A DNA stretch of 61,536 bases, the filler included, from Circinaria calcarea (lineage: Eukaryota), in assembly GCA_051942165.1 (NCBI GenBank). It is 10 parts of 10 records of this genome, joined end to end, with 100 filler letters (N's around TTAATTAATTAA, not from the genome) between each part and the next. Parts side by side here need not be neighbours in the genome. Positions count along the whole stretch, not along the records: positions 55,483 to 61,536 come from JAVECS010001689.1; 9 more parts are not named here. One strand, given 5' to 3'. Both the position numbers and the translations under genes were made by a program. The notes under the pieces are model-generated. The model did not search any database. It had not been told where the DNA came from and saw only the letters and a program-made list of their open reading frames with translations. Positions 1-61,536 of the stretch are shown piece after piece. Positions within the stretch are counted from its first letter, which is position 1, and the number at the start of each line of letters is the position of its first letter.

Positions 1-1611
1 GTGGGAGGGGGTGGGGTGTTTGTCATTTTTGACGGCGCTGGCTGTGAAGTTTTGGTGAGGTTGGGTTGGGCTGGGTTACGAGCGCGGTGGTAGATTTAGG
101 ATTTGGGTGGTTATGTGGGGGTATTCCAAAAATTGACATGGGAAAATGGTTTACAGTACTTCGTATGAAAATTCCTTCATGCAGAGAATGTCCATGTGCT
201 TGAGAGTAATATAGTCCATGTACCTTGTGTGTAAATAATTCTCATTACATCTCACTAATGTAAAAGGTCTGTGATGCCTTCACCCGTCAGCCTTATGGAG
301 AGAGAGTGCCTGTCGGAGATTATCAACAGTTTGGATGTCCGTTATGCATTACTCTATTCGATTCCCCCGGATCCAAAGGTCCCTGCACACCAACCAACAT
401 GCATCAAACCTTAATTTATTTTTATGTCGATGCAGGGTTCTCCAATCTTCCGGAGCAAGATCCAACGCTTCTGGGCCACATTTCTGGAACGCGCCATCTA
501 AAACGGTACAGTACCTGCATTCTCGTATTACCAATTTGGTTCGTATCATGAAGGGGACAACCGGACCTCTCCTGGTTGAATGGAAATGCTGATACGACAG
601 AGCAAGCATTTCTTCTGGGACACTTGGGCAAAAGCTACTTATATCCACGAGCAATGGTCCGATGCTGGCTGGAATCTGGCCTATTTTACCATACCGGTTA
701 CGATACCATGGTTCGGTGGACTTGGAAACCACACGATTGGGAACTCTTGCGGCGATTCCGGCGTACTATCAATCAACTATAGCGTTCAGAACTATACACT
801 CTACGAATTCACCTCGGTATTGGCGTTTCTTGGCTGCAATAGTGACCTCGGCCCAGGGCTGACGCCTTTCCCACTTGCCGTGCGCATCTACGTCGGCAAT
901 CGCTTCTGGTCGCCTCTCCCGGGATCTTTATTGCGAACACGATGGGGCTTTTAACGTTTCTCCTGTCAAATCATATGCAGGTGCGAGGTGGTGGCCCCAA
1001 AGACGAACGTCTGGATCCTTGTCTTCCTCGCCATTTACCCCTGAGAGACCCGTACCACCAACTCGAGCTTGACTACTCGCAGACTGATACTTTCGGTTTG
1101 AGCGAGGAACAAAGTTTGAGGCTTTGCACTTATTACCGCCCGACAAAACCTTCCTACGGTCTAATCCCCAACTGCCCTTGCCTCTCATATCCTATTGAGT
1201 CTGTTAAGGCACGTGGCAGGGATTACCGCTGGGGATAAGCCGGTGGTATGGAGCCGTCTTCAACCTCAGATCCCCGTACCACATTGTGCGTCTTGAAAGC
1301 AGGGAACCTCTTCCCCACAAGGGACACCAGGGGCATCTGATCTCCCCTTTTAGGATCCCGTGGGCCGTGAACCCCGGATAGAGTAGGTCCTCGTACTTAT
1401 ATACGTAATACCCGACGTGTCTACAAAATGCATCTTTAAAACCCCTGCTGCCCTCTCGAAGCCTCTTTGATTTGTGTTGTGTACCTATCTTTGAAGCCCG
1501 TTGCTTCCTGTCTGTCCTTTACCACATTCATTACAAGCATACTGTAAAAAAGCTTTCTGGAATTGCCTATTGCCATATACTCGCTCTAAATACTCCTTGC
1601 CATATTATAAA

Positions 1612-3277
1612 ATGCAGCTCAATCTTGTTAATATCGTCTTTGCGTTGGCTGTTGCTGGCGTCTCTTCTGCTCTCCCATATGAGGATGGACATTTTTATAG
1701 CTTCTTGGATAAACGCGCTTTAAGCACCGATGCGACCTGCGGCAACGTTGGAGCGGGAGGTAATAAAGGACTAACTTGTGATCCAAATCTGGGATTTGGC
1801 GGAGGCTGCTGTTCAGGTGCGGGCTGGTGCGGTTTGTCACCCTTATCAGGACAAAGGAGCTAGATTGCTAATTTGAAATAGGGAATTCAATTGAATACTG
1901 TGGGGCTGGATGCCAATCAGCCTTTGGTACCTGTTCTGGGTCCGACACTCCGCCTAACGTTGGTGGAAACGGAGCTGGGACTTGTGGACCTGCATTCAAT
2001 AACGCCCAGTGTCCTACAGGACAGTGTTGCTCCGCTGCAGTATGAAAGCCGACTCAGGTTAGAAGAGAACCGGGCTAATGACACGATAGGGATATTGTGG
2101 AACCACTCAAGCTTACTGTGCTGATCCCGACTGCCAGTGGCGGTACGGTACCTGTGACTCGAGCACCACACCTGCAGGAGCTTCGACCTTGACCGACCCT
2201 CGACCACTCCTAGGAAGTGTGTCTTATGACAATGATATCTACGACTGCACCCAGAACAGTGTAGTGGCTCTAACTTACGACGACGGTCCATATCTCTATA
2301 CCAACGAGCTTCTCGACATCCTGAAAACATATGGTTTCCACGCTACGTTCTTCATCACGGGCAACAACGTTGGCAAGGGCCCAATCGACACCACGGCATC
2401 ATACCGATCGACAATCCAACGGATGATTGCCGAGGGCCACCAGGTCGCGTCCCATACCTGGTCCCACTACAGTCTATCCCAGATTCCGTCAGACATGCGC
2501 AAGCAGCAGATGGTCAAGAACGAGCGGGCACTGGCTAATATTATCGGCAAATATCCCACGTACATGCGACCACCATATTCTCAATGCAGCGCGGAATCTG
2601 GCTGTCAGGCAGACATGAAGGCTCTAGGTTATCATCGAATATCCTTTGACCTGGACACCCAAGACTACCTCAACCCATTGCCAACTCAAGTACAAAACTC
2701 CAAAAACATCGTCCAGGCTGCACTCGCCGTAGTAACAGAGACTGATTATCTTTCGATTCAACATGACATTGTGCAACAGTCGGTGACCAATTTGACGTCC
2801 TATTACTTTGACCTGATCAAGTCGAGAGGATGGAAAGGCGTGACAGCTGGAGAGTGCCTCGGCGATCCCCCAGCCAATTGGTACCGAACACCTCTGGGCG
2901 GATCTTCCAGTACTAGCATGACGAGCAGATCGGCAACGACCAGCATAGCCATATCCCCTGTCAACCCCCCACCAACGTCCCCCATGTCGTCAACTTCGAT
3001 AGCTGTCCCCACCGCCGCTCCCACATGCGTCGTGAAAGCTGGCAACTTCTGTGGCACGGTCGACCCTTTTGGCGACAAGCTCGGCTGCCAGAAGAGCTCC
3101 AGCAGCTGCTACCTGCAGTTGGCCAAGTGCCCTGAACTGGCCGGGAAAAAGAACAAGGCCAGCTGCAATACGTATAATCAGGTCTGCCAGAAGCTGACGA
3201 CGTACTGTTCGACCTGCGCTTCCACGTGCTCCAATACCGCATTTTCATCGACCGTTAACCGCAAGAGCAAATATTAG
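1612..3277 (+). CDS. Secreted chitin deacetylase (CE4/NodB) with two N-terminal CBM18 (hevein-type) domains, a Ser/Thr linker and a C-terminal Cys-rich domain; 3 exons
   Basis: Signal peptide MQLNLVNIVFALAVAGVSSA. Splicing introns at about 1832-1881 and 2040-2089 rebuilds two CCSxxGxCG...YC...CQ..(F/Y)GTC motifs. CE4 motifs present: TYDDGP, HTWSH, RPPY, DTQDY, LSIQHD. Confidence 0.93.
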
Positions 3278-3842
3278 AGGAATAGTCGCATCTAGAAGGC
3301 GTTGGGACTTTTCATGTACATTATAGCCTGTTACTAACATGCTAGTTTTAAGAGAGACAAGCAGATATAGAGACGTTAAATTTATGGTGCATCAATCTTC
3401 TCATGACTTGCATTGTTCTGACAATGGATCGTATCTGGTATCACGTTTAGTGTAATATTTCAGTAGGTTATGACAGTCGCATTGACTGTGTATTGTGAAG
3501 ACATATAACCTACTACGAGTCCACCGTGAGTCCCGGCAATCTTCCGGTAAGGTCATGAAATGCATCTAAGCGGAAGCTGATAGACATGGTTGGTCTCCTG
3601 AGCTCGGGTACATCTCAGGCTTGTTGCCACTGGTAAGCGTAGCCGAGTCGATATGATATGGCCGACATACCCACTTATTTATTAAAGTACTGCGAATAAT
3701 TTTCTAATTCGCCCAAATTTCGAGATCCCTTTGGAATACTACCGGATTATAGACGTCGATCTTGTCGGAAATACTCGCACATGTTGCGAGGCCAGCACCC
3801 TCTAAGATGACGACCGCCGGTTCACCGCCTCTCAGGCTCAAA

Positions 3843-5505
3843 ATGACACCGCGTTCACCTCTGACCTCCCTCGGGCTGGTCCTTTACTTGGCTACGGTGG
3901 CAGCAGCACATGAGCATCATGATGACAAGATACCCGAGGGAGAAGCGGTCTCACCAGACCCCATTGTTGGTGTACATTACCAGGAGTAGCTCTTCAAAGG
4001 GCTAACCTGGTATAGGATACAACTCTATGGATCCATATCGCCATCCAGATCTCGGCTTTCGGTCTCATCTTCCCTACCGGCATGGTGCTTGGGGTCAGTC
4101 TCCCATTATCTCCTTTGTACTCTCGTTCCCATGGTTCTCAACTGACCTCTCCGCTCACTAGATAATTCGATCCCGGTGGCACGTTCCTCTACAGACCCTG
4201 GGCGTCGTCGTATCTATAGTCGGCTACTTTCTCGGCCATGCTCATGGTGGACGGCAATTCGCACCTAACATACATGCCAAGTTCGCCTTCTCTCTTATGA
4301 TGATGCTCCTACTTCAGGTCGTCATGGGCATCTACCTCAAACTCCACTTGGAAAAGGGGATTCACGCTCGTCTGCGCCGATATGTTGTCCTTGGGCACGG
4401 GGTTGTGGGAAAGCTGATGCCCGTGGTCAGCTGGGTGCAGATGCTCTTCGGTGGCATTACGGCACTTGGGTTCTGCCGTGGCGATCACTTGGGTCAATGC
4501 CTTGCTCACTTTATAATGGGTAGCGCATTCATTGGTTATGGTATTGTCCTCACAATTATCCTTTTGGTCGGCCAGATCTGGCTCCAAAGGACCGGCCGAA
4601 GCCAGGAATTCTTCGATTCCCTTCTCATCTCAGCATGGGGTTGCGTCAACACCTTTACAGAACACCGCTGGGGAGGGCCGTGGGTGAAGAATGATTTACA
4701 ACATACAAGCATGGGTATCGTCTGGTGGTGCGCAGGATTATTAGGGATATGGCTGAGTAGGAGACGGGATGGACGACCAAAGCGGAATCTACTACCGGGA
4801 ATTGTGATCCTCATTACCGGATGGGCTATGAGTGCGCATCCCCAGGGTTTAGAACTCAGCACCATGGTTCATTCAGTATTCGGTTACACTCTCATGGCAG
4901 CGGGTGCAGCTCGGATTGTTGAAATATCATTCGTGGTCAAAGACCGAAACTCGGTGGATGAAAAAGACCCCGAAGAGAGTAACAGTTTTCAATTCCTAAC
5001 TCCTTTCGTAAGTCTCTTAATCCCACTTTTCTAAACCTATTCCTCAGGTATACATGACATCAAAATGGTAACAACTCTCCCCCCATAGCTCCTCTACGCC
5101 TCCGGCTTCCTCTTCATGGGCGCCACGGAAGAACAGATGGCCCTCCTGGCCTCCTCCCACGTCACGCACGTCTCCTACGTCCTCTTGCTCTACTCCCTCG
5201 CCTTCCTCCTCTTCCTCTTCGTCAGCATGCTGCTCCGGCTCTACGCCAACGCCGCGTGGCCTCTCTCCGCTTCCCCTTCCCTTCTCGTCAGCGAAGGCGT
5301 CCTCGCGCCGAAAAAGGACGATGGGGAGAATGGGATTGTTGTGGGAAATGGGAATGGGATTGGCATTGGGCATTTGGGCCGGGTGAGGGATGCAGAGGAG
5401 TTTGAGCTCGAGGGACTGATGAGCGATGCCGAGGATGCGGATGAGGTTAGTATCGGGAGTTCTTCGGCGGGTGGGGGTAAGAAGGAGACTCAGAGGGTTA
5501 GGTAA
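3843..5505 (+). CDS. YTP1: YTP1-like integral membrane protein (DUF2427/Ytp1 family); 4 exons
   Basis: Signal peptide followed by HEHHDD, LWIHIAIQ..FGLIFPTGMVLG, HLGQCLAHFIMGSAF, NTFTEHRWG, DLQHTSMG, FMGATEEQ. GT-AG introns near 3966-4015, 4095-4161 and 5008-5088. Confidence 0.88.
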
Positions 5506-5689
5506 GGGGTACGGGGTTAGTTTTGTTGGCTTTCCATCGCATTGGGTGATATGAGAAAGGGGGAATTTTTTTGCATGGCCGTTGCTAGCATAGCTTATGC
5601 GTATGGACCTATCTATACTTTAGCGGAGCTGGGAAAAATTACCATTTTGGAAAAGAAAAACTCGACTTGGAGATTTTCCTTTCCTAACC

Positions 5690-6076
5690 CTCATCCTCCT
5701 TTTTTTCTTCTTTTTTTTTCTTCTCTCCGAAAAAAGTCTCAAAGCCCCTCCCCCCCTTTCTTTTTGCACTTAGAAAATCCTCAAAACCCCCTATGCCCCT
5801 TTAGCCCCCCGGGGGTGCACATATAATGACGGACGTGATGGACATGATGGACGTAATGGAAATGCGAAATGTGAAAAAGTAGGAAACTCTGTACGTACGT
5901 ACGTACGTACAGTAAGTATATGAACATAAACATAACCAAATAAAATTGTAGCACTTTTTGCTTTTTGCTTTTTGCTTTATTAATGGTTATGGTTATGATG
6001 ATGATGATGCTCCTTTTTTTGGGTTTTTTTTATAATTTGGGGTTGGGGTTGGGAGGTTTGAGGATTAGGCGCACGC
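5690..6076. repeat. Low-complexity and microsatellite tract at contig end: (GTAC)n, (TTTTTGC)n, (GAT)n and homopolymers
   Basis: Read directly, e.g. gtacgtacgtacgtacgtac at 5891-5910. Confidence 0.8.
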
Positions 6077-6176
6077 NNNNNNNNNNNNNNNNNNNNNNNN
6101 NNNNNNNNNNNNNNNNNNNNTTAATTAATTAANNNNNNNNNNNNNNNNNNNNNNNNNNNNNNNNNNNNNNNNNNNN
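6077..6176. other. Artificial contig linker (N44-TTAATTAATTAA-N44)
   Basis: An identical 100-bp spacer with stops in all six frames recurs nine times. Confidence 0.99.
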
Positions 6177-6888
6177 CATGGCTTGCGTAGGGGGTTGGCA
6201 TGATCCATTTGTGATGAGGCTTGTGTAACCGTTTATAGAGGGTTGGGTGATGGAGACCCCTGTGGATCCAGTAAACGAAACAATCGGTAAAGGTGATGAA
6301 AAAAGGGAACTGCAAGACGTTGTACAGCCAAAAAGGGGCCTCTGAAGGTGCGTCGTAGAGCTTTGCGTAGCCCCGAACCTCGCCCAGGAAGAAGGGGACG
6401 GTGAAAACGGACATTATGGGGAGAGCAATCAGTGCTTGTCGGATCTCGAGACGAACTTGGTTCCTGAGGTATTTGGGATGCGTGAAAGTGGCATGGTCAA
6501 AGATGAAGTAGTAGGAAAGCGTGGCGCAGACGAAGTAGACCAGAAGGCCGAAGAGCCTGGGTAAGAGTCAGTGGCCCGACAGAAAGCCAGGAGGCAGTTG
6601 GAGGCGCCGGTACCATGTTATCAGATAGAGACTCAGAGTCTGCCTGCACGCATTGTCCCTGGGCCATGCACTCATGTAGGCAAAGTCGGAAGGCTCCAGC
6701 TGGAGGAATTGGCTGGCCGCATGATAGGACGTGGGCGCCTCGCGCATGCTTGTGAAGGTGGCCGTGGCGGCATCCTTGACGGCATCCTTGACGGCAGTGC
6801 TGGCCACGCTGGGTGATGTCGCCGGCAGCAGAATGGCATACAGTCGATCCAGGAGAAAGGTATCGAAGACCTCGAGAACGACGTCCAT
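6177..6888 (-). CDS. ERG3: C-5 sterol desaturase (3' end truncated by contig edge)
   Basis: MDVVLEVFDTFLLDRLYA start, SAWPRDN, histidine boxes HRGLHH and HKPHHKW, and TPYASH. One intron at about 6558-6613. Confidence 0.95.
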
Positions 6889-8439
6889 AAGAAACGGTAG
6901 CGCCTGAGCGGTCGGAGCTGCAACGTACGGCGATAAGTCAAAGGGGATAAAATACGAGCGAAGGAGGAATCCGGAGCCAAAAGCGATTGGCGCTAGGCGG
7001 GTGGGAATTGTGCGGGAAATTGGCGAAAGGTTTCGAGGTAGTCCCGTACCGTAAAGAGTACCGTACGGGAACCGGTTTTCTTTCTGGATTGTCCCCCCGC
7101 CATGGAAGAAGGAGAAGGAATCATGCAATTCTTTCCCCGTTTTTTTTGCGCCTGCGTGCGTGTGGCTGTGCGCCAGGGCGCAGTGAGGGTCCAAGCTCCC
7201 CCATCAACTAGCCCTTTTGGTCATAGTGGACCAATCAGAAAGGTGCGACAAACAGGACCCCTTGGACCCTGCAGCAAGATTGCCATCTGGGCCGTTACAT
7301 GTCACTAGCGCTTGTCGAAATACTTGGGTACATGATCTACAGGGACGATGGTTGTTAGCACAGTTTTCAATACGCCCCTACATACTCGGCGGAGATTCTA
7401 TAAAATTGATTAGATTAGATATCTCTCGGCTGTGTGGTTTTCCTACGAGTGAATGGTACGCTTTGGTCTTGTATAGCTGTTGTTTTGAAAAACCACGCTA
7501 CCAACTATAATCACCTACAGACCAAGTACAAAATACCTAGTTGTGCTAAGATGATCTCTGGTACAGGATATCCGACCTCATTAAGAAACCAAATGCCCTC
7601 GTATTCCTCTATCCTAATTTCCATCCCAGCCTACTCTGGCGGCCAAATAGGTACCCCACATGACCTTGGCGGGGCTAGCCGAGGCCGTTCCTGTCGATCC
7701 CTTGTCTCTCGCTTCTCGAATGAGTGCTCAATAAAAAGCCTCGGTCGAGTCGACGCAAACTGCCCCAATTCGTCAAGATCTTCCGGAATTCCTTGGCACT
7801 CTACCGAAGTTGAAGTTCTTCCGGGGCTCTATTTTCACTCACTACTTTTGTGGGTTAGGGGGCTAGAGTCGGGGTGCTTAGGGGTAGAAAAGGGTATATC
7901 TTGATGTTCGAGTAGATTACAAGTACCGCGAAAGTACTACTATACGCTATGACACTTTGAAAGTATCGGTGCAGTACTTTAAAAGTACTTCGGATTCAAG
8001 TACTTTTAGACCTTCGCCAGAGTCCTGGCATCCGGTAAATTCAGAATTTGCTTCCGACTCGACCGAGGTTTTTGGTGCTCCGTACTCCGTAGACAATTTC
8101 TGAGCTGTCAACCCTGACTTGTGGCTCGCTGCATCGCACGAGACTGCAAGTGTGGAGCCGAGTGCATTTCAACATGCTGCCCCGAGACGAATCAGGTCTA
8201 CCGTCGATATAGGCTTGACGCTTATCCGGCCCTTCAAAGGCACACGTTGGGATTGCGAGAATGACAAGCGCCAGAATGTTATTATAATGAACCAAATGCT
8301 CAGCAACGACGGTACAGTCGAGCCTCGCTGCTCGCGGCTACGTTGCCTTTTTGCTAACCACTCACCCTGACCGGCCGTCTCATCGTAAGCTCATCAGGTC
8401 GGATCATCGTGTAAAAGCCAGTCCGTTACTCAGCCCCAT

Positions 8440-9924
8440 CTAACTGTCCCGGAAGCCATACGTTTGCTCGTCGTTGTAGAGGCTACCATCGCTGCTCATG
8501 TGGTCCCGTCCTCGGAAATCGACCGCATATACCTCCTGCTGGTTGCTAGCTGAAACATCACTGCTGCCGCTACCGCTACCGCTACCGCTGCTGCGGCTGC
8601 TGCTGCTGCTGCGGCTTCGGACATTTTGTTCTGGACTCCGAGGACTACTCGAGATGGTAGATATTCGCCTGTCCTTGCCTCGGCCTTTGATACCTTTGTT
8701 ACTGTTCTTATACAGAGTGGAGAAATAGTCCCATAATTCCTTGTCCTGTGCTGAAACAGCATCTCCTTCCCTTATCGAAGCAAATCTGAAGGTTAGATTC
8801 CGTAGTGTATCGGTATGGAACTTGTTCTGATGCGACTACATGTCACTTTTAGCGCCTTCGGGCTCCAGAGATGCCGTGGTCAGACTGACCTTCAAGTTTC
8901 CGAGCTGAGTAAATTGTTTGCCGCAATTCTCGAGCTTGCAGGAAAATGGCTTGGTCTGCTCATGTACGATGCGATGAGCCCGGACATTCCCCCTTTGGGC
9001 GAAGCGTTTCCCGCAAGAATCACAGGAAAAGGGACGCTCGCCAGTGTGACGACGTTCATGTGTCTGCTGGCTATCAAAAAGGAAAACAGATCGAGATTCC
9101 GAGTTTCTCTCCATACCTTCAAATTTCCAAATTGCGAAAAGCGCTGACCGCAGGAAGGCTCCTTGCAAAGCTAGTTATTCATTAGCAACTCGACACAGGA
9201 CGAAAGTAACGGAATGACTAACGAAAGGCTTATAGCCTGTATGTGCCCGCATGTGTATATCAAGATGGGTCTTCTGGAAGAAGCTTTTGGCGCACGAAGC
9301 TATGTCACACTGATATTTGTTTTTATTCTTAGCCACGGTCTGGCTAGTGTCCACCGATGACATGCCCATGATAGACTCATCAATACCATTATAGCTGATT
9401 GACGTCTGCTTCGTCAACAAAAACTGTGAGGCGGTTTCTTGCAGTGATTTCGATTTGGATTTGGCTTTGGTCTGGATAGTCCGCACCAGAGTATCAACGT
9501 CCGTGACGAAACTGCTGCCGTGACTCGATCTAGGAGCAACGGTCGCTGGAGGTCTCGCCTGCAGCATCTCTACTATCTGTCTTGGGGAAGTGCCTTCCGC
9601 TTTCACAGACAGACTCTCATCGGCCATAGCAAGCGAAGTCCGAGTATCCCTAAACTGGGATGTGTTATGTGTGACAGTTAAAGATGGCGCCAACGTGACC
9701 GGCTGAATGCCATTCCCCGCAAAGCCATCCCAGCTCGGAGCCGTGAATTGGGGGAAATTGTAGTTGAGACTTGTACTTGCATAAGGCCATCCATATCCGA
9801 GTCCGGCGTAAGAACCGAGGGAATAGCTGACGTTGAACTGCGGTGTCATGACGCGTCGAGTTTCATAGCCCGATACGCGCTGCTGGCGGGGGCCTGACCC
9901 GATGGCGGCCATCGAAGGGTCCAT
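8440..9924 (-). CDS. AZF1: C2H2 zinc-finger transcription factor, AZF1 orthologue; 4 exons
   Basis: Four C2H2 fingers across introns ([65 protein letters not shown]), then the conserved [17 protein letters not shown]. Stop TAG at 8442-8440. Start codon uncertain. Confidence 0.9.
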
Positions 9925-12251
9925 GGTGAGGATGAGATGTAGAGGTGATTTCCGCACAGCTACCGAAATCGCCACTAGACCAGAGAACAGGTACTGAATT
10001 CGAAGAGTGAGCGTGGAGAAGATGAAGTTCGCCGTCGTACCGATAGTTGCAGCTCCCACCTTTATAGGTATCCGCTCCAGGAAAGCGAAGAAAGGCGACG
10101 CGTGATTAGGCCGAAGATGAGCAAGGTGCAAAGCAAGCATTGAAACGAAGCTGACAAGTCAGAAGGAGGTCCATGGTCGTGAAGGAGCGTTAGCAGATGG
10201 TATGTAAAGGTAACATGGCACGTTGTAGAAGGCGTAAAAGTGGTTGGGGGGAGCCACCGCATGCATCATCTGGCATTCGATACAGAGAGACCCCGAGCTA
10301 CGTAGATCGAAGGCTGGGCCTGGGTCGAGCAGCGACACCGTCAGCTCGTCTGCTACAGATTCAGTAGGTTGGTACAGCTGCAGGGATGAAATCTCCGATT
10401 GAGTGTTGACGGTCTTACCTTAGCACGAGGCCACCGGGGTAGCGAAGGGATCTAGGTACCTCGTCCAAGCAGTCCGGGAGCGGGACGGGTACCACCAGGC
10501 AGATCAAGCCACGCTGGATGCAGTAACATGTACTCTCGCAAGGCCATCGACCTACTGAAGGGTTGACCGATGCGAGCAAGCTCTCTCGATTGGAGGCCCT
10601 TTAGTACTGACACCTTGCCGGAGTTTAGGGTTGGGCTCCGGCCGAGGCGTGGGAAATATCCCTCCAGGAAAGCGGGATGGAATCGGTGATGGACACGGCA
10701 TGATGGTCCGTAGCGAGATTGTCCCCGAGCAGAATACAGGACTGTTGCTGACATCAAGGAGCGTGAGGCCGGAAAGCTCATGGGAGGGGAAGACGAGACC
10801 AGGGCACCATTCAAGCGAGTGTGGCTGCGGCGCGGCATAGTCCTAACGCTAGCAAACATGACCATCGAGTGGGGGAACTCGGTTGATCTGAAGCAGAGAG
10901 TAAGGTACTCCGGTAGAGTAGCTTCAACGATTTTCAACGATCAGAGCCCGTAAATGGACGGGGAGCAATCGAGGACGACGTAAGCTGTACGAGAGCCCGT
11001 CAAGAGGTGGTGATTCTTGCTTGAACTCCAAACGGTAGGCATCGCGATCCATTGTGGAAGCAGTCACGCAGGATTCTGATGGTGTGCATCGGGAGCAAAC
11101 GTGAGGCTTTCCAAAGGTGGAGGATGGCCGACGTGGGGGAAAGGCCGGAAAACGGGAAGCGGACCCCTTATCTTCAAGCCATCCCACTCGCCTCAGAGGT
11201 TCATTTGATCCAGACCCAAGATGGACGATGAGCTGACGGTATTAGCGATGATAACCTTAATGGCGCGATGCACATACGGGGGGCACGCGGGGGTACAGCC
11301 ATGCCGAACGCAGGTGAAGGTAAGGGTTTAGATGCAGGGCAAACCAACAGCATAAGGTAGGAGGTTACGACTTTGATGGTGGACTTGCCGCAGCTTGGCG
11401 ACTCCGATGGTTGACGCGACTTCGATGATAAAGACTCCGATAATGGGGTGTGAAATATTACCAACTCATAATACAAATTATATTGGAATATGATCGACTT
11501 CCACGGTCCCAAGATAACTCCCCATTAAAAAGAGTCGTGATTTTGGAAAGTTTAAATCATCGCATCGCGTTTATGATTTATTGTTCTTTAACAAGTATAT
11601 AGCGATTTTGTTCCGAGCATTTCGTAGCATTATACGGTGCATTTTAGGCAGAATCCACCTACCTATTTGCGTTATTACAACTCGCAAGGCGGTTTCGCTA
11701 ACACCAGATGCTTTCAAAAATCATAGTATACTTTGTAAATGCTTGCGCGCATAAAAGATCAAGGCAAGCTTTTTTCTCTAGAATTATACTGTGCGCTGAT
11801 GGAAATATTGGTAATATTTCATACCCCATCATCGGAGTTTCCATCGAAATCGTGCCAAGCATCGAAGTCGCTAAGCTGCCACCATTAAAGGCTCTCTTCT
11901 TAAGTTCGGCCGACCGGGTATGGTGAAGAATCGGAAGCCCATTTTCCGTCACCATCAGCGCAGGGTACACCGCTTTATGCAATGGCTAGAGGAGAGCACT
12001 CGGTCTGGTCCGGTAGGTAAGACGGCCACGGTAAGCTGGGAGCATACGGGTCAATCATTCTGATCCAGTCCCCTCTGCCGTCGTGCAGGATCACCTGTTC
12101 CGGGTACGGTCCGACAACTACATGTCCCCCGCATGTCGATGGTCCCCCGAGCGTTCGGACGACTTACCACTGCACTCGAGCACCCTTAGTGCGAGTGACA
12201 CAACTGATCCTTCGTGGGGAATCCATACCCTAGTGCGAGTGGGGGGAGGGG

Positions 12252-12351
12252 NNNNNNNNNNNNNNNNNNNNNNNNNNNNNNNNNNNNNNNNNNNNTTAAT
12301 TAATTAANNNNNNNNNNNNNNNNNNNNNNNNNNNNNNNNNNNNNNNNNNNN
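12252..12351. other. Artificial contig linker
   Basis: N44-TTAATTAATTAA-N44. Confidence 0.99.
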
Positions 12352-12718
12352 CTGGATGGTCCTTCTTGCTCAAGCCCAGAAGAGGTTTGAGATTCGAGTA
12401 GATGTCGCCTGGGAATCTAGCAGACAAAGCTAATGCATCCCCTCCATACACCCTCTCAGGGAAAAGATCAGAATCTGACGACGACGACTTCAATTTCAAT
12501 GGTTTGAATCCAACAGCGGCTGCTTCTTTCCGTTTGGAGTCTTTAGTCAAGACAATTTCGAGCGGGATGCCTGGCTTCACTAAGGCGGCCTTGATATACT
12601 CCGTTCCAAGGTCGATTCCTAAAACCGCAGAAGCTGCCGAAGCTGTGGATATATAGATCACTATAAGGAAGAACAGGATGAGTGGGCTGGCATTGCGCCG
12701 ACGACCTGGGGGTGGCAT
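12352..12718 (-). CDS. LHS1: ER lumenal Hsp70-family nucleotide-exchange factor (Lhs1/Grp170), 5' part only
   Basis: Signal peptide then AVLGIDLGTEYIKAALVKPGIPLEIVLTKDSKRKE and ERVYGGDALAL..RFP. Confidence 0.93.
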
Positions 12719-15700
12719 ATTGTGGAGGTGAGGGAGACGAAGGGCCGTCTAAGAAGCTTCTCAAGAGGGTCTTATGGGTAACTCTAGAGTATACGACAGC
12801 TTCGGATATGATTGAACATGGGCAACGGAAATGACAGGATGCGCCCTTTGCGAGCAGTCGGGAAGACCATCTTTCAGCACCCAACGAAGCCTTCTGACAA
12901 TCTGGCAAGATGATAGGGCTAGCCTTACCATATGCTCGCGTGAAGGGCAAGCGCGAGCCGCATCCCATCTGGAGCAGCTTCAGCTTCGTCCACAGGAAAT
13001 ACATGCAATTCAATACAATGTTTGAAGTAACGCTTACTACCATCGCTCTGTGTCTGGGTCATACCGATCTCTATACTCTCAGCCACTCTGTTTATGAATC
13101 TATCCTGTTCGAGTTGCAGGCCCGAAGTTTCCCCTGAGTAATTTCATAGTCAGAAGAGACGTTTGAATTCAATCCTCGACTTGGTTCCCTTCTTGTCTTA
13201 TGCCTCGGGAATCTCCCTTCCTTTACCTCTCGGAGCATTTTGTTGTGCAGAAAAGCAAAAATAATGTTGAAGCACCGCTACCTTTGCATTCAAACATCTG
13301 TCGGTTTTCTCTGTACTCCATACATAATTCAGTTCGATCATGTACATTCAGAAGAGCATATCCCAGGACATCACTTGTACCCGTAAATTCCCGTGTATGT
13401 CTATTAGAAACAGTCACTTAGGCTGAAAAGCTAGTTTTACATCTACTCTTGACCTTTACAAGCGCTCAAAGATCTATACTTACTAGGAAACCGACGCTTC
13501 GGCGCCTATGCCCTCATCCGCTTCTGGCGTCCCACACTCGAAACCAGAATTTCCGCCGTTCAGAATCTCCCCCGCATTATTCTCCGCCAAGGCATTGCCG
13601 AACATCTCACGTTGAAATAAAGTATACAGCTCACCAACAGCCGCCTGGGATGTCTAGGTAGAAGAGAAGGAGAGGCCGAGGCATCCACGACTCCGAGTCC
13701 GCCAACCCCTATCATCCTTGCCTGGAAGTCCACACCGGCCATTTCGTCCTCATGCCGGTTCCATTAACACATCACAGACGCATATCTCGAGCGACTTTTG
13801 CTTAATGTAGGTTAGAATCTGTTCGGGTGTGGGAACGTTGCCCCAGAGCCGTGCCTTCCTCGCCTGCGAGGATCGGCATCACGTATGCGTCAAGGTTATA
13901 GTGGAGATGTGAACCATCGGGCTTGTTGGAGCACATATATCAATCGAGGTTCCACAGCTGAAGGAGATCAGCCCTAGACTAGCCCCAGGCCCAGATTAGG
14001 ACCTAGGCAAGCTTTGAACGGAGTTTCCAGCTGTAGCAGCTTGGAGACCCCGGCGAAGTATGCCAGTTCATCCATCCCAACTATAGCTGATTCAGTTCCA
14101 TAATAATTGCAACATAGTAGTGTGTATTTATTTCATTAACGCTCGCCAAACCCCCTGACGATCCTCGTCAGACTCTGCAAATGGGTTATCCGCCTGGTAC
14201 AGTCGGTTTTTGGACAACAAGACTGTGATCCTCGGTATCGACTTGGAGTTCCTCATGCTAGCTGATGCTCTGAGCCGTGAAATAGGCTTGGCCCCGTGTG
14301 TTCGGAGTCACGGCCAATAACTGAAGTCGGACAGCATTGTACATTGCAAAGGTAAATTAATGATGATGCAATCGGCTGAGAGCTCCGTGGCTGTTTGTTA
14401 CCGGCTCGCGTAGAATATTACTTCCGACTACCATACTCCGTACGAGTATTCCGTCGGGCCGACTCGGCTTTGAGCCAATCAACTACCAGTAGCTTCAAGA
14501 CTGCGGTCGTACGGCATTCTAACACGTGAGAAGAAATTCGGAAAGATGACTCCAGAAGAATGAGGACCACCTCGACGACCACTGCAAACACAGTACTCGC
14601 AGGTGATATACATTGTACCAACCGGCGTGAACCCAATGTGAGTGTTCTTCTTATTTATATTGTGTGTGTCGGTAACGACGAGGTGTCGAGAACGAAAAAG
14701 AGTATGTCGTCGTGATGCACTTACCTTGTCCTTTCCCCGCCCCTCGCGGTATTCATTGCATGTACCAATCTTTTACTCTACGGGTCCGTACCTATCATTA
14801 CTTCGACAAAGAATCTACTACCCCAGTTGGGTAAGTACCTCACCTTCCGCAAAGTCCTCCCGCTTTTTAATGGCCTTTGCGCAAATTTATTGTTTGGTGC
14901 GGGTTATCTATCGTGCATTAAGCGTCATGCACGATGCTGACAAGTTTGCTACATTTCACTGTACCTTATGTATGCCGTATATTGCATGCAGCCTAAGCTC
15001 AACATATAGCCGTGGCAGGCCTACCGCCAACCTCGAGCCCCCCTCTCGATCATCTACGGTTCCTACTGCCTTTTCTTTGTTGGGTCAATTACCTTGGCAC
15101 TTCGTATTCGCCATGGAGGGTGGCTAGATCAGCACAAATCCCGCATCTTCTGTCGAAGGCTCCTATGGCTAAGTTGTCTACACTTCCTGACTGTCTGTGT
15201 CTAGTTCATGGGTTTTCCCGTTGATGTTTAGATGGATGGAAAGTTGATAGCAGTTCTTCTCTCGTTTATGCTGGAAACTTCGGATTCACACCAAATTGCT
15301 TTCTTGCTTGTTGCCTGGCCCCGAATTCCTATCGTCGACTCGACTTGTCGTCCTGTATCTGGTCCACTGTCAGCCTGACGTACGAGGTCGACGTTCGCTA
15401 GCCGTCCCCTGCTCTACTTTCAATGGATGCGAGCGGATTGGCGACAGGGATCAAGTTGAATGGCATTGGCGTCGGCAGAATGATGCAGTACGAACCATGT
15501 CCATGATTGTACCTTATGAAATCGCAAAATTGAGGCTAGAGGAGGGGAGTCTTGGTAGCACGCTGCAGACTGACACTGCTGCAATGGCTGCCCATACTCT
15601 TATAGTCTGCTCATCCTTTTACTCTGATCTCATCTCAGAAGACCTTTTGTTTGGTCCCGGGTGCTTGCTTACACCGCGAGAATTCCTTCGCTACGGTTCT

Positions 15701-15801
15701 TGTGTTATTTACTCTCGTTCAGCATTTATACCAGGGGATCTCTCCAGATATCATTCACCTTTATTGCTCGTGTGAAGCCTTGCCCAAAGGACTAAGTCAA
15801 C

Positions 15802-17907
15802 ATGCTTAAAACCACTCTCGCTTTGTTAGCTGTTGTTGGATCCGTCGCTGCTGGCGACGTGCTGCCGAGGTGGCATACCACATCAACACCCTCATGGAAC
15901 ACAACGAGGTATTTTGTACCTCGGTAGATTGTTTACGTTTGCTGAAGCATGTAGCACCTACTCTTGGCCGGGGACTACTGTCACTATCTATACCACTGCC
16001 ACAGTATTACACACACCGAGCTCTAAAAGCCACAAAACGGCTTATACGTCGTCTGTGCCGTCTTACACTACGGGAAGCTCCAAGAAGTCCATGAGCCACC
16101 CTACCGTGTACTCCTCGTCTTCGAAATCCTACAGTCGGAAAAGTTCCAAGAGCTCATCTTCATCATCTGCTTACACCACCAAGACCTCGAAAAGTTACCA
16201 GACTGCTTATTCATCGTCGACATCGTCATACCCTACGATGAGCTCCAAGAGCCTCTCAACCGGTTACTCCTCCTCGTCGTCCTCTAAGAAGACGTCAAAG
16301 AGTCAACCGACCACTTATACATCTTACACGACTATATACATTACAGAGAGCTTTACGAGTCTTCACACTATATATACGTCCTCGTCGTCGTCATATTCCA
16401 AGAAGAGTTCAAAGAGTCTTCCCACCATTTACACTTCTTCCTCATCGTCATACACTACGGAAACCTCTAAAACCTCTCCCACCATATACACATCCTCCTC
16501 GTCAATCTCGTACACTAAGAAAACCAAGTCGTTTTCGACTTACTGGAATAGCACTACGATCCCCTCCATTCCGCCTACTAAGTCTCATGGAACAGGGGTA
16601 AGACCTACATACAACCTTAAGCTTTCAAAGGCCGCATGTCAGTCTGAATGCTCATAAGTTCACACAGACATCTGTACCCCCCGACACCACTACTTTGACA
16701 GTCTCTACCTTCACCCCAACAAGCAAAATGACGGTATCAACAGTCACTGTGACATTGCCTACGACAGTTACCAGCAAAATCTACACTACCGTCACAAAAT
16801 CAGAAAAGGTAATGTCTCACCTTGCGGAGCCAAGTTTACTTGACTTCTAACTTGAGTGTCAGACAACCACCACAACCAGTACAACTAAAACTCGCCCGAC
16901 GGAGAAGACCACCACCGAAACCAGTACAACTAAAACTCGCCCGACGGAGAAGACCACCACCGAAACTAGTACAACTAAAACTCGCCCGACGGAGAAGACC
17001 ACCACCGAAACTAGTATAACTAAGACTCGCCCGACGCAGAAGACCACCACCGAAACTAGTACAACTAAGACTCGCCCAACAGAGAAGACCACTACTGAAA
17101 CTAGTACAACTCAGACTCGCCCGACGGAGAAGACCACTACTGAAACCAGTACAACTAAGACTCGCCCAACAGAGAAGACCACCACCGAAACCAGCACAAC
17201 TAAAACTCGCCAAACGGAGAAGACAACCACCACATTGTCAACCACGAGCTCAGCCACTGCTACTACGGTCTATTCCACCAAGACCCTTACTATTACGGAA
17301 CGTCCATGTCAGTCTTCTGTTTCGTTCAAACTGCTTCCAAAATACTTTACTGACCATCTCAGCTACCAAGTTTACCTACACTACTGGATCCCAAACAATG
17401 ACGAGCTCAGTGACACTGACCAAAACGCGCGTTATCACCACTATAATCTCCTCTATCATTTCTATTCCCTCAACACCGTCTACACCTTCATCCCCAAGTT
17501 TGCCGCCGACCACCATGTCGTCGTCGATTACAACAACATTTGTCAGCGAAATGACTGACGGTCAACCCATCATTCCGCCTACAAGTCTGCCTACCGTCAC
17601 CATTATATCCCAACCCAGCAGTAGCCAGCCCCCAGTTCCCGGACCTTCATCCTCGGAGGTGCTAACAACATTAATCCCCCCTACAACACCAGTACCTTCA
17701 ACCACGCTACTACCTTCAACGACAGTCCCAGGCATCTCCCAAATCTCAGATGGCCAGCCGCAGGTTCCGGGAACTACTTCGCCGGTGTCGCCGCCTACAA
17801 CGACGGCGCCGGTACCTTTTACCGGTGCTGCAAGTTTGCCGAGCTGGGATTGGGCGCTAGCGCTGGGGGTTTTGGGCGGGTTAGTCGGAGTGGGAATTCT
17901 AATTTAG
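15802..17907 (+). CDS. Ser/Thr-rich GPI-anchored cell-wall mannoprotein with internal tandem repeats and PIR-like motifs; 5 exons
   Basis: Signal peptide MLKTTLALLAVVGSVAA; very S/T-rich exons joined in frame by GT-AG introns; SQISDGQPQ; C-terminal FTGAA plus hydrophobic tail (GPI signal). Confidence 0.85.
16875..17234 (+). repeat. Coding minisatellite, 8 x 45 bp (TSTTKTRPTEKTTTE)
   Basis: Unit ACYAGTACAACTAARACTCGCCCRACRGAGAAGACCACYACYGAA starts at 16875, 16920, 16965, 17010, 17055, 17100, 17145 and 17190. Confidence 0.97.
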
Positions 17908-18425
17908 GGAACGGGCTCAGAGAAGTGGGGTTGAGGGTGAGAGGAGGGTGGGGTCCGACGTGAGTTCTCTCAAGGGGAGGAGGTTCGTGGAATCGACTGG
18001 CGGAAGGGCCGGAAAGAGGGTAAAAAGCACGGAGGGGTGTAATGGCAAGATATATAACGAAAGTAATGTCTTGTATTTATCCAGGTTTTTTTTTTTTTAA
18101 AAAAAAATTCCAAATTCTTCAATCCAAGTCTAGATTCTGGATTCTGGATTCCCTAATTTCCTGATTTCCGAATCTGGCCCGGGAAAATCGAAATCTACCA
18201 TCATTCCCCTGTGTATATATATGCATAACCCCGCCCCATTTTTCATTCCTCTGCTTTTTACGTAGGAAACCCCAAAGTAATTTATACATTCTAGCCGTAA
18301 TTTCTCCCCCTCCGGTTCCCGGGCTTTGTTCTTTTGAGAATGGGGGAATGGTAAAGGGAAAGGGGGAATGTGGGAATGGGGAATGGGAAAGGGTTTGTTA
18401 TGTTGTGTATGCATGGTTTTTTGGG

Positions 18426-18525
18426 NNNNNNNNNNNNNNNNNNNNNNNNNNNNNNNNNNNNNNNNNNNNTTAATTAATTAANNNNNNNNNNNNNNNNNNN
18501 NNNNNNNNNNNNNNNNNNNNNNNNN
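18426..18525. other. Artificial contig linker
   Basis: N44-TTAATTAATTAA-N44. Confidence 0.99.
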
Positions 18526-19350
18526 AGCGTTAGCGAGCCTTGGCGGGTTGCTTATATTCGCGTGTCCCAGACACCTTCAATCCTTATGTTATTCTAGGTT
18601 TATAGAGCCCACAAATTGCTTTGGTTCTAGGCCTGCTATCTTTGTGAATTGGCTTCACCCTAACAGTATGAATTATTATTAAAGAGTTCTCGTGTAATAT
18701 TTCGCGAGGAAAACCTTTCTCGCTAAGCCAGCATTTTATAACCTCGGTGTATAGTTCTCCCGTAGGGTTCGTAGGGGTTCTCCGGTAGAGCCCTTATAAT
18801 TTCAGAAAGAATTCTAACTTCTTGCGAGAATATGCTATTTCGGAAACACGTAGAAACTTAATATAATATAATTTATAAAAACGTGATATTTTAGATATTT
18901 GCCGTATATTCTATTAATAAGATTATGAGCGAATCAAACGTGAATTGAATTCTTTCAGTCGCGGAGCGCGGGTTGACTGGAGAACTCCATTTAATAATGA
19001 TAAAGGCTTTAATCAGATCATATAGAAATTATTACCGCTAGTGGTATCGTTTTATGATAATATTACGATATAATGGTAATGCGATATAATAGTAATCACA
19101 GCGACCTCCCGAAAACCGCGATAGTGAACTTGGTACTTGGGCCCCAGGCCACGGTTCGTCAGCGCAAAACACTTCTGATAATAATGTATTACTTAGGGGT
19201 AACCCCTTAAATAGGTCAGGCGTTGGCTATGTGGGGTATGAAATAGCATATTTCCAGCTTGTATTGGGATGAAATTGTATGTTTCCGATAACACATAGAT
19301 GGATATGTATTGACAATATCGGAAATTAAGAGAGTTAGAAATCAGCAGTG
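18526..19350. mobile_element. AT/TpA-rich, ORF-free stretch; probable RIP-degraded repeat remnant
   Basis: Visibly higher TpA and lower CpA/TpG content than flanking genes, no ORFs, located at a contig edge. Family not identifiable. Confidence 0.45.
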
Positions 19351-19650
19351 TCGTAATTCTAAATGATGCTCAGTATGGCGTATGGGTCGGTCCAGAGCTC
19401 CGCATGGCGAAGTGGGCATAGGTAAATGTCCTTGAACAGGAGTCCTTCGCCACGGAATTGAAACAAGGACTCAATCTCCCCCATTTATGCATGCATCTAC
19501 ACCGGAGCATCCTATTATCCAAAAGAGGTTGCACTAGAGAGTTGGGCTCAACCATCTCAGCTACCATCCCGTACACGCCCATTGGCTGGGCACACCTTAT
19601 CTGGAAGGATCACATTGATGATACTCGAAATGGTCATTTGGGCTGGGAGA

Positions 19651-20858
19651 TCAGGCTTTCGCTTTTGCATTTTGCTCACTCCTCCTTTCCTTAATCCTAG
19701 CCATCATCGTTGCTCTCCACTTCTCATAATCGGCTCGCCGGCGCGAACTCAGATAGTTGACATTTTCTTGCATCTGATCTCGTCAGCGCCACAGTCTTAA
19801 CGGCCGATAGTAGACATACCATTGTGCCCAAACCTGGTTGAAGTGTGTTCCCGGGGACTTTGGCATCCTGCATGTAGTACGCCCGCGTGAAAGGCAGCTT
19901 AGGCTCAGTCTGTTCTGCCCCATCATCAAGCTGCTGAACCATGTCCACCATGCTGCTAGATATTTCCAAACCCAAACCTCTCGGGACGTTTTGATGCCAG
20001 TCGAGGTCCAGCCAGCCTTCACCATGTAGTTTGGCCAGCCAATCATCCACGTCTTCCACTCTAGCAATTTCCTTCTCTGCCCTGGAGGTCTCCATCCCAT
20101 TCAACAAACATAACGCCTGGTCCGTCTCTTTGATGCGTTCATCATCATTGATCTGTCGTCCTCGTAATAGCATTGCAACAAGCAAATATACGGAGATGAT
20201 CAGGGCGTAAATTCGTGGCTTATTGTTATCCACCGAAGCTAACAACTCTATCTCATCGTGCGAATCATTCGGCGACGGCAGAGTCAATATCGAGGAAACA
20301 CCTGCAAAGACATGAGGTGGAGCCGCTGGAGCATCCATGCCTGAACATAACCGGCGAATGGCTGGCATGATCCATGATGGAACGTCCCTCGGCGCCGTCT
20401 GCCTCGTCGTCCTTGCCTGCCGTCCCAGTCTCGATCCACTATCATAAGGAAGATCGTTTGGTACAGGGTCATGGGTCTTATTTTTAGGAGGTCGGCCTCG
20501 ACGTATTGTCCCTGTGCGGAGGCTAGTATCGAAGTGCCGGTACAGCTTTTGATATATTCGCGGCGGGCAGGGCGGTCGTGGCTGGACCTTAGAAAGATTC
20601 AATGTACGCTTCAATCTGGGGAACACTGTCAACATTTCTGATCCACTGACAACTGAAATCCGGGTCCCGGCTTTACCTTTCACATGCTAGGTGGGCGCAG
20701 ACGTATGACCTGGCAATCTCTTCTTCGGCCTTGAGAGCACTGGCCTGGCTACGAGATTGTGCCAATAGGCATAAGGCGAGCTCGACAAGCGGGGATGGTA
20801 ATGATCCATTATGGCCTGGTATTAGGCAATTGAGGATATCTGCTACTGCCCGGCTCAT
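19651..20858 (-). CDS. ORC6: Origin recognition complex subunit 6; 3 exons
   Basis: LVELALCLLAQSRSQASALKAEEEIARSYVCAHLACERLK, PRPPCPPRIYQKLY, LQPGLGTM|MQENVNYLS..RRADYEKW match filamentous-fungal Orc6. Confidence 0.88.
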
Positions 20859-21264
20859 GGTTGCCTGGAATCGGAAAGCTGGACTTGCGAACTTTGCATA
20901 ACCAGATAGAATACTGCATTCTACACTTAACAACAAGCGACGTGAACCCGACAGACTAGAGGTTCAACACAAGGTCCTCAGCCCTGCCTATAACAAACAC
21001 AATACGGTTTGTAGAAGTGGATGAAACAGTTCCGTCCTCCTAATTTAGGTGGTCAATCCTCTGTTTCTGACCACTGTTCTGCTTGATTTAATTGCGATAT
21101 TGCTGCTATTTTACAACCTAAACCTAACTTAACTCAATTTCTCCGCTTTTCTGTTGCGTCTGACGTTCGATTGCATCCTCGTTTGACTTACTATGGGATG
21201 GATGAACCTTTGCGTACAAGGGAGCAAATCATTATGTACACTCGATCCCAGCTCCGAGATAGAC

Positions 21265-22491
21265 TTAGCCTTCTTCGTCGCTTTTGTCTGTATATATGCC
21301 TTCATCCTCGGTTTCATCCTCATCTTCATCTCGGCTTTTGTCCTGGCTCTCATCACCATCTTCTGTGCCTTCGTCTTCTTGATCACTTCCATTCCCACTT
21401 TCTGTATCCTTTTCTCCATCTTCGTCGTCCTCGCTATTTTCTCCTGATTCTTCTGCACCTGGCCTCGGCCTTTGATACAATCTTCCTGGTTCACCGTAAA
21501 AAGAGACTGCGTGCGCTTTCCCAATGATCTTGAGTAGCTCCAGAGTACCAAATTTTGGATGCGTACCCAGCATTAAAAGCATTGGCAACAGTACCCCCGA
21601 AGGAACATAATGACACCACTGAATTAGTCCAGTCGCGACTCCCGCCCAAGAAGAAACTGCTTCAGCGTCCATTGTACCCGTATGCTGACGGAACTCTATC
21701 GTCGTCTTGAGGGGACCCCTCTGGTCAATCCCCAAGTGGTCTCTGTAGGACTTGCGGGGATCGAGGTTCATAAAATTGTAAGCATCTTGTTTCAACTCAT
21801 GGGGATTCATCAGGTCGAACAGATCATCCTTAGTCCGACAGCTTTCGATACGCAGTAAATTAGCGGCGTGGCCATTCGTAGGAGAAAAAACCACCGACGG
21901 GGGAAGGCAAACGCTACCCTTGTGAACTCTTCTCGAAACTCGATGAAGAGGATGAATTGATTCAATGGCGTGGGAGAAGCCATATACAGCGAGACAAAAG
22001 TTCTTCAATATCTGAAATTGAAAGCCTTGGGTTTGATTGCCAACGTGAACGTGGTAACCTGTGCTCGTATTAACAAGAACTTCGAAAGGTTGAGCTTTGA
22101 TGATCTTGATCACACGCATGATCTCGTCCAAGCTTGCGGAAAGATTCTCGGGAGTACTAGACAGTTTCCGGGAGCTGATCTCCAACGTCGTGAAGCGATA
22201 CTCGGGGTGCAACTTCCGCTCTTCGGCGGCCTTGATACTACTATCATAGCTCATCACCCATTCGGTAGGCTCGGGAAAATTCAGAAAGTCGTTTGTATGG
22301 GATGAATAAATTGGGATGTTAGCATCTCGCAAAGCAAGGAAAATCTGACTTTGAATTATTTCCGAATCATCTTCGAATTCTTTGTTCAGATTGGCATCGC
22401 GAATTTCCGGGGTGATGTAATTTGGATGGTACTTGATGATAAATTCTAACTCAACCCCAAAGGTGAGGTCCAAAGGAGACGCGGAAAGCAT
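21265..22491 (-). CDS. Putative amidoligase (Amidoligase_2 / COOH-NH2 ligase-like) with acidic C-terminal tail; intronless
   Basis: LTFGVELEF, W..SYDSSI, LEISSRKL, VNTSTGYHVHVG, YNF.NL, TIEFRQHTGTMD. Confidence 0.85.
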   Translation of the reverse strand: MLSASPLDLTFGVELEFIIKYHPNYITPEIRDANLNKEFEDDSEIIQSQIFLALRDANIPIYSSHTNDFLNFPEPTEWVMSYDSSIKAAEERKLHPEYRFTTLEISSRKLSSTPENLSASLDEIMRVIKIIKAQPFEVLVNTSTGYHVHVGNQTQGFQFQILKNFCLAVYGFSHAIESIHPLHRVSRRVHKGSVCLPPSVVFSPTNGHAANLLRIESCRTKDDLFDLMNPHELKQDAYNFMNLDPRKSYRDHLGIDQRGPLKTTIEFRQHTGTMDAEAVSSWAGVATGLIQWCHYVPSGVLLPMLLMLGTHPKFGTLELLKIIGKAHAVSFYGEPGRLYQRPRPGAEESGENSEDDEDGEKDTESGNGSDQEDEGTEDGDESQDKSRDEDEDETEDEGIYTDKSDEEG

Positions 22492-23344
22492 GATTTAAGG
22501 ATTGATTTTTGCAGAGCACCAACCAACCATTTTAAGTGGTTGCGGGATATGATATGTTTATATATATATTATTTTTCATTTACCTTTCTTTATATTCTAG
22601 TTATCATCCTTTCTTTGTACTCTGCTCCGAACGCTTTCGCCCCGTACCCCAAGTCTTTGTCGTTCATTAATCACTAGCCTCGCGCGAGCAAAGCCAGGTG
22701 TGCGTCGTCATAACTTTCTCGGCGCCTTGAAACGAAATACAGGCGAATGCATGTTAGTGCCAAGTGATGCAAGTCAAAAGGAGGAGTAGCCCGGACAGTT
22801 TGTTAGCATGCGAGGATATTGAACCTCGGCATAAACATGTAGCAATATTTAGAGTCGCACGCTTACCGCTTGATTTTCAACTCACCGATCATGGCGCTAG
22901 GCCATACTACTGACACTGTAACCATCGGGGCGGCAAGAGCTTGTTGCGGGGACTCGGATGGATCTGATGGTCTTGAGCACCCTGAGTATGGAATTATGCT
23001 CAGATGGATCGGGTTGTTCGGGCACTGGAGCCATCAGAGCCACCTGAGCAAAGCCTATCATAGAGGCACGCTGTTCCGACTCGTTAGAACAGCATGCTTA
23101 TAGGCGTCAATGGAATGACAACAGACCAATCTTATATTCCATGTAAGCGCGCGACTACGGAGTGACTGATACATATCCTCATACCAGTCGAGCGGTTCAA
23201 GCACTCTAAATATTCGACCGAAAAGAGAGAGGATATAAAGTAGGATAAGGGTTGAAATATGAGGTTGAAAGTAATACTCGTTTGTTCCTTCCCTTGCCGG
23301 TATTCTAATGTATATAATGTTGCCAACTAAAGACATTCTTTTCA

Positions 23345-24596
23345 TCAGCCCTTATTTTTGACATCTAGCCTTCCTGCCGGCCAAACCAACTCAATCTTAT
23401 CCCCCTTCACCCTCGAGAAAAACCACTCGTATTTCTCGATCCGATCTTGCACCGCCTCGGCACCTTCCAACACATCCCCTCTTGCCAACTTCTCCACTAC
23501 CAACGCCAACTCCATCTGCGCCAGATTCCGCGCGATACAACTGCGGGCTCCCTTGCCAAACGGTAGCCAATCCCGATTCATCTGTGATGTCGGCTTCAGC
23601 CATCGTTCCGGCAGGAATTCGTGCGGGTTGGGAAAGACATCGTCGTTAAGGTGGAGCTGGTAGGCGGATACGCCGACATTGGTGGAGGCGGGGATGTGAT
23701 GGGTGCCGAACGTCCAGCCCCCGGCGGGGACTTTGCGCGGGAGGCGGATAGAGATTGTCATGGTAAGGCGCAGTGCTTCTTTGACTACTCCAGTGAGGTA
23801 GGGAAGGAGCAGAGGGTCGAAGTTTGCTGTGATGCTGTTGCTGATGATTTCTTGCTTGAGGGTTGCGTATCTGGTGAGGTGATTAGGACGGCTTCTTGGA
23901 GATACGATAGAATGAGTTTGGCTTACTTGTCTGGATTACGGGACAGATACCAGATTAGCTGAGCTAGTGTGTTACCTGTCGAATCAGTTCCGGCGAAGAG
24001 TGCGTCTTTACATTGGGCCATTGTTTCGTCGAGGGTAATGTCCTTGCTTAACAAACGCCCTTCGTAACTACCATCGTCTTTTTCCGCCCCTCCCACCATA
24101 TCTCGGAGGTAGTTGTCTACGCCACTTTCGGAAGATTTTGCTTTTGCATCGGGGTAAAGGTATGGCAGATACTCCTGGATTTTCAGGGTGAGGAACCTAG
24201 GGAGGTAAAATAACCGGCTGTCACTGATAAACATGTCGACGCAAGCCCCGACCGAAACCTCCTGACCATCCTTCGATTCCTCGTCCAAGGAGCCATAGTC
24301 CTTTTGAAAGACGTATGCTGATACTGCGTCTAAGGCGAATGCACGGGTAAGATGCAGTAGATTGACCGGTTTCCCCGTAGAGGCAGCATCCTGTAGCCGC
24401 GTCACGAACTTTTCCGCAGTTTGAGAGATCATATCCGTGGCATTTTTGATAGAACCCATAGAAAAGATGGGGAGGACGGCTTTGACGCGCTGCTCCCGTT
24501 GAGCCAGGAAAAGCGAAGAGAAGATCGAAGCATGGCCGTTGATGTCGAATGTCGTGTAGTATTCTGCTTTCTCGAAACCTCCCTTATTCATGTAGA
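23345..24596 (-). CDS. Cytochrome P450 (5' end truncated)
   Basis: I-helix FAGTDST, EALRL (ExxR), PERW, heme motif FGKGARSCIA. Intron at about 23874-23927. Confidence 0.95.
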
Positions 24597-24696
24597 NNNN
24601 NNNNNNNNNNNNNNNNNNNNNNNNNNNNNNNNNNNNNNNNTTAATTAATTAANNNNNNNNNNNNNNNNNNNNNNNNNNNNNNNNNNNNNNNNNNNN
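24597..24696. other. Artificial contig linker
   Basis: N44-TTAATTAATTAA-N44. Confidence 0.99.
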
Positions 24697-25159
24697 GGTG
24701 GAGGAGGAGGAGGCAAAAAGAAAAAGGGGAAAAAGTAGAAAGGCTGAGCTGGCCTGGGGAAAGAGGCGAAGGGTTCTTCATCGAGCGGACGTCCGGACGG
24801 GTATTACTTGTCTATGGTATGATATAGGGGAGGATTCATTCCGAAGCTACTTGGGCGATTTCGATGCATCATGTGAAAAGGGGTAGTGGAAAGTGTCAAG
24901 AAGCCAGGGATATTTGGGAGTTGTTTTGGAGGGAGGAAGGGGTTGTTCGTTTTACGGTACGCAAAGAGACCTGCAAATGTCAAGGATGGATGGATGAGTC
25001 TGGCGAATATGAACCTGATTGATCTTCGGGTATAAAAGGGGAAATTCAGGAGAAATTTTTCCTCTCTGAATAGTACAGTGCAAGGGTGGTATCTTGAATG
25101 CTTCAAAACGCCTTCCCCAACCAAGTTCAAAAACCTGTCCAATACATCTCCCTTTTTCC

Positions 25160-26396
25160 TTAGACCGCCTTCATCCGAACGTGCTCATCCGGTAACCAGA
25201 ATACCACTTCCCGATCCGCACTCGCCATCATGTTGTACCGCGGGTTCCACTCCACAACCCCTATCCTGCTCTCCCGCGGTAATACCGCCATCGGTCTTAA
25301 TACTTTCTCCGCACTCACTTCCCCTTGTGTGTCCCAAATCACCGCGTCGTGTTCACCGCCTGAGGACCCAATGAGATAGCGGCCGTCGGCGGTGAAGGTG
25401 ATGTCACCTTGTGAGGGAGGAATAGCGGAAGAAGGGGGATATGGGGCGGCGCGAAGATTCGAAGGATTGAGAGGGAGGTTAGAAGATGGTCGCACAAGGA
25501 AGGCGCGGATGTCGCCATCGAATGCGTCGAGAAGGAGGTGGCCGAGTGAATTATTGGTGGCCAGAAGGATAGATTTACCATCATTGGAAAACTCGAGTTT
25601 TGTCCAGGCCTGAGAGACGGGGCTATGATGGATACTTCCGTTCATACTATTGCCATTGCTGAGGCTATTGGAGAGGACATGAGGGAGAGAATCAAAGCGT
25701 CGCAGGTCAAATGTGGCGAACGGGGGTTTATCGTAGTTTCGGAGGTCGTAAAGGAGGATGGAGGAGGTGGAAGGGGAAGCAATCCCGATGACGGTGGCGG
25801 AAGGGTCATACGCCGCCAGTGTTGGGGTGGAAAGGTTGAGGCGTCCCTGAGGGGATGGTGAAGACAGCGACCATAGGCGAACAGTGTTATCCAAGGAGCA
25901 AGAGAGAAAAGTATCCGAGGCGGGACACAGAGCTAGGGTTGTAACAGGAGCTGTGTGTCCTTTGAAATAACGAAGGAATTGGTTATCGTGTGTAGAAAGG
26001 TAGCGGATCGTATCGTCGCCTTTTGTGGAGGCGTAGATGATGGATTGGGAATGATGGGTGAAGCGCGCAAGGTGTGCACCATATTTTTTGCTGAAGAGCG
26101 TCTTGATGTGCTTCCCTTCCTTGGCGTTGTACAGTTGTAAAGATTCGTCACTGCAGGCCGCGAGGAGAAATTCCCCCGAGTCGTCAAAGTCGAGGGACGT
26201 CACAGCAGTTTCGGGTTTGCTGAGCTTGAATAGCTGTAGACCGGTTATTAGACGTAGTTTTTGAATGGGTGTCTGGTGGTTTTTGAAGAAGACTCACTTT
26301 CGTCGGCCGCAGATTGCCAATGATTTCAGACGTTTTCTGCGTTGGTAGTGGGCCACCAGCAGGTGGGGGAGGGGGTACCACAGCTGGGCCAGCCAT
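25160..26396 (-). CDS. SWD2: WD40 subunit of COMPASS/CPF (Swd2/WDR82); 2 exons
   Basis: SLDFDDSGE, SKKYGAHLARFTH, IRYLSTHDNQFLRYFKGH, LYDLRNYDKPPF, LEFSNDGK, WNPRYNMMASAD..VVFWLP. Confidence 0.94.
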
Positions 26397-26844
26397 TAAT
26401 TGAGGCTTGGGTTGCTTTACCGCAAAGGTTGTCCAAGAAACAATGATGCAACGCCAGAAAGTCAGAGGATATAGAGAAGAAATAAGAAGTCATCTGCATT
26501 GGCCTTGGTGAATCTCACATACCATAGCAGACTACGGGAGCTATTCACCCGTTAGAGATTGTACATGAATCGGATCTGAGATCTGCCACTAACATCGGGC
26601 CTGCATATCGGCCCGGTCTCGGTAGCATGAAAGCTGTCGAAGTTTCGGGATTACTCAGAGCAACCACGTCTCTTTTTTCTCACCAACCTTTACCTTCCTT
26701 TCAGATGGCGGACTTTCTTGATGCATGCCATAGCTGTCCCAAAGCTTTCCCTTAACTCATAAGGAATATGAATCTCCTAGACCATTTCAGTTAGTCGTTT
26801 GCTGAAGGGAAACTCCCCGAGTGAGCTCCAACTGCCCCGAGAAC

Positions 26845-28009
26845 ATGTCTACCACCATAGGGTATTTTGTCCATGAATGATTTTGAGATCAGCATTTAAT
26901 ATGTGCTTGTAGAGCTTTTATAGCCGGTGGCATTGCCGCTTGCGGTGCCGTCACGGTGACCCATCCCTTCGAGACCGTCAAGATACGGTATGCACTGCGC
27001 CTGGTCCACAGAGCAACCGTCGGCATTGACTAATTGACTTGTGCTTTCAGTCTCCAGTTGCAAGGCGAGTTGCAGTCGAAACTTGAAGCTCCTCGACTGT
27101 ACAAAGGAGTTCTTCATGGCGTGAAGGTAATAGCGCAAAATGAAGGCGCAAAGGGACTTTTTCGAGGGATCGGGGCTGCAGTACGTTTGGGTGTAACTCT
27201 CCTATTGGCTAATACTAGGTTATACTAACTCCTGACTTAGTACGTATACCAAATGGTTCTCAATGGCTGTCGTCTGGGCTTTTACGAACCCATGCGAAAA
27301 GCTGTCGCAACTGCCGTTTTCAAGGATGGCAGTGTGCAGTCATTAGGTGTGAACATCTTCTGTGGTGCTGCCTCTGGTATGCTTGGTGCTGCAGCCGGGT
27401 CGCCCTTCTTTCTTGTAAAGACCCGCCTCCAGTCCTACTCCCCCTTTCTCCCTGTCGGTACGCAGCACGGATACAAGAATGCTGTCGATGGACTGCGTAA
27501 GATAAGCGGTGCCGAAGGTATCAAAGGTCTGTATCGCGGTGTAGGAGCTGCGATGGTTCGTACAGGGTTTGGGAGTAGCGTACAGCTTCCGACGTATTTC
27601 TGGGCAAAAAGAAGATTAGTCAAACACCTTGGTATGGAGGAAGGACCTGCTTTGCATCTGGCAAGTAGTACTGCCAGTGGTTTTGTTGTCTGCTGTGTGA
27701 TGCACCCACCTGGTTTGTTGAATCATGTCTTCCATGGACCATTCCGGGTAGAGCTGACAGCACTCCTTAGATACGATAATGTCACGGATGTACAATCAAA
27801 CCGGTAACCTGTACACAGGAGTGTTTGATTGTTTATACAAGACTATTAAGACAGAAGGTCTGTTGGCGATATACAAGGGATACTTTGCACATCTTGCGCG
27901 AATCTTACCGCATACCATCTTGACTTTGAGTCTTGCCGAGCAGACGAACAGGTTGATGCGGAAGTTCGAGGATAGGATAATACCGCCTGTAATTAAAGAG
28001 AAGATATGA
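26845..28009 (+). CDS. OAC1: Mitochondrial oxaloacetate/sulfate carrier; multi-exon with a 17-nt first exon
   Basis: FIAGGIAACGAVTVTHPFETVKIR|LQLQGEL, YQMVLNGCRLGFYEP, GSPFFLVKTRLQSYS, RTGFGSSVQLPTY, SRMYNQ, RILPHTILTL. Confidence 0.94.
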
Positions 28010-29250
28010 ACAGGTGCAATGACAACCGAGAAACATGATATCGCCAATGATCTGTCAATAAGTCGCGTGGATCAACGGAGGAAAAATTTCAGCCGGTGCC
28101 GTGCTTGCTGTTGGGAGCGCTTGAAGCAAAATAATAAAAATAATAATTTCAGCCACGCCGCCGATTCGAACAGTCGACCTTCCAGTTTGAACTTCAAAAA
28201 CGGCAAAAGCTATCATCCTCGGGCAGAGCAGGTTACCCCATAGAATAGTGAAAGCCAACGGGGTTTTGCAGCTACGGAAGTTGGGATCGCAAGACAAAGG
28301 CAGGGATGCTAAGGGGTTGGAAGGGTCAAGGGTCTACAATTGGCAATTGGGCATCCAAACGGGTTAGTCACAAATGGGCCATGGGATGGAAAGGATGGAT
28401 TGCCATTGAGCTAAGATGGTTAGAATGGAGCCTGACATTGAAAATAAGTTTCTAATCAGGCTTTTTAAAGTCTAAATGAAGATTCGACCACATCATAGAA
28501 GAACCAATATCCAGTGCACTTGTGCTAGCTACGCTTTACCCATCACCTTTCCAGCACAATACCCTTAGCTATGGATCTTTGGAGGCCGTGATCGGATTTG
28601 TTATGACTGCAGTTACTTTACACTACACAAGCCATATTCATCTCCGCTTTGGACTGGTGTCTTCTACAGTGCTACAATACAGCGTATTCCGAGCTTCTCA
28701 GGATACCTTACGAGGTCCCTTACCGTCTTTACTGTACACGTGTAATATATCAGTATATAATTGCTAGTAACTTAACTGTCGCCTTTGAAGCTTGACGAGA
28801 TCTTTAGCATAGGCTACAAATATCTTATCTTGACATATTGTAAGGATTTTACGTGTAGTATCGCAGCCTCGGACATAAGTCAATAAATGGTATACCGTCC
28901 AGCTCCACTATAAACGATTGATCAGAAAGACGGTTTGTCCAATGCCTGCATGTTGAGTCGAAAATAGGATACTTCCTCACAGTTGAAGAGAGAATCTACT
29001 TCTTACGATATTAATTTGTGCACAGGGACACTGGTAGCTCATGCGTTAATTAGGCATTTACAGCTAGAAGTCCGCAACTCAACAGTCTGTGTATGACAGC
29101 ATTGATGGGCACAAAAGAGACTATATTGTAGAGTTTCGCTTATCTAGGGTAAATTAGTGAGTTCCGGGAGTTACTCCGTAGTGGCTTCTCACCCCGGACC
29201 GAGACTAGTGAATTAGAGAAATTACGTTATTAGCGCCATTCACGACATTT

Positions 29251-29256
29251 ACGCGT
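29251..29256 (+). promoter_or_regulatory. MCB (MluI cell-cycle box) ACGCGT upstream of RNR2
   Basis: Exact ACGCGT about 150 bp upstream of the ATG of a DNA-synthesis gene. A single hexamer could also occur by chance. Confidence 0.5.
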
Positions 29257-29404
29257 TCCGGTCAACACGCTAACGTCATGTTAAGTACTCGATGCCTGCC
29301 CTTTATCTTTCTCTCCACCTCACGTCTAACCATCACTCTTCATCTAGATTTTACAGAGCAGTACAGCCTCGGTCAAGATACATTTATTCTTGTGATTTCA
29401 CATA

Positions 29405-30756
29405 ATGGCTGTCCAAGTCACGCCTTCAAAGAAGGTAGGCAATCCGCCGCCACGCTGCTGTCACGCCCGACCTTGGTGTTGATGCTAATATACATGTTGG
29501 CCAGGCTGCAGCAGGGATTGAAAACCTTAAGATGGACTCCCCAGCCAAGAAAATCAACTTTGAGGCTGTCGGCAAAGAGAATGTAGTACACGACACTCCG
29601 GCAGTTGACGACTTCGACGTCAAGAAATCGCTTCTCGAAGTTGTCAAGACAGAGGAGAAACCTGTTGCTACTCAGGTAGTTGCGCCAACAATTAAGCCTG
29701 AAGAGGCCGATGAGCCTCTGCTCCAAGAGAACCCTCACCGCTTCGTCCTCTTCCCTATCAAGTATCATGAGGTATGGATAACATGCGCCGCCCATACAAC
29801 ACTTTTCGCATCATGAGCTGACTTGCATTTACCCTAGATCTGGCAGATGTACAAGAAAGCTGAGGCGTCTTTCTGGACGGCCGAGGAGATTGACTTATCC
29901 AAGGATCTACACGACTGGAACAATCGATTGAACGATGACGAACGCTACTTTGTCTCCCACGTCCTTGCCTTCTTCGCTGCCTCGGATGGCATTGTCAATG
30001 AAAATCTCGTCGAACGTTTCAGTGGAGAAGTACAAATACCCGAGGCGCGATGCTTCTACGGCTTTCAGATCATGATGGAGAACATTCACTCCGAAACATA
30101 CTCGCTTCTCATCGATACCTACATCAAGGAGCAAAAACAACGCACATATTTATTCGACGCGATAGACACCAGTGAGTAATGGTGCCCAAATGCTAAACAC
30201 GATGAGATGCTGACATCGACAAGTCCCCTGCATCCGTAAGAAGGCCGACTGGGCAATTAAGTGGATACAAGACAAAGACTCTACTTTTGCCCAACGCCTC
30301 GTCGCATTCGCTGCTGTCGAAGGCATTTTCTTCAGTGGCTCCTTCGCCTCGGTCTTCTGGCTTAAGAAGCGCGGTCTCATGCCCGGTCTTACATTCTCCA
30401 ACGAGCTCATTTCCCGTGACGAAGGTCTCCACACCGACTTTGCTTGTCTCCTCTTCTCCCATCTCAACAACCGACCCAGCAAACAAGCTGTCCAAGACGT
30501 CATCACCGAGGCCGTCACTATTGAACAAGAATTCCTTACGGATGCTCTGCCTTGCGCACTTCTCGGCATGAACGCAAATCTGATGAAACAGTACATTGAG
30601 TTCGTGGCCGATCGGCTCCTCGTCGCCCTCGGCAATCAAAAGTTCTACAACTCAACCAACCCGTTCGATTTCATGGAATCGATATCCCTTGCCGGCAAGA
30701 CCAACTTTTTTGAAAAACGCGTCGGTGATTATCAGAAAGCGGGCGTGATGGCCAGC
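29405..30756 (+). CDS. RNR2: Ribonucleoside-diphosphate reductase small subunit (3' end truncated)
   Basis: [78 protein letters not shown]. Confidence 0.98.
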
Positions 30757-30856
30757 NNNNNNNNNNNNNNNNNNNNNNNNNNNNNNNNNNNNNNNNNNNN
30801 TTAATTAATTAANNNNNNNNNNNNNNNNNNNNNNNNNNNNNNNNNNNNNNNNNNNN
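30757..30856. other. Artificial contig linker
   Basis: N44-TTAATTAATTAA-N44. Confidence 0.99.
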
Positions 30857-31169
30857 TCTTGATATCGAGTTCAGCCAAGGAGCGGAACCTCTGGACTACC
30901 TCATGTAAACGCTGTTCAATGGCCTTATAATGAGATAGTGAAAGCTGGTAAGTAAAGCTAACATGTACCGATCGATGGGAATCTGAGCTCTCGGAAATCT
31001 GAAGCTCAACATCGGCGCCTGAGGACAGAGAAGGTAAGACGGCTACTACAGCAGCTCCATGCCCAAACTTGACCAGAGCTCCTGCCAAATCCCTGGTACA
31101 TTGCTTTGGTTTGGTTAGCCGGTTGCTGCTTTTTTTAAAGACGAACTTGGTACTTACCATATTGCTCAA
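30857..31169 (-). CDS. Partial gene: N-terminal region of a paralogue of the RBR ligase at 33783-35182 (runs off contig)
   Basis: KPKQCTRDLAGALVKFGHGAAVVAV...HYKAIEQRL aligns by eye with APKTYTRHGAGGLVLFAPGASVYAF...KYKAISNEL of the upstream gene. True start not resolved. Confidence 0.6.
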
Positions 31170-33782
31170 TTCGACTGAATTTCATAGAGATAGGCCCTGT
31201 GTGAACTTATACTCAATTATGCCGAACAAACTCACATATGCAGAACTTTCCTACCAGACAGGGACTTTGTTCACAGTATCCTTCTTTCCTCATTTCCTCG
31301 GAATAAATCTCGGGTGGAGTCCTATAGTTTGCAGCAAATGCACGAAAATGTGAATGCTCTTTAGAAATTGAAATGCCAGCGGTGAATCCGTATGAATATG
31401 GGTGGATGCAGTTAGACAACCTGATCTGGGTGTCGTGGGAAGAATCAAATAGCCCTCGAGAGAAGCAAGTGTAAATATGTTTCGGAGAGCCGAAGATAAG
31501 ATGTCACTAACAATACATCTGTGTTGAGTCTTTTAAAGACATCAAAAGAAACCGAAGGAAATAGAACACCGCATTGTTACCTTTGATGGTAAGAAATCTC
31601 AACACAAGATCTAGGCTCTTAAGCCGGAAGTCCGTCGCCATTTTCAGTCAATTCTTGAATCGGCTTCTCATATATACCAGAGGCCTTATCTCGGCATCCC
31701 TGGACATAGCAGGTTGGTTCGAGAAGTTGTCGAGATGAGCATCAATCGTGGCTAATCCCAGGGTAGGCAAGGCCAACCATTTTCCCAAAACTGCGCACGG
31801 GGGCAGGCCCCACCCGGGTAATGGTAACCTCGAGGAAACGATACCTGTACACAAGGAAGCCGCCAGTATCCATGTAAACCAGAAGTATGATCCCTAAATA
31901 GAGAGAAACCAGCTAGTAAAGCTCCCATCCTATTTGTATAGCCATCCTCCTCAATCAGTGATCCTAAATTTATATACTGCTCATCCGTGGGAACACCGAA
32001 ACCAAGCTAACTTTACACCGCTTTCGAATTTTGAAGACGACAGCTGTCTGCGCGGAGCCCCAGTTTCTTCCAGGACGCCCTAGCCCTTTGCTACCTCATA
32101 TCCGACCTCCATCTCCGCACTCAGAAATGCGATGTACCCGTCTCTTTTAGATATGGCAATCTTCCCCAATTCATAGCATTCCAAGCCGATCCAGCGCAGC
32201 TTCTTTTCCCATATGAACGCATGTTAATGTTGTGCCGGCATATATTAAGATTGGCACGCTGAGAACCTCATTGAGAGAAGCTCAAACCCATTTCCCAAAA
32301 CCAACCTGAGGTGAGTCTGTGAGTTCTGTTAGTCCGGCCTAAGGTTTCACCGATGCGGTCGCTACAGTAACTCCTGCTGATAGCATTGTCACTGACATAC
32401 CCCTGGGAGGTATTTTGAATTGATATCAATAAAGTTCTAACAAATATTAGGGGCAAGGAATATTCCTCTTCGTTTAGATGATTTTTCGGCGGGAAGGGTA
32501 AATGCTCGGTCACCCTACTGTTTCTACTAATTTCTGTCTCATCATCATCTTTCCGGTCTTCCACCCTATTTAACGTCCCTGAGGCAATCAACTCGGTCGA
32601 GAATTCGATATCGCCTACAGCTCCGGCTAAGTTTTGACAGCGTCGATTTGTGTAGGTACGTTCCAGGAGTAACCCGCATATTTCCCTGTCATTCTTTTCG
32701 AGTCGTGCTTTTGCCTAGCCGCCAATCCGATACTTGATGGCTAGTAGCGGCGTTGCTATGAAGGAGAATGGAAGAAATCTTTGCTCAGGTCGGTTCCTGG
32801 TCCCATGGTTGAAAACTAGCTCCTTTCCGTTGAGTTCCTTCAAGCATAATGTATACAAGTCTTGTCTAAAACTTCAATCTAACAGGGGTTGGAGAGGAGC
32901 ACCCCTCATACTTTCACCGGCAACGACTATTTCATGATTGGCCTCGTTATAGTATCTCTATGGCTTAGATCCTTATGGTCTTGTGATAAGTTAGTGTTTT
33001 TGGGGAGCTTAAAGCTTATGGAATGGAGTTCACTCCAGCACCAGTAGGGTGGGAGGCACTTATTGATTTACAAGCGTGATACTGCGTACATTGCCAGCCA
33101 AGGATAGATGCTTTGCTACATCCGCCAGCGGGACTACTGGTCAGAATCATGCAGTCAAACTAGTTTATCGAGATTCCACGTTCATGTTGAGCATTCGCGT
33201 GCTATTCTGAATTTTTCCACTAAAACCCTAGAAATTGTGTGCATCAGTCTGTTCAAAGTAAGACATACTGCATTGAGCTAACAGCCATAGAAACAGAAGG
33301 CACTACTTTCTGATCTAGCTGCAACCTTTGCTGCTCTGGCGGTAATCGCCAGAACGTCAAGCCCATCAGGGACTGTTAGAGGTACTGGATGCCAACAAGT
33401 CTGCTTCCGAAATGCAAAATACTCAAAGAGCAGCAGAAAAAAGCCAATCATGCCTACAAGGCCACAGGCTATAACCTTCATTAGTGGTGTTGTTGGACCG
33501 CACATCTGTTTACCCTATTTGCCCAATGGATCTTGTCGACGGCCTTGGTAATATAAATTTACCAAAGGTGTACCATGCCGTTTTAGACAAAAACCATCTA
33601 GTTCTCGGTTGCCCTCCCTAAAACCTTTGTTCAATCTGTAGAAAGCACACTTGTTCGTTCTTGTTCTTCAATCTGCAATTGCTGGCGCACAAACACATCA
33701 TCTATTCGTATGCCAACACCGCTTCAGTCTCCTGGCCAAGGCGCTGCATAACGTCCAAGTCGTCCCTCGACTCCACATCTTG

Positions 33783-35182
33783 CTAATGCTCATCATGTCC
33801 CATCTCTTCATCATCCAATTCAGCATCGTAATCAATAATTCCTCCGTGAGCGCTCAGCATATGGTCGTAAACTTCATCGCCCTTGTTGAAGACTTCAAGG
33901 CATACCCAGCAAATATTTGCGCTGCAGCTTCCGCATTTGACGAGGTTACATCCCTCAGCTTTTTGAATGATAATCCCACATTTAGGGCAGTCTTTGGCGT
34001 TGTTTTCCGCTTTCCACTTTGCGAGTGCTGCCTTGCCTCCTTCAATTCTCTCCTGAAACGCCATGCAGGTCTCGTCTATGTGGTAAGAGACGTTACATTG
34101 CATGCAGATGTCTTCGAAACAAGTCGGACAAGTTAGGATACCCTCTGAGATTTCATAAACTTGCGGGCAGCATGGTGTGGGGCAGTTGCGGTAGGTTTTA
34201 AACTCGGCGTTGAGAAAGATTTTGAGACATCGTGCCAAGAGTTCTTCGAACTGGTTGTATGTCAAGGCAGACTGCATTTCTGCCAAGAGGAAGACCGATT
34301 TACATACTTGGCAACGAATTGGTATGTCTTTTTCCTCCACAGTAGCACATCGATGTGCAAAGCAGTCTTTGCAATAGACATGACCGCAATGAAATTGATA
34401 CGTGTTGACAGCCTTACCTAGGCATACTGGACAGTTATCATCGACTTCGTATTTGGGTCCAATCTCAAGAGTTCCGACGGTGAGCTTCTCCACCATATCC
34501 ACGAATGTGGCCTTGCACATAGCCCTTCCGCCGGTAGAGCCAAAGAGATACAACTTGTGCTCTAAGGAGCTTAGATGAACATGTACATTGAGCTGGCAGC
34601 CGGTTCCCTTAAGATAGGCTAGTCCGTCCTCGGTGAGAAAGAAGTCATGCCAGACAGGTCGAGAACCGTAAATCACGGGATGTCCTTTCAATATCCTATT
34701 GACCTCGCGGCGGGCATAAGCAACGGATTTTGCACTCCATCCAGCAATGCTCAATTTTGCTTTTCCACGTAGCTGAACATTCTCGTTTTCACTCTCCCAA
34801 GTGACGGTTATACCTGCATTCCAAAACAAGCGTTGACGGAGAGCAAAGAGTTCGTTGCTGATAGCCTTGTACTTGGTGCCACGGGTATCCAAGACCTTAT
34901 GGATTGTAATAAGGCCGTCAATCTTGACTTCACCTGGCTGCTTGATAGATCCTTCATTGGGCCGGAAAGCATAAACGCTGGCACCCGGTGCAAAGAGTAC
35001 CAAACCTCCAGCACCGTGACGGGTGTAGGTTTTCGGAGCCTTTTGATTATGTGTAAGCTTAAGTTGTAAGAGTAATATCATCAGTTTACCTCTTTAATTT
35101 TACGATGCATCGTGAGAATCTTCTCGGCCTCAACCGGGTCTCCTAGAGGGATAGCAATAGGTTTATGGTTCGACTCATCCAT
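33783..35182 (-). CDS. RBR (RING1-IBR-RING2, Ariadne-like) E3 ubiquitin ligase; 2 exons
   Basis: RING1 CPVC..CGHVYCKDC..CQVC; IBR CPTPCC..CPTC..CMQCNVSYH..C; RING2 CPKC..IQKAEGCNLVKC..C..ICWVC. Exon 1 MDESNHK..KIKE joins by a phase-0 intron at about 35040-35089. Confidence 0.9.
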
Positions 35183-36915
35183 GACTGTGGTTCAGGTGTA
35201 TTGTGTATTGGAGTCTACTCAGTGATATCCAACATCAACATCTAAATATTTGCATGAAACATGAATGGATTAGAATCTTACCTGCTGATGTACAATATCA
35301 AGATCAAGGTAAATATCCAACCCACAACTGTATGATCGAGATGTGGTGGCAGTGGAAGGAAAGATGTTACGTTGGTGGTGAAGAATTTAGAAAATTTGGT
35401 AAACAAAGGAAACTCTTATACTTCCGAGATTTAGCGGTGATCGCCGTCGCTAGCACTGAGTCTGTGAATGACAGTAAAACACGTATGCATTCTTATGACT
35501 TTGAAAATTCTGTGAATTTTTGACAATGCATGATGCACCCCCTGGGCTTTGAGACTTCGGTCAGTGGTGGGTTGTAGGGCCGACCTTGTGAGCACATAAT
35601 GGACTTCTTCCATGTGATCTACGAAAGAGTTCTTTTTAAGTGTTTCACTATCAAGCGAAAATCCCCACCACATTCTGCGGGCCACATCGTGGGAGAGTTA
35701 ATACGAACTCCTTCGTAGTTTGGAGGCGTCCTTGAGCTAGCATACGTCCTGAATCGCATCAATCAATTAAACAGGTCACAACGTTGAAGCAGTTCAAGTG
35801 TTCCTCGACATTACGCCCATGTTCATTGTGAGTAACATAACTAACTTAGATGATAGTGCTGAGAACCCCTGTACTTAGAGAATCCTCCTATCAACGAACA
35901 TGACATCGAATGCTTCTAGCTTCTACTAGTATGTTTCCATAAACACAACGAAAAACATCACAAACAGTAAGGTGTATTCGACTTTGCAGAACGACAGCTA
36001 CGAAAAGTATTGAAGCCGCTGCAGGAAGGATTCAACCATCCTTAAAAACCGCAGACTCATCTTTACATACCTATGAACCAAATGAAGGGTATGGAAATGC
36101 AAGAAAACTAAGAAAGGAACGTGAGAACATCTTCTGGGCCCAACCAGAGCTTTCACTGCCGACCATACATACTGCTGCTGCTATAAGAATAAACCAGTGA
36201 ACTCGATAACCAAAGAAGTTTTCGGCAGGGAAAATAGGAGGAAATGGGATAACCCGCTGTTCATAATCCAGGGGGAATTTCTAGGGAGAGCGCAACAGAA
36301 GGCTGCCTGGGACATGGTTGAACAGATGGTGGATCCTAGAGAAGAGCTGGAATAAACTCTTTAGGCGTAACGTTCTAGAGATCAGATGGGCCAGAAGAAG
36401 AAAATTGAACAGATCTAGTCTGGTCATGCTGGATAACCTCGATCATGAAAAAGGATCGACATGAGTGTCGTTGAAGTAAGGTACTACGTGCTTGAATGCG
36501 CTATCCTCGGCGCCGTCCTCCGATCCGGCAGACTGGGTTGGCACGGTTCGTGCTGCTTGAGGGATACATGCTTAAGCTCCTCGACGGAAACCCTCTATTC
36601 TAGTAAATTCAGCTCAGCTATGCCTACTCCGAAGATAAATTTTTAACATCCAGCAATAGTGGTTCAACGAAACGCCGATAGGGGCGTTCTAGCAAAGCGA
36701 GGGGAAGCTTGACTAAATTGCTCCATACAGCGGACTCTATTCCATCTATGTGTATCTATGAGCGTATGTATGCCTCAAGAGCCTCTACAGCCAAAAGCCT
36801 GCCTTATCCTCCAACAAAGATCCACCAGCCCACGGGACCAAACGAAACATAGCAATCTACATTCCAAACTCTCCTAAACAGGAACACCTCCGTACTCCAC
36901 CTCCATCCCCACCTC

Positions 36916-37015
36916 NNNNNNNNNNNNNNNNNNNNNNNNNNNNNNNNNNNNNNNNNNNNTTAATTAATTAANNNNNNNNNNNNNNNNNNNNNNNNNNNNN
37001 NNNNNNNNNNNNNNN
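36916..37015. other. Artificial contig linker
   Basis: N44-TTAATTAATTAA-N44. Confidence 0.99.
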
Positions 37016-38889
37016 CTCCGCCCATATCCCAAAAGCCTCCTCTCCCCAGGCTCGGAAACTAACTTCCTCTACAATGGTTGGAGTGACGATTTCCTTGCCC
37101 GGAAACGCGCCCCAGGTTACCGCATTGACTGCCTCCCTGCTCTCACTACTCTCAAACTCTGTACACGAAGAGTTTGTGGCGTACCAACTGACCTGAGGCG
37201 CTATTGCTGGGTCTTGGAGTCTAGAACGGAGGACATTATGCCAGTCCGGAGTAGGGATGAAGAATTCCACGAATGCTTTCTGAAAAACAAAACCTCCTTT
37301 CGGACCCCAGCCAAAGATGGGATCGGAGCTAGGAAGACCGTCAACGGCAGGTTGTGAGGCGACGCTCCACCAGCCCCTTTCTTCAATCAGCCTGCATAGC
37401 TCGTTCCTGATAACCGCCGTTTCTTCGTTCAGACCACCTTCGCTCCAAGGTAATTGATCCAACTCACCCAAGACATGGCGCTTGAAGAGAGAACTAATAT
37501 CTTGGTGGGTGGCTGGCAAACCCCATTTTGACCGCGCGGCGGCAGGTGAAAGATGTAAGGACAGACCGTATCCGTCTATTTCGCCAAAAGCAGGAGACCG
37601 AGCGTCACCAAATCGACCATTGGGGTAATCATCCCAAGTTGCTTCGCGGCCGAGAGACCCGACACCGTAGCTTATGGCAAGTGTCGTCGCGCGTGATGGA
37701 GGCCCGAGGGGAGAGGTAGCTGTAGTGGATGAAGAACAATCTGAATCATTATTCACATGGTTGTGCGGTGAGGAAGGGCGGCGAATGGGGATTCCATTCG
37801 TAAACTTTAAAGGGGCACTTGTCGGGTGCACCCCGTTGATCGTGGGAGGACGCTTGTCCTCAAAAGCGGAGGTGTGACCGTTGCTACCGGGTGTAGTTGG
37901 CGGAATAAGCTGACACCTTTCGAGGACAAACCCAACCGCTTTTTCTAGGTTTAACGTATAGAAATGAAAACCTCTGGGTCTGCTGTTCTTCACATCTTTA
38001 ATGCCTTCGACTATGTCGCTGATGATATCCACCCCTACACTTTTGACCTCTTCATCGTCACCTTTGACACCTTCTAATTTTGCTAGTATGTCCTGAGGTA
38101 ACCTTGCATGACTGAGTATCGAGGTTCGTTTGAGGATCTGATAGTTCTGAATTGGCATCAAGCCAGGAATAATCGGTACATCTTTCAGTATGCCCCCATC
38201 CCATTCGGCTACGGTCCTTTCGTATCGTAAATATGCGTCCTTGTCATAAAACAATTGTGTCATAATGAAGTCTGCACCAGCTGCAATTTTCTCTGCTAAG
38301 AATGGCATGTCTTTTATCGGATCCTGATCCACTGGATGCGATTCGTCTGAATGCCCCTCGGGATAGCCGGCCACACCAATACAAAAGCAATCCCCGTGCT
38401 CCTTTCTTATGTACCTTACCAAATCCACCGCCCAGACGAAATCCCCGTCTTCCTCTTGTGCCTCCCCTTCGATCCTATACTCTTCCCCCCTTGGCGGGTC
38501 TCCCCTCAACGCAAGAATATTTCTGATCCCTAATGCCTTTGCTTCCTCCAGCGCATCATCCACTATCCTTTTACTCATATTCGTACATGTTAAATGCAGG
38601 CATGTCGTTAGTCCTAATTGCCGTTGGCAGATCTCGGCGAGTTCAAGGGATTTGGAGGAGGTGGTGCCTCCGGCGCCCCAGGTCACGGTGACAAAGAGGG
38701 GACGCAGAGCAAGGGACATTCGAGAGAGACGGGCCTGAAGGTTTGATAGACCCTAAATTGGTCAGTAAAGTAGCAAATGGTTGTTGGGGTTGGGGTTCAA
38801 ACCATCTGAGTTTTGGGCGGGAAAAACTCGAGGGAAAAATAATTGGCATCCGGGGGGAGGGCAGCGATCTTCTCTGTGATTTTCTCCAT
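37016..38889 (-). CDS. MET12: Methylenetetrahydrofolate reductase, Met12-type (3' end truncated)
   Basis: FSLEFFPPKT, LFVTVTWGAGG, HLTCTN, NILALRGDPP, GVAGYPEGH, TQLFYD, HFYTLNLE, TWDDYPNGRFGD, NAVTWGAFP. The N-terminus resembles Met12 more than Met13. Confidence 0.92.
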
Positions 38890-39621
38890 GGCACAAATGA
38901 TGTAGATGAGGTCACCGAGTCAATAGATTGTGATGTATAAGGTATGCATGTACTCCGTAAAGTCAGTTTAAGAAAGACTACTATCGACTTTGTCGAATAC
39001 CCCAAATTAATTTTCGCTTGGCTGAAGATCAACATCGATACTGGCATGACATACATTACCGCAAGCACCCGGCATTAGCTTATCTTTAGGGTCTATTCCG
39101 TACTTAGTCACGCTTGCGTGCTTAGTTAAGTAGTCATCCTCGTCTAGTGAATAGAGAATCATCTCCACACCACTTACTCCGTACATCGTCTTTATGGGTA
39201 ATTTTGTTAGGTAAGTATATATAACTATATCGTATTGCTGATGGATGCTAGCATGCCCTCATGAGCTGTAGGCAGGTGCCAAGGCAAGCCTCAATCGTAT
39301 TCTCACCAATCGGGAGAAGCACTCCCAGCGTTCCAATATTTAGCCGCAGCGCCCCTTGTTGGCTAGGTACCTGGTGGATCTCGTGGACTCTTCGACTCTT
39401 GGACTCTTGGGTCTCTTCTCTTCTCCCAGCTCTCTTGTTCACTTCGAAAATGTTGTTCCTACTTCGCAGCGCAGCAAGTGGCGCTATTTAATTCAGCAGA
39501 CATCTCCTCTTGTATATATCGGGAAGTACCCACTGTTGCTGAAACCTTCAATCAATCTGCGCGCGCATTCTCGCTGTCTTTTCTTACCTTGACTATAGCA
39601 AAATAATGCTTGCATGCAGTC

Positions 39622-42600
39622 ATGCCTTTATTCTCCAGATCGCACTCTAAGAATAGGGATAATACCTCTCCCCCGAATGTCCAGGTCTCACCCGGGTTCC
39701 CTCCTCCCTATCAACCTCCAAATGGATATCAAAATTCTCACCACTACCAAGACACGTATAGCCCTACACCATCACCAGCACCATCAGCTCCTGTATATCG
39801 GTCACCTTCGCCATTCCATCCAGTTTCCCATTTTCAGGCACCCCCGCCCTCCCAAAATGTAGGCTATCAACCAGGTAATTACTTGCAGCACCCAAATTCA
39901 CTACAGAGCCCTATGGCTCTGGTTAGCAATAGCGATACTGCTGTAGCAATGTGGAATCCAGCAGTACAAACTACAGCACAGTGGCAGCCGCCTCCGCCTC
40001 CGCCACCGCTTCCACCAAGGGCGAGCCCTGGCAACGAGATAACCACTGTCACCAGTCCTCCTACGTTAGACGGGTTCTCAGAACCAAGACGCGCGTCATC
40101 AAGTACGAGCACCCGTCTAACTCCTTCAAGCTCCTTCGCCTCTCCTTCACCTTCTAAGCATCTAGAGACGCCAACGAGCCCGTGGACGCAACCAAGCCAA
40201 GCACGCAGTCCATCACCAGCTATTTTACCTCAGCGGAAGACTGGACAGCAGGAACCACCAAAAGTACGGAAGATACTGTCTTTAGGTACGTAAAATATGA
40301 ATGACGCGGGGTTACTCGAACATGGCAATAGTCTGAGCTAACTGAGCTTTGTAGACGGAGGTGGTATTAGAGGCCTTTCTATAATCATCATACTCAAGTA
40401 TATCATGAACCAATTAAACCGTAAACGAGGGACCCATTTGGATCCGTGGCAAGAGTTTGACATGATTGGCGGCACCAGTACGGGTGGTCTCATTGCCATC
40501 ATGTTGGGGCGCCTACGCATGAGCCTTAAGGACTGTGAGGCTGCATACATCCGCCTTTCCAGCGAGATCTTTACTCCCGTACGCAACAATACCGACCCTC
40601 GACGTATATATGATTTTTTCAAAGCCAACGGGAAGTTTGACGAGAAGCCTCTTGAGCTTTGTATCAAAAAGGCAGTTGTAGATTACGGGCTCGATGAGGA
40701 TGCTTTGTTACAAGAATTTCATACTGACCTTGAGCCGTGTAAAGTGTAAGAGCAAACTTCTCCGACTGTCCACAGGTATCAACGGCATCGTAAATGACAG
40801 CTAACGACATGCTTTGAAGGTTTGTATGCGCTACAAGGGGAGAAAATTCAAGTCCCGCGGTTATTCGATCCTACGAGTCTAACAACCTTCATGACCCTCT
40901 GATTGAGGTATGCAAGATATGGGAAGCTGCAAGAGCAACGTCGGCCGCTTCGACATTCTTCGAACCAGTTGAAATAGGGCCTTATAAGGAGTTATTCGTC
41001 GATGGTGCCTTGAGAAGAAACAATCCCATTCGAGAAGCCGACAATGAATCGAGAGATCTTTGGCCGGGGGCAGAACGACTCATCATCAGTATCGGTACCG
41101 GTAGTGCACCTGGTGGCTCAGCAGTTGGAAACCTGTACTCGCTCGCGCAGCGCTTGAAGGATATCGTCACCGATTCGGAACAAACATGCCAAGACTTTGA
41201 GTCGGCAAACGAGGCCATGGTAGCGAACAATCACTTATTTCGATTCAATGTCTACCACGGCCTGGCTGAAGTTGGGTTGGAAGAATACAAAGCCGCTAAT
41301 CTCATAGCTGCACATACTAACACGTACCTCACCAATCCGCAGACCACGAGACTTGTCAATGCTTGCGTTCAAAGCTTGAGATCTGGGGGGCAACGCTTAG
41401 GTTATGCGTCTTTGGAAGGTTAGCCTTAGCTCAGATATTTTTGTTCTCCTTATGTTACAGTCATTGCAGATAAATAGGTTTGCTTTGTCTTGATATAATC
41501 ATGTCGTAGGAAACCTCCGGTCATGCTAGTCTTATCAGAGTTCGGATATCACATGTGTTGTACGCCCCAAACCAGTCGATACAAGCATTTTATCAACGTT
41601 GGAAACGGCATATCAGAAAGTTGCATATGTATGACATGGAAGTGTGGTTATACAGATTTATCTTACATTAGAGTTCTAGCCACGGCCACGCAAAGCTGTC
41701 TCTATGCATATTGTTAGAACTGCCGTTACAACTACCTGGCTATGGATATGTTCATTGGCTAATACCTTCTGTCTTTAGAAATTACCGAAATGATGGCGGC
41801 AGCTCAGCTGCAAGGCATTGTCGCCAGTATTTGTGGCGCTTGCCTTAGAGGTCCAATACAAACTGCCGTGTATTTCGGATCCTTGTTAACAGTCAGCGCA
41901 GGTATCATGTACGATGAAACGTACCATTACTGCTCAACGTGTAACTATGCCCTCTGCCGATACTGCCACGGCGGGCACGAGTACAGCCACTTCGAGCAGA
42001 TGCTCCGCTTTGTGATTTCTGGCTGGACCCCTACGATGAAAATCAGCACGGCCACCAAAGACTGTGCAACATGCTCTCGCGAAACTAAAGCCCGGATCGA
42101 ATGTACCGAGTGCTCGACAGCCATCTGCGGAACATGCAACGCCATCGCCAAACTCCGCCAGAAATGGTTCGAAAACCACAAGGCGGAATATCCGCGGCAC
42201 AGGTCTTACCGGGCTTTCAATCCGCCGTATGTGTATGTTAAGCCGCCTTCGAGTTGGGCGTGTGCGTGTCTAGATATCCAAGGCGGGATTTCCCATTGCG
42301 ATCGGTGTAGCGAGTGTGAGTTTCGTTACCCAGAGAGAAGAGGAACCGATCGTAACGCTGACCACCCCTCCCCGTCACAGTAATACAAGTTGAGCAGAAG
42401 CTTTATGTTTGCCAAACGTGCAAACTAGAGTATGGCTCCTTCCAAGAACTCTGCCAAAGCTGCATGGAGGACGAAAACCCCGAACACCTCTCCCACGACT
42501 TTACATGCTACAACATCTCGAGGACGACCGACCGGCCTGACGATTTAGAAATCCAAAAGCGAAGCCTCTGGCGCTGCGAAGTCTGTCCTTTCGGTAGGTT

Positions 42601-43071
42601 CCCAAACACTTGCCCCTTTCTCCGCTTCCCTCTCACCTCTTTCTCCGGTCCCTTCATCCCGCCTCCACTAACAATCCCTCCCTTCCTTCCCTAGAAACCG
42701 GTCCTACGCCTCCCGGCTACCACTCGCACCTGCGTATGAAACTCTGCCTCGGTGACGCCATCGCCGACTTCCGACGCCAGAACCTCCCCTTTGAGTGCCC
42801 CAAAGGTCTCCCGCGCAAGCTCCTCGCCAAGGACCCCTCCCCCACCGACTCCGTCATCACCTGCATGATCTGCCGCAAGTTTTTGCAGTACGAGACGCCC
42901 ACACTCGTGTGCTTTGAGTGCGGCTCGGGATGCTGCCACGAGTGCATCGAGCGGTGCTGGCATCGCCATCGCCGGCTGTACCGCGTGCGGCTGCAGAAGA
43001 TGGTGGTGGCGAATCGGAATCCGTTGGGCTTTGAGCAGTGGAAGTGTGATCTTTGCGGTACAGGTACGGAA
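39622..43071 (+). CDS. Patatin-like phospholipase with Pro-rich N-terminus and C-terminal tandem ZZ-like zinc fingers (3' truncated)
   Basis: KILSL|DGGGIRGLS, GGTSTGGLIAIMLGRL, IWEAARATSAA.TFF, FVDGA. A phase-1 intron at about 41419-41778 joins in frame to exons with repeated CxxC...CxxC-x4-CxxC...H motifs. Confidence 0.82.
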
Positions 43072-43171
43072 NNNNNNNNNNNNNNNNNNNNNNNNNNNNN
43101 NNNNNNNNNNNNNNNTTAATTAATTAANNNNNNNNNNNNNNNNNNNNNNNNNNNNNNNNNNNNNNNNNNNN
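43072..43171. other. Artificial contig linker
   Basis: N44-TTAATTAATTAA-N44. Confidence 0.99.
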
Positions 43172-43294
43172 AATCTATCATCTCAGCAACCTTTTTCTCC
43201 TTCCAGTTCGACGTCAAAGCGTGTTCCTGAACCTTCGTCACCAATAGCTTTTGCAAAGGACGGCCTTTTTCACCAATGACTAGATCGTATGGCA

Positions 43295-45048
43295 TCATTG
43301 TTCCTCCAGCCCGGTAAGATGATACCCATGGTATCCATCTCCACCAAACAGTCTTTCGCTCTCGGGCGAATACCCATGCTTCTTCTTGAGCCAGTCTCCA
43401 CCGAGGAACTGTCGAATGCACGTGTCGTCGGGTTTCTTTTGCGGGGATTCAAGTGGGACGAGCTTGTAAAAGTTCTCGTCGATGACAGTAGGCTCACAAG
43501 AGCAGCGGTGAGATGATCGAGGAGGACAGTGCCTGTCATGGGTTAGGATCCCTATAAGGTCGTAAGGTTGCAAGAAATCACCTGTTGATGTCGTGCTGAT
43601 ATCCTATGTCCCTAAAGAACCAGATCTCGTCCTTCGGCACAAACATAGCCACGCTGAGGGTATGAATTGGCGCATCGCCAAACCTTTCGTAGAAGAACCC
43701 CCCGCCTCTGTCCAACCATTCAAAATATTTCTCATTAGCTTCGCCCCGGAAATAGTTCAGATTGCCAACTTCGAAGTTTGAAAAGAATTGGCAGTTGTTA
43801 TAATCTCCATTATTGTGAGGATCCAGAAGCCAGTCGAGATCGGCTTCGGGATGGATAAATTCAGGATGATTATTAATGAAGGAACGCGTGCGCGACCATA
43901 GAGATGGAAATGACCGCGCGTCATCGAGAATGTTCATGTTGAAGCCGTATTTCATATTGTTGTCTTGCATGAAGCGAAAGACATCGTAGTCAATGTCACA
44001 AAAGAAATGGACCTATCAGTAGTGTCAGCATGTATATGAAGTGGGATAGGGTCCGGGGGAAGAGATACATCGGGTTCCACTCGCCAATACCAATCAAAGT
44101 CCTTTAGTCGCGGGTGCTTGTAAAAGAAGCCACTGTTCCAGCGACACATATGGCGATAGCTAATCATCCACCCCTTACCCACGCCTATAGCACCTAGGTA
44201 CTCCAAGCTATTCATGAATCTCCCTTCGTCAATCCAATCAGGGAGGGACCAGTGGTCATTTGGCACAATTTCGTAATAGCATTTAGCTGAGGTGAGATTC
44301 TGCGTAGCTTGCTAAACTCTTATTAGCATGGAACGTTTGGAGTGGTGAAATGCCTCGCCTTGAACTCGTCGCTGAAAGGTTCGTCGTTGAAGAAGATCCA
44401 GGGATACTGATACTTACGGTTCCAACGAAACTCTAGTTGACGCATGCTCTGCATTAGACCGGGCAGTTCGGAGTTTCGCACCAAACTTATCAGAGCAGCG
44501 CGTGGCCTTGCGGAAACATGCCCAATACTTGTTAGGGAGGCAAGGAGCTTTGGTTGGTCAGCAACGTTGTGCTTATTGTTCGAATTGTATTCTATCCATC
44601 GAAGTGGATCCGAGGCATGTCTATTCGTGCCCATTGAGACAGGGCGAAGCACTCGGTACGGACTAGAAACCGGTTGTAGCAGGGTGATGTGGACCACCCG
44701 TTGCCGCCATGTTCGAGGGGGTGGAACAACCCAGATCAGCAAGGTTAGAGCTATGCATACGATCATAGCCACCTGCCTCTTGGTAACGCTGCCCCGGATC
44801 CTGGCCGGTATATATCTTCTCGGCGACCAGCGCGAAAGTGGTCGAGGTGATTGCCAGAACAGTGAAGCCGAGGAGGCAGACGTTGAGCTTGAGGACGAGG
44901 AGGAATAATCAGCGGAGGGTAGATGGAACTTTGGCAAGGTTGATCTCGAAGGGCATGGCGTCACCAACAGCTTCGGAGACTTTGCATTAGGGAGGACCTC
45001 TGGCGGCGAGGAGAAGATCCTTGCAACTGCTGAATCAAGGAAGCCCAT
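43295..45048 (-). CDS. Alpha-1,2-mannosyltransferase, KRE2/KTR family (GT15); 4 exons
   Basis: Type II TM segment, LVRNSEL, YPWIFFND, SYRHMCRWNSGFF, YWRVEP, YNNCQFFSNFEV, GGFFYERFGDAPIH, DIGYQH. Confidence 0.95.
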
Positions 45049-45753
45049 CGTTGATACTATGTATCAATCTCCGGCTTTTGCTGTTTGCCCTGGATACGCT
45101 GTCCCTCGTTGGGATGCAATCGGTGAGGTACAGGTCCGCCTGCATGCGGCTGAATTCTGGTTGTGTTGAGCTGCACAATCTGCGATAGCCTCTGCCAAGA
45201 GATCTTAACCTGCTGCGCAAACAGTTGGAGCCGCAACAACAAACGAGTGAATTTTTCTTGAACGAGTCCGTCTCTTCGGCTGAGCCCCGGAGAGGTGCTG
45301 TTGGTGTGTGATGAGACCAGAAGATCTTTACACGGTCGTCATCGTCCGCGGGCCAGGACGGTCTTATTTCGGTTAAATTGGTTTTAGCTTAGGGCAAATG
45401 CTCGCCACACTCTCCTCTTTGGGTGTCATGTTCCTTTACGAGAAGAGAAAGCAGCACCAAGGGAAATCTAGTAGAGTATAGGATCATGGTAGTCCATGAT
45501 GTCACAAGTAGTCGAAAGTACTCCCATTCCTCATGCATCAGATCATCCTCTGCCCTCGACCTCTTCCAAGATCTCTCGCCATATTGCACAATCAGTGGAA
45601 AGCCGAGATCACGACGCACGATGCCCGTTTTCCCAGCGCTTATTCAACCACAATCAATCATCCGATGCCGAAGATACTGTCAACCGATTACTGAGGTAGA
45701 AGTCACCGCTTCCATGGGGGTATCTTATGCCTTGCTCCCTTTGAGACCAGAAA

Positions 45754-48700
45754 TCAAGTAACCATAACGTCCTCCGCGCCCAACTGGACATCCGTGATCC
45801 CAAGAAGCCTCGCATACGGTACCGTGATACGCTGCAGGTCGCGGTGCTTGCCTTGTAGGTGTCAGCGAGCAGAAGAAGAGCATAGTGTGGTCAAATGCCT
45901 TACCCAGAATGAGGATGACACCCCTGAGTAGATCCATTTTCGGCCAGCCACAGAGGTAGCCAGTTTTGTTCGCCCACTGTCTATCTGCTATTAGTACTCG
46001 TCGATCCTGCGCCAGTGCCCCTGATGAGGATCCCGAAGAGACGCTTCCGTCCATGTCCTGGGCTATGTCTACCCCCAGATTATCCACCAGCCCTGCTAGG
46101 AGCTCTTTAACTTTGCCCTTGAGACCCTCCGCCCCCAGTCTCCTCGCATACATGTAGAGATACGTCTGAAACTCCCCCTTTGACCCTAACATCAAGGCGG
46201 CTGCGATACGGTTCTCTAAATGACCAATGGACACACTCGACTCCAATGCTTCGAAGCCTTCTCGCGAAAGCAACTGCTTGACCAAACGTTGCAGGAAATA
46301 AGCTCTTCCTCGGACAAGAGTTTCGTTAGTCGTGCTCCTTTCCAAGTAAGGCACAACTCCGGCCCCCACGCTGGTAGCATTGGGATCAGTTCCGGTACCG
46401 GTAGAAGAAGCCTTTAAATTACCAATTGAAGAGTCGGTTGTATTCCAGTACTGGCTACCGACTGCCCACCAAACCTCGGATAGCCGCTGCCAAGCATACA
46501 TGCTGCTGGAGTAGGCAAAGCCGTCGCCGTTATTCAACGTTATAATGATCCTTCCTTCGCTAGTGAGGCGGGCGGAGGTGATTGCAGGAGCTTTGGTTGG
46601 GCTAGCTTGCAGACTATGCGTGGCAATATCGAGAACGGGGGCGAGAGACACAGGAGGGTGAGGTGAGATCATCAGCTCCATATCATACAAGTAACACATT
46701 CCGACTGCGGTGATACATAGCAAATATCGGCTCGTGCTCTCGAGTATTACGGGCTGACTCTCTAGTATTATTGGACTGATGGTCCTTCTCCCAGCTGCAG
46801 ACCATGTATAGATACTCCCATCCTCACAGGCTGCGGCCCAGAATTTAGTGTTTCCAGTGACTAAAAGGACACTTCTTGGAAGGAAATCATGCCAGACTGG
46901 TTGACCATTCTTGGTCACTGCCAGGCGTGACGGTTCTCGGTCTTCGGATCGTCCGGTTGCCGATGGTCCAGTCGGATTACGTACCTCAAACAGAAGATTT
47001 GTTGAAGCGATAGGATCTGAGATACCAATGCTAGGAACACTAGAGTTTCCGTTTGGCTGACCACCAATGCTGGCATCACCGCGAGAGCTTTGAACTATTT
47101 TCGTTCGAACCTTCGGGACAGCAAGCCGAACTTGGCTAACCAGCAGGCTCGGATTTGTGACTGCGGGGCGAATGGGTTCAGGTATTGGTTGAGCCGCGCC
47201 TGAGCTCTGATTTTGGGCAGGCGTAAGACCTTCGACAGTATTGGAAAGAATGGGTACAGCTCCATTCTGACTAGCGGTGGCGATCCTCTTTACTGTCCGA
47301 CTCTCGCCCTCGCCCTCTTCGACTACCAACTTTCGCTTGTTGCCTAACAGCAGCGCCGCCAGACCGCCTTTAGGCAGACCGTCGAACGGCTTTGAAAGGT
47401 CTAAAATTGTCGCAGGCAAGTCATTGGCGCCGCCTTGTGATTGCGAAGATGAAGCCATCAGCTGAGAGCGCGGCAGCGAGGACTCGCCGGCACCGAGAGA
47501 TGAGACTGTCAAGGGGGCTATGCGCTTCTTCCCATCTTTAGTGATTGTCACACGGTGTTTCAGTCGTTCTAATTCTGCTGCGTGAGGATCTGCCGTTCCT
47601 TGCGCACTATTGTTTGGGTTTGCTCCATCCGGTCGACTAGCACTAGCTTGACCGTTACCGCGTATATCTGCAGACATGCCAACCCCATTGCTGAGCAGGA
47701 TTGTGGGTTGTACAGAAGGACCTCCACCGTTCGTAGCAGATTCCAAGGGTCGGGTAGAGTCACCCATTAGAGCTCCCATACGTCCTTCTACTCCTCGTAA
47801 TTCTCCTTCCCTACTCCTCTCCTCCAGCAAAAGAGCACTAGGACCTTCAACCATTCCTGCCCCCCTTCTGCCGGCTCCAAACTTTGCGAGGGCCTTCTCG
47901 TTTTCATCTAGACTCACGCTGTATCCAAGCTCATTCTCTCCAAAAATCACAGCGATTATACTGCCGTCGAGACTTGTGACAAACAGATTTCTGCCATCCG
48001 GACTCCACGCGAGGTCAGATATAGACTTCACAGCCAGATCCTGGGTGATGAGAAGTGGCCTAGGGTTGCTGGTAATCCATATGCTAAGCGCTTTGTCCTG
48101 ACCAGCACACGCGATTACCGTCACGAACTGAGACATATGTTGACCGTTGGAACCTCTTGGAAGATTTTCAACCGGCACCTTGGAAAATAGCCTTGGGGAA
48201 AAGGCACAGACTTCTACCGGCCCTTCGTGACCAATCAAATGAATGTCACCTTCCCAGGTCCCACGATTGATAACTGCCACCGAGCTAACTGGTCCATTGA
48301 CTGCGTTTGCGGCTGCAATATGATTTCCATCCGGAGACCATGAGCACCGACGGAAATAAGTAGTCAAAGGGGAGGCTGCGAAAGGTGCGGTAATGGACTT
48401 CTCGAGCATAAAATTGTTGGTCTGGTCATGCGCCGAGGAGTTTGGACCTGGCGGGGTGAACCGAAAGATTTTGATAGTCCGATCGTCGCTTGCGGTTGCA
48501 AAGTACTTGTTCGCCGGATCAAAGGTAAGGCCTTTTACATGGCTCAGATGACTTGAGATGGTCTTGAGCTTCTCGAAGGTATGACCTGACCAGACTACGA
48601 CCTTGGAGTCCAATCCTACGGAAACGAGGATTGACGAATCGTAGGACCAGCCAAGATCTTGCACGTCATTGTCATGACCGATGAGCCTCCGAAAGATACG

Positions 48701-49171
48701 CCAGTTCTCAACGGGAGGTGCCTCATTTGTACCTGTTGAACTTTTCAGCACTGCTCAACCTACACTCGCGCCTCCACGACCTACCAAATGTAGCCGTGTG
48801 CGAGGGAGGGCTGGGGTCCAAGGTGTAAACGCATACTATCTTGTCGTCGGCGCCAGACGCCAAGAAGCGGCCATTCGACGAGAAGCGCACTGTGTGTATG
48901 GTGCCCGAGTGATGGCTCATCGACGCCAATTGCTTGGGCAGTGAAGAGGCAGGATCCGCGGCATTGTAGATGGCTGCGGTAGACCAAATTCGCACATGGC
49001 CATCTATGCCATACCTTGATTAGCATCATCGCGACTCTCGTAGGATAACCAACACCAACCTCCAGCCGCGGTGACCAGCCTGGTGCCATCTGGGGAGACG
49101 TGACAGCTGTAAACCTCGAAGTCTTTCTTCTCACCGCCATGAGTAAGCCATGTGGGCCGGATGAAGTGCAT
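45754..49171 (-). CDS. HIR1: HIR complex histone chaperone subunit Hir1/HIRA; 4 exons
   Basis: MHFIRPTWLTHGGEKKDFEVYSCHVSPDG, WD40 repeats (GHDNDVQDLGWS, HVKGLTFDPANKYFATASDDR), B-domain VTITKDGKKRIAP, SIGHLENR. Last exon KHRDLQRITVPYA ends at TGA 45756-45754. Confidence 0.96.
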
Positions 49172-49227
49172 GGCGTGTATCCCTACGGAGTCCTTTGCGA
49201 AACATAACTCTGGACGTACACGCGCAT

Positions 49228-49327
49228 NNNNNNNNNNNNNNNNNNNNNNNNNNNNNNNNNNNNNNNNNNNNTTAATTAATTAANNNNNNNNNNNNNNNNN
49301 NNNNNNNNNNNNNNNNNNNNNNNNNNN
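49228..49327. other. Artificial contig linker
   Basis: N44-TTAATTAATTAA-N44. Confidence 0.99.
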
Positions 49328-51774
49328 GCCCCAACCTGCCCCCGCACAAGCAGGCACTCCACTCGGAACAGGTCCAACTGCTTGTGGACTTACTGAAAGC
49401 TGCTCAAGCGATTCAGGCCAAACCCGCTAATCAGCCGGAGAAGACGAGAGAGCCATCCGGCGACGATAGTGTTTCACGAGAGAGGGGATCGAAGCTAGAG
49501 TATAAAACGATCCAAGAAATGTAGATCCCTTGCACATGAACAAGTTTCCAAAAAGGTTAATATAACCTCTCTGCAGTTGGGATGAGAAAGCGTATAAGTA
49601 CCAGATCGTTGAATCCACAGCGCTATTGGGAGAGGTAGATGAGCTAGATGAGTATGTATTTGTGATTCGGGTGAGGATTGGTGAGCTATTTGGCCTCTGC
49701 ACAGCTCTTTATTACTGATGATGTCATACCCTAGACAAGAAGACCATGGAACCAACGTTCTACGTTGATATTAAGTCGGAAGGATTGCGAGACATCTTGA
49801 GGACTATCCTGCGAGACGTTAAGGGAATATATCTTAGAGAAGACAAGCTCATAGTACGAACATTCCTATCCTTAACGAAGTCGAATCTGTACACTAGTCA
49901 CTTACCTTATCTTAGATCGAACAGAAACTACTATACAACCACATTACGGACTTGGAAGAGTATCAATGCGATGGCTCATACCTGAAACACTTCAACCTGC
50001 TAATCGACTTCATAAAGGTGACCTATGCGTCCACCACTGAACGTTTTACCGCGCTTCTTGAGGATCACGAAATCACTTATGATCTGCTGTGGGCGCTTTT
50101 CAAACCGAATATAGTGGTGTACACCACCTATTACGGTACTGGCAAGCCCAGGTGTGTCAGATACCATTTCGGCGAAGAGAGGACGATGCAAAACGGGTTT
50201 GAATACTTTAATATGGAGTGCTGCTTCATTGACTTTGATGGCAAAGTGTGTGGGGAGACCCCGGTCGAGCTTGTCATTGAGAAATTCCGTGGAACGAAGG
50301 GGATCGACTCTCTTGATGCCTTTCCTCTTCACTATTATCTGAACCAAAATGAGGTCAAGACGACTCTCATCGAACGTGATCGAAAGTTTGTATCCTTGAT
50401 GGGCGTTCATCATCGTCAGTATCGAGGAAACGCATTCTATATGCACAAGGGACTGCCGAATAAGTTTCCCGTCGACAGCCGGATCATGATCGACACGGTC
50501 TTCTTTCGAGAGGCCAACCCCAATTACACCATGCCTCATATCGAGAAGTTGGCCAAAAAAACAATAACAGGGAATGAATTTATGTTCTTTTCGATTGACG
50601 ATCCTTCGGAGAAGCAGTCAGGTCGAGTGAAGAGGAGCGGCAAAAACTCTGCTGAGATGATGGAAGATGACTTGATCCTCTGCAGCCCCACTGTATCAGG
50701 ATTCAGCTACAGAAACAAAATGTGGGGTGAGTAGAATTTCTTTCGTTGCTTACCGGGGAGAAGTGAGACGCTAAAATTTTGAGTAGCTGAGTTTGCGGTT
50801 GCCGATGTCAACGAGATCAATTGGAATCCCTTGTCTTTCGCTCGACTTACGATCTCTTCCAAGAAAAAAGAGGTTATCCAGGCACTGGCCGAAGCGCATA
50901 CGGGTCAGGCGTCTAACCACATATTCGATGACTTTGTGATCGGGAAAGGACTAGGCCTGATCATACTTTTGCAGTATGGCCTTCAATCCACTTATTTAAT
51001 GTCACTGTACTAATTCCTTTACCAGTGGGCTTCCAGGCCTCGGCAAGACTATGACAGCCGAGGGAATATCTGAACATCTTCAAAAACCACTCTATTCGGT
51101 ATGTTTTGCAGCTGATCGACAGCAGTGCTACCTATGCTGACTTGACAGATCTCCGCCGGGGAACTAGGCACTACTGTAGAGAAGCTTGAAATGCAACTGC
51201 CCCTGATCTTTCGCCGTGCCGAGAAATGGAACGCCGTCCTCCTTCTTGATGAAGCCGACGTATTCCTTGAGCAACGCTTATGTCATGATGTCCACCGCAA
51301 TGCCCTCGTCTCTGTGTTCTTACGAGAATTAGAGTATTATCAAGGGATCATGTTCCTCACAACCAACCGAGTTAAACATATTGATGACGCCATCGCGAGC
51401 AGAGTACACCTCCCGTTAAGGTACAAATCCTTAAGTCTGGATGATTGAAGAAGCATTTGGAAAGGCTTTCTTGAAAAGGCTGTCACTAAAGAAGGAAGGG
51501 CGTCTTACAGTCGCAAGGACCTCGAGCGTCTTGCAGAAAATGACATCAACGGTCGCCAGGTAGGCTTTCCTACGGAACGTTCGAAAAGACTTATATACTG
51601 ATTATTTGTGTCTCTTAGATTAAAAACGCTGTATCCACGGCTTACGCGTTAGCGACTTAAAAGGGATGTTAGATAGATATGTCTTATCTCGAGGTAGCTA
51701 TTACTACCGGCGAGGACTTTGAATATGATTTCAGAGGGGCGGGTCAAGTTGGCAACTTGCAGTCTTATGCGTAG
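49328..51774 (+). pseudogene. Fungal-expanded AAA+ ATPase, multi-exon, with two premature stops; 5' truncated
   Basis: ITYDLLWALFKP, RIMID, ILCSPTVSGFS..K.W, DDFVIGKG.GLIILL, Walker A GLPGLGKT, Walker B LLLDEAD, LEYYQGIMFLTTNR, INGRQ|IKN. In-frame TGA at 51446-51448 and TAA at 51658-51660. Confidence 0.85.
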
Positions 51775-51956
51775 AGCTCTAGGATGAAAAGGAAAATGAG
51801 CCCCTAGAACCAAGAACTGATACAATCTGCATGGCCTGTTGACGGCATAGGTGGTATGGTGGAGGACGATTCACTTTATATTTGTGAGCGATTAGGCGAG
51901 GGCGTCCACGTGATATGGAGGCCGCCATTCTCGCGCCTCGTAACGTGTTCATATGC

Positions 51957-53485
51957 TCAACTCCTAATACCTGAGGAACTTCCATCAACCATTGATTCAT
52001 CGCGCTCAATTCTTTTTTGCAGTCTGGACGACCAGCGCGTCCGGACCCGGGTGATCGCTCTCTGCCCTGCCCGGTATTTCCTTACCAGCTTGGGATGCAC
52101 CGACGCCTTGGGTAACCAGATCTTAGTGAAGGCGGTGACTTCATACCCCGATCCCGACTCGCCGACAACCTGGTGAACCTCGTATTTCTGGTCGCCCGGC
52201 GGTGATCAGTCGTCGTATACGCTGCCAGGCATTTGAACGCCCTTCACCGCGGCCTGCGGCTTGGGTTGGTTTTCGGTGACTTCCGACGGGCGAGCGGAAG
52301 ATCGGGCTCGTTTCGAGGACGGTAGGCCGTCGCCCTCTGTCCCGCTATCGTCCTCGGCGAAAACATCAAAGACCCAATCGCTGCCACGGCTGCCGGCCCG
52401 ATATGCCCCGCTCAGGCTGCGACTTCGTTTGCCAGGGAGGCTGACAATGGAATCTCCTTGCACAGACGGGTGGAGCTGCCTCTCCTCTTCTAACGTGGCC
52501 CCACTATCGCTCTCAGGGATTTCGAGAGAGAACAAAGTTGATGTAGCGGTCGCTGAGCGATCATCGCTTTGTGGCATTGCTGCATCGTCCGGGTCGGAGT
52601 TGGCTACGCCCTCACCTGTATGAGCAGCGACATCGGCGTCCCCGTCTATGTTCTCGCCCCTTACTCCTGGATCGTTCACGGTCATCTGATATGAGGTGTG
52701 GTTGGATCGATCCGTCGGATCACCATCCTCATCATCGTCGATGACAATAGGACTCTCTGTCAATCATAAGCTTGTGGCCAAAGCGGAATCAATGATCATC
52801 GACCTACCCTGATTGTTTCCACGACCAATACGACGGCCGTCACCGACAGAGCCGTCTATGGAGGAGCCCCTAGAGGATGGCCGAACGGCGGGCTCGTTTT
52901 TGGTCTTAGCCTGATTTGTAGAGGTCGGTGTATCCGCAGGCAGAGAGTTGAGGAACGACCACGCCGGAATATTCATGAAAAAGGATTTCCGTGGCGCAGG
53001 CGTAGTGCCTAAAAGAGGCGGCGCTGAACTTTTGGCCGCTTGGACGGACGGATTCAGGGAGGGAGGGTTTTGGGAGGCGGACGGAAGTTTGAAAGCCTGT
53101 TAACAGAATTAAGTCAGCAGATGGTCATCCTAACCGGTTACAATACGGTGTAGGATCGCTAGCTTACTTGGAGCTCAGCCTGATGAGCCTGTGTTGCAGG
53201 TGAGAGGAACTTCAGTAGTGAAGGAAGCTCGTCGTCGCTGCTTTCACCAGCGTCCACATTATCAGTCCCTGGAGGCACATCAGACACGATCAACTTCATG
53301 TTCAAGTGTCAAATACCGTGAAGCTGCGAAACATCGTCTGATGGCTTGTTCCGACTTAAAATAGATAATTGTCTCAAGGTCGCACTACTCGAGGACGAGG
53401 CCAGATATTTGCTGGTAGGGAGCAGCTCGCCCTGAGGAAATAGACTGTACTTCCCGGAGTGCGGTTGGTAGGAAAGGACTTCCAT
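51957..53485 (-). pseudogene. Low-complexity acidic protein with a C-terminal chromodomain-like motif, interrupted by two TGA stops
   Basis: TATA box at about 53597-53603 (minus strand), start MEVLSYQPH, plausible introns. Stops at 53309-53311 and 52206-52208. After the second stop the frame continues KYEVHQVVGESGSGYEVTAFTKIWLPKASVHPKLVRKY. Confidence 0.55.
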
Positions 53486-55206
53486 CGTCGCGGTGGGATT
53501 GCAGAAAATATAGACACCGTGAAGGAAAATGAGATGTACGCCTCTTCTAATCTCAAGGAAAAAGAGCTGCTGGATCCAAGCGAGGGAGGGGCCCGGGGTT
53601 TTATAGATGAGCGGCTCTGGTCCTCTGCCGGATTCACGGTAGCTGCAACTGCCTGGTTTGCCCATCGCTCCCCGCTCGTGACAGGGATTGGCCTCAGACA
53701 GCTCGTCACCGCTCCCTACTCAGGCCCAATGATCGCGCCGTAGCTGCTCTTCCTTCACAGCTCTCCCTGCCGTGGTTGCCCTTCTCTTCGAATCCGTGTG
53801 GGTCCACTATCGAAAGTGGCACTCCAGCAACATTTGTTCACTCCAAATCGACCTTCTACACGATGCCTTCGACTCCTGACCTTTCTCGTGAGCTTACAGC
53901 CAATCCCCCGCCTGGAAGCGCCGAGTGCAGTTGGTCACACACAATGCGGATGTCATAGATCGCATGATAGAGAAGCGAAACCTGGCTGATCTCTCGAAAC
54001 GCTTTTCGCAATCCGGCAGCCCTACCCCTCGTGACCGCCTAAGAGCAGCACCGCAAAGGTACCGGATATTCACCTGTGGCGCCGCCGTGTGCGAAGAGCC
54101 AGTTAGAGCTGTGACTCCGTGAAGATGATTGGATGACGGGAGTGTGATTGCGCCGGCTTACCCTGCATAAACTTCCAACTAAGAAACCGTCCGGGTTTGA
54201 GGCCATCGTCCAAGATAACGAGGTCAGAGCAGTGAAGTGGATCTCGACACAGCCCCCGCGAGGCATTTCACCTATTGGTTCTATCATGCGCCCGTACGGG
54301 CTCCTGACCGCATCGAGACTTGAATTCCGACAATTGGAGAGAACGAGCAAGGCAGATCTCAAGACGGCCTCGTTGAGATGTTTTTCCCATTGGCTCGATC
54401 GCATCCTCAGCTGGACCGGATCTCATGCAGCCCCCATCCGGATCCGCCATCGAGGCAGGCTCCAATATTCGAGCGGCTTCCAATTGGACATGAAGGCATT
54501 CTCGGGTGACGTGGCGCGGCACCCATCTCCTGCATGTCTCACCGAATATGTTCTAGACCTGCTTTGTCGCCGCTGCGGCGCTCTCGAGTGACGTGGCCGG
54601 CACTGCGGCATTTTCACCATTGGTCCTGTCGCAGCGTCGTGTCAGCCGACACGGGATCGCCGAGGAGGAGAGGCCGGCGACGCGGGATCCTACTACGGTG
54701 ATGCCGGTGCCTCAGGCAAGGGAGATGTTGGTCGAGGGGTCGATGAAGAGACGAGATTCCAAGGGCAGGATGCTGATGGGGGCCCCACCGCATGAACTGC
54801 CAGCCACCAAGTCTGGTAGAGTGGGCTGTGTATCGGATCGCCGTCGACAGCCAGGCCAACAGTTGGATCAACCGGCAGGGGGAGCGTTGAATAAGAGCAC
54901 GAAGGTGGAAAGGGAGGGTCGGTTAGAGGCAGGAAAGCCGGTCAGCGGGCTGGCGCTGCGACGCTGCGGGCCCGGAAGCGGCGGCGCAGCAAGCCAGCAG
55001 GGGAGGCCAGCTGGGGGGAAGCAAGAGAAGAGGGAGGAGTAGAAGACAGAAAGGAAGAGACGGCGAGGGAGAATGAGGAGCAGCGGGCTCTTTATACCCG
55101 GGCCAAGCGGCGAGGGGCCGCGTTGCCCGATCGGGCGGAGCTAAACCGGAAGAGGCAGCGCACCGGCAGCCAGACTACACGTCTAATTAATTAAATCCCC
55201 ACAGCT

Positions 55207-55379
55207 CGCGCTTGACAAAAAAAACTGCAACCCCAACAGTGATTACTCGCTAAATCTTCACCTCTAGATTTGTGGGACCCCTCCAATGTTGGTGGTGCCA
55301 TACCCGAATCCTAGGCTGAAAAGGTCACTAACTACAGCTGGGGGTAATTCAGGGTTGCAATTTTTTTCTGTCAAGCGCG
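55207..55379. mobile_element. MITE-like element, about 173 bp, with 27/28-bp imperfect terminal inverted repeats
   Basis: Left end CGCGCTTGACAAAAAAAACTGCAACCC (55207-55233). Reverse complement of the right end (55352-55379) is CGCGCTTGACAGAAAAAAATTGCAACCC. Confidence 0.7.
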
Positions 55380-55382
55380 TGG

Positions 55383-55482
55383 NNNNNNNNNNNNNNNNNN
55401 NNNNNNNNNNNNNNNNNNNNNNNNNNTTAATTAATTAANNNNNNNNNNNNNNNNNNNNNNNNNNNNNNNNNNNNNNNNNNNN
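55383..55482. other. Artificial contig linker
   Basis: N44-TTAATTAATTAA-N44. Confidence 0.99.
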
Positions 55483-56226
55483 TTTCTGTCCTGCCTCCCA
55501 TATTCCAAGCACAAAGTCTACTCGCTCGGTAGACGCGGTCATGTTGTAAGGGAGGACCACATATAGAATCCCCATGGCGTCCAGGGATGCGCAAAAGAGT
55601 TTGTGGAAGCCCACCCAGTCTTCTTTGCTTGTGGGCATTAATCGCACACCATCATCGAAGAGCCAGTCGGCACCTGCTTCGCAAACAACCATCAACGATT
55701 GCTTTATGTTCTGTTCCAGCGTCAAGTACGTGCTTGATGCCAATAACCTCTCGGCAGCGTTCTGCCCAACATATCGCCTTGCGTAGACGATGGGATCGAA
55801 TCCAGATCGGTCAGAGATAAACCATTGATCACCAGCTGATTTTTCTGCCTCTAATTGAGCTTCAAGCATCAATCTCTGCATCTCAAACGCCTTGGTGGGA
55901 GACGACGTTATGTCATCTGCTGTGAAAGCATGCTTTTGCAGCACGCCTCGAGCAACCTCTGTCAGAACTATTGGCTGGGCTATTGGATTTCCTCGCCATT
56001 TGCAACGCTCATGGCCATTGAACTGCTCCTGCAGGCTCTTGACCAGGGTGGTCTTCCCTGTACACTGGGCACCGACAATGTAGATGTTCGATGGCCTGGA
56101 TGGATAGCATGTCGCCTCCTTTTCAAGGCTGGAAGCCATTCCAACTTTCGTACTCCAACTCTTTAATAGTCGTGCAGTGATGGTAAGTGGTTGGTCTGGG
56201 GATGGCAATGAAATATGTCGATCCAT
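55483..56226 (-). CDS. P-loop nucleotide-kinase-like protein, NadR/Ttd14 AAA_28 type; intronless; extreme C-terminus cut by contig edge; start may be 56139
   Basis: IYIVGAQCTGKTTL (Walker A), EVARGVL, ISDRSGFDPIVY (D-R-S motif of NMP/dNMP-kinase-like folds), DDGVR, ERVDFV. Confidence 0.85.
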
Positions 56227-56310
56227 GCAGGCAGGGTAAGCTATTGTTACACAAACTACTCAGCCTCATCTTCACCAGGACCACCACCATCTTAGCACCC
56301 TAACTCGAAC

Positions 56311-59300
56311 ATGGCAAAACAGAGCTTGAATGGATGGCGCCATCAGCTGCAAAATCAAATTGATCCGGCCGATAACGAGTGGGCATACACTGTCCCAGCA
56401 CTACCAAAACCTTCTGTGCTCAACCTGCAGAGGCTACTGAAGTTTGTAGCAGTTACATCCAACGCGTCAAATCAGTGCATCGATTTGCGCCTATCAGGTG
56501 CCCCAATTAATAGGGCTCTTGCTAATGACGCCCTGGACCGCTTTCTTTCCGTCTCATTCAACGATTTTCATCTCTACTACCCGCCGAGCGCCACTCAGTC
56601 AAATAAAGTACAAGGCGTTGAAGGGAACCCGCAACGCGCTCCCCCAAAAGAATCAGCTGACTATGTAGTACGCCTTCTCAGATCAGGCATATCTCTCAAC
56701 GGAGTCCAATATCATTTTTATGGTCACGGCAACAGCCAGCTAAAGTCCAAGACCTGCTTCCTCTTCGCGGGTTCAAAAAATGAGATATCGCGCAAAATTG
56801 AAAGCCTCGGGGACTTCGCCAGAATCAAGACAGTTGCAAAGAAAGCGAAGAGAATAGGTCTTCTATTCTCTACTGCAGAATTCGCCATCGAACTACAGCC
56901 GGACCGATGTGAGGATATACCGGATGTGGTATCCAAAGACTATGTCTTCACCGATGGCTGTGGGTTAATTTCTAGGCATCTAGCTAATCTGCTAGCTCAA
57001 AAGGCGAGAATCCAGTTTCGAAACAAGTCTTACTTACCCTCGGTCTTCCAGATTCGATACAGAGGCTATAAAGGAGTGTTGACACTAGATCCTACCCTTA
57101 GGGGCCAAGTGCTCGCAAGGTTCCGGGACTCCATGAAGAAATTCAAGGGAGGAACTGATTTATCCTTATCTGTGATAGATTATTCAAAGGTATCTCACTC
57201 ATTAAACCAGATGCTATTGAGTTATTCATTGATTTATGTTCGTAGCCTTACAGTTTTGGTTATTTGAATGACGAGGTTGTCCTCTTGTTGCACTCCCTGG
57301 GAATCTCGGAGTTAGTTCTCCTCCGTAAACAGCGGGAGCATTATGACATGCTAGCCGGTGTCCACGATAGTCCACAGCATGCTTTTCGCTTCCTTACATA
57401 TTGTAATCGCCTTGATCTTGCCGAAAAGGTTGTACTCGATGGAGCTGAGTCGATTCAAAGCAGAATAAACAAATTACTCGATCAAGAGTACGACAAGATG
57501 CTGAACAAGCGGGACGATCAACGATGCCGCATTATGATCCCTAGGTCGAGACTTCTATTCGGAGTATGTGATCCTAGGGACGTTCTTAAAGAAGGAGAAT
57601 GTGCTGTCAGAGTGACTATGGACGGAGATGGGCAACCCCGGCAACTAACTGGGATGGAGATTCTTGTTACAAGAAATCCCTGCTTACATCCTGGCGACCT
57701 TCAAAAATTCAAAGCAGTGGAAAGACCAGAGCTTGCCCATTTGGTTGATTGCATAGTTTTCCCGACTTGGGGAAAGAGACCCAGCGCTGACCTGATGTCA
57801 GGGGGTGACCTCGATGGCGATACTTGTTAGTATATTCATACTGTTGGTACTTGCAAATTGCATTCCTAGATTACTAACATGCATCATTCCTTGTTTGCTG
57901 GGACTCCGAACTTATACCATCTATAATCTCTGAGCCAGCACACTACGCCAGTGCTAAGGAACCGGTCACCTTTAAACCGATAAGTGACGATGACCGCCTT
58001 GTGTACTTTGCGAGATACACGAATGCGTCATTAGGTCGGGTTAAAAACCTCTACCTGAAATGGGCGAGGCTTAAAGGTTCTATGAGTACAGAGTGTCAAG
58101 AGCTAAACCACCTTTTCTCCAAATGCGTGGATGGAAACCGTATCAAAGTCCCAGAACATCTAGAGAATCTTCCACAAGTACCCGATGATAACTCCAAATT
58201 CATCCTTGACATCCTACATGACGCTGCGAAAGAAGTGATTAACAGCCGTCAAAAGAACTTGCGGAGCTGTGATGGCTATTCATACAGCGCTATGCAGCGT
58301 TTGCTAAGTCGAGATGACTTAGCAATGTCAGAATTTGCACTGATAAAGGTCGCTTACAGATGGTGCCTAAACAATAACGCTAGTTTAGGAACTTTCCTGG
58401 AATTTTTTGATATGAATAACTTGAGAGACGAGGAGAAAGCTTGGGTCGTAGCTCAGCTACCGCCAACCATGGAGATGCCAAGTCTGGTGTTGAATGCTTT
58501 GACGCACTCGAGCTTTATATCCGAGAGCGAACTTTTCCCATTCAAGCTTCATTATCCTGGACTACGATGGAAGCGAATCTTTGATTCTAATCAGGACCGC
58601 ATGGCACGGTTTCTTCATGTCACTGCACAGTCGTTAGAACTGTTCGATAAAAAATTACTTGTACTACGAACCGACAATAGGTTGACTGTTGCTATATACG
58701 TACCCCGAAAGATCGAGAAACGGCAAGAGTGTCAAGTAGATGATACCGTTAGACTTTTTGCTTTCCCACATACTCAAGGTACCGAATCCTTCCAACGCCG
58801 AGCGGTACCCACCAAGGCAAATTATCGCCTTTACTGTGATGACAATGTTCTACAGCTCTACGAAGGTAAGCGGGCAAATACCTGGATTTGGCTTGCCCGG
58901 CCAGGCTCAGATGATACGACATATCGAAATCAAGAAAATGAGGGCCATCGCCGAAGAGAGCGGCAGGCGACGATAATGCGAGGCGAGAATTATGATTGTG
59001 TTGCCAGTATCGCACTAGGTAAATATAGTTCAAACCTACAGAAACACCTTGGGAGAGTTAATAGGGCGGAGATCCTCGGAGCTGTATGAACTTCTACCTC
59101 CAACCGAGCTCAAAATAGCTAATGGCTTAGGAAATATATGTTATTAGCAATCGTGATACTAAATCGCTGCAACTCCTCGACTTATGGCTTGAGTATATAG
59201 ACACCGAGAAAGTCGTCCCCCTTTTTGAAAAGGAAGCTCGAATCTACACTGTACCTGCGTTATCGAACACCGACTGGTCTACGGTATCTGTTAATTTGCG

Positions 59301-61536
59301 AGCAATCGCTCGTGATGGTAACTTTGCCTCATTCAAAACCTTCAAAAGCGTGGACCAATGCGACGAAGTGTTTAATTGGTTGCTGGAAAGAGACGAGAAA
59401 GGACTAATATTGCGCATCTACGACTACCTTCTCGAAAATATCAAGGAAAATTCTGGATTAGTGAGTCACTCTGCGTTACTTCGGACGATGTTAGCCTTCA
59501 CTCGAAAAGCACCATTCCTCTCTATATCCTTTACTAGAATTGAGGATTGGGGTAGCCTTGGGTTAGATGTACAATCCAGTCTAATTGAACAAGCGCCAAG
59601 TCTTTTGGAAGCACTTATATTGGCAGCTAATACAATGGAAGAAATCGCCGTGGATTCGTTTAAGAAGATACTCGCGAAGCTACCAGTTTTAGCGTTGAAG
59701 TGTCTTGGTACGCTATGCAAGACAATAGCTTTAACAGTTAATGCACCGGAGCTTGCGTTGGAACTTCTACTCGGCACTTTGGAGCCCGCAAGCAGTCGGC
59801 TTCTTCTTGGCCGACCAAAGGTCAATCAACATTATCTTCGCAGTCTTACCGGCATCGCACTGGAACATATTGACGAGGCAACTCAGTCCCGGCACCCAGC
59901 GCCAGGACTTATAGATTTGAAAAAAACCGGGAAGGATGGGACGGTTAAGGGCAAGCTCCGTATCGACTCTCCAATTTCAAGCCTTTTAAAGCTTCAAGAC
60001 CATGTTAGGCTCACAACTGCTAGCTCTCCAAGCAATAGTCAAACGCTCAAAATGTACTCCATGGACGCACTGATAGAGGCTTCGGAACCTGGGCGTGTGA
60101 TATTTCGATGCTTGCATCCTATACCTACATTTGTCGAGGAGTGTTCGTGGCAAGTTCAGAACTGTGGATCTTTCGTCACCAGCAAGACAACAATTGAAGC
60201 GCTCAATCGGTTCACCTTGGAGCCGGACACTTCCTGTAAGGTTCATGATCAGTTGCTGGGGCTGTTGGAACATGGTGCAACTGTATCAGTGGAGGCTATC
60301 TGCTATACCGAACGTAGTGATTTGAACGAAAGCCAGAATGCAGCTATCAAAGTGTCATTGGCTAATCCATTGACATGTTTATGGGGTCCACCAGGGACTG
60401 GAAAGACTCACACCATTATTGCTCTCCTGCAGGAGCTTTTACATGACGGGGTTGACAGGAGGATCTTGGTGACAGCTCCAACACATAATGCTGTCGATAA
60501 CGTGTTGCGCAAGTACGTCAGCGTCAAAGGCTCGGGACAACGTAATTGGATTGAGCCAATACGGGTAACAACTGATGTATAGTCTTGGTCCCCCACGCTG
60601 AGAAGAAACAAGCAGGATGCTAATTTAGTAATAGGTCAGGAAAGTAGCCGAAGATTTAAGAAATTATACATGCGATGCAATGATGGGCAAAGACCTGAAT
60701 GAGAACTTCTCCGCTCGAAAAAAAGCGCAAGAGCGTCTTGGCCATTCCCGTCTGGTCTTTACCACTTGTATAGGAGCTGGATTAGGTCTCTTGCGTTATG
60801 AAAGTTTCGATACAGTAGTTATCGACGAAGCGTCTCAGCAAACAGAGCCCGCATCATTGGTACCGTTAGTTAAGGAATGCACCAAGGCCATTCTCGTGGG
60901 CGACCACCTACAGCTCCGTGCTACGGTCCAGCAGCACGCCGTTCTTCAAGGGTTCGACGTATCGCTGTTTGAGCGACTATATAACCAAGACAGCATTGGA
61001 GTTTGCAAAGTCATGCTCGAATCTCAATACCGCATGCATCGGGAAATCTGCAGCTTCAGTTCCCAGGTGTTCTACGAGGGTAAATTGAAGACTGCTCTAG
61101 CTGATAATGCTCGACCTTTAGCTGACTCCGGGTTTCCGTGGCCAAACCTACCAAGTGACCAACATGCCAAGTCTCGCATGGTCTTTGTTCAATGCTCCAC
61201 AGCCGAAGATATCGGCCGAAAATCCAAAAGCAACAAAGGCCAAGCATCCATCTGCGCAGACATTTGCAAGCGCCTCATCACACCACCCAGTGACAACCCC
61301 TCGGTACCTGGTGTTCCTCTAATAACCCCTTCTATCGCCGTCCTAACACCCTACACCGCGCAAGCCGACCTCCTCAAAGCTACACTTCCCAGCAGCGTCT
61401 CCATCTCCAGCATTGACGGCTTCCAAGGTCGAGAAGCCGACGTCGTAATCTTCTGCACCGTCCGCTGCAACGTCCACTACGAGATTGGCTTTTTGAAAGA
61501 TCTGAGACGCTTGAATGTGGCCATGACGAGGGCGAG
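56311..61536 (+). CDS. Fusion of a eukaryotic RNA-dependent RNA polymerase (QDE-1/RDR type), an unknown middle region and a Upf1-like SF1 helicase (3' end truncated)
   Basis: Exons 56311-57189, 57246-57825, 57888-59083, 59131-60576 and 60635-end. RdRP motifs: YHFYGHGNSQLK, KRIGLLFS, FTDGCG, FQIRYRGYKG, LNDEVV, LFGVCDP, TRNPCLHPGD, MSGGDLDGD. Helicase motifs: LNESQ, WGPPGTGKT, APTHNAVD, IDEASQ, VGDHLQL, SLFERL, QYRMH, LTPY, IDGFQGRE, RLNVAMTRA. Confidence 0.9.

What the first reader, a model, noticed from the sequence alone, without database searches (positions are those of the whole stretch)
56311..61536. RNA-dependent RNA polymerase and Upf1-like helicase encoded as one polypeptide
Seen: five exons join in frame into more than 1660 codons carrying the RdRP catalytic GGDLDGD and the full set of SF1 helicase motifs. 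The RdRP part is compact and begins near the N-terminus. Known: RdRPs work with separate SF1 helicases (S. pombe Rdp1-Hrr1, Neurospora SAD-1/SAD-3, C. elegans EGO-1/ZNFX-1, plant RDR6/SDE3), and the characterised QDE-1, SAD-1 and RRP-3 are not helicase fusions. Inference: a Rosetta-stone fusion defining an additional, uncharacterised fungal RdRP class that unwinds and copies target RNA by itself.
Basis: partly seen in the sequence, partly recalled or inferred. Interest (0 to 1): 0.8.

Follow-up and report, generated by a model that had tools for sequence, protein, structure and literature searches.

The report
RdRP-helicase fusion gene, known class
This lichen-fungus gene does encode an RNA-copying enzyme and an RNA helicase as one protein, but the same fused protein is already described in Fusarium (Fgrdrp5); what looks new is a TLDc-like domain inside it and a kinase-like partner gene next door that is fused to it in some animals.

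Summary
Five exons (56311-61536, + strand) join into 1667 stop-free codons with RdRP (DLDGD) at the N-terminus and a complete Upf1-like SF1 helicase at the C-terminus. The contig end cuts off about 54 codons.

One flaw: intron 2 ends in AT where a relative has AG at the same position and phase.

The protein is collinear end to end (49.6% identity) with Fusarium graminearum Fgrdrp5 (FGSG_09076). That RdRP+helicase architecture was published in 2015, and its knock-out phenotype (ascospore discharge, ex-siRNA) in 2024. So the class is neither new nor uncharacterised.

It is also not fungus-specific. The same architecture occurs in Basidiomycota, Glomeromycota, amphioxus, a sponge, a bivalve and a green alga, and all helicase-bearing RdRPs form one clade in my tree.

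I found no paper in seven literature searches for two further points:
- A TLDc-like fold (Z 13.1) and a helical-repeat domain lie between polymerase and helicase.
- The divergent neighbour gene (AAA_28, NadR/Ttd14-like P-loop NTPase) is adjacent to the RdRP-helicase gene in other fungi and is fused to its N-terminus in animal relatives.

Verdict: new member of a known kind, with a possibly new four-part system around it.

The parts
56311..57189 (+). Exon 1: start codon and N-terminal part of the RdRP domain
   Evidence: Pfam RdRP 5.5e-46, profile 26-238. The N-terminus matches P0002. Donor GTATCT at 57190.
57246..57825 (+). Exon 2: RdRP catalytic part ending in GGDLDGDT (DLDGD at 57807-57821)
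   Evidence: Pfam RdRP 2.6e-47, profile 243-440. PDB best hit is Arabidopsis RDR2 at 1e-23; QDE-1 scores 3e-13.
57826..57887 (+). Intron 2, 62 nt, phase 1: GTTAGT donor, TACTAAC branch site, but AT instead of AG at the acceptor
   Evidence: The relative L001 has an intron at the same position and phase, GTAAGT...AATAG. Pfam profile positions 440|441 are continuous across the join.
57888..59083 (+). Exon 3: C-terminal end of the RdRP domain (to about 58183), a short helical bundle (about 58259-58489, weakly BACK-like), and a TLDc-like domain (about 58487-59083, continuing into the start of exon 4)
   Evidence: 53% identity to Fgrdrp5 residues 482-881. AF2 model pLDDT 79.7. VIA-align Z 13.1 to the OXR2 TLDc domain 4acj, with the next unrelated hit at Z 6.2. 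Pfam TLD is weak only, E 0.047.
59131..60576 (+). Exon 4: last TLDc strand (inferred), helical-repeat domain (about 59263-59886), 1B beta-barrel with stalk (about 59911-60171), and the start of the helicase core with Walker A GPPGTGKT (60385-60408)
   Evidence: 39% identity to Fgrdrp5 residues 882-1346. AF2 model pLDDT 88.6, pTM 0.84. Foldseek best hit Upf1 at 2.9e-7. VIA-align gives SETX, Sen1 and Upf1 at Z 8.4-8.8. Pfam AAA_11 1.2e-17. The exon end follows the family consensus.
60635..61536 (+). Exon 5 (open at the window end): helicase motifs II-VI; AAA_11 C-terminal part and AAA_12
   Evidence: Pfam AAA_12 3.8e-47 and AAA_11 2.7e-22. PDB best hits UPF1/NAM7 at 5e-39. NCBIfam IGHMBP2-family helicase 1e-54, below its cut-off.
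55483..56139 (-). Divergent neighbour gene: AAA_28 (NadR/Ttd14-like) P-loop NTPase, cut by the contig start. Proposed partner of the RdRP-helicase
   Evidence: Pfam AAA_28 1.3e-24, 87.7 bits against a cut-off of 27. The same neighbour occurs in L001. Locus tags are consecutive in 3 fungi. It is fused N-terminally in animal relatives.
56140..56310 (.). 171-bp intergenic region between the two divergent start codons (shared promoter, inferred)
   Evidence: Sequence read. The equivalent gap in L001 is roughly 210 bp.

Best explanation
The stretch holds the Circinaria calcarea orthologue of Fusarium graminearum Fgrdrp5. It is one gene of at least five exons encoding one protein of about 1720 aa.

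Shown, domain order:
- A cellular RdRP with DLDGD (residues about 74-585).
- A short helical bundle.
- A TLDc-like domain.
- A helical-repeat domain.
- A Upf1-like SF1 helicase with a 1B barrel and all motifs I-VI.

Shown, conservation: polymerase and helicase sit in one reading frame, and this arrangement is conserved across Dikarya and beyond.

Inferred from the published Fgrdrp5 knock-out: the protein makes or helps make double-stranded RNA that feeds Dicer-dependent exonic siRNAs, mainly during sporulation and sexual development.

Inferred mechanism (knowledge of Upf1-like helicases is recalled, not tested here):
- The Upf1-like motor uses ATP to move 5'->3' on single-stranded RNA.
- In doing so it clears protein and structure from the template, or peels the nascent strand off it.
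- This lets the tethered polymerase initiate at a free 3' end and recycle.
- The TLDc-like and helical-repeat domains act as docking surfaces.

Inferred from gene adjacency in fungi and fusion in animals: the neighbouring AAA_28 P-loop NTPase works with this protein, perhaps as a nucleotide or RNA-end kinase. In this assembly the AT acceptor of intron 2 leaves open whether this copy is spliced correctly.
For: Gene model: 1667 stop-free codons with all motifs.

Pfam: RdRP, AAA_11 and AAA_12 across the exons.

Orthology with Fgrdrp5 (P0150 = FGSG_09076):
- A single BLASTP segment, 49.6% identity, model residues 21-1667 against P0150 residues 22-1667 of 1721.
- Exon 3 ends at P0150 residue 881 and exon 4 starts at residue 882.

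Homologues:
- By my count, 51 of the 120 listed homologues carry PF05183 with PF13087, and 83 of 120 carry PF05183 with PF13086.
- A search with the family-specific linker gave 84 hits. They include FGSG_09076, Trichoderma reesei, Ascobolus and three Basidiomycota.
- Single ORFs of 890-897 aa in other species span the RdRP C-terminus through to the helicase N-terminus.

Tree: 85 RdRP domains. All 51 helicase-bearing rows fall in one 71-row clade (SH-aLRT 100), apart from 14 unfused rows. The window lies with Lecanoromycetes inside a starred ascomycete clade that also holds Fgrdrp5.

Folds:
- TLDc-like: the top six hits are all TLDc domains at Z 13.1-9.8; the next hit is at Z 6.2.
- Upf1, SETX and Sen1 folds match the 1B barrel, stalk and RecA1 region.

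Published function and domains.

Partner gene.

Selection: a biocrust relative about 90-92% identical differs by a +3 nt indel in exon 1 and a 1-nt indel inside intron 1. A third listed indel (+2 nt at 58889) comes from a short 219-nt contig with loose ends and may be another organism.
Against: - No RNA data exist for this organism. The only sequencing run listed was DNA, so a single transcript is not shown here directly.
- Intron 2 lacks an AG acceptor. The first AG downstream (57933-34) would shift the frame. The next (57937-38, used in the deposited model P0001) deletes 17 conserved codons right after the catalytic loop. This copy could therefore be defective, or the base could be an assembly error.
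- The gene is truncated by the contig end.
- No activity was measured, neither polymerase, helicase nor kinase. The published knock-out only partly lowers ex-siRNAs, and its authors also raise rRNA processing and NMD as possible roles.
- Pfam TLD scores 14 bits against a cut-off of 24.5, so the TLDc assignment rests on a predicted structure.
- In the animal Branchiostoma, no RdRP-dependent siRNAs were found (abstract and passages). The RNAi role may therefore not be general.
Confidence: 0.8

Rival explanations
1. The gene is a recently disabled copy (pseudogene or null allele) in this lichen fungus. The G->T change at the intron 2 acceptor forces mis-splicing, so no full-length RdRP-helicase is made even though the rest is intact.
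For: The intron 2 acceptor is AT where L001 has AG at the same position and phase. The first downstream AG is out of frame. The second removes 17 conserved residues directly after DLDGD.
Against: There is not one stop or frameshift in 5003 nt of coding sequence, and all catalytic motifs are intact. The region that would be skipped is still conserved, FLVCWDSELIP against FFVCWDPDLIP in Fgrdrp5. The change is a single base in a metagenome-assembled contig and may be a consensus error or polymorphism. A relative about 92% identical shows no indel across this intron; its base at the acceptor was not displayed.
Confidence: 0.15
2. One reading: a previously unrecognised, uncharacterised, fungus-specific RdRP class that acts autonomously by unwinding and copying RNA alone. 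It would be a Rosetta stone for the Rdp1-Hrr1 or SAD-1/SAD-3 type of partnership.
For: Fusion of RdRP and an SF1 helicase is confirmed. The published trees place it on a branch separate from QDE-1, SAD-1 and RRP-3.
Against: The class is published and has been knocked out. It is present in animals and a green alga. The helicase is nearer UPF1 (5e-39) than ZNFX1 (6e-15), and no NFX1 zinc fingers were found. A conserved extra partner and extra domains argue against autonomy.
Confidence: 0.05
3. Two adjacent genes, an RdRP and a helicase, wrongly read as one. The apparent fusion would be an artefact of joining ORFs.
For: No transcript data exist for this organism. The deposited annotation differs from the five-exon model at three junctions.
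Against: The 700-aa linker is coding, conserved and predicted to fold confidently. Only a 47-nt GT..AG intron interrupts it, and the join is exact against Fgrdrp5 at 881|882. Other species have one uninterrupted ORF across it. Even the deposited model is a single protein.
Confidence: 0.02

Closest known systems
Fusarium graminearum Fgrdrp5 / FgRdRp5 (FGSG_09076; P0150)
   Same: Same order of RdRP, linker and AAA_11/AAA_12 helicase at almost the same coordinates. The helicase starts at about 1283 here, against 1277-1281 there. It is 49.6% identical in one collinear alignment and lies in the same starred ascomycete clade.
   Different: Different class of fungi (Lecanoromycetes against Sordariomycetes). 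The copy here is cut by the contig end and has an AT acceptor at intron 2. The papers name only the RdRP, DEXDc and AAA domains, not the TLDc-like or helical-repeat parts or the AAA_28 neighbour (passages read). I did not check the neighbour of FGSG_09076.
Branchiostoma BL02069 and other animal RdRPs carrying AAA_12 (Pinzon et al. 2019, PMC6396948)
   Same: B. belcheri P0258 has RdRP, a TLDc-like module and AAA_11/AAA_12. It lies in the same 71-row clade.
   Different: About 40% identity in the catalytic part. The helical-repeat HMM does not match. The paper found no RdRP-dependent siRNAs in amphioxus. The sponge and bivalve relatives carry AAA_28 fused at the N-terminus.
RDRC-type pairs: S. 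pombe Rdp1-Hrr1, Neurospora SAD-1/SAD-3 (recalled, not tested here)
   Same: An RdRP working together with an SF1 (AAA_11/AAA_12) helicase in small-RNA pathways.
   Different: There they are separate polypeptides, and the helicase is of the ZNFX1/Hrr1 type. Here it is one chain, and the helicase is closest to UPF1/NAM7, with ZNFX1 the weakest of the 19 PDB sequences matched.
UPF1/NAM7, IGHMBP2, SETX/Sen1 helicases
   Same: All SF1 motifs are present, with a 1B barrel and stalk in front of RecA1.
   Different: No CH zinc-knuckle domain of UPF1 was found (Pfam). A helical-repeat domain precedes the core, more like SETX/Sen1 or Aquarius. It is attached to a polymerase.
TLDc-domain proteins (OXR1/2, NCOA7, mEAK7, TBC1D24/Skywalker, Rtc5p)
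   Same: Same fold: Z 13.1-9.8, 137-156 residues aligned, rmsd 2.8-3.8.
   Different: 9-15% identity and below the Pfam cut-off. The solved relatives bind V-ATPase, according to the entry titles. Nothing links this one to V-ATPase.
NadR ribosylnicotinamide-kinase domain / Ttd14 (AAA_28)
   Same: The neighbour gene matches PF13521 well above its cut-off and has an invariant Walker A motif GAQxTGKT.
   Different: It matches NadR only distantly, at 22.9-30.3 bits against a cut-off of 341, and has no PDB sequence match. Its substrate is unknown.
Coronavirus nsp12 RdRp with nsp13 helicase (search listing only; otherwise recalled)
   Same: An RNA-copying polymerase coupled to a Upf1-like SF1B helicase.
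   Different: The polymerase fold is unrelated (viral palm against cellular double-psi barrel). The chains are separate. This is a functional analogy only.

Membership tests
Cellular (eukaryotic) RdRP, Pfam PF05183 | Profile match above the gathering score over most of the domain | tested here: met
   157.9, 162.2 and 37.5 bits in exons 1-3, against a cut-off of 23.8. Profile positions 26-546 of 582 are covered, continuously across the joins.
Cellular (eukaryotic) RdRP, Pfam PF05183 | Catalytic DxDGD loop | tested here: met
   GGDLDGD at model residues 479-485, window 57801-57821. The motif definition is recalled.
Cellular (eukaryotic) RdRP, Pfam PF05183 | Template-dependent RNA synthesis | not testable with these tools
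   Needs a biochemical assay.
Fgrdrp5 class (RdRP + C-terminal SF1 helicase) | Collinear full-length similarity to FGSG_09076, including the family-specific linker | tested here: met
   One segment at 49.6% identity over 1676 columns. Exons 3 and 4 align to residues 482-881 and 882-1346. Both proteins were found with the Colletotrichum linker as query.
Fgrdrp5 class (RdRP + C-terminal SF1 helicase) | RdRP domain groups with FGSG_09076 rather than with unfused RdRPs | tested here: met
   Both lie in a 15-row clade (SH-aLRT 97) inside the 71-row fused clade (SH-aLRT 100), in a quick IQ-TREE of 85 rows.
Fgrdrp5 class (RdRP + C-terminal SF1 helicase) | Role in ex-siRNA accumulation and ascospore discharge | not testable with these tools
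   Known only from the F. graminearum knock-out (PMC11237814, passages).
Upf1-like SF1 helicase (AAA_11 / AAA_12) | Pfam AAA_11 and AAA_12 above their cut-offs | tested here: met
   AAA_11 at 65.1 and 80.2 bits, AAA_12 at 160.8 bits, against a cut-off of 27.
Upf1-like SF1 helicase (AAA_11 / AAA_12) | Motifs I, II, III, IV, V and VI intact | tested here: met
   GPPGTGKT, DEASQ, VGDH, QYRMH, GFQGRE and TRA are found in order. The motif names are recalled.
Upf1-like SF1 helicase (AAA_11 / AAA_12) | 1B beta-barrel and stalk in front of RecA1 | tested here: met
   The AF2 model has strands at 261-347 followed by helices. Foldseek gives Upf1 at 2.9e-7, probability 1.0. VIA-align gives SETX, Sen1 and Upf1 at Z 8.4-8.8 over residues 190-478.
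UPF1 proper (NMD helicase) | N-terminal CH (zinc-knuckle) domain that binds UPF2 | tested here: not met
   No such Pfam family appears in any exon. A helical-repeat domain precedes the core instead. The protein is not UPF1 itself, despite database names such as 'related to NAM7'.
ZNFX1 / Hrr1 / SAD-3 helicases | NFX1-type zinc fingers, and closest similarity to ZNFX1 | tested here: not met
   No zinc-finger family was found. ZNFX1 (9q9z) scores 6e-15 against 5e-39 for UPF1 and is the weakest of the 19 sequences matched. Hrr1 and SAD-3 themselves were not compared.
TLDc domain (Pfam PF07534) | Profile match above the gathering score | tested here: not met
   14.0 bits, E 0.047, against a cut-off of 24.5. 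I therefore call it TLDc-like, not a Pfam TLD member.
TLDc domain (Pfam PF07534) | TLDc fold | tested here: met
   The top six of 48161 chains are all TLDc domains at Z 13.1-9.8, with a gap to Z 6.2. Foldseek gives probability 1.0 but E 0.03. The model has pLDDT mostly 80-96 in this part.
AAA_28 (NadR/Ttd14-like NTPase), the neighbour gene | Profile match above the gathering score, and a Walker A motif | tested here: met
   87.7 bits against a cut-off of 27. G19, A20, Q21, T23, G24, K25 and T27 are invariant in 42 homologues.
AAA_28 (NadR/Ttd14-like NTPase), the neighbour gene | Ribosylnicotinamide kinase activity (NadR equivalog) | tested here: not met
   TIGR01526 scores 22.9 bits against a cut-off of 341. 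The source name 'nicotinamide riboside kinase' is unsupported.

The most novel reading that the evidence does not exclude
The RdRP-helicase may be the core of an old, conserved four-part machine. Its parts are an AAA_28 (NadR/Ttd14-like) P-loop NTPase or kinase, a cellular RdRP, a TLDc-like domain and a Upf1-like helicase.

In fungi, AAA_28 is a separate gene transcribed divergently from a shared promoter of about 170-210 bp. In a sponge, a bivalve and other (unnamed) eukaryotes it is fused to the N-terminus of the same RdRP-TLDc-helicase protein.

This would define an RdRP pathway distinct from the QDE-1, SAD-1 and RRP-3 type. It would have an unrecognised nucleotide- or RNA-end-phosphorylating step. 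It might explain why animals without RdRP-dependent RNAi keep these genes.

I found no paper in the library searched that links AAA_28/Ttd14 or TLDc with a cellular RdRP.
Probability: 0.5. Interest if true: 0.65.

Novelty: new member of a known kind. Interest (0 to 1): 0.42.

Why it matters
As first framed, the finding adds little. RdRP-helicase fusion proteins of this class are in print and in many annotated genomes.

Three things give it residual value:
- It shows that the deposited gene model for this lichen fungus drops 66 conserved residues at three junctions.
- It shows that the class is not a Fusarium oddity. It is a clade reaching from Ascomycota to animals and a green alga.
- It supplies two testable leads on a poorly understood enzyme: an embedded TLDc-like domain, and a conserved AAA_28 partner that is adjacent in fungi and fused in animals.

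If the partner link is real, it gives a concrete handle on what these RdRPs do in organisms where no RdRP-dependent siRNAs are seen. Pinzon et al. called this 'an evolutionary enigma'.

Tried and rejected
- Own genome: none is held for this window.
- RNA evidence: no RNA holder was listed; the one DNA run X1 was found.
- X1 contigs were laid on the stretch. They cover it at about 90-92% identity, but only 40 of 428 differences were displayed.
- The metagenome-contig scan with exon 3 alone found no relative. The second scan, with alignment A1, gave one locus, L001.
- Complex prediction with Letrouitia subvulpina RdRP residues 1-600 (P0021) and its neighbour AAA_28 (P0411) gave no verdict: score 0.00, alignments not used. 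This is no evidence either way. Other domains were not tried.
- The AAA_28 neighbour has no PDB sequence match at E <= 1.
- The search of earlier findings returned nothing.
- All GT..AG alternatives for intron 2 were rejected. The acceptor at 57868-69 runs into TAA at 57875-77. The AG at 57933-34 is out of frame. The AG at 57937-38 is in frame but deletes conserved residues. The donor at 57830 needs a non-AG acceptor as well.
- The alpha, beta or gamma RdRP subfamily could not be assigned, because no named QDE-1, SAD-1 or RRP-3 sequences were obtainable. Only the PDB ranking (RDR2 above QDE-1) and the statements in the papers are available.
- The BACK-like label for residues 125-201 of exon 3 is weak: Z 6.2, and Pfam BACK at E 0.14 in one homologue.
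- PMC13650160 was opened and found irrelevant.
- No Neurospora, Aspergillus or yeast entry appeared in the listed rows. Given the word-based, truncated lists, I treat this as no evidence of absence.

Full report
WHAT IS THERE

The window is a chain of about ten contigs of roughly 6 kb each, joined by paired runs of 44 N. The finding lies on the last contig, 55483-61536 (6054 nt).

Stop-to-stop ORFs on the + strand tile 56296-61534 in three frames. I read the DNA and set these exons:

| Part | Coordinates | Note |
|---|---|---|
| Exon 1 | 56311-57189 | |
| Intron 1 | 57190-57245 | 56 nt, GT..AG |
| Exon 2 | 57246-57825 | |
| Intron 2 | 57826-57887 | 62 nt, non-canonical end |
| Exon 3 | 57888-59083 | |
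| Intron 3 | 59084-59130 | 47 nt, GT..AG |
| Exon 4 | 59131-60576 | |
| Intron 4 | 60577-60634 | 58 nt, GT..AG |
| Exon 5 | 60635-61536 | open at the window end |

Joined in a script, the exons give 1667 codons without a stop. The motifs found, in model residues, are DLDGD at 481, GPPGTGKT at 1304, DEASQ 1431, VGDH 1455, QYRMH 1498, GFQGRE 1629 and TRA 1665.

Pfam places RdRP (PF05183) in exons 1-3, at profile positions 26-238, 243-440 and 441-546. It places AAA_11 in exons 4 and 5, and AAA_12 in exon 5.

THE ONE FLAW IN THE MODEL

Intron 2 has a good donor (GTTAGT) and a TACTAAC branch site but ends CATCAT. No AG gives an open frame that keeps the conserved FLVCWD block.

A 61%-identical relative on a metagenome contig (L001) has an intron at the same codon and phase, GDT t|GTAAGT...AATAG|tc. 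ORF-type proteins from other species start exactly at RdRP profile position 441-442. The intron position is therefore old, and this assembly has T where G is expected at 57887.

I cannot tell whether this is an assembly error, a polymorphism or a real lesion. A relative about 90-92% identical in a biocrust metagenome covers the place without an indel, but its base there was not displayed.

In that relative one indel is +3 nt inside exon 1 and one is 1 nt inside intron 1, as expected of a gene under selection. A third listed indel (+2 nt at 58889, in exon 3) comes from a 219-nt contig at higher depth with loose ends on both sides. It may belong to another organism.

THE DEPOSITED MODEL

The best database hit is the deposited protein of this very contig: Circinaria calcarea MAG, Q9187_006333, partial, 1571 aa (P0001). 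Compared with conserved orthologues it misses three pieces:
- 17 residues after DLDGD, because it uses the AG at 57937-38.
- 45 residues around intron 3.
- 4 residues (VTTD) at intron 4.

The five-exon model fits the family better.

IS IT ONE PROTEIN?

The link between polymerase and helicase is about 700 residues of conserved coding sequence inside exons 3 and 4. Only the 47-nt intron 3 interrupts it.
- Exon 3 aligns with residues 482-881 of FGSG_09076 (53% identity).
- Exon 4 aligns with residues 882-1346 (39% identity), so the join is exact.
- The whole model gives one BLASTP segment with FGSG_09076: 49.6% identity, model 21-1667 against 22-1667 of 1721. It does the same with orthologues from Letrouitia, Phialocephala, Parastagonospora, Trichoderma and Ascobolus.
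- In other species, single ORFs of 890-897 aa run from the RdRP C-terminus into the helicase.
- By my count, 51 of the 120 listed homologues carry PF05183 with PF13087, and 83 of 120 carry PF05183 with PF13086.

No RNA run is on record for this organism. A single transcript is therefore inferred, not shown.

IS IT NEW? NO

- Chen et al. [quoted passage not shown] They also state that it is nearer plant RdRPs than QDE-1 or RRP-3.
- The 2024 mBio paper (PMC11237814; passages read) gives the domains at 1277-1478 and 1475-1677. It places the protein on a separate branch and reports higher expression in sporulation and sexual stages. Deletion lowers ascospore discharge to 47.6% and partly lowers ex-siRNAs.
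- Pinzon et al. 2019 note AAA_12 on Branchiostoma BL02069 (PMC6396948).
- Two further Fusarium papers name FgRdRp5 (search listing only).

FGSG_09076 (P0150) turned up in a search with the family-specific linker of a Colletotrichum orthologue (2.8e-172). So did the window's own protein (3.5e-153).

HOW WIDE IS THE CLASS?

A full HMMER scan with exon 2 found 3072 relatives at E <= 1e-3, of which 60 were at E <= 1e-30. Module HMMs built from the family show RdRP, a TLDc-like module and the helicase in many representatives of 1600-2400 aa.

Names could be obtained for a few:
- Diversispora eburnea (Glomeromycota)
- Branchiostoma belcheri
- Ephydatia muelleri (sponge)
- Dreissena polymorpha (bivalve)
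- Gonium pectorale (green alga)
- Anneissia japonica (crinoid, no helicase hit)

Pfam confirms the architecture.

I built a quick IQ-TREE of 85 RdRP domains. All 51 helicase-bearing rows lie in one 71-row clade (SH-aLRT 100). The 14 unfused rows (scorpion, Massospora, amoebozoans and others) lie outside it. Of the 20 rows in the clade without a helicase hit, 16 are under 1100 aa and most look like fragments.

The window sits with Lecanoromycetes inside an ascomycete clade that also holds Fgrdrp5.

Limits of the tree: only the 150 best representatives were available, most are unnamed, and no named QDE-1, SAD-1 or RRP-3 could be added.

WHAT THE LINKER IS

The AF2 model of exon 3 (pLDDT 79.7) was compared with 48161 chains. 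The top six hits are all TLDc domains:

| Hit | Z | Aligned residues, rmsd |
|---|---|---|
| OXR2 (4acj) | 13.1 | 149, rmsd 2.9 |
| NCOA7B | 13.0 | |
| mEAK7 | 12.0 | |
| Skywalker | 11.1 | |
| Oxr1 | 10.2 | |
| Rtc5p | 9.8 | |

The next hit drops to Z 6.2. It matches the BACK region of KLHL11 on residues 125-201.

Foldseek ranks the same TLDc entries first (probability 1.0) but at E 0.03. Pfam TLD reaches only 14 bits. I therefore call the domain TLDc-like. By sequence pattern its last strand seems to lie at the start of exon 4; this is an inference.

The exon 4 model (pLDDT 88.6, pTM 0.84) shows three parts:
- A helical repeat (about 45-252), which resembles HEAT/ARM proteins only generically (Z 7.4-8.4).
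- A beta-barrel (261-347) with stalk helices.
- The start of RecA1.

This model matches Upf1 (Foldseek 2.9e-7) and SETX/Sen1 (Z 8.6-8.8).

By sequence the helicase core is nearest UPF1/NAM7 (5e-39). IGHMBP2, SETX, DNA2 and Sen1 follow, and ZNFX1 comes last (6e-15).

THE NEIGHBOUR

The gene transcribed divergently from a start 171 bp upstream (55483-56139, - strand) is an AAA_28 P-loop NTPase (87.7 bits). L001 has the same divergent neighbour.

Among the 120 listed homologues of this neighbour:
- Three carry locus tags consecutive with the RdRP-helicase gene of the same genome: Cudoniella g9546/g9545, Letrouitia subvulpina 000504/000505, and Oculimacula 5358/5359.
- 13 in all, counting the window, share the longest-contig length with an RdRP-helicase protein.

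In the sponge protein, an AAA_28 domain (residues 22-194, 65.4 bits) sits in front of the RdRP. It aligns with the window's neighbour at 30% identity, E 3e-15.

An HMM of the 120 fungal neighbours hits 16 of the 260 session proteins of 600 aa or more, always at the N-terminus. Fifteen of these are rows of the 30-row subclade of the tree that holds the sponge protein. The sixteenth (P0312) is a cluster mate of P0222, a row of that subclade, and was not itself in the tree.

Pfam AAA_28 is above its cut-off in 6 of the 14 long proteins scanned, and weak in 2 more.

Adjacency in fungi plus fusion in animals is the classic signature of a functional link. A structure-based test of direct binding gave no verdict (see Tried and rejected).

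The neighbour is only distantly like the NadR kinase domain, so its substrate is open.

I found no paper linking AAA_28/Ttd14 or TLDc with a cellular RdRP. Supplements of the Fusarium papers were not opened and could hold domain drawings.

HOW IT PROBABLY WORKS

Shown:
- One chain carries an intact RdRP catalytic loop and an intact Upf1-like ATPase/helicase.
- The two are separated by two folded, conserved modules.

Published for the orthologue:
- It contributes to Dicer-dependent exonic siRNAs and to ascospore maturation.

Inferred:
- The helicase moves 5'->3' on RNA (recalled property of the family).
- It either strips the template so that the polymerase can start at its 3' end, or follows the polymerase on the product strand and releases it.
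- The TLDc-like and helical domains dock partners or RNA.
- The AAA_28 protein supplies a phosphorylation or NTPase step.

The RNAi role may not be general. Amphioxus keeps such genes without detectable RdRP-made siRNAs.

VERDICT

The gene is real and correctly seen, and it is an orthologue of a described protein class. The claim of a new, uncharacterised, autonomous fungal class is not upheld. The embedded TLDc-like domain and the conserved or fused AAA_28 partner are the parts worth following.

Noticed in passing
window 6077-55482 (N runs at about 6.15-kb steps): The window is not one continuous piece of genome. About ten contigs of roughly 6 kb are joined by paired 44-N runs with a 12-base spacer. 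Gene neighbourhood is meaningful only within 55483-61536.
   Followed up: partly
window 57826-57939, 59019-59200, 60565-60576: The deposited protein model of this contig (P0001, 1571 aa) differs from the conserved family at three junctions and loses 17 + 45 + 4 residues.
   Followed up: yes
window 56311-61536 against run X1: A biocrust metagenome holds a relative about 90-92% identical, covering the whole gene in 7 contig pieces. One piece runs 961 nt past the window end, and one runs 2287 nt upstream. It would give the missing 3' end and the base at the intron 2 acceptor.
   Followed up: partly
L001 2556-3218 (-) and about 3426-5396 (+): An unnamed soil or plant-associated fungus on a JGI contig has the same head-to-head AAA_28 / RdRP-helicase pair, with roughly 210 bp between the starts.
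   Followed up: yes
proteins P0061, P0078 (Venturia) and P0093 (Kalmusia), P0117 (Lasiodiplodia): Orthologues carry misleading source names ('Methylisocitrate lyase', 'PhoH-like protein', 'related to NAM7'). P0093 (2011 aa) also carries short-chain dehydrogenase domains, probably from a merged gene model.
   Followed up: no
protein P0215 (1986 aa, unnamed ENA source), residues 1945-1962: There are weak CCCH zinc-finger hits at the C-terminus of one AAA_28-RdRP-TLDc-helicase protein (E 0.012-0.026, below the cut-off).
   Followed up: no
protein P0290 (Gonium pectorale, 2511 aa): A green alga has RdRP, the TLDc-like module and AAA_11/AAA_12 in one protein. This is either a very old architecture or a transfer. 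It was left out of the tree because its RdRP match is partial.
   Followed up: partly
protein P0197 (Anneissia japonica, 1730 aa): The crinoid protein has its best exon 2 match at 1073-1276, the family RdRP HMM at 121-587, and the TLDc-like module at 1481-1702, with no helicase hit. It may be a tandem or merged model.
   Followed up: no
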